This document shows positions 1 through 32,000 of a stretch of DNA of 32,000 nucleotides, piece after piece; position 1 is the stretch's first letter; each line of letters begins with the position of its first letter. A program made the translations under genes and the position numbers. Below the pieces are notes generated by a model. The model was not told the origin of the DNA and made no database searches. It saw nothing but the letters and a program-made list of their open reading frames with translations. Origin of the DNA: Nitrosospira multiformis ATCC 25196 (lineage in GTDB: Bacteria; Pseudomonadota; Gammaproteobacteria; Burkholderiales; Nitrosomonadaceae); the NCBI RefSeq assembly GCF_000196355.1, contig NC_007614.1, forward strand, positions 960,001 to 992,000. Direction: 5' to 3'.

Positions 1-1
1 A

Positions 2-139
2 TGCAAGACTGAGCAGCAAGCGTGTGGGGGAATCGCAGCGATTCCATGCCCCAAAGGCAAAACCTGTGTGGACGATCCTTCCGATGATTGCGACCCCAAA
101 CAGGGCGGGGCTGACTGTAGCGGCATTTGCGTGAAGTAA
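2..139 (+). CDS. 3' end of a CDS entering from the left edge; Cys-rich, probably secreted, disulfide-rich small protein; family not recognised
   Basis: Frame 2 is open from the window edge to TAA at 137-139. It translates to CKTEQQACGGIAAIPCPKGKTCVDDPSDDCDPKQGGADCSGICVK*, with 7 Cys in 45 residues. It is absent from the ORF track because it has no in-window start. Confidence 0.35.
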   Translation, partial: CKTEQQACGGIAAIPCPKGKTCVDDPSDDCDPKQGGADCSGICVK

Positions 140-157
140 AGCCTGAAATAGCACTCT

Positions 158-733
158 GTGACTTGCTATTGTTTGGCCGCTGTAAGTGTATCCTTCGCCG
201 CGCTCGGGATTACGCCATGCTCGCAGGCTTCCGAACCCGTTTCAGCGGAACGTATCGATGCAGCGAGCATGCGGCGCATAGGCACAGTCGATGAGCGGTT
301 CCAATCTTACAACATCGAAATGATCGAAGTCATCGGTGGAAGATTCTGGAAGCCATACAGGGATATCGACCCTCTTCTCAAGGGGGGTCCTCCGGCGCAC
401 AATCGAAAAAGAATTCGACAACCCGTGGGTATGAACCCGAATCTGTACCAACAGCGTCCGCCGATTGACCTTGCCAACCTGCGCTTGCACAAGCTCGCAG
501 CCGCCTTGGGACCTGCTTATGTAAGAGTCACCGGAATGTGGGTCAACAGCGCCTACTTCCACAATTCCGATCAGCTCGCACCGAAGAGGCCTCCAAAAGG
601 CTTCAGCGGAGTATTAACCCGTCGGCAATGGAAGATCGCGCAGCGGAGACAAGGAGTGGGGGCAACTCGCCTATCACTATCAGAGAGGTCAACCAGACGG
701 TTGGTCCATGATGCAGACGGGAGACATTCGTGA
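158..733 (+). pseudogene. Truncated GH79 (heparanase/beta-glucuronidase-like) glycoside hydrolase N-terminal fragment
   Basis: GTG start with a signal-peptide-like N-terminus (..FAALGITPCSQA). DERFQSYNIEMIE ... LRLHKLAAALGPAYVRVTGMWVNSAYF parallels the first strands of the heparanase TIM barrel (human SPRFLSVTIDANL ... [22 protein letters not shown], recalled from memory). Family members are much longer. This ORF ends at 191 aa, before any catalytic NEP-type motif. Its last ~35 aa look out of family, and its stop overlaps the next gene's GTG (GTGA). Confidence 0.4.
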
Positions 734-1497
734 GTAATTTTATTGTTGTTGTCTTCCCGACGGAAAAACAGGCAGACGAGGGCAGGAAAGCGCTCAAGGA
801 ACTTCAGGAGGAAGGCAAGCTTACGATTCATGGGATGGCCATCATCACCAAGCAAACAGATGGCAAGGTCTCGATGAAGGACCAGGCTGACAAAGCGCCC
901 TTTGGGACGGCGGTAGGGACAGTCGTGGGTAGCCTTATTGGTTTGTTGGGAGGACCAGTGGGGCTTGCCGCAGGCGCAGCTGCAGGTGCTTTTTTAGGAT
1001 ACTCGGTCGATGCTTCCAATTACGGCTTGGGCACGGAGTTCGTTGATGAGGTATCACGGAATTTAACGACCGGAAAGAGCGCGCTGGTCGCCGAGGTTGA
1101 CGAGTATTGGACCGTACCGCTAGATTTGACGATGGAAGCGCTAGGCGGAATCATAGTTCGCCAATGGCGCCTGGATGTGGAACAAGACCTGATTCGGAAT
1201 GATGTCCGCGCTCGCAATGCCGAGCTTTCCCAACTCAAGGCTGAGTATGGGCAAGCCGAGGATGAGCATAAGGCGCGGTTGGAAGTCAGGATCAAGATTG
1301 TCGAGGCCAAACTGAAGGCCGCCTTGGAACGTGAAAAGGCCAAGGTGGAAGCGTTAAAACAGCAAGCAGACGCGAAGATCAAGGCCCTCCAGAAACAGGC
1401 TACAACGGCAAGCCCGGAAACCAGAAACATAATCGAGCAACGGGTCGCAGAAATTCAAGCGGAATCAGAGAAGCTTGCAAAACAGCATGGGACTTAA
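730..1497 (+). CDS. DUF1269/COG4803-like membrane protein with a C-terminal coiled-coil extension
   Basis: GTG at 730 with GGGAGA upstream. The N-terminus MSNFIVVVFPTEKQADEG is typical of the family. It has a glycine-zipper TM segment (GTAVGTVVGSLIGLLGGPVGLAAGAAAGAFLG). The C-terminal ~100 aa are K/E/A/Q-rich and heptad-like (..LKAEYGQAEDEHKARLEVRIKIVEAKLKAALEREKAKVEALKQQADAKIKALQKQ..). Confidence 0.7.
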   Translation: MSNFIVVVFPTEKQADEGRKALKELQEEGKLTIHGMAIITKQTDGKVSMKDQADKAPFGTAVGTVVGSLIGLLGGPVGLAAGAAAGAFLGYSVDASNYGLGTEFVDEVSRNLTTGKSALVAEVDEYWTVPLDLTMEALGGIIVRQWRLDVEQDLIRNDVRARNAELSQLKAEYGQAEDEHKARLEVRIKIVEAKLKAALEREKAKVEALKQQADAKIKALQKQATTASPETRNIIEQRVAEIQAESEKLAKQHGT

Positions 1498-1809
1498 AGC
1501 ACAGGCTCAGAATAGGTTCGTCTTGGCGTGATTGACCGAGCGTTTGAAAAACTGCCGACGAGGTAACTCACCACCTTCTTATTCATACAAGTCTCTTTCT
1601 GCGAGTGCTTGATTTGCTCGCTATTTTGTTGCGCTATTAGCAGACCCCTTTCCAAGGTGTGTCACCGAACGGACGGGAAGATGCCACGGCCCCTATAACT
1701 GCTTCCATCATTCAAGTTTCAACCGCGCTTCGATTTTGAGCTGAGCGTGACTTTAAAGTGCAAAGTAAGTGTGCTTTGCTACCTTCTACCATCCCAGGAG
1801 GAGAAAAAG

Positions 1810-2331
1810 ATGTCGGAAAAAGGGGAAATAGTTGTATTGGGATTCAGGGATCCCGAAGAGGCCGATCGCGTTTTATCCAGGCTTTATATGCTGCCCAGGG
1901 AATATCTGGCCGGTGAGGATGCGGTGGTCGTAGTGCGGGACGAGACAGGCTATGTTCATATCAAGCAAGGCAGCGATCTTGTCAAAACCGGGGCGAAGGA
2001 CGGCTTTCTTACCGGGAGTTTATGGGGCACGTTCGTCGGGCTGCTGTTCCTCGATCCCCTTATAGGATTCGCAGTAGGCAGCGCTCTGGGTGCCAGTACC
2101 GGTGCTCTGGCAGGCTCTCTGACTGATTACGGCATCGATGATGATTTCATCAAGTCGCTTGCTGAAACCTTCCCCAATAATTCGTCCGGGCTTTTCCTTC
2201 TTTTCCATAAGGCTCAGCCGGAGAAAGTTCTGGCGGAACTTTCGGGCGTGAAAGGCAAGGTACTTCGCACTTCACTCTCTCCCGAACAGGAAAAAAGGCT
2301 GCAGGAAGCTTTAAGTGGATCAGCCCCATGA
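1810..2331 (+). CDS. DUF1269/COG4803 family membrane protein (canonical length, 173 aa)
   Basis: ATG at 1810 is preceded by AGGAGGAG (1796-1803). The track ORF begins at 1747, but that extension has no RBS. The layout matches the family as I recall it: IVVLGFRD..EEADRV.., EDAVVVVRDETGYVHIKQ, a Gly-zipper (GFAVGSALGASTGALAGSLTDYGIDDDFIK), then GKVLRTSLSPEQEKRLQEAL. Confidence 0.78.
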   Translation: MSEKGEIVVLGFRDPEEADRVLSRLYMLPREYLAGEDAVVVVRDETGYVHIKQGSDLVKTGAKDGFLTGSLWGTFVGLLFLDPLIGFAVGSALGASTGALAGSLTDYGIDDDFIKSLAETFPNNSSGLFLLFHKAQPEKVLAELSGVKGKVLRTSLSPEQEKRLQEALSGSAP

Positions 2332-2425
2332 CTCGTAACCTAATTGGGATGAAATCCCCGCTGGTAATGCATCCGCCTGGCAATGCCCGTTCTCCAGTTC
2401 AAGACGGAGTCCACACAAGTCGAGG

Positions 2426-3778
2426 ATGAGCTCCTTCTTTTTCCCTTTGCGAGTGCCACGACACTTTGTACTAATTAGCATCATTGTCATTTTCTCTTTT
2501 TCTGAAGGCTGCAGCGAGCCCCCCGAGGAAAAGCCCCCACCCGTTGCGGAGGTCACTGCAGTCAGTATCGAGCCCAGAGATACGCCTATTGAACTTGAAT
2601 TCGTGGCGGAGACCCGAAGTTCCCGTCACGTAGAGATTCGCGCCCGGGTCTCTGGGTTCCTGGATAAGCGCCTCTACACGGAAGGCGAGGTGGTACAGGC
2701 TGGGCAGAAGATGTACCAGATGGATCGCAAGCCTTTCGAGGCTGCCTTGCAGTCGGCGGAAGGGCAACTCGCACAGCAGCAGGCACGGCTTCAGGTTGCT
2801 GAGGCAACGCTAGGCCGGGTAAGGCCGCTTGCGGAAAAAAATGCCCTGAGCAAAAAAAATCTTGATGACGCCACAGGAGCTGTGCAGCAGGCCAGGGCGG
2901 CAGTGCTTGCGGCAGAGGGAGAAGTTCGAACTGCAAAGTTGAATCTCAGCTATACAACGCTTCGTTCACCGCTCCACGGGCTAGCCAGTTTCAGTTTAAG
3001 GCATGAAGGGAGCTATCTGAGTCCGGGGGAAGGTGGGCTGCTTACCTATGTGGATCAGGTTAATCCTATCTGGGTCATATTCAGCGTCTCAGAAAACCAG
3101 ATGCTCAAGTACCAGAGTGAAATCGAAAGAGGCCTGCTCAAGTTTCCGCCTCTCAATCGTTTTGAAGTCCAGATCACCCTCGCCAACGGCGCATTGTTTC
3201 CACATGTGGGGCACATCGATTTCAGTGAACCTTCATTTTCCGAAGAAACTGGCACCTTCCTGGTTCGCACCCAGTTCATCAATCCCCAGGGAGTGTTGCG
3301 TCCAGGACAATTCGTGCGCCTCCAGTTGAAGGGAGCCGTGCGTCCCAACAGTATTCTGGTGCCGCAACGGGCGGTGCTGCAAGGGGCGAAGAGCCATTAT
3401 GTGTGGGTGATAAACAAGGAAGGCAAGGTTGACCGGCGCGACGTTGAAGTGGGGGACTGGCAGGGCGATGGGTGGTTTATAAATCATGGATTGGTGGCGG
3501 GCGAAAGAGTCGTGGTGGACGGGGCTGTCCGGCTCTCCCCTGGGGCTGCCATTAAAGTAATCAATGCACCAAGATTGCCGGAGGGTCAAACTGCGGGGAA
3601 GCCGGGAGGCCCTGGCACAGCTCCCGCAGCATCCATTGCACAGCCGCCCGAAGAAGCGTCAGTCAAGTCAGGGGATTTGCCCTCTACGCCCGATTCACAA
3701 GCAATCGGCCAGAAAAGCCGGGCATCCTCTTTCATAAAACCACAGTCCTCCACCCCGGAGGAAAAGCCGCCCGAATGA
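2426..3778 (+). CDS. RND efflux periplasmic adaptor (membrane fusion protein), probable lipoprotein, with a long Pro/Ser-rich C-terminal tail
   Basis: Signal peptide ending in the lipobox-like FSEGC. Adaptor hallmarks are present: IRARVSGFLDKRLYTEGEVVQAGQKMYQMD (lipoyl-like), an alpha-hairpin (EAALQSAEGQLAQQQARLQVAEATL..), LRSPLHG and LRPGQFVRL. It lies immediately upstream of the pump gene. The last ~70 aa are low complexity. Confidence 0.88.
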   Translation: MSSFFFPLRVPRHFVLISIIVIFSFSEGCSEPPEEKPPPVAEVTAVSIEPRDTPIELEFVAETRSSRHVEIRARVSGFLDKRLYTEGEVVQAGQKMYQMDRKPFEAALQSAEGQLAQQQARLQVAEATLGRVRPLAEKNALSKKNLDDATGAVQQARAAVLAAEGEVRTAKLNLSYTTLRSPLHGLASFSLRHEGSYLSPGEGGLLTYVDQVNPIWVIFSVSENQMLKYQSEIERGLLKFPPLNRFEVQITLANGALFPHVGHIDFSEPSFSEETGTFLVRTQFINPQGVLRPGQFVRLQLKGAVRPNSILVPQRAVLQGAKSHYVWVINKEGKVDRRDVEVGDWQGDGWFINHGLVAGERVVVDGAVRLSPGAAIKVINAPRLPEGQTAGKPGGPGTAPAASIAQPPEEASVKSGDLPSTPDSQAIGQKSRASSFIKPQSSTPEEKPPE

Positions 3779-3789
3779 CAGGCTAGTTC

Positions 3790-6700
3790 ATGAAGATTTC
3801 CCATTTCTGTATCGACAGGCCAGTCTTCGCCTCGGTGCTCTCCATCATCATCACGCTGGCAGGGGGAGTGGCGATGTACAACCTGCCCGTCGCACAGTAT
3901 CCCGAGATCACCCCCGTTGAAGTCTCGGTGACAGCCACCTACCCGGGAGCCACCGCCGAAGTGGCGGCGCAAAACGTCGCTGCCCCGATCGAGCAGCAGG
4001 TGAATGGCGCCGATAAGCTCATGTATATGACCTCTGCAAGTTCGTCAACTGGTGCCATGACGCTGTCAGTCTATTTCGAGATTGACGCCAACCCGTCGCT
4101 CGCCCAGGTGGAGGTGCAGAATCGTGTAAGCCTGGCGCTCCCGCAGCTTCCTGCCGCGGTGCAGAGGCAGGGGGTCGCGGTAAAGAAGCAATCCGCCTCC
4201 GTGATGATGGTCATCTCGGTCTTTTCACCGGATGAACGTTACGAGCCCGTCTATGTTGCCAACTACGCCAGCATTTTCATACTGGATGCGATCAAGCGCA
4301 TCCCCGGCGCGGGCCAGGCAACCGTCATGGGGACACCGGATTATGCGATGCGGATCTGGCTGAAACCGGATCAGATGGCGGCCCTTGGCATCACTGCTGG
4401 GGATGTGCAGCAAGCGGTGGCGGCACAAAACGAGCAATATGCCGTGGGTAGCATCGGCCAAGCCCCGACGGACCGTCCGGTGGAGCAGTCCTTCGCCATT
4501 ACCACCAAGAGCCGTCTGACCACCCCCGCCGAATTTGACAACATCATTATCCGTGCCGCCAGCCAGGGTGTTGCGATGGTACGGCTCAAGGATGTGGGCT
4601 ATGCGGAATTGGGTCAGAAGATTTACGCGGTTCGCAATACCCGCCAGGGGAAGCCCGCGACCGTGCTCGTAGTGTATCAACAGCCAGGGGCCAACGCGCT
4701 TGAGGTTTCAAAAGGCGTGCGGGCGACGCTGGAGGAGATGAAAAAGTCGTTTCCCCCAGGCATCGAGTATGAAATCACCATGGACACCACTGCATTCACG
4801 CGTGCTTCCATTGTGTCCGTGATCCAGACCTTCTTTGAGGCGCTGGTGCTGGTCGTAGTCGTCGTGTTCGTGTTTCTCCAGAATCTGCGCGCCACCCTGA
4901 TTCCGATCATTGCCGTGCCGATTTCCGTCATCGGGGCAGCCAGTGGCATGGCGGCCCTCGGTTTCTCACTTAACATGCTCACCCTGTTCGGCATGATCCT
5001 CACTATCGGTATCGTGGTGGACGATGCGATTGTGGTGGTCGAGGCAGTCGAGCACAACATGAGCAAATATGGCCTGTCTGCCCGTGATGCCGCTAAGAAG
5101 GCGATGGACGAGGTAGGCGGCGCGCTGATTGCCATTGTTCTGGTGTTATGTGCGGTGTTTGTTCCGGTGGGATTTATTCCGGGTATCACGGGACAGCTCT
5201 ACAAGCAGTTTGCAATCACCATTGCGATCTCTGTTGCGCTCTCCGGTATCGTGGCCCTGACATTGTCCCCCGCGCTTGCCGCCCTCCTGCTCAAACCTCG
5301 TCACGGCGAGAAACGGGGCTTTTTCAAATGGTTCGACACCTGGTTCGAGCGCATGACAGAAGGCTATATCCGCAGTGTGCAGCTCGCAATCAAGCGCTAC
5401 ATCGTAGCGCTCCTGCTGTTTTTCGGCATGATCGCTCTCGCCGTCGGGCTGTTCAAGCACATTCCTGGTTCATTCCTTCCCCCGGAAGACCAGGGTGTGT
5501 TGCTAGGCGCGGTATTGATGCCCGATGCTTCGGGGCTTGACCGTACTGGTGAGGTCAGCCGGCATGCCACCGAATACTTCATGAAGCATCCGGCCACAAG
5601 ATCCATCGTGGTCGTCGACGGCTTCAGTCTGCTCGACGGCCAGATGAAGAGCAATGCGTCCACATTCTTCGTAGGGCTCAAGGATTTCGAAGAGCGCTAC
5701 GCTGGCGATAATGCCGACACCCAAGGCGTGCCAGCCCTGCTGGCAGGCGCTGTAAAAGCTTTCTCCAATATACCCGGTGGCATCATTCTTCCGATCAATC
5801 CCCCCTCCATTCCTGGATTGGGGACAACCGGAGGGATGGAAATGTACATCCAGAGCAAGGGCGACAATGACAGCCAGCAGATTGCGCAGGTGATACAGGA
5901 ATATGTGAAACGAGCCCAGACGCGGCCCGAGTTGACGAATGTCACCTCGACCTACAATGCCTCGGCACAAGTGCTATACCTTGATGTGGACCGCGCAAAG
6001 GCGGAAACACTCGGTGTTCCGGTGGAGGAGGTATACAACTCCATGCAGACGATGTTCGGATCGCTCTATGTATCGCAATTCACAAAGTTTGCTCGCCTGT
6101 TCCAGGTAATTATCCAGGGCGAGCCCGCCTCGCGGATGAAACCGGAAGACATCAATTATCTGTATCTGCGCAGCCAAAATGGCAGCATGGTTCCACTTAA
6201 CGCGGTAGCGACCGTGCGTTTTGACCGGGCGCCGGACATCGTAACGCGTTTCAACAACTTTACCGCGGTAAAAATTACGGCCGAGGCCGCACCGGGTTTT
6301 AGCTCGGGGGAAGCCATCGCTGCAATGGAAGAAACTGCATCGGAAACGCTGCCCGCGGATTATGGTATTGCCTGGAGTGGCCAGACCTTCGAAGAGAAAA
6401 GGGCGGGGGGCTCATCCGTGCTGGTATTCGTCTTCGGCCTGATCATGGTTTTCCTCATCCTTGCCGCCCAGTACGAAAAGTGGACATTGCCCCTTGGCGT
6501 ATTGACAGCAGTCCCGTTTGCGCTGTTTGGCGCGCTGGTCGCTATTTTTCTCCGTGGCCTGAGCAATGATATCTACTTCCAGATTGGGCTCACAATATTG
6601 GTGGCGCTCTCCGCCAAGAACGCCATCCTGATTTTCGAATATGCAGTGATGAACCATGGGCAGGGGCAGTCCTTCTATGACGCCGCTGTCAATGCAGCGC

Positions 6701-7014
6701 GGGACAGATTGCGTCCCATCATCATGACCTCGCTTGCTTTCACGCTGGGCTGCGTTCCTCTTGCGATCGCCACTGGAGTCTCCGCCAACAGCAAGATTTC
6801 GCTCGGTACCGGTGTAGTTGGTGGCATGTTGGGGGCAACAGTCATCGCAATATTTTTTATCCCAATGTTCTACTGGGCAATCGAAACCTTGACGGCAAGG
6901 ATAAGAGGCAAAGACAGAACACCTCCTCCGACAACCAAAGCCGCGGAAAGCCAGCTACCCGCTGATCCAGGGGAAGGCAGGCAGGACGACTTGCCCAATG
7001 AAACCGTCCAATAA
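3790..7014 (+). CDS. RND multidrug efflux permease (HAE1 / AcrB-MexB family)
   Basis: 1074 aa. The N-terminus MKISHFCIDRPVFASVLSIIITLAG..YPEITP is the classic AcrB-family start. It has two large periplasmic loops and 12 TM-like hydrophobic segments, and sits between the adaptor and OMF genes. Confidence 0.95.
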   Translation: MKISHFCIDRPVFASVLSIIITLAGGVAMYNLPVAQYPEITPVEVSVTATYPGATAEVAAQNVAAPIEQQVNGADKLMYMTSASSSTGAMTLSVYFEIDANPSLAQVEVQNRVSLALPQLPAAVQRQGVAVKKQSASVMMVISVFSPDERYEPVYVANYASIFILDAIKRIPGAGQATVMGTPDYAMRIWLKPDQMAALGITAGDVQQAVAAQNEQYAVGSIGQAPTDRPVEQSFAITTKSRLTTPAEFDNIIIRAASQGVAMVRLKDVGYAELGQKIYAVRNTRQGKPATVLVVYQQPGANALEVSKGVRATLEEMKKSFPPGIEYEITMDTTAFTRASIVSVIQTFFEALVLVVVVVFVFLQNLRATLIPIIAVPISVIGAASGMAALGFSLNMLTLFGMILTIGIVVDDAIVVVEAVEHNMSKYGLSARDAAKKAMDEVGGALIAIVLVLCAVFVPVGFIPGITGQLYKQFAITIAISVALSGIVALTLSPALAALLLKPRHGEKRGFFKWFDTWFERMTEGYIRSVQLAIKRYIVALLLFFGMIALAVGLFKHIPGSFLPPEDQGVLLGAVLMPDASGLDRTGEVSRHATEYFMKHPATRSIVVVDGFSLLDGQMKSNASTFFVGLKDFEERYAGDNADTQGVPALLAGAVKAFSNIPGGIILPINPPSIPGLGTTGGMEMYIQSKGDNDSQQIAQVIQEYVKRAQTRPELTNVTSTYNASAQVLYLDVDRAKAETLGVPVEEVYNSMQTMFGSLYVSQFTKFARLFQVIIQGEPASRMKPEDINYLYLRSQNGSMVPLNAVATVRFDRAPDIVTRFNNFTAVKITAEAAPGFSSGEAIAAMEETASETLPADYGIAWSGQTFEEKRAGGSSVLVFVFGLIMVFLILAAQYEKWTLPLGVLTAVPFALFGALVAIFLRGLSNDIYFQIGLTILVALSAKNAILIFEYAVMNHGQGQSFYDAAVNAARDRLRPIIMTSLAFTLGCVPLAIATGVSANSKISLGTGVVGGMLGATVIAIFFIPMFYWAIETLTARIRGKDRTPPPTTKAAESQLPADPGEGRQDDLPNETVQ

Positions 7015-7031
7015 GTCCCCGGGAGACTGAC

Positions 7032-8546
7032 ATGCGATCCCGGCTGACACTACTTGCATTCCTGCTTCCCCTGGTTCTTGTACTGCAAAGCTGCATGTTT
7101 GGTCCAAATTACCGGCGGCCAGAAATAGAAACAATGGAGAAATACCGTTTCGGAGAGAAAGTCGCGAGAGATATTGCCGATACCGCCTGGTGGGAGCAAT
7201 TCGGAGACCCCATTCTCAATGAACTGATCAGGATCGCGCTTGTTGAGAACAAGGACATACGCATCGCCACTGCGCGTATAGAAGAATTCCAGGGCCGCTA
7301 TGGCGCCACTCGCTCGGAACTGTTTCCGCAGATCGGGGGAGATGCCTCAGCGGAGAGGTTGCGCTCGACAGCCTTCGTGTGGCCAAGAGGTCTGGGGGGC
7401 ATTGACCCTTACTATAGCTATTACCAGGTATCCATAAATGCGAACTGGGAAATTGATATCTGGGGCCGCATCAGGCGTCTCTCGGAGGCGGCGCGCCATC
7501 AGCTGTTTGCCTCCGAGGCGGCGCGACGCGCTACGATATTGACCCTGGTCACCTCGGTGGCCTCATCCTACATCAATCTCCTGATCCTGGATCGGCAACT
7601 GGAGATCGCGCGGGCTACTGCAGCCACTCGAAGGGACACGCTGGAAGTGTTCCGGATGCGCTACGAAGGTGGCGTGATTTCACAACTGGAGCTTGCTCAA
7701 ATTGAGTCACAATATGAAACCGCAGTAGCCGCCATACCCCCGCTTGAATCCAGCATCGCCCAGCAGGAGAACGCACTCGCAGTATTGCTCGGTCGCAATC
7801 CCGGTCCGATTGCACGGGGCCGCGAACTCGCAAAGCTCGAACTTCCCATGGTATCCGCCGGTCTTCCATCGGAACTCCTGATGCGACGCCCTGATCTCCG
7901 TGAGGCCGAGCAGAACCTGATCTCGGCCAATGCCCAAATCGGTGCTGCCCGTGCCCTTTACTTCCCGCGAATTTCACTCACAGGCGTGCTGGGAGTCGCG
8001 AGCACCCAGCTTGCAACCCTGTTTACCGGACCAGCCTACATGGCAGCATTTGGCGTACTGACTTCGGTACCGATCTTTACCGCAGGAGGCATCGCAGGCC
8101 AGGTGAAACAGGCGGAAGCACGGCACGAACAGGCACTCGTAGGTTACCAGCGCGCAATCCAGATTGCGTTTCGGGAAGTTGAGGATTCCCTCATAGCCGT
8201 GCAGAAGAATCGAGCGGAACTGGCAGCTCAAACCCGGCGGGTGGAGGCGTCGCGCACGTATCTCGAGATGGCGCAGCTGCGTTATGACGAAGGCTATATC
8301 AGCTTCATCGAAGTCCTTGATGCCCAACGCACCCTCTTCGAAGCTGAAACCACCCAGGCTCAAACCCGGGGACGGGTATTCAATTCTCTTGTCGATCTCT
8401 ATAAATCGCTCGGAGGTGGATGGGTGGTGGAGGCTGACCGTATCAGAGGACAAATGGAAACGGGCAGGCAGGAAAACAAGTCCACACCCAAAGATGGAAA
8501 CGTGATGGATGCAGCGGATCATGAACGAACAAAGACCGAACCTTGA
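7032..8546 (+). CDS. RND efflux outer-membrane factor lipoprotein (NodT/OprM family)
   Basis: Lipobox LVLQSC followed by GPNYRRPE, the NodT-family signature right after the lipid-modified Cys. It has two TolC-like repeats and is the third gene of the operon, with a 17-nt gap. Confidence 0.9.
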   Translation: MRSRLTLLAFLLPLVLVLQSCMFGPNYRRPEIETMEKYRFGEKVARDIADTAWWEQFGDPILNELIRIALVENKDIRIATARIEEFQGRYGATRSELFPQIGGDASAERLRSTAFVWPRGLGGIDPYYSYYQVSINANWEIDIWGRIRRLSEAARHQLFASEAARRATILTLVTSVASSYINLLILDRQLEIARATAATRRDTLEVFRMRYEGGVISQLELAQIESQYETAVAAIPPLESSIAQQENALAVLLGRNPGPIARGRELAKLELPMVSAGLPSELLMRRPDLREAEQNLISANAQIGAARALYFPRISLTGVLGVASTQLATLFTGPAYMAAFGVLTSVPIFTAGGIAGQVKQAEARHEQALVGYQRAIQIAFREVEDSLIAVQKNRAELAAQTRRVEASRTYLEMAQLRYDEGYISFIEVLDAQRTLFEAETTQAQTRGRVFNSLVDLYKSLGGGWVVEADRIRGQMETGRQENKSTPKDGNVMDAADHERTKTEP

Positions 8547-8958
8547 GTGTGTAAGCCTTCCTTTTGGCTTCAGTCACGATTCACCTCCAACTCCGGAGAA
8601 GACCAACACGGCTCTTTGCGAGACCCACTATGGAGACGAATACAATACTTTCGCGCAGCCGACCGCGTGTTGCTTGGACGTATTGACAGTGGGACCGTCG
8701 TAAATGATGTATCCAACGATTTGGATCGCTACTAGCGAACCAATTCACCCCAGTTCTCCTATCCCGTCAACCGATAGTTGGCGCACCCAGCCCCCGATTA
8801 TTAAATGTTCTATGTGGGTGATCGCACCGAATAACTACTTTAAGGGCATGACTATTACGTTCATGGTATTCGTATTCTTCTTCTCGGCGCTGGGCTGGAG
8901 CTTTGGCCCCCCTGGTGTGGATAGTCTCCTGAGCTGCCCCATAGGTAAATAACGTGCT

Positions 8959-9021
8959 ATGAAAGACAAGACAGTTATTGTGACGGGTGCGGGATCCGGC
9001 ATAGGGCGGGCCGGCAGTTGA
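8959..9021 (+). pseudogene. 20-codon N-terminal remnant of a short-chain dehydrogenase/reductase
   Basis: ATG at 8959 gives MKDKTVIVTGAGSGIGRAGS*. This contains the SDR TGxxxGIG cofactor motif and then an immediate stop at 9019-9021. Confidence 0.35.
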
Positions 9022-9215
9022 TCATGTTTGCGGCAAGCGATGACAAGCAGGCGCGTAATACAGTGCTGGAGTTGGGAAGGGCGATTGGTTTCGACGCGAT
9101 GGATGCAGGCGGTCTGCGCAATGCCCGTCAGCTCGAGGCACTGGGTTACTTCAATATCCAGCTAGGATACGTTCTGGGGAACGGTACCGATACCGGTTTC
9201 AAATTCATTCACTGA
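9018..9215 (+). pseudogene. C-terminal fragment of an NADPH-dependent F420 reductase (NpdG/FNO)-like oxidoreductase
   Basis: The 65-aa ORF ..FAASDDKQARNTVLELGRAIGFDAMDAGGLRNARQLEALGYFNIQL..GFKFIH parallels the C-terminal third of FNO/NpdG proteins (..GDD.EAK..V.EL....G....DAG.L..AR.LE.., recalled). The N-terminal Rossmann part is absent. It abuts the SDR remnant in a different frame. Confidence 0.45.
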
Positions 9216-9464
9216 ATCGCTTGCGTGAATTACCCATCTCTTGGTTTCACGTTTTGCTCTGCAGGCGGGTCCTCTTGCATAAAGGAGTGTGATCAGGGTC
9301 GACAATGGATGGATTAGAACGAAGACGGATTAAAGCTGCGCTAGGAGATGGGTGTGTCGGCCATTTGATTGATCTGATCGAGCGTATAGAATTTCACCAG
9401 TTTGTCGAAGGGGATTTTTTAAGACTTCTGCGAGTCTTGCAGCAATTTAACGAAGGAATTCAGC

Positions 9465-10760
9465 ATGAACACGCAACCAGCGAGCTCTCTTGGAAAGGTA
9501 CTAGCGGGGCTTCAGAACCTGCTGCCGGATCTGGAGGCGTTATATACCGACGTGCATGCCCATCCGGAGCTGTCGATGCAGGAATCGCGTACCGCAAGCC
9601 TAGTCGCGGAACGACTTCGCGCGGCTGGGTATGACGTGACGACGAGGGTTGGGAAGACGGGTGTCGTGGGATTGCTGCGCAACGGCGACGGGCCGACCGT
9701 CATGCTGCGTGCCGACATGGATGCACTACCCATCGAGGAAATGACCGGGCTTCCCTATGCCAGCAAGGTCAAGGCCACGAATCACGAGGGTAAAACGGTC
9801 CCGGTCATGCACGCTTGCGGCCATGACATGCACGTTGCCTGGCTCGTCGGTGCGACCACGCTGCTCGCGCAGGCGCGTAATACATGGGGCGGCACGTTGA
9901 TGGCAGTCTTCCAGCCGGCTGAAGAGACTGCGGAAGGCGCCCAAGCCATGATCGACGATGGACTGTTCAACCGTTTTCCAATGCCGGATGTCGTGCTTGG
10001 CCAACACGTCATGGTGGGGCCGGCGGGCAATATTGGCGGCCGTGCCGGATCCATCACTTCCGCTGCCGACAGCCTGCAGATCCGCCTGTTTGGGCGTGGG
10101 GCGCACGGATCAATGCCGCAGGCAAGCATCGATCCGGTTGTCATGGCTGCCGCGACTGTAATGCGCCTGCAGACCATTGTCTCGCGTGAACTTGCTGCTG
10201 CCGAGGCCGCTGTCGTTACCATTGGCGCGTTGCAGGCGGGCACCAAGGAAAATGTGATACCCGACGAGGCGGTCATCAAGCTGAATGTACGCACCTTTGA
10301 TGCGGATGTGCGCAAGCGTGTACTTGCCGCCATCGAGCGTATCGCCAATGCAGAGGCTGCAGCTTCGGGAGCCCCCCGGCCGCCCGAGATTACGACGCTG
10401 GAACACTACCCTCTAGGAGTCAACGATGCCGATGCAAGCGGCCGCGTCGCCGATGCTTTCCGTCAATATTTCTCAGCCGACCGCGTGCGGCAAGTCGATG
10501 CGGCGTCGGCGAGCGAGGATTTCGGGTTGTTCGGAACCGAGTGGGGTGTCCCTTCCGTGTTCTGGTTCGTCGGAGGTACCGATCCCGACCTTTACGCGAA
10601 AGCCAAGGCCGCAGGTGAAATCAACAAGATTCCAACGAACCACAGTCCATACTTTGCACCAGTAATGCATCCCACTCTGGAAACTGGCGTGGAAACGATG
10701 GTCATTGGCGCCCTGGCTTGGCTTCAGCATGAGTCGCAGCACCAGGAGCTGAGACCATAA
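9465..10760 (+). CDS. M20D-family amidohydrolase (aminoacylase / hippurate hydrolase-like)
   Basis: 431 aa. The motifs HAHPELSMQE, LRADMDALPI, MHACGHDMH (metal ligands), QPAEE and GRGAHGSMP are typical of peptidase M20D amidohydrolases. Confidence 0.9.
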   Translation: MNTQPASSLGKVLAGLQNLLPDLEALYTDVHAHPELSMQESRTASLVAERLRAAGYDVTTRVGKTGVVGLLRNGDGPTVMLRADMDALPIEEMTGLPYASKVKATNHEGKTVPVMHACGHDMHVAWLVGATTLLAQARNTWGGTLMAVFQPAEETAEGAQAMIDDGLFNRFPMPDVVLGQHVMVGPAGNIGGRAGSITSAADSLQIRLFGRGAHGSMPQASIDPVVMAAATVMRLQTIVSRELAAAEAAVVTIGALQAGTKENVIPDEAVIKLNVRTFDADVRKRVLAAIERIANAEAAASGAPRPPEITTLEHYPLGVNDADASGRVADAFRQYFSADRVRQVDAASASEDFGLFGTEWGVPSVFWFVGGTDPDLYAKAKAAGEINKIPTNHSPYFAPVMHPTLETGVETMVIGALAWLQHESQHQELRP

Positions 10761-10797
10761 GGTGTTTCCTCCCGCTGCTTTTGACGTGGATGCTGCA

Positions 10798-11457
10798 ATG
10801 AAGACCCTCGTGCTGGCGCTCGATCTTGTCGGCACCTTCGTTTTCGCTTTGAGCGGAGCGGCGGCTGGTGTCGAGCGCCGACTTGATCTTTTCGGAGTTC
10901 TGGTGTTGTCGTTCGCTGCATCCAGTTCCGGGGGAATCTTCCGCGATTTGCTGATCGGTGCAACTCCACCTGCGGCAATCAGCGACTGGCGCTATCTGGC
11001 GGTCTCACTTTCTGCCGGCGTTTTCACGTTTTTCTGGTATCCCGCGATCAATCGGCTACGCAGCGCCGTACTTATATTCGACGGTGCTGGTCTAGCAGTG
11101 TTCTGCGTTTCCGGCGCGCAGAAGGCCATCTTCTTCGGTCTCGATCCGGTCATGGCGGCCCTGCTGGGCATGTTGACTGGAATCGGCGGTGGCATGGTGC
11201 GCGATGTGCTTCTGTCTGATGTGCCTGTTGTCTTGCGATCCGATATTTATGCTCTCGCCGCCCTTGCTGGAGCGGCCGTGGTAGTAATTGGCGATGCGCT
11301 ACGATTTCCGTCCGTTGCAACGACATGCACCGGCGCGGCTCTCTGCTTTGGCCTGCGCCTGGCTGCCATCCGACACGGCTGGCATCTGCCGATCGCTCGC
11401 GCACCCGGACAGCCGGGCACGAAAATGGACGCTGCGAAAAATCGGAAGGACCGTTAG
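10798..11457 (+). CDS. Trimeric intracellular cation channel-like / UPF0126 (YadS/YicG) membrane protein
   Basis: MKTLVLALDLVGTFVFALSGAAAG...GGIFRDLL and a second repeat ..GIGGGMVRDVL match the duplicated UPF0126 motif. The ATG at 10798 gives the family-typical short N-terminus. The track ORF starts at GTG 10762, which cannot be excluded. Confidence 0.8.
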   Translation: MKTLVLALDLVGTFVFALSGAAAGVERRLDLFGVLVLSFAASSSGGIFRDLLIGATPPAAISDWRYLAVSLSAGVFTFFWYPAINRLRSAVLIFDGAGLAVFCVSGAQKAIFFGLDPVMAALLGMLTGIGGGMVRDVLLSDVPVVLRSDIYALAALAGAAVVVIGDALRFPSVATTCTGAALCFGLRLAAIRHGWHLPIARAPGQPGTKMDAAKNRKDR

Positions 11458-11552
11458 TGCTTCAGTCGCGTACCGTGTCTCAGCGTCGCATAGCCTGGAT
11501 CACGTGCCCGACGCTCGTTTGTTCGTTCGCCAAATTAATCAGGGAATACCTG

Positions 11553-11583
11553 AAGGCCACGGTTGAACATCTTCCGTGGCCTT
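11553..11583. terminator. Perfect 10-bp-stem hairpin between the convergent UPF0126 gene and lpdA; probable (bidirectional) transcription terminator
   Basis: AAGGCCACGG (11553-11562), an 11-nt loop, then CCGTGGCCTT (11574-11583). It lies 43 nt beyond the lpdA stop and ~95 nt beyond the + strand gene. The flanking U-tracts are weak in both directions. Confidence 0.45.
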
Positions 11584-11625
11584 GAAGTACCTCCCGATCT
11601 TTCTTTGGGACTGTGCTCCGTCCTC

Positions 11626-13077
11626 TTAAATATGTATCGCCCGCTTATCCACCGCCAGTGCGGCCTCATGCACGACTTCTGACAGAGAAGGGTGTGCGTG
11701 GACGATGCGCGCGATATCTTCGCTGCTCGCTGCGAATTCCATTGCCACCACAGCCTCGGCAATCAATTCGGAAACGTAGGGACCAATCATGTGAATACCA
11801 AGAATACGATCAGTATCTGCATCCGCAAGCACTTTGACGAATCCACCGGTTTCTCCCAGTGCGCGTGCACGCCCATTTGCCATGAAAGGGAATTGTCCGG
11901 CTTTATATTCCACCCCGGCTGCTTTCAACTCCTGTTCAGTCTTGCCCACCCAGGCGATTTCGGGTGAGGTATAGATAACCCAGGGGATTGCGTCAAGATT
12001 TAGATGACCAGCCTGTCCTGCAATCATTTCTGCAACCGCCACACCTTCTTCGGAAGCTTTATGTGCCAGCATGGGACCGCGCACCACATCTCCCACCGCA
12101 TATATATTAGGCAGATTGGTGCGGCAGTGGACATCCACCTCGATACGCTCGCGCTCGTCCAACTTTAATCCTACGTTTTCTGCACCCAGTCCGGTAGTAT
12201 TAGGCACTCGCCCGACGGCAACAATCAGTTTATCCACCTCGAGTTTTTGCGGGTTTCCGTCGACATCGGAATACTCCACCGTGACGTTATCCTGTCCCGA
12301 GGTAATGCCGCTTATTTTGACGCCGGTATTTATAACCAGACCCAGTTCCCGGCTGAAGATTTTTCGCGCTTCCTTAGCCACCTGTTCGTCCGCGCTCATG
12401 AGAAACCCGGGCAAGGCTTCCAGGATAGTCACCTCCGCACCCAGCCTGCGCCATACACTCCCCATTTCCAGGCCGATGACTCCTCCGCCGATCACTCCCA
12501 GCCGTTTCGGCGTTTCGGTCAACGCCAGCGCCCCTGCATTGTCCAGTATCCGTTCATTGTCCACGGGCGCGGCGTCTAATTGACGAGGCACTGAACCTGT
12601 AGCGATGATGACATGCTCGGCTCCTACAGTCTCCACCTTGTCTCCATTCCTGATTTCAATCTGCCAGAGTTCACGATCGGCTTCGTTATCCCTGTCGCGC
12701 TTGAGCAGCGTCGCCCGCCCATGCATGGATGCGACTTTGTTCTTCTTCAGCAGCATGGCAACGCCGCCGGTGAAGTTTGCTACGATCTTGTCCTTGCGGC
12801 CTATCATCGCCGGAATGTCTATGGACAGACCCTCCACTTTGATGCCATGGGCAGAGAATTTGCGGGCGGCGCGCTCGTAATTCTCCGAGGATTCCAGCAA
12901 TGCCTTTGAGGGGATGCAGCCGACATTCAGACAGGTTCCGCCGAGGCTGGGTTTGTCCTGCGGATTTTTCCATTCATCGATACAAACGGTTTTAAGGCCC
13001 AGTTGCGCACAACGAATTGCCGCCACATAACCACCCGGACCGGCGCCGATTACAGCCACATCAAAAGATTGAGACAT
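11626..13077 (-). CDS. lpdA: Dihydrolipoyl dehydrogenase (E3)
   Basis: FAD motif VIGAGPGGY, redox-active disulfide [13 protein letters not shown] and C-terminal HAHPSLSE. It lies downstream of sucAB. Confidence 0.95.
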
Positions 13078-13163
13078 ATTTTCTCTTTATTGTTTAAGCA
13101 AGGAATGCAAAAGGAATGTAAAACGGAAAGACGCCGGCTGCGCAGACCTGTACCCGCGCAATC

Positions 13164-14549
13164 TCAGCTCTCAAGCAGGGGGCTCATGGGATATTCGAGC
13201 GCTTCCTTCATCGCTACCAGGGAAAGCACGGCTTCCCGCCCGTCTATGATGCGATGGTCATAGGATAGCGCCAGATAGCATATCGGACGAATCACGATTT
13301 GGCCGTTTTCGACCACCGGGCGCTCCTTGGTTGCGTGAATGCCAAGAATGGCGCTCTGCGGGGGATTGATGATGGGGGTGGAAAGCATCGAACCGAAGAC
13401 GCCGCCATTGGTGATCGAGAAAGTGCCGCCGGTCAATTCCTCGATGGTCAGTTTGCCGTCCTGCGCGCGGCGGCCAAAATCGGTGACCTGCCTTTCAATT
13501 TCCGCCTGGGACAAGGAATCCGCATTGCGAATAATGGGGACGACCAGCCCGCGTGCACTGCTCACCGCAATGCCGATATCATAGTATTCGTGATAGACGA
13601 TATCGTTGCCGTCCACTGAAGCGTTGACGATGGGAAATTTTTTGAGCGCCGCCACCGCCGCTTTGACAAAGAATGAGGTGAGACCGAGTTTGACGCCATG
13701 CTCCTTTTCAAATTTGTCCTTGTAGCGGGCGCGCAAATCCATGATCGCCTGCATGTTGACTTCGTTGAATGTGGTAAGGATGGCGGCGGTGGATTGCGAC
13801 TGCACCAGACGTTCCGCGATGCGCGCACGCAGGCGCGACATGGGTACTCTTTTTTCGCTGCGTTTTCCCTCAGCCTTGTCTTCAGCCATCCGGGGCGCGG
13901 ACTCAGGGGCGGGTGAAACGGGCGGGGCAGGGGAGGGAGGGGGAGCTGCCGGAACTTGCGGAACCGCAGGAGAAGGCGCGGGGGCGATATTGGCTGTCGA
14001 GCGTTTTTGTTCTACATAAGCCGCCACGTCTTCCTTGGTGATGCGACCATCGCGACCGCTGCCTTTGAGTGCGCGAATTTCTTCCGGCGCCAGATTTTCC
14101 TGCGCAGCCAGTTTTTGCGCGGCAGGCATCATTCCCGGAACTTCCGCGGCGGTTGTGGAAGCCGGGGCAGTTGCGGAAGGCGGAGCAGCTTCTGCCTCTT
14201 TTTTGGCCGGCCTGGCTTCGGCGGCAGAAGGCGCTGCTCCGGATTCGGTTACTTTGGACTTGCTTGGGGCTGCGGTTGAAGCTGCCGGAGTGTTATCCTT
14301 TGTCGCACCTGCTTCGGTATCTATCATGGCGATGACTTCCCCGCCAGTCACCGTTGCTCCGTCTCCCTTGATGATTTTCGCCAGTGTTCCCGTAGCGGGA
14401 GCTGGCAACTCCATCACGACTTTATCAGTTTCGACGTCGATCAGATTTTCGTCACGCTCAACATGCTCCCCTTCCTTTTTGTGCCAGGAAAGGAGCGTTG
14501 CCTGGGCCACTGATTCGGATAACGCGGGAACTTTGATATCGACGCGCAT
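13164..14549 (-). CDS. sucB: Dihydrolipoyllysine-residue succinyltransferase (E2o)
   Basis: Start at ATG 14549 (MRVDIKVPALSESV..) with AGAGGAAG upstream. The track ORF extends 72 codons further, into sucA, without support. It has a lipoyl domain (VETDKV), Ala/Pro linkers, a peripheral-subunit-binding domain and the catalytic SYDHRIIDG. Confidence 0.95.
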   Translation of the reverse strand: MRVDIKVPALSESVAQATLLSWHKKEGEHVERDENLIDVETDKVVMELPAPATGTLAKIIKGDGATVTGGEVIAMIDTEAGATKDNTPAASTAAPSKSKVTESGAAPSAAEARPAKKEAEAAPPSATAPASTTAAEVPGMMPAAQKLAAQENLAPEEIRALKGSGRDGRITKEDVAAYVEQKRSTANIAPAPSPAVPQVPAAPPPSPAPPVSPAPESAPRMAEDKAEGKRSEKRVPMSRLRARIAERLVQSQSTAAILTTFNEVNMQAIMDLRARYKDKFEKEHGVKLGLTSFFVKAAVAALKKFPIVNASVDGNDIVYHEYYDIGIAVSSARGLVVPIIRNADSLSQAEIERQVTDFGRRAQDGKLTIEELTGGTFSITNGGVFGSMLSTPIINPPQSAILGIHATKERPVVENGQIVIRPICYLALSYDHRIIDGREAVLSLVAMKEALEYPMSPLLES

Positions 14550-14572
14550 ATTCTTCCTCTGCCTCCAAGTAT

Positions 14573-17380
14573 TCAGATTCTTTCGCGAAACGCAGATACG
14601 ATCAACTCGTTCTGCTGTTCGTTGTGTTTCACCAGATAGCCCGCCGCCGGAGAGGCCGACGAGGGGCGCAGCGACTCCCCGAGGACCTGATCCGCGCGCT
14701 TGTGACGCAGCAGGTAGTGCTGGATACGGTGCCACGCCCCCTGATTGCGGGGTTCTTCCTGGCACCAGAGAATGTCTCTGGCGTGCGGATAGCGCTCGAC
14801 TTCGGCCTGGAAGTCATCATGCGGAAACGGATATAGTTGTTCGATGCGGATAATGGCAACATCCTCGATCTTGTTCTTGCGCCGATGCGCCGCAAGATCG
14901 AAGTAAACCTTTCCGCTGCAGGCGATCAGCCGCCGTACCTTCTTCGGATCGAGTTCCTCCATATCGGAAATGATGTTCCGGAAGCCGCCATCGACCAGAT
15001 CTTCCAGGCTGGATACAGACTCCTTGTGGCGTAAAAGGCTTTTCGGACTCATGATGACGAGAGGCTTTCGTAGCGGCCGCACCATCTGGCGGCGCAGCAG
15101 GTGAAACATCTGAGCGGGCGTGGTGGGAACGCATACCTGGATGTTGTATTGCGCACACAGTTGCAGATAACGTTCCAGCCGGGCGGAGGAATGTTCAGGT
15201 CCCTGGCCTTCATAGCCGTGCGGGAGCATCATCACCAGACCGCATAGGCGACCCCATTTGGCTTGGCCCGATGCGATGAACTGGTCGATCACAACCTGGG
15301 CGCCATTCGCGAAATCGCCAAACTGCGCTTCCCACATCACCAGCTCATCGGGTGTAGCGGTGGCATAGCCGTATTCGAAAGCCAGAACCGCTTCTTCGGA
15401 TAATACAGAGTCGATTATCACGAAGTCCGGCTGATCCGGTTTGATGTGGCGCAATGGAATATACGTCCCTTCACTCCACCTTTCACAGTTCTGGTCGTGC
15501 AGGACTGCGTGACGATGAAAGAACGTACCGCGTCCCGAATCCTGGCCGGAAATGCGGATTGGATATCCGTCATTCAACAGCGCGGCATAGGCGAGAGTTT
15601 CGGCCATTCCCCAGTCCAGCGGCAGTTTTCCTTCTCCCATCAGGCGGCGATCGGAGACGATTTTTTCCACGCGCGAATGCAACTTGAATTTCGAGGGGAT
15701 ATCGGTGAGTCGCTCCGCCAGCTTGCGAAGTTCGACCAGGGGCAATCCGGTGGAGACTTTTGCATCCCAGGCGGTTTCTTTCAGAAACGGCGTCCAGTCC
15801 ACCGCGTTGGGGGATTTATAGCCGTAGACGATGGTCTTGTTGGGATTGCGCCCCGCATCCATGTCATCCCGATACGCCTTTACCAGCCGATCGGCCGTGC
15901 CGCTATCGATCACGCCTTCGGCCTCCAGCTTGTCTGCATAAAGCTTGCGCGTACCGGGATGCTGGCCGATGATCTTGTACATCAGCGGCTGGGTCACCAT
16001 CGGCTCATCCTGCTCGTTGTGGCCCAGCGTGCGGTAGCAGACCATATCCACGACCACATCCTTGTGAAACTGCATGCGGAAATCGAGCGCGATTTCGGTC
16101 ACCATGACGACCGCTTCCGGATCATCCCCGTTCACGTGGAAAATCGGAGCTTCAATCATCTTCGATACGTCGGTGCAATAAAGCGTGGAGCGGGCATCAC
16201 GGGGATCGGAGGTCGTGAAACCGATCTGATTGTTGATAATAATATGCACCGTGCCGCCAGTACCGTAGCCGCGCGTCTGCGACAGGTTCAATGTTTCCAT
16301 TACCACCCCTTGGGCGGAATAGGCGGCATCGCCGTGCAGCAGCACGGGTAGCACCAGATCGCCATCCCTATCCTGCAAGCGGTGTTGGCGCGCGCGCACC
16401 GAACCCTGGACGACCGGATCCACGATTTCGAGATGAGAGGGGTTGAAGGCCAGGGAGAGGCCCATGATGCCGCCGGGCGTGGAAACCGCGGAGGAAAAGC
16501 CCTGGTGGTATTTGACGTCGCCTTCGGTCAGATCCTGCGCATGCTTGCCTTCAAATTCCTGGAACAGGTCGGCCGGCAGCTTGCCGAGTGTGTTGACCAA
16601 TACATTGAGGCGGCCGCGGTGCGCCATGCCGATCACCAGTTGCTGCACGCCCATCTGCCCTGAGCGCTGCAACAGATTGTCCAGCAGCGGAATCATGCTC
16701 TCGCCCCCTTCGCCGGAAAATCGCTTCTGTCCCACATACCGTGTATGCAGGTACTTTTCCAGGCCTTCCGCCGCTGTGAGACGTTCCAGAATATGGCGTT
16801 TATATTCCGGTTCGAAATCGGGTTGCGCGCGCGGACCTTCGATACGGTTCTGTATCCAGCGCTTTTGCTCGGTATCGGTGATATACATATACTCGACACC
16901 GATTTTGCCGCAGTAAGTCTGATGTAGCGTCTGCAAAATTTCCCTGAGCGAAGCGCGAGGCGGACCGAACAACGAACCCGTCCCGAATACCGTATTCATG
17001 TCAGCTTCAGCCAGGCCGTAATAACCCGGATCGAGTTCGGGAACGTGCGGTTTGTCGTAGTGCTGGAGAGGGTCGAGATCGGCATGGCGCACGCCGAGGA
17101 AGCGATACGCATTTATCATTTGCAGCACGGCTATCTGCTTGCGCTCGGTGGTCAGCAGGCGTTCTTCCCGCACCGTTTCGAGGCCCTGGGCAGCGGCAGC
17201 AGGTCGAGCAGGGCGCTTACCCGACTCCACCGGGATTTCCCCCTTTTGAAGCGCGTCAAAGTATCCACGCCATTCCGCTGAAACCGATAAGGGTTCCTGC
17301 AGATACGCTGCATAAAGCCCCTCCACGAAGGAGGCATTGGATCCGAACAGTGGAGAATCGTCGTGTAACTGTTTCAGCAT
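14573..17380 (-). CDS. sucA: 2-oxoglutarate dehydrogenase E1 component
   Basis: 935 aa. The N-terminus ..SNASFVEGLYAAYLQEP is typical of E1o, and it has a ThDP-binding region (..GDAAYSAQGVV.E..NLS). It lies between gltA and sucB. Confidence 0.95.
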   Translation of the reverse strand: MLKQLHDDSPLFGSNASFVEGLYAAYLQEPLSVSAEWRGYFDALQKGEIPVESGKRPARPAAAAQGLETVREERLLTTERKQIAVLQMINAYRFLGVRHADLDPLQHYDKPHVPELDPGYYGLAEADMNTVFGTGSLFGPPRASLREILQTLHQTYCGKIGVEYMYITDTEQKRWIQNRIEGPRAQPDFEPEYKRHILERLTAAEGLEKYLHTRYVGQKRFSGEGGESMIPLLDNLLQRSGQMGVQQLVIGMAHRGRLNVLVNTLGKLPADLFQEFEGKHAQDLTEGDVKYHQGFSSAVSTPGGIMGLSLAFNPSHLEIVDPVVQGSVRARQHRLQDRDGDLVLPVLLHGDAAYSAQGVVMETLNLSQTRGYGTGGTVHIIINNQIGFTTSDPRDARSTLYCTDVSKMIEAPIFHVNGDDPEAVVMVTEIALDFRMQFHKDVVVDMVCYRTLGHNEQDEPMVTQPLMYKIIGQHPGTRKLYADKLEAEGVIDSGTADRLVKAYRDDMDAGRNPNKTIVYGYKSPNAVDWTPFLKETAWDAKVSTGLPLVELRKLAERLTDIPSKFKLHSRVEKIVSDRRLMGEGKLPLDWGMAETLAYAALLNDGYPIRISGQDSGRGTFFHRHAVLHDQNCERWSEGTYIPLRHIKPDQPDFVIIDSVLSEEAVLAFEYGYATATPDELVMWEAQFGDFANGAQVVIDQFIASGQAKWGRLCGLVMMLPHGYEGQGPEHSSARLERYLQLCAQYNIQVCVPTTPAQMFHLLRRQMVRPLRKPLVIMSPKSLLRHKESVSSLEDLVDGGFRNIISDMEELDPKKVRRLIACSGKVYFDLAAHRRKNKIEDVAIIRIEQLYPFPHDDFQAEVERYPHARDILWCQEEPRNQGAWHRIQHYLLRHKRADQVLGESLRPSSASPAAGYLVKHNEQQNELIVSAFRERI

Positions 17381-17410
17381 GGCCTGAAACCTCGTCTTTT
17401 GACGGTCCGC

Positions 17411-18724
17411 TTACAACCGGGATGCGATGGGAATGACATCGCGTGTGGCTGCGCCAGTATAAAGCTGGCGTGGACGGCCGATCTTGTATTCCGGGTCTGC
17501 GATCATTTCGCTCCACTGGGCGACCCAGCCGACAGTGCGGGCCATGGTGAATATCGCGGTGAACATGGAAACGGGAATACCCAGCGCCCTCTGCACGATG
17601 CCGGAGTAAAAATCGACGTTGGGATAAAGTTTTTTGGAAATGAAATATTCATCTTCGAGCGCGATTTTCTCCAGCTTGAGCGCAAGCTTGAATAAACGAT
17701 CGTCGCGCAAACCCAGTTCATTCAGGACTTCGTGGCAGGTTTCGCGCATCAGCGTCGCGCGCGGATCGAAATTCCTGTATACCCGATGGCCGAATCCCAT
17801 CAGCCGGAAAGGATCATCCGGGTCTTTGGCGCGGGCAATGTATTCGCCAATGCGCGATTCATCGCCGATCTCTTCCAGCATGTTCAGGCAGGCTTCGTTC
17901 GCTCCGCCATGCGCGGGCCCCCACAGGCAGGCAATCCCGGCGGAAATACACGCAAACGGGTTGGCGCCGGTAGAACCGGCGAGGCGTACTGTAGAGGTGG
18001 AGGCATTCTGCTCATGGTCGGCATGCAGGATCAGGATACGGTCGAGCGCGCGTGCAAGTACCGGATTCGATCGATACTCCTCCGCCGGAGTGGCAAACAT
18101 CATGTGCAGGAAGTTTTCCGCATAATTGAGATTGTTGCGGGGATACATGAACGGCTGGCCGATATTGTACTTGTAGGCCATGGCAGTAATGGTCGGCAGC
18201 TTCGCGACCAGGCGGACGGCGGAGAGTTCACGATGAGCCGCGTCGGAAATGTCCATTGCGTCGTGATAAAAGGCGGACAAGGCTCCCACCACCCCTACCA
18301 TGACCGCCATGGGATGCGCGTCCCGCCTGAAACCGGTATAAAAGCGCGCCAGTTGTTCATGCACCATCGTGTGGTCTTTGATGGTTTTGTCGAACGACGC
18401 CTTCTGGGCGATATTCGGCAGCTCTCCATTCATCAGCAGGTAGCATACTTCCATGAAATCGCACTGCTTCGCCAACTGTTCGATGGGGTAGCCGCGATAG
18501 AGCAGAATTCCCTTGTCGCCATCGATAAAAGTTATGCTGGAACTGCTGCTGGCCGTGGACATGAAGCCTGGATCGTAGGTGAATACGCGGCCCCTCTTAT
18601 AAAGCGTGCGGATGTCAACAACTTCAGGCCCCATGGTGCCTGCCAGGATCGGAAATTCAAGTGGCGGCTCACCGTTACCCAGATCAAGGATTGCGTTACG
18701 TTTATGTTCCATGTCGTTTCCCAC
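17411..18724 (-). CDS. gltA: Citrate synthase (type II)
   Basis: 437 aa. Motifs include ..[21 protein letters not shown].., [14 protein letters not shown] and [13 protein letters not shown]. The start could instead be the ATG four codons downstream (18712). Confidence 0.95.
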
Positions 18725-18762
18725 TGTTTTCCGTTATCTTGATTTACCCAGGAGATTCCTTG

Positions 18763-18999
18763 CTAAACTGATTGCAGCAGGCGCAATACCGGCTGCAGAT
18801 CTGCCTTTCCTTCGTCTTCGTCCTTCTGCACTATCATATGCCACAAGTCGGTATCCGGGAAATCCAGCAGCATTTCGAACTGCCGGATGCCCGCTTCGTC
18901 GAGCGCGGCATAATGCTTGTCCATAAAGCGTTGCAGCACGACATCCAGTTCCAGCAATCCGCGCCGGCACCGCCAGCGTGCGCGCTCGCGTTCCTTCAT
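18763..18999 (-). CDS. sdhE: Succinate dehydrogenase flavinylation/assembly factor SdhE (YgfY, DUF339)
   Basis: 78 aa from ATG 18999, just after the sdhB stop at 19008. It contains RARWRCRRGLLELDVVL, i.e. the RGxxE motif of SdhE, and occupies the conserved position between sdhB and gltA. The longer track ORF (to 19092) would overlap sdhB. Confidence 0.75.
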   Translation of the reverse strand: MKERERARWRCRRGLLELDVVLQRFMDKHYAALDEAGIRQFEMLLDFPDTDLWHMIVQKDEDEGKADLQPVLRLLQSV

Positions 19000-19007
19000 T
19001 CCTTCGT

Positions 19008-19703
19008 TCAGATGGTTCTCTTGGTCATCATGGTCTTGATCCGGCTGATCGCTTCCATCGGGTTCAAGCCTTTCGGACATACATCCGTGCAATTCATGAT
19101 GGAGTGGCAGCGGAAAAGGCGGTACGGGTCTTCGAGATAATCCAGCCGCTCGGCGGTTGCCTGGTCCCGGCTGTCTGCCAGAAAGCGGTACGCCTGCAGC
19201 AGGCCTGCCGGTCCCACGTATTTATCGGGATTCCACCAGAAAGAGGGGCATGCGGTAGAACAGCATGCACACAGAATGCATTCGTACAGCCCATCCAGTT
19301 CCGCCCTTTCCTCGGGAGACTGGAGCCTTTCGGTTTCCGGCGGCGGGTCGTCATTGATGAGGTAGGGTTTGATCGAGTGATACTGTTTGAAGAACTGGGT
19401 CATATCGACGATCAAATCGCGTATCACCGGCAATCCCGGCAGGGGGCGCAATTCCACCGGTTCCCTCAGGCCTTTCACGGGAGTGATGCACGCCAGGCCG
19501 TTCCGGCCGTTGATGTTCATCGCATCCGAACCGCATACGCCTTCCCGGCAGGAACGTCGCAGACTCAGACTGTCGTCCACGGTTTTTATCCGTATCAACG
19601 CATCCAGCAGCATCCTGTCCGCCGGTTCCAGCGTGATTTCGTAGTTCTGCATATAAGGCTTTTCGTCCTTGTCCGGATCGAAGCGGTAGATCGAGAATTT
19701 CAT
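19008..19703 (-). CDS. sdhB: Succinate dehydrogenase iron-sulfur subunit
   Basis: Three Fe-S Cys clusters are present: [28 protein letters not shown] and [14 protein letters not shown]. Confidence 0.95.
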
Positions 19704-19757
19704 GATTTCATTCCGGTTTGGCCCTAAGCAATATGTGTTTCCAGCAGGTTCGTGTTT

Positions 19758-21533
19758 CTAATAAGTTCGTGCCTTCGGTGGAAAGGATTCGACCGTCAAG
19801 GGCTTCAGCCGTACCGGCTTGTAATCGAGTCGCCGGTCTTCGCTGAAATACAATGTGTGTTTGAGCCACTTGTCGTCATCACGATGGGGAAAGTCATCCC
19901 GCGCATGGGCCCCCCGGCTTTCCTTGCGGGCTTGGGCCGAAACCATCGTCGCCAGGGCGACTTCCACCAGATTATCGAGTTCCAGCGCTTCTACCCGCGC
20001 AGTATTGAACACCCGGCTTTTATCCCTGATCTCGGTATTTTTGACGCGCTCCGCCACTTCCGAGATTTTATCGACCCCTTGCTTGAGCAAATCTGCAAAA
20101 CGGAATACGCCGCAATGCGCCTGCATGGTCTTGCGCAGCATATCCCCTACCTGCGCCACGTTCTCGCCGTCCTTCCGGGAATCCAGCCGCGCCAGTCGGG
20201 CGAGCGCCTTGTCTGCCGCGTCTCCGGGTAAATGTTTATGATGGGTATTCCTTTTCAAGTCTTCGATGATCTGGTTGCCCGCAGCGCGACCGAATACCAG
20301 TATATCGAGCAGCGAATTGGTTCCCAGCCGATTGGCGCCATGCACGGATACGCACGCGCATTCACCCACGGCATAGAATCCCTGCACCACTTCCTCGGGG
20401 CCCGTTTTGTAGGGCGCTACTACCTGACCATGAAAATTCGTCGGAATTCCTCCCATCATGTAATGCGCGGTGGGGACTACCGGAATGGGCTCCTGGACCG
20501 GGTCTGCGTGAGCAAACTTTATGGCAATTTCACGTATGCCAGGCAGCCGCGCCTTGATAACGTTCCCTCCCAGATGATCCAGCTTTAGCAGCAGATGATC
20601 AGCGTCCCTGCCGCATCCGCGCCCTTCCTTGATTTCCGTCGTCATCGCGCGCGAGACGACATCGCGGCTGGCAAGGTCTTTCGCATGCGGCGCATAGCGC
20701 TCCATGAAACGCTCGCCGTCCTTATTGAGCAGGTAACCGCCTTCCCCACGCACCGCCTCGCTGATAAGGATTCCTACACCATATACTCCCGTCGGGTGAA
20801 ACTGCCAGAATTCCATGTCCTGTAATGGCACCCCCGCGCGCGCCGCCATCGCCAGACCGTCGCCCGTGTTGATGAAAGCATTGGTGCTGGCACTGAATAT
20901 CCGTGCTCCCCCGCCGGTTGCAAACAGTGTCGCTCTTGCCTGCAGGATCATGACTTCGCCGGTTTCGATGTCGAGCGCTGAGACGCCTAACACATCACCA
21001 TGCTCGTCACGAATGAGATCGAGCCCCATCCATTCGACAAAAAACTGGGTATTTGCCCGCACATTGCGCTGATAAAGCGTGTGCAGCATGGCATGGCCAG
21101 TGCGGTCAGCAACGGCGCATGAACGCGTTGCCTGTGCGCCCCCGAAATTCTGCGATTGCCCCCCGAAAGGGCGCTGGTAAATCTTTCCGTTTTCCAGCCG
21201 GTCGAAAGGCATGCCGTAATGTTCGAGCTCATATACCACTTCGCTTGCCTGGCGGCACATGAATTCGATCGCGTCCTGGTCGCCGAGATAATCGGAACCT
21301 TTTACCGTGTCGTACATGTGCCAGTGCCAGTTGTCTTCGGTGACGTTTCCGAGCGCCGCGGCGATGCCGCCTTGGGCGGCAACCGTATGGGAGCGGGTGG
21401 GGAAAACCTTGGACAGTACGGCCACCTTGAGGCCCGCTTCCGACAATTGCAGCGCTGCGCGCATTCCGCCGCCGCCTGCGCCAACGATGACCGCATCGAA
21501 TTTTCGCCGTGCTACTGTCACGCTATCCTTCAC
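19758..21533 (-). CDS. sdhA: Succinate dehydrogenase flavoprotein subunit
   Basis: 591 aa. Motifs include VIVGAGGGGMRAAL (FAD), RSHTVAAQGG (covalent-FAD His), QFHPTG and ESRGAHAR. Confidence 0.95.
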   Translation of the reverse strand: MKDSVTVARRKFDAVIVGAGGGGMRAALQLSEAGLKVAVLSKVFPTRSHTVAAQGGIAAALGNVTEDNWHWHMYDTVKGSDYLGDQDAIEFMCRQASEVVYELEHYGMPFDRLENGKIYQRPFGGQSQNFGGAQATRSCAVADRTGHAMLHTLYQRNVRANTQFFVEWMGLDLIRDEHGDVLGVSALDIETGEVMILQARATLFATGGGARIFSASTNAFINTGDGLAMAARAGVPLQDMEFWQFHPTGVYGVGILISEAVRGEGGYLLNKDGERFMERYAPHAKDLASRDVVSRAMTTEIKEGRGCGRDADHLLLKLDHLGGNVIKARLPGIREIAIKFAHADPVQEPIPVVPTAHYMMGGIPTNFHGQVVAPYKTGPEEVVQGFYAVGECACVSVHGANRLGTNSLLDILVFGRAAGNQIIEDLKRNTHHKHLPGDAADKALARLARLDSRKDGENVAQVGDMLRKTMQAHCGVFRFADLLKQGVDKISEVAERVKNTEIRDKSRVFNTARVEALELDNLVEVALATMVSAQARKESRGAHARDDFPHRDDDKWLKHTLYFSEDRRLDYKPVRLKPLTVESFPPKARTY

Positions 21534-21885
21534 CTATCCAGAGAATTTCCACAGACCAGATGGCATAAGACAGCAGTGACAGTATGACCAGTATTTCCAG
21601 AATGAGGCGGATACCAGCAGGATGAACGTAATCCATCAGTATGTTGCGCATTCCGATCCATGCATGCCAGAACAGGCTCAGAAGAAACAGGAAGGATGCT
21701 ACCCGCATCCACTGGTTATCGAACAGTGTCTTGAAGGACGCGTAGTCCTGCGGGGGGGAAACCAGCAGCACCCCTGCCAGCATCAGGATATAGATGGCCA
21801 TTACCGCGGCGGTGACGCGTTGCGCCAGCCAGTCGCGAAGCCCGTAATGCGCCCCGGTTATCGCCCGCACTGGACGCTTTACCAT
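21523..21885 (-). CDS. sdhD: Succinate dehydrogenase membrane anchor subunit
   Basis: 120 aa. TGAHYGLRDWLAQRVTA.. and three TM helices match SdhD. It overlaps sdhA by 11 nt and sdhC by 7 nt. Confidence 0.85.
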   Translation of the reverse strand: MVKRPVRAITGAHYGLRDWLAQRVTAAVMAIYILMLAGVLLVSPPQDYASFKTLFDNQWMRVASFLFLLSLFWHAWIGMRNILMDYVHPAGIRLILEILVILSLLSYAIWSVEILWIGEG

Positions 21886-22298
21886 ATTACAGCGCCGGTC
21901 AGCAGGGTGAGAACGATTCCCGCTCCCACAACCACTTTGCTGCTTAGCCGTGCCTGTTCAAGTTTTACGCCGTAATGCAGATCCAGCGCAAGATAACGGA
22001 TTCCTGCGCAGAAGTGATGCAGGAAGAACCAGAGCGCCAGTATCAGTCCGAACTTTGCCATAGGATTGTTCAAGAAGGATTGAAGCCGGGCGTAGTCTTC
22101 CGAGGAACCTAGCGCCATATCGAGACCGCAAAGGACGAGAGGAATACCGGGAAAGAACAGCAGCGCTCCACTGATGCGGTGCAGGATCGATATCACTGCG
22201 GGCAGGGGCTGCCGGATTTTCAGGAGATCAAGATATTTGGGGCGCTTTTTTGGCAATTTCGATCCCGCTGTTGTTATTGTTACTCGAAGGGTGATCAC
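21879..22298 (-). CDS. sdhC: Succinate dehydrogenase cytochrome b556 subunit
   Basis: ..KKRPKYLDLLKIRQPLPAVISILHRISG.. is the SdhC signature. The start is uncertain: GTG at 22298 as in the track, or an internal TTG before PKKRP. Confidence 0.82.
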   Translation of the reverse strand: MITLRVTITTAGSKLPKKRPKYLDLLKIRQPLPAVISILHRISGALLFFPGIPLVLCGLDMALGSSEDYARLQSFLNNPMAKFGLILALWFFLHHFCAGIRYLALDLHYGVKLEQARLSSKVVVGAGIVLTLLTGAVIW

Positions 22299-22435
22299 GT
22301 TGAGGTTGCGATTAAGTTTAGACCGTTATTGCAGGGGATACAACCACGCGAGCCATCAAGGAGCATACTGCGCTTTCCGCTTTCCGGCCCGGCGGAAGAT
22401 ACTTCGAATGCTGAACCGGAATTGATAAACTGAAA

Positions 22436-22465
22436 TTGACAACCGATGGGGAATGTTTTTATAGT
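22436..22465 (+). promoter_or_regulatory. Candidate sigma70 promoter for mdh(-prpBC): TTGACA-18 nt-TATAGT
   Basis: TTGACA at 22436-22441 and TATAGT at 22460-22465, on the + strand in the 372-nt divergent sdhC/mdh intergenic region. It would give a ~200-nt leader. This is sequence pattern only. Confidence 0.35.
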
Positions 22466-22670
22466 CCCGGTTTCTTTGCTCCTGTTCAATGTGCTCGATG
22501 CACCTGGAGCAGATTGTAGGGGCCGTTCCCGAAGTATTGTCTGCCAAACTTATCCATCTGAGAGGTGCGATTCACTTTTCCGCTTCTCTGTCTGGTCCGG
22601 TTCGTTACAGCCTGAAGGACGCAATGGAAAATTACTACTCGGTAGTATATCTACAGGAGCATAAGAAAAA

Positions 22671-23654
22671 ATGAAGACTCCCATCCGTGTCGCCGTAACC
22701 GGCGCCGCCGGCCAGATAGCTTACAGTCTCTTGTTTCGTATCGCAGCGGGCGACATGCTTGGCGAGGATCAGCCTGTCATTCTGCAATTGCTGGATATTC
22801 CTCAATCGTTGCCTTCCTTGAAAGGCGTTGTCATGGAACTGGACGACTGTGCCTTTCCATTACTGAGGGACATCACCATTACCGACGACCCCAAAACGGC
22901 TTTTCGCGACATAAATATCGCCATGCTGGTTGGTGCCCGTCCGCGCACCAAGGGTATGGAACGCAAGGATCTGCTGGAAGCAAACGGTACGATATTCCGT
23001 GCGCAGGGGAAGGCGCTCGACGAGGTTGCCGGGCGCGATGTGAAAGTCCTGGTGGTGGGGAATCCCGCCAATACCAATGCCTATATCACGATGAAAAATG
23101 CGCCGAGTCTGAAGCCGACCAGCTTCTCGTCGATGATGCGACTGGACCATAACCGCGCAGTGTTCCAGCTTGCCGTCAAGGTCGGCCAGCCGGTTTCCAG
23201 TGTGAGAAAGATGATCGTATGGGGGAATCACTCCTCAGCCCAATATCCCGATTTGAGCCATGCCGAGGTGGACGGCCATAATGCCGCTGACCTCGTCAAT
23301 GACATGGCATGGATAGAAACCGGTTTCATTCCCGTAATACAGAAGCGCGGCATGGAGGTGATCGAGGCGCGTGGTTCTTCGAGTGCGGCCAGCGCGGCCA
23401 ACGCCGCAATCTGCCACATGCGCGACTGGGTTTCGGGCACTCCCGAAGGTGACTGGGTGTCCATGGGTATTCCTTCGGATGGAAGCTACGGCATCCCGGA
23501 AGGAGTTATCTATGGTTACCCCGTGACCTGTCAGGGCGGTGAATACAAGATCGTGCCCGACCTGGAAATAAGCGAGTTCAGCAGGATGAAGATGCAGGCG
23601 AGCTACCGGGAATTAATGGGAGAGCGCGAGTCGATAAAGCATCTGCTTGGATAA
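22671..23654 (+). CDS. mdh: Malate dehydrogenase (NAD-dependent, ~327-aa class)
   Basis: [19 protein letters not shown] (NAD motif), MRLDHNR (substrate Arg/Asp) and WGNHS (catalytic His). AGGAGCATAAG lies upstream of the ATG. Confidence 0.95.
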
Positions 23655-23683
23655 GCCGCACTCCCGTCTTCGTTTCTCCTTTC

Positions 23684-24583
23684 ATGCCTGCCTCTGCCGG
23701 TTCCCGTTTTCGCGCAGCGCTTGACGCGGAAATGCCCCTGCAGATCGCAGGCTGCATCAATGCGTATGCCGCTCGCATGGCAGAGCGTATCGGCTTCAGG
23801 GCATTGTATCTCTCGGGTGGAGGGGTGGCTGCGGCATCTCTCGGAGTACCCGATCTTGCCATTTCCACCCTTGAGGATGTGCTGGTCGACGTGCGGCGCA
23901 TTACCGATATCACGGATCTGCCGTTGCTGGTGGACGCGGATACCGGTTTTGGCGGTGTTCTCAATATCGGCCGTACTGTGAAATCATTGATAAAAGCCGG
24001 GGCTGGCGCGCTCCATATCGAAGATCAGGTGCAGGTCAAGCGTTGCGGTCACCTTCCAGGCAAGGCTGTGGTCAGTGAAATGGAAATGATGGAACGGATT
24101 GGCGCTGCGGTGGATGCAAGAATCGATCCCGCTTTCGTCATCATGGCGCGTACGGATGCACTCGCGGTGGAGGGACTGCAAGCCGCCATTGATCGGGCCT
24201 GTGCTTATGTGGAGGCGGGCGCGGACATGATCTTCCCCGAGGCCGTGGCTGACCTGCAAACCTACCGGCGCTTTGCGGCAGCGGTCAAGGTGCCCATCCT
24301 GGCCAACATTACGGAATTCGGCGCAACTCCCCTCTATACAGTCAAGGAGTTGGCCCAGGCAGATGTTTCCCTGGTGCTTTATCCACTTTCCGCATTTCGC
24401 GCCATGAGTGCCGCTGCGTTGAATGTATATCGAACAATACGCGCGGAAGGCTCGCAAAAAAGCGCGCTCCCGAGCATGCAGACCCGTGCCGAGTTGTATG
24501 AATTTCTCGACTACCGTGCCTATGACGAGAAGCTGAATCTTCTGTTCAAGCCCGAAAAACCGGAAGAACCTGAAAATGAATGA
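23684..24583 (+). CDS. prpB: 2-methylisocitrate lyase
   Basis: The N-terminus ..[56 protein letters not shown] is collinear with E. coli PrpB (recalled). It has the KRCGH catalytic loop. It starts 29 nt after mdh with no intervening hairpin. Confidence 0.92.
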
Positions 24584-24621
24584 ACCTGAAAATGAATGAA
24601 TCTGACAATGAATAAACCTGA
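24566..24621. repeat. 16-bp tandem repeat, about 3.5 copies, spanning the prpB stop and prpC start
   Basis: GAACCTGAAAATGAAT at 24566-24581 and an identical copy at 24582-24597. GAATCTGACAATGAAT at 24598-24613 has 2 mismatches. A partial AAACCTGA follows at 24614-24621. Each unit carries an ATG and a TGA/TAA. Confidence 0.85.
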
Positions 24622-25771
24622 TGGAAGCACTGTGAGCACTGCGCCGAAGAAAAAATCTGTGGTGTTGTCCGGGGTGCGGGCTGGCAATACGGCCATTTGC
24701 AGCGTGGGGCGTACAGGGAACGATTTGCATTATCGCGGCTATGACATTCTGGATATAGCGGAAAGCAGCGAATTTGAAGAAATTGCCTACCTGCTGGTGT
24801 ACGAAAAGTTGCCCACGGTGGCCGAGCTCGCCGCCTACAAGGAGAAACTGGAAAAGCTGCGCGATCTGCCGGCCAGGGTAAAAACCCTGCTGGAGACGAT
24901 ACCTGCAAGCGCTCATCCCATGGATGTGTTGCGCACAGGAGTTTCCGCGCTGGGTACGGTGCTGCCGGAAGCCGAGATACATACGGTGGAGGGTGCGCGG
25001 GACATCGCAGACCGGCTGCTGGCCTCCATGGGCTCCATGCTGCTGTACTGGTACCACTATTCTCATCACGACCGCCGCATCGGACTGGACTCAGATGACG
25101 ATTCCATTGGCGGACATTTTTTGCACCTCCTGCACGGCAAGCCACCCCCCCAATCCTGGATAAAGGCAATGCATGCCTCCCTGATCCTGTATGCCGAGCA
25201 TGAGTTCAATGCCTCCACCTTTACCGCTCGAGTGATTGCAGGGACGGAATCGGATTTCTACTCCGCCATAACGGGTGCTATCGGCGCGTTGCGCGGCCGC
25301 AAACACGGGGGTGCCAATGAGGTTGCATTTGACATCCAGACACGCTATCGCAGCCCGGATGAGGCCGAGGCGGACATTCGCCGTCGAGTGACGAACAAGG
25401 AGATCATCACCGGTTTCGGCCATCCCGTCTATACCGCTGGCGACCCGCGCAACCGGGTAATTCGCGAAGTGGCAAGGAAGCTGTCGGCCGAGGCAGGAGA
25501 CATGCAGATGTTCAACGTGGCCGAGCGGTTGGAAACGGTGATGTGGAGCATCAAGAAGATGTTCCCCAACCTGGACTGGTACTCTGCCGTGGGTTATCAC
25601 ATGATGGGCATCCCCACGGCCATGTTCACCCCGCTGTTTGCGATTGCCCGCACCAGCGGCTGGGCTGCCCACATCATCGAGCAGCGGATGGACGGAAAGA
25701 TTATTCGCCCTTCGGCGAATTACATCGGACCGGAAGAACGGGAGTTTGAGCCGATTGAGGCGCGCAGATAG
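24596..25771 (+). CDS. prpC: 2-methylcitrate synthase
   Basis: 391 aa, citrate-synthase family: ..[10 protein letters not shown].., [28 protein letters not shown]. It follows prpB. The start may be ATG 24596 or 24608; both lie inside the tandem repeat. Confidence 0.92.
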
Positions 25772-26246
25772 CTGCTAGGTAAAGCAGATCAGTGAAGATT
25801 TAACTTTATAGATACGCACGACTTCGAAATCCAAAATATTCTTCGCGTAAGTTGCGGTACTATCCAGAGTCGCCTTCAGCAACAACGCTGTGTCAGGTAC
25901 ACCGGATAATCGGGATCATAGTGAATTCGCATCTCCAATACTCCTCAGCCTACGGGTTTACAGTCACTAAAATTTCCCAGCTCAGCACGACGTAATCTGG
26001 TATCGATTCGTACTTTTGCCTGAATATCGTAAGCAGGCAAACCAGTCAACATAGATTTCCGCTTCAATAAGCTGGTTCACTCCCGTCGTGATGACAAGAT
26101 AAATGGGAGGCATCAAAGCTCGATCAGGAAATGAACTATATTGATATTGGTAATGCTTTACCGTGTGGAAGATAGCGGTGGGACGTCTTGTTCTGCCATG
26201 GCTAAAAGTATCGCTGTATGCTCACTGGTCCCCTCAGGAAGCAGAG

Positions 26247-27602
26247 ATGCAACTGAACCCATCATTGATCCCTCATTCGTCAGAGCAGCACGTTGACTGG
26301 GAGAAAGCGCTGCATGGCGGCAACGATGCGCTGCTGACGCAACTTGCAGCCGATGATGATCCCGCTGCTGCTCTTCTGGAACTTGAAAGCTACATCAATG
26401 GGATCTACCGCGGCAGCCCGTCTCCCTTATCCAAACCGCTGCCGGATATCCGCTTGGAGGTGCGACGGGCGCTACCCTATGTGGATGAAATTCGGGATCG
26501 CCTGGGATGGCAGGTGCGGGATTTCGATCTTGGGTTGCTGCGCTTGATTCGTGGCTCGAGCACGTTATCGCCCGTGCTGGGGGCAGGGGTCTCGATGGAT
26601 GCAGGGGCGCCCTCCTGGCCCGAACTGGTGCGTTTGATGCTGGAGGAAACGCTCGACAAGGGTCTGGAGTTCTACGAGTCCGTTCCCGCCGCTGACAATC
26701 CGGCTCAGCCGCCTATCGAGTTTCTTCCCGACGGCACGGTGCGCACGGGCGGAACCGGAACCTGGCGTTTCGAGCAACGCGTCAGCGAAGTGAAGCGCTA
26801 TACGGCTGAGCAGGAACAAACGGCGAGGAACGTCCTTGCAGAGGTCAAGGCCAAAGGTTCTTCAACCGATGTCGAGACGCTCATGCACGGGGCGCAGGTC
26901 TGCTACGATCTTTGCGGCCAGCATCTTTTTCGTCTGCTCACGAAAATCATCTATACACGTGCGAAAGAGCCAAGCGAAGTCCATCGGGTTATTGCCGAAC
27001 TGGCGCAGGCGCAAGAGGTACCCGTGCGCGGCCCTGGTTTGTTTCCCGGATGGGATTCAATTATCACCTACAATATCGATGCACTAATGTCGGAAGCGCT
27101 CGCGGAGCAGAAAATACCGCACGCTGCCTGGGCGATGAAGGGTGACAAGCTGCGGGGCAATCCGGATGAACTCGCTCAGAAGAGTTCATGGCATGAACCT
27201 ATCTTTCATCTTCACGGTTTTTCGCCGCGGCGGCTGTTCATGATCACGAATGTGCGCTTTGTATTTTCCACTTCTCAGTACCTCACGACGTACAAAGGGC
27301 CGCGATCAAGGATATTGGAAGCGGTCTACGACGAATTTCTGGCGAATCCTGTGCGCATTGCGCTTTATATAGGGTGTTCGTTTGCCGATGAAGCGATGAA
27401 CGGCCTCCTGCGTGAGGCCTTCGCGGAATACCCGGGGCGCTATCACTATGCATTGCTGAAATGGCCGCGAGACAGGAAAGGAAAGGAGCCGGACAGGAGC
27501 GAGATCGCCGCCGAGTCCGCAAAATATCTCGAGTTTGGGGTGCGGCCGATTTGGTTCGATGATTTCGCCGAATTACCCGGGTTGATCCGGCAGCTGCAAT
27601 GA
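26247..27602 (+). CDS. SIR2_2-type (defence-style SIR2-like) domain protein, 451 aa, no recognisable partner
   Basis: ATG at 26247 with AGGAAG 5-6 nt upstream; the track ORF starts at GTG 26163 without an RBS. Four ordered blocks are present: LGAGVSMDAGAPSWPEL, ITYNID, IFHLHGF and LYIGCSFADE. These match the blocks I recall for Pfam SIR2_2 (G-A-G-x-S...P-x-W NAD loop, catalytic Asn, catalytic His). No zinc-ribbon Cys pairs are present. Confidence 0.72.
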   Translation: MQLNPSLIPHSSEQHVDWEKALHGGNDALLTQLAADDDPAAALLELESYINGIYRGSPSPLSKPLPDIRLEVRRALPYVDEIRDRLGWQVRDFDLGLLRLIRGSSTLSPVLGAGVSMDAGAPSWPELVRLMLEETLDKGLEFYESVPAADNPAQPPIEFLPDGTVRTGGTGTWRFEQRVSEVKRYTAEQEQTARNVLAEVKAKGSSTDVETLMHGAQVCYDLCGQHLFRLLTKIIYTRAKEPSEVHRVIAELAQAQEVPVRGPGLFPGWDSIITYNIDALMSEALAEQKIPHAAWAMKGDKLRGNPDELAQKSSWHEPIFHLHGFSPRRLFMITNVRFVFSTSQYLTTYKGPRSRILEAVYDEFLANPVRIALYIGCSFADEAMNGLLREAFAEYPGRYHYALLKWPRDRKGKEPDRSEIAAESAKYLEFGVRPIWFDDFAELPGLIRQLQ

Positions 27603-27709
27603 CGTGCACCGCGATTTGCGATAACTATGCTGGAATCATTGGGGTCCTTTCTATTAATAGGCGCCTCTGAATATCGATCAGTCCTCGGATTTTCCGGCTT
27701 TCTGAGAAA

Positions 27710-28378
27710 TTAACCCCCGGAAGGTTGAATGCCTCTCAGTATCTTGCCTGGCGGTGGTGGGGGAGGAACGCCGGGCGGTGGGGGAGGAATGCTCACTGTT
27801 CCCCGTGGCGCGGGCGGCGGAGGTGGATAGGAAGAGGAAGAAGGCGGATAAGAAGGGGAGGTGTAACGACCTCCTGGATAGGTGTTCGTGACCTGGCCGT
27901 ATACCGGTACCTGGTGTCCCTTGGCGTACATGCACTGCACGTAGGCGGCGTCATAACGCTCCTGGGAAATCGAACCCGAGGCTCCCGCGGTACCGATGCC
28001 AGCCAGGCTTCCTGCCAACGCGCCGGTACCGGCTCCAATCGCTGCGCCGTGTCCACCTCCCAAGGCAGCGCCAGCCGCAGCCCCTACTCCAGCCCCTACG
28101 GCGGCGCTTCCCACCCCGCTGGATACCGAAGCGCGGCTCGGCGTATTCCCTCCCACCTGATCATGGGCAAACTGCCGGCAGAGGTAGTCGTCGTAGCGGA
28201 ACTCGTCGAAGCTTCTTCCTGTGCCCGGCAGTGCCATCATGCTCGGACCCGTTGGCATACTGACGCATGCAGTGAGCGAAGTCAGCGCGAGTAGCGGGAG
28301 GAATAACTTCGTCCAGCGCGCTTTATCCGAGCCCGGGGATTTCCTGAATATGGATTGGATCATGATGATTTGGCTCAT
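27710..28378 (-). CDS. Glycine-zipper lipoprotein with a C-terminal polyproline tail
   Basis: ATG at 28378 overlaps the upstream gene's TGA (ATGA). It has a signal peptide with lipobox LTSLTAC and a Gly-zipper (GVGSAAVGAGVGAAAGAALGGGHGAAIGAGTGALAGSLAGIGTAGASG). A conserved-looking ERYDAAYVQCMYAKGHQVP block follows, then ..PPSSSSYPPPPPAPRGTVSIPPPPPGVPPPPPPG. The upstream 139 codons of the track ORF are Arg-rich and overlap the neighbouring gene in another frame. Confidence 0.65.
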   Translation of the reverse strand: MSQIIMIQSIFRKSPGSDKARWTKLFLPLLALTSLTACVSMPTGPSMMALPGTGRSFDEFRYDDYLCRQFAHDQVGGNTPSRASVSSGVGSAAVGAGVGAAAGAALGGGHGAAIGAGTGALAGSLAGIGTAGASGSISQERYDAAYVQCMYAKGHQVPVYGQVTNTYPGGRYTSPSYPPSSSSYPPPPPAPRGTVSIPPPPPGVPPPPPPGKILRGIQPSGG

Positions 28379-28860
28379 TGACCGGGTTGAGGGGCTACCT
28401 GCAGCCAGCCTTCCGGGCAATTTTTGACATAGGGATAATAGCCTTCGGGATTGCGGCAATAATGCCAGTAACTGGCCGCCGGCGGCTGGGGTTGGGATTG
28501 GATCACCGGCGGCTGCTGAATGTAAACAGGGGGCTGTGCCGGCGTTACAACCACTGGCGCCAGAGGGGGATACGCATAGCCGGGCGTGTAGCCATACCAG
28601 GGGGTAAACCCGTAAGCCGGATAGCTGTAGGGCGCGTACCCGTACGGCGGCCCGTAGCGGTAATAAGGTGGATAGTAGGGTCCTCTGCCGTAGTAACCCA
28701 GGCCATAGCCGCCCAATACCCCCAGTCCGAAAGCCAATCCGGGGCCGTGCCAATGGCCCCCGTGACCTCCGTAATGACCTCCTCTGTCTGCCCATGCCGC
28801 AGTTGCCGAAAACGATCCGAGCAAAATGAGGAAAGCATATATGAATCCCTTTTTTTTCAT
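28375..28860 (-). CDS. Secreted His/Gly/Tyr/Pro-rich low-complexity protein with a C-terminal CxxPxGYYPYVxxCPxGW motif
   Basis: ATG at 28860 (MKKKGFIYAFLILLGSFSATAAWA) with GGAG 6 nt upstream. After the signal peptide come GGHYGGHGGHWHG, a G/Y/P-rich region and a P/Q/V-rich linker. It ends in SYWHYCRNPEGYYPYVKNCPEGWLQVAPQP. Confidence 0.65.
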   Translation of the reverse strand: MKKKGFIYAFLILLGSFSATAAWADRGGHYGGHGGHWHGPGLAFGLGVLGGYGLGYYGRGPYYPPYYRYGPPYGYAPYSYPAYGFTPWYGYTPGYAYPPLAPVVVTPAQPPVYIQQPPVIQSQPQPPAASYWHYCRNPEGYYPYVKNCPEGWLQVAPQPGQ

Positions 28861-29302
28861 GCCAGTCTCCACTTTGCGATTCCAGCCATTGAAATTACTC
28901 CTTCCTTTCCATGTATGATTTGGACCGTTCCATGAGCAAAAAAAATTCTGGCTGGATCGATGTTAATACGGATATAACGCATCACCGGCACTTTGGTTGT
29001 CATACTTGAATAATCTCTGGCAAGTCTGGATTTTCCGCTTTTTTGAAGCAAGAACGGTAGAGCTTCGAGTTCCGAGTGGAGTAGCTGGGCGTGCTTCGTC
29101 GTTAAATCGAAATAGAGAGGGTTTCCCGCTTTCGCGGGCATGACGGCATCTCGATAGACCGATGCCCGGGAGCCCTTCGGTTTTGGTCCTGACTGCTAAT
29201 TTATTCCGGACAGAAGGGTGTTTTTGCAGGAAAGACGGTGCCAAGAAGGAAAAACGGCTTCTTCTTTCGCCGCTCAGGCTCTCCTTGTTGGAGTGCAGGC
29301 TC

Positions 29303-29308
29303 TATAAT
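29303..29308 (+). promoter_or_regulatory. Consensus -10 hexamer TATAAT 8 nt upstream of the prpD ATG (possible leaderless or near-leaderless transcript)
   Basis: TATAAT at 29303-29308 and ATG at 29317. No purine-rich SD lies in between (ATGGGCCC). There is no convincing -35 at 17-nt spacing and no TG extension. Confidence 0.25.
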
Positions 29309-29316
29309 ATGGGCCC

Positions 29317-30768
29317 ATGTCATCCGCGTCCTCCCACATTCGTCCCCAGCCTGACCAGGTTCTGGTCGACATTGCAGATTATGTGGTGGGACGGGATATT
29401 CAAAGCGATCTGGCTTACGCTACCGCCCGTCACTGCCTGATGGATTCCCTGGGGTGCGCCATGGAAGCGCTTGCGTATCCGGCCTGCACCAAGCTGCTTG
29501 GGCCGCTCGTGCCCGAGGCTGCCGAATCTGAGGGCGGCGCGAGGATTCCGGGTACCCAGTTTCAGTTCAATCCGGTGGAAGCGGCATTCAATATCGGCAC
29601 GATGATTCGCTGGCTCGATTTCAACGATACCTGGCTGGCTGCGGAATGGGGTCATCCATCGGATAACCTGGGGGCCATACTGGCTGTAGCCGACTGGCTT
29701 TCGCGCAGTGCCACGAGCGGGAGGCGGCGGCCGCTTATGCGCGATGTGTTGACCGCGATGATAAAGGCATACGAGATCCAGGGTTGCTTCGCTTTGGAAA
29801 ACAGCTTCAACAGGGTGGGCCTGGATCATGTGGTGCTGGTTAAAGTTGCCTCCACAGCCGTCGTAACGCATCTGCTGGGCGGCAGCCGTAAACAGATCGT
29901 CGATGCGCTTTCCCAGGCGTGGGTGGACGGGCAGGCACTTCGCACGTATCGTCATGCCCCCAACACCGGCTCGCGCAAATCCTGGGCTGCGGGGGATGCC
30001 ACCAGTCGTGCGGTATGGCTTGCGCTGATCACACTCAAGGGGGAGCCAGGCTATCCTTCAGCGCTTACCGCGAAAACCTGGGGGTTCTACGATGTGCTGT
30101 TCAAGGGAGAACCTTTCAAATTCCAGAGGCCCATCGAACGATGGCATTCCTATGTAATGGAGAATGTGCTGCTCAAGATTTCGTTCCCCGCCGAATTCCA
30201 CTCCCAGACAGCGGCGGAGTGTGCGATGCAGCTATACCCGCACGTGAAGGACCGGATTGCCGATATCCGGAAAATAACGATCCGCACCCACGAGGCCGCG
30301 ATTCGTATCATCGACAAGAAGGGGCCGCTCAGCAGCCCGGCCGACCGCGACCATTGCATGCAGTATATCGTGGCAGTGGCCCTTATTTTCGGCAGGCTTA
30401 CCTCTGCCGATTATGAGGATGGCGTGGCCGCCGACCCTCGCATAGATGCGTTGCGGGACAAGATAATCTGTATTGAGGATCCGTGCTTCACAAAGGATTA
30501 TTACGATCCCGAAAAACGCTCCATCGCAAACGGTCTCACCCTTGAATTCAGGGACGGCAGTAAACTGGAGGAAGTGGTGGTGGAGTATCCCATCGGCCAC
30601 AGGTTGCGTCGAAGCGAAGGCATTCCGCTACTGGAAGAAAAATTTAGAATCAATCTTGGGCGGCGTTTCCCCGCCCAGCAGTGCGAGGCAATCATGAATG
30701 CCTGTCATGATCAAGGCAGGCTGGAAGCAATGCCGGTTCACGAGTTTATCGATCTGTTTGTGATTTAG
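29317..30768 (+). CDS. prpD: 2-methylcitrate dehydratase
   Basis: 483 aa, collinear from the first residues with E. coli PrpD as I recall it (M-S-..-I-R-P-..-D-..-V-D-I-.-D-Y-V; [21 protein letters not shown]; [25 protein letters not shown]; EYPIGH). Confidence 0.93.
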
Positions 30769-32000
30769 GTGAGCTGGTTGCTGCTTCCGGATGTGTAACT
30801 TGAGGCGGGGTGAGTTCCCTTTCGGTGAAGTCGTGACCGCTCCCCTGCCGGGAAGAGTTTGTATCCAGCAGTATCCGGAGAGTATTGAGCCTCAATCTCC
30901 ACGAAGCGACGGTTGCCGGGTCTGCTGACAGGGCGGCTAGCAATTGTTCCACTCCGTCGGTATGGGAGGTGTCGCAGGTGGAGAAGAAACAGCGAAGTTC
31001 CTCACTGTTCGTGATGCCTGTCCGCTGCGCGAAGCCGGGATAATCTTCGCGCAGATGAGAAGCCAGCCATGCCTGATCGATCCATTGCTTCAACTGGCTA
31101 TAGCTGAAGCAGGTGCGTATCGCGAGATCCACAGGGTCAGCATTGCTGAGGTTTTCGATATTATCGAACCCTTCCCGCTCCAGTCTCAATTCGTGCGAGT
31201 AGCTCATTCCTGCCAGCATGGAAAGCGGCAGCGCGCGGTAGCTCATGGTGGGAATGATTCCTCTGGTCAGTTTAATGACGATCCGCTCAATTCCGAGTGC
31301 AGTCCGTTTCGGATAGAAACCGAGAAAGAAAGCAACAAGAGGCAGGAGGCTCAATCTGGCAGGCAACGGGACTTCCTGTTTCGAAAGGAGTTTTTCGCTA
31401 TTGCCTGATCTTTCAGGAGATGTGGTTTCTCCGGATTCCTCACCGGTAGAAGGCGTTGAGGGTGGGGGGAGCGCGGGTGTCGTGGCATTCACGTCGGAGG
31501 GCGCAGCGGTTGAGGGGGCAGTTGAGGACACATTCACATCGAGTTCGTGTGGCAGCAGCAGATCGAACGCAAAGGAGAGCACCAGCGCCAGCAGGCTTGC
31601 GACGATCATGCGGATAGCGCCATCGACGAACGTATTGGAAGTCAGGTCCATGGTGAAGTAGGCACGGACGACAGAGCCGATGAAATAGACGTAAGCGCCA
31701 AGGAATCCGAACTGGAAAGCCGTCAGGTTGCGGACCAGGTGGGAATAATAGGAACCATTACCCGTTTCATACAGTTCCATGAAGGGGCCCATCATCAACA
31801 TGTTCGCCCCGAGACTGAAATCCACCCCAAGTTCCGCAGACGAGGAAACGGGCTTGAACAGCAGCAGAATGGAACTACCGAGCAGCACGACGACCGTGGT
31901 CAGGCAGACGCTTCCCCTGTAAGTGCCAAAGGAAGCCCGTCGTCCCATCCGCTGACGGATTTCGCCGCGCCGCTCAGGTGGAACGTCGCGGTATAAACGC
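30746..32000 (-). CDS. Uncharacterised multi-pass membrane protein with a Pro/Ser/Thr-rich linker and a C-terminal soluble domain; possibly 5'-truncated by the window edge
   Basis: The track ORF is 30746..31948 (400 aa), but the frame stays open upstream to position 32000, so the true start may lie outside. There are about 3 TM segments, a linker ([39 protein letters not shown]) and another TM segment. The following ~200-aa domain has an HhH-like stretch ([40 protein letters not shown]). The 3' end overlaps the prpD 3' end by 23 nt. Confidence 0.6.

Follow-up and report, generated by a model that had tools for sequence, protein, structure and literature searches.

The window, by which we mean the whole stretch of DNA analysed (32,000 nucleotides of contig NC_007614.1 of Nitrosospira multiformis ATCC 25196), contains between prpC and prpD a complete coding sequence for a standalone SIR2_2 / SIRim-type protein (Table 1). 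The gene lies on the same strand as both prp genes; 476 bp of strain-specific DNA intervene between it and prpC, and two opposite-strand genes between it and prpD. The longest open reading frame begins at a GTG at 26163; the supported start is the ATG at 26247, since an AGGAAG ribosome-binding site lies 5' of it and the alignment of 55 homologues puts their N-termini at this codon, and AGGAG-type sites occupy the same position in the homologues. From this start the product is 451 amino acids plus stop.

Table 1. Features of the SIR2 gene, its product and its surroundings, in window positions.
Feature	Position	Strand	Basis or remark
prpC	24596-25771	+	Upstream flank of insertion
Lineage-specific 3.5-kb insertion	25772..29316	.	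Empty site in L020, other cargo in L019
Unique lower-GC intergenic stretch, prpC stop to conserved leader (variable spot)	25772..26086	.	Strain comparison
Conserved ~85-bp leader patch, probably promoter or operator region	26087..26170	+	Identity across Nitrosospira copies
Ribosome-binding site AGGAAG	26236..26241	+	Read from sequence; 5 nt before ATG
Complete coding sequence, standalone SIR2_2 / SIRim-type protein	26247..27602	+	ORF listing, Pfam, homologues, AlphaFold
Family-private N-terminal four-helix domain, aa 1-105	26247..26561	+	Alignment, model, database searches
Strand β1, GAG dinucleotide-binding loop, next helix with invariant PSW motif	26562..26663	+	Invariant columns, ThsA alignment
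Hypervariable β-module, aa 140-186, four antiparallel strands, no cysteines	26664..26804	+	DSSP on model
Helical small subdomain, aa 187-262	26805..27032	+	Helices 187-251 in model
Rossmann-fold catalytic core with N276, D278, H323-G324, G376-C-S-F-x-D381	27033..27599	+	Invariant columns, ThsA profile alignment
Secreted or lipoprotein gene, Gly-zipper	27710-28300	-	Inside insertion
Secreted or lipoprotein gene, Pro/Gly/Tyr-rich	28375-28872	-	Inside insertion
prpD	29317-30768	+	Downstream flank of insertion

The conserved leader patch shows 78-86% identity to its counterparts in L018, L001 and L002, and the DNA further upstream is unrelated in each genome. It is common only to the three Nitrosospira copies. 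No consensus sigma-70 promoter was found around the upstream gap (nor a convincing terminator), which is why we infer, rather than read off, the role of this patch. A search of the long upstream gap for RNA elements in Rfam returned nothing above chance.

The sequence-only reading had placed the gene in an apparent insertion between prpC and prpD, and comparison of 80 related prpD loci bears this out and shows that the gene is not universally syntenic with its flanks. Among these loci it was found in N. multiformis Nl12 only, with the same arrangement in one further related genome (L001); in sister Nitrosospira, prpC adjoins prpD or is separated from it by different cargo. Most other related prpD loci have an empty site, as does L020, where the gap is 204 bp. 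The variable spot holds an IS3 transposase tail and a 221-aa orphan ORF in Nl12 and a 134-aa orphan ORF in L001. Such small ORFs (134 aa in L001 and 221 aa in L018, upstream; others downstream in L098) belong to no Pfam family and none recurs from one genome to another, and they were ruled out as partners of the SIR2 gene. The two lipoprotein genes are likewise neighbours, not partners, because they occur with SIR2 only in Nitrosospira and are ~91% identical to those of Nl12, as against 97-100% for SIR2. Between two strains, the SIR2 coding sequence forms an island of 97-100% identity in flanks that are ~90% identical. Upstream leaders are not common to different contexts, and the coding sequence alone travels. 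Alignment of the empty site of L020 to both junctions revealed no mobile-element borders, with neither target duplication nor repeats, and the GC and GC3 of the gene equal those of host genes.

The protein matches Pfam SIR2_2 (PF13289) at 74.6 bits against a cut-off of 24.5 (E = 1.1e-20, aa 271-419). The four motif blocks picked out in the sequence-only reading, the coordinates of which proved exact, are invariant or nearly so in a 55-member alignment, and G112-A-G114, N276, D278, H323-G324 and GCSF-D381 are invariant in all 55. Their codons lie at 26580-26588 (G112-A113-G114), 27072-27074 (N276), 27078-27080 (D278), 27213-27218 (H323-G324) and 27372-27389 (G376-C-S-F-x-D381, within LYIGCSFADE, aa 372-381). 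Profile alignment places N276/D278 on N112/D114 and H323 on H152 of BcThsA, in which N112A and H152A abolish NADase activity (PMC7272460), and the strand β1/GAG region aligns to 'GAGLS...SW.EL' of ThsA. The proposed SIR2_2 identity with intact catalytic residues thus stands on both the Pfam score and the ThsA alignment. PF02146, the family of the CobB-type sirtuins, had no match to the protein at E <= 0.1. Its cysteines number only three (219, 223 and 377, with no CxxC pair), and it therefore lacks a CxxC...CxxC zinc ribbon, as had been supposed; the zinc module required by protein-deacylating sirtuins is absent. No CobB or SIRT chain appeared among the PDB sequence or fold matches listed. PADLOC has no model that covers the protein (its best match, E = 3e-6, is partial, and its ThsA match is confined to the GAG block, aa 111-134), and NCBIfam has no model for it.

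An AlphaFold model of the whole protein (pLDDT 93.6, pTM 0.90) was used to search the PDB for related folds. The best 50 matches listed were all ThsA, KomC or DSR2, at probability 1.00, with TM up to 0.73 on SIR2-only chains, and the predicted fold has the Rossmann NAD pocket that the sequence-only reading would lead one to expect. The model combines a Rossmann large subdomain and a helical small subdomain with no zinc module, the features by which membership of the SIRim branch is judged; the SIR2_2/SIRim clade is the immune branch of the sirtuins (10.1101/2024.09.18.613514; PMC12700824). Sequence and model together identify the protein as a SIR2_2 / SIRim member with a predicted Rossmann NAD pocket and the Asn/Asp/His set of ThsA, DSR2 and KomC.

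The protein carries two family-specific additions, the N-terminal four-helix domain and the β-module that follows the GAG helix. In the N-terminal domain, which on its own was modelled at pLDDT 90.4, a ~40-residue helix runs into strand β1, and W18, N51-G52-x-Y54, R83, G87, R91, D94 and R102 are conserved. The domain had no Pfam match, no PDB sequence-profile match and no Foldseek fold match (best E = 1.1), and a search of 1.84 billion proteins returned 81 matches, almost all of the same architecture. A shuffled module is ruled out, the domain being private to this SIR2 family and never found on other effectors. Multi-stretch matches (P0158, P0170, P0173, P0179 and P0190) were set aside as repeat or coiled-coil artefacts. 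In the β-module, by length 10 to 69 aa across the family, none of 47 positions is conserved at a level of at least 90% and Pfam gave no match; it is a candidate specificity or surface element. The 76 positions that follow, 16 of them conserved, fall outside the match of the Pfam model and, to judge from their place in the model and the published description of the fold (PMC12700824), probably form the ordinary small helical subdomain of SIR2_2. The sequence-only reading had seen no nameable family in about 95 residues before the first block and about 155 between the first and second. Neither region has acquired a named family and the N-terminal one is also without a PDB sequence or fold relative, but its length is about 105-110 aa, and the gap between the blocks is ~145 aa, of which about half would be the ordinary helical subdomain and only aa 140-186 are extra.

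We retrieved 132 full-length homologues in all; the family occurs in soil bacteria and in a clade of Ascomycota that includes Penicillium. Homologues at 72-80% identity occupy unrelated contexts (a Tc-toxin locus, Aminicenantes, planctomycete-like and others) with no prp genes near, and the fungal members are near-full-length orthologues of the bacterial proteins at 42-51% identity, N-terminal domain included. Horizontal transfer has carried the gene among distantly related bacteria and also into Ascomycota. Apart from generic ABC ATPases and SDRs, no neighbour recurs in seven inspected contexts and 48 clustered context groups, and the gene has no conserved partner. The absence of SLOG, TIR, HerA or Argonaute neighbours noted from the letters was upheld for the window by Pfam and PADLOC, and the single-gene status by these and the 48 contexts; no cas genes were present among the window ORFs examined. 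The dN/dS of 0.07-0.13 is strongly purifying and at the level of the housekeeping gene prpD. Searches of 72,556 plasmids, 50,697 phages and 2.9 million viral contigs found no family member, and no viral fold relatives of the protein were found. PADLOC, run on 140 neighbour ORFs from 24 contexts, gave a handful of matches (among them mad2/mad3/mad8 and PDC-S02), the neighbours being mostly housekeeping genes; a Ser/Thr kinase in L109, the sole PADLOC match among 20 large neighbour ORFs checked, may be generic rather than defence-specific. The association of the family with defence islands is weak. One homologue (L156) is fused to an nSTAND1 NTPase, and this copy is degenerate (GPG, HLYG and a frameshift).

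The view that no described architecture matches this one was overstated, a sole-Sir2 architecture having been described (10.1101/2024.12.27.630466). In sole-Sir2, a standalone protein of ~440 aa, the N-terminal part is unassigned and the Sir2 domain, which is like that of DSR2, is C-terminal; the protein converts NAD+ to ADPR in vitro, and one homologue defends E. coli from T2 and T4, whereas CRISPR-linked copies give no protection alone in E. coli (10.1101/2024.12.27.630466). It was put forward as a CRISPR-supervised immune system candidate from inside type I-C cas operons; the loci named in the preprint for other cas-embedded systems are mostly from Neisseria, and the source organism of sole-Sir2 is not given (10.1101/2024.12.27.630466). 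The Nitrosospira protein is likewise standalone, at 451 aa, with an N-terminal 105 aa without relatives, a C-terminal SIR2_2 domain and no partner. Going by its published description, sole-Sir2 is the closest architecture, and it may be an analogous one rather than the same family. No Neisseria names occur among the named family homologues, and the ten most divergent full-length matches to the N-terminal domain among those examined are all unnamed metagenome proteins.

Among the characterised systems, Thoeris ThsA (6lhx, 7uxt, 8wc0 and 8bto) provides the best sequence and fold match, with the same GAG loop and Asn/Asp/His residues, no zinc module and a similar overall length, at an identity of only 14-16%. 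In ThsA, however, the SIR2 domain is N-terminal and is followed by a C-terminal SLOG (or Macro) signal-binding domain, and a TIR protein, ThsB, is needed; the additional domain of the Nitrosospira protein is N-terminal, helical and unrelated to SLOG, nothing follows the SIR2 core, and no thsB-type TIR gene is present in the window (prpC, lipoprotein genes, prpD) or recurrent in the 48 contexts. DSR1/DSR2 are single-gene SIR2 NADase defences, as this gene is single, and a good superposition is obtained with the SIR2 domain (TM up to 0.73 for a DSR2 SIR2 fragment), but they are ~1,000 aa long and carry SIR2 at the N-terminus and, at the C-terminus, a large α-solenoid sensor whose target is phage tail tube protein, whereas our protein has under half that length, a C-terminal SIR2 domain and no α-solenoid sensor. 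Kongming KomC (8zsf and 9xvc), a filament-forming SIRim NADase of the KomBC complex and a high-ranking fold match, is ~270 aa long and works with KomA, KomB and a dITP signal, and no such partners exist here. Vertebrate FAM118A/B and the eukaryotic sirims (SIRal/SIRanc), SIR2_2 proteins that measure 350-450 aa and lack a zinc module, entered eukaryotes by ancient transfer from bacteria and depend on self-assembly for activity (10.1101/2024.09.18.613514; PMC12700824); they belong to a different clade and show no detectable relation to the N-terminal domain. Neither a HerA nor an Argonaute gene, as in SIR2-HerA (Nezha) and SPARSA (SIR2-APAZ with short pAgo), was present in the window or neighbour census, and no STAND NTPase, as in Avs5 / SIR2-STAND, is fused to the window protein.

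The best reading of these data, to which we give about an even chance, is that the product is a self-contained effector in conflict or stress that acts by hydrolysing NAD+, an activity predicted by analogy. The catalytic set, fold matches, solo status, sole-Sir2 precedent, nSTAND1 fusion and variable β-module count for it, and the dN/dS speaks for a functional protein. The protein would be held inactive and, on a trigger, would hydrolyse NAD+ to ADP-ribose and nicotinamide, and growth would cease on the depletion, in the manner of abortive infection or a stress switch. If ThsA, Avs5, KomC and FAM118B are a guide, activation would most likely be a change in oligomeric state; assembly or autoinhibition would fall to the conserved N-terminal helical domain, and trigger specificity to the variable β-module. 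Since conservation of the N-terminal domain extends from the bacterial to the fungal members, a conserved cue or self-assembly is more likely to engage it than a specific phage protein. That the family is an undescribed cross-kingdom one of self-contained SIRim enzymes, in soil bacteria and Ascomycota, whose N-terminal domain senses a conserved cellular cue or drives self-assembly, rather than detecting a phage component, we consider unlikely; on that view the protein would be a one-protein NAD-depleting switch with a trigger logic unlike that of every characterised SIR2 defence system, and in its fungal hosts it might not be anti-viral at all.

The fold and active site are seen in alignment and model; the defence role we infer. 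An anti-phage role, suggested by the analogy of fold class, the patchy horizontal distribution and one published precedent, is not established. The rarity of the gene among related prpD loci, the empty site in L020, the IS3 element adjoining in Nl12 and the scattered contexts of the homologues count for the effector reading. Counting against an anti-phage role are the weak defence-island association, the absence from the plasmids, phages and viral contigs searched, the strong purifying selection and the fungal clade. The first two of these weigh on the effector reading too, as do the lack of a PADLOC or NCBIfam model and the host-like GC/GC3 without mobile-element borders. An arms-race phage sensor is not usually conserved as strongly as this N-terminal domain is in bacteria and fungi, the STAND-fused copy is degenerate, and FAM118 is a weak NADase alone.

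Several of these observations would also suit an NAD+-dependent enzyme outside immunity, an ADP-ribosyltransferase, a producer of an NAD-derived signal or an enzyme of stress or NAD homeostasis that acts on a conserved cellular substrate, kept as an ordinary, patchily distributed chromosomal gene of soil bacteria and fungi. Purifying selection that matches prpD, full-length conservation into Ascomycota (42-51% identity, N-terminal domain included), mostly housekeeping neighbourhoods, absence from plasmids, phages and viral contigs and a host-like GC3 all favour such an enzyme, and some SIR2_2 proteins (FAM118) have weak NADase activity by themselves and other roles (PMC12700824). We nevertheless regard it as somewhat unlikely: the structural neighbours (best 50 listed) are all antiphage NADases, the gene is missing in sister Nitrosospira and in 79 of 80 related prpD loci and sits in a variable spot with an IS element adjoining, copies 72-80% identical occur in unrelated phyla and contexts, and the neighbourhood has no conserved substrate or partner gene. 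ThsA and KomC, whose folds come closest, are effectors switched on by a signal (10.1101/2024.12.20.629578), and the gene could accordingly be read as one half, the effector, of a split system. The N-terminal domain, in the way of the SLOG domain of ThsA or the KomBC complex, would then receive a nucleotide signal from a sensor encoded elsewhere in the genome or from the invader, and the gene would not be self-sufficient. The conserved residues R83, R91, D94, R102, N51 and Y54 on the N-terminal helices could form a ligand site, and the failure of CRISPR-linked sole-Sir2 copies to protect alone in E. coli (10.1101/2024.12.27.630466) fits such dependence. This appears distinctly unlikely, as the 48 contexts show no recurrent TIR, cyclase, kinase or other candidate partner within ±9 kb, the N-terminal domain is never attached to other effectors and shows no similarity to SLOG, Macro or other known ligand domains, and it is unusual for a horizontally mobile defence gene to have an unlinked partner.

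The location of the gene also raises the hypothesis of a housekeeping CobB-like sirtuin serving the methylcitrate-cycle genes on either side. The propionyl-CoA synthetase PrpE of Salmonella is activated by CobB through deacylation, and cobB is linked there to propionate catabolism; a position between prpC and prpD on their strand agrees with this established link. The presence/absence test already largely refutes it, the gene being missing at 79 of the 80 prpD loci compared, other Nitrosospira included, and present as 72-80% identical homologues with no prp genes nearby. At the locus itself, strain-specific DNA and the opposite-strand genes intervene on the two sides. The protein has neither a PF02146 match nor a zinc module, and CobB and SIRT structures are missing from the PDB sequence and fold matches listed; on the presence/absence and fold evidence we rejected the CobB/PrpE hypothesis, which is extremely improbable.

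SIR2-type NADases are a major effector class of prokaryotic immunity. Links between innate immunity and their descendants in eukaryotes have only begun to emerge. Almost all of those characterised need a recognisable sensor domain or a partner gene. Here is a compact, well-folded version of 451 aa, found from Nitrosospira to Penicillium and outside defence islands, whose only extras are a four-helix domain and a β-module, and its compactness, its two extras, its conservation and its location make it a tractable minimal system for the off/on switching of SIRim proteins. The family also offers a test of whether belonging to the SIRim clade is a true predictor of immune function. For the ammonia-oxidising bacteria, the gene would be among the few candidate defence or conflict genes noted.

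One long open reading frame occupies 26163/26247-27602 (+ strand), between prpC and prpD, in the ORF listing. The ATG at 26247 is its supported start, giving a 451-aa product, because it is preceded by a ribosome-binding site and is where the N-termini of 55 homologues line up. The codons that the sequence-only reading had assigned to the GAG loop (G112-A113-G114), N276 and H323 proved exact to the base upon ORF translation. Its proposal of a SIR2_2 protein devoid of a zinc ribbon also stood: the product matched Pfam PF13289 over aa 271-419 at 74.6 bits (E = 1.1e-20; cut-off 24.5 bits), the classical sirtuin model PF02146 gave no match at E <= 0.1, and the whole protein has three cysteines, none in a zinc-ribbon arrangement. 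PADLOC matches were weak and partial (LmuA, 3e-6; ThsA, 4.8e-6 on the GAG block), and no NCBIfam model matched.

A search of 5.8 billion proteins retrieved 132 relatives, mostly of 430-455 aa, aligned over 93-100% of the query with identities down to about 42%. Invariant in a 55-member alignment were G112-A113-G114, N276, D278, H323-G324, G376-C-S-F-x-D381 and M384-N385. The sole matches of the family profile among PDB sequences were ThsA proteins and the SIR2 of a SIR2-like system, with 'TYNfD' aligned on T110-N112-D114 of BcThsA and 'hlHGY' on its H152. In ThsA, NADase activity is abolished by N112A and H152A, and Thoeris defence by N112A (PMC7272460). The AlphaFold2 model, run with the family alignment, was of high confidence (pLDDT 93.6, pTM 0.90), and its best 50 Foldseek matches in the PDB were all ThsA, KomC (Kongming) or DSR2 chains (E 2e-9 to 5e-6, probability 1.00; TM up to 0.73, normalised on SIR2-only chains), with no CobB or SIRT chain among them. 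Two papers identify SIR2_2/SIRim as the branch that serves immunity and lacks the zinc module, with activation typically through altered multimerisation (10.1101/2024.09.18.613514; PMC12700824). Our analyses show that the gene encodes an intact enzyme of this class, with the catalytic set of the antiphage NADases and without the zinc module; every testable feature of SIR2_2/SIRim was found in the protein.

Features of the SIR2 gene, its product and its surroundings (window positions unless marked aa)
Feature	Position	Strand	Basis or remark
SIR2 gene	26247-27602	+	ORF listing, Pfam SIR2_2
Ribosome-binding site AGGAAG	26236-26241	+	Sequence
GAG loop codons	26580-26588	+	Sequence
N276 codon	27072-27074	+	Sequence
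H323 codon	27213-27215	+	Sequence
Leader patch (~85 bp), including AATGAACTATATTGATATTGGTAA	26087-26170		Conserved (78-86%) in three Nitrosospira copies only
Gly-zipper lipoprotein gene	27710-28300	-	
Gene for 165-aa Pro/Gly/Tyr/His-rich, secreted-looking protein	28375-28872	-	No family
N-terminal helices	aa 15-24, 27-36, 39-55 and 65-103 (the last of ~40 residues)		AlphaFold2 model
Four-stranded β-module (strands)	aa 140-183		AlphaFold2 model
Helical module (helices)	aa 187-251		AlphaFold2 model

In the model, a four-helix N-terminal unit is followed by β1 and the GAG helix, the β-module, the helical module and the remainder of the Rossmann fold. The internal insert proposed from sequence was only partly upheld: the hypervariable β-module (aa 140-186) is truly extra, whereas the helical module (aa 187-262) is read, from its position in the fold, as the usual SIR2_2 small subdomain. 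No position of the β-module (0/47) reaches at least 90% conservation and its length varies from 10 to 69 aa across the family; 16 of the 76 positions of the helical module are conserved.

As anticipated, the N-terminal domain (aa 1-105) matched no Pfam family. It folded confidently alone (pLDDT 90.4), a profile search found no PDB sequence match, and its best PDB fold match was insignificant (E = 1.1). Its profile matched only 81 of 1.84 billion representative proteins; nearly all are 410-470 aa long and begin with the domain, or are fragments of such proteins. This near-uniform architecture indicates a domain private to the family and rules out a shuffled sensor module. W18, N51-G52-x-Y54, R83, G87, R91, D94 and R102 are conserved, and the ten most divergent full-length carriers that we looked up were all metagenome proteins. 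Two matches were exceptional: a fungal-looking protein (P0137) with a 330-aa N-terminal extension, and P0127, whose copy of the domain is joined in frame to an nSTAND1 NTPase ORF that is still open at the edge of the contig (L156, 2-2156). The latter copy is degenerate (GAG to GPG, HLHG to HLYG, and a frameshift within the β-module) and is probably a decaying STAND-SIR2 fusion.

Relatives occur in Burkholderiales, Piscinibacter, Accumulibacter, Aminicenantes, Acidobacteriota, Blastocatellia, Deltaproteobacteria and Anaerolineae, as well as on chromosome-scale contigs of the Ascomycota Penicillium, Aspergillus, Fusarium, Corynascus and Cladosporium. A rough neighbour-joining tree united the fungal sequences in a single clade, whose sister is the bacterial sub-clade of the window protein. 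The distribution of the family is shown to be patchy and horizontally spread, fungal clade included.

At the genomic level, the flanking genes named from sequence, prpC and prpD, were confirmed: sdhCDAB, mdh, prpB and prpC lie upstream, and prpD lies downstream beyond two minus-strand secreted or lipoprotein genes. The latter accompany the SIR2 gene in Nitrosospira only and are missing from the empty site. Universal synteny with prpC and prpD, which the sequence-only reading took as a mark of a housekeeping role, was not observed, since few related prpD loci carry the gene: of the 80 species whose prpD is related, only N. multiformis Nl12 has it (98% identity; prpD 94%). A related genome (L001, 82%) has the same order, mdh-prpB-prpC-SIR2-lipoprotein-lipoprotein-prpD. 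In one Nitrosospira MAG (L020) the prpC-prpD gap is 204 bp, and in most other related loci showing both genes they lie within a few hundred bp of each other. A further MAG carries diacylglycerol-kinase-like and metallophosphoesterase genes at this spot (L019, 7989-9784), different cargo that marks the junction as variable; the SIR2 gene is thus shown to lie in a variable chromosomal spot. Downstream of prpD, a 400-aa multi-pass membrane protein (30746-31948, - strand) is conserved in Nitrosospira (61-88% identity), its heliorhodopsin-like matches all being sub-threshold (E ~0.01-0.02, far below cut-offs). At the other end of the window, two adjacent DUF1269/Gly-zipper membrane proteins (730-2331, + strand) precede an RND efflux operon, HlyD-AcrB-OEP (2426-8546).

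The leader patch, in which no consensus sigma-70 promoter was found, is the sole immediate upstream DNA common to the three Nitrosospira genomes. Beyond it lie 316 bp of unique sequence in the window, a 221-aa orphan ORF and an IS3-type (rve) transposase tail in Nl12 (L018, 456-1121 and 6-392), and an unrelated 134-aa orphan ORF in L001 (7274-7678); neither orphan has a Pfam family. Compared with Nl12, the SIR2 coding sequence (window positions 26301-27500) shows 97-100% nucleotide identity (dS 0.089), whereas the leader shows 57-69% and the lipoprotein, prpD and membrane-protein genes around it about 85-95% (prpD dS 0.315). This island of identity in divergent flanks suggests a recent allelic exchange of just the SIR2 gene between Nitrosospira strains. 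Six comparisons gave SIR2 dN/dS values of 0.07-0.13, close to that of prpD (0.10), and GC and GC3 are those of host genes; judged from these statistics, the gene is functional, is under strong purifying selection and was not recently acquired from a donor of different composition.

Homologues of 72-80% identity lie in unrelated places: beside glycosyltransferase and aminotransferase genes in Aminicenantes, in a planctomycete-like locus, and beside a MASE1-PAS histidine kinase. One of 73% identity (L003, 1-10208), between a 2,940-aa TcA-like toxin ORF and a 212-aa ORF matching TcA_TcB_BD, looks like an insertion within a Tc toxin gene or directly behind it. More distant homologues follow zapA (Accumulibacter), adjoin a LanC-like gene (Piscinibacter) or lie between ABC transporters. 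When the ORFs up to 9 kb on either side of 77 loci were clustered, giving 48 context groups, the only recurring neighbour families were ABC ATPases (4 groups) and short-chain dehydrogenases (3 groups), so the gene has no conserved partner and its proposed orphan status was borne out. Across 24 contexts, 140 neighbouring ORFs had a housekeeping profile in Pfam and only a few PADLOC matches: two each for mad2/3/8 and AriA, and one each for PDC-S02, PD-T4-6 and mad6. Just one clear defence-model neighbour could be assigned to a locus, a Ser/Thr kinase matching PD-T4-6 and mad6 (E ~1e-89), directly upstream of a 67%-identical homologue (L109, 6050-7936). No member of the family occurs on 72,556 plasmids, in 50,697 phage genomes or in 2.9 million viral contigs, and no viral fold relative was found.

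The protein does not belong to Thoeris, DSR1/2, SIR2-HerA, SPARSA, Avs5 or Kongming, as the defining domain or partner of each was tested and is absent. The closest described architecture, likened by description only, is sole-Sir2, a standalone protein of ~440 aa with an unassigned N-terminus (10.1101/2024.12.27.630466). A self-contained NAD-depleting conflict effector is a reading to which we give an even chance. Defence is supported by the fold class, by the accessory behaviour, by a STAND-fused relative and by the sole-Sir2 precedent (10.1101/2024.12.27.630466), and weakened by housekeeping neighbourhoods, absence from mobile elements and deep conservation of the putative sensor, fungi included; that the protein is a non-immune NAD-dependent enzyme is a minority possibility. 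Dependence of the effector on an unlinked signal generator is unlikely, and a CobB-like role in propionate metabolism, for all the prpC-prpD setting, is very improbable, being largely excluded by the presence/absence and fold data.

As a self-contained effector, the protein would be a normally silent NAD+ hydrolase which, once triggered, would deplete NAD+ and arrest the cell. Switching would most likely proceed via oligomerisation, by analogy with ThsA, Avs5, KomC and FAM118B; the conserved N-terminal domain would serve assembly or autoinhibition, and the β-module would provide variable specificity. The effector class and single-gene logic are already known; no earlier description exists of the N-terminal domain, the β-module, the cross-kingdom family or its non-island context. 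Current concepts would be challenged only if the non-immune reading, or one in which the cue is conserved, were true. For SIRim regulation the gene offers a good minimal model, and it provides a test of whether SIRim membership predicts immunity.
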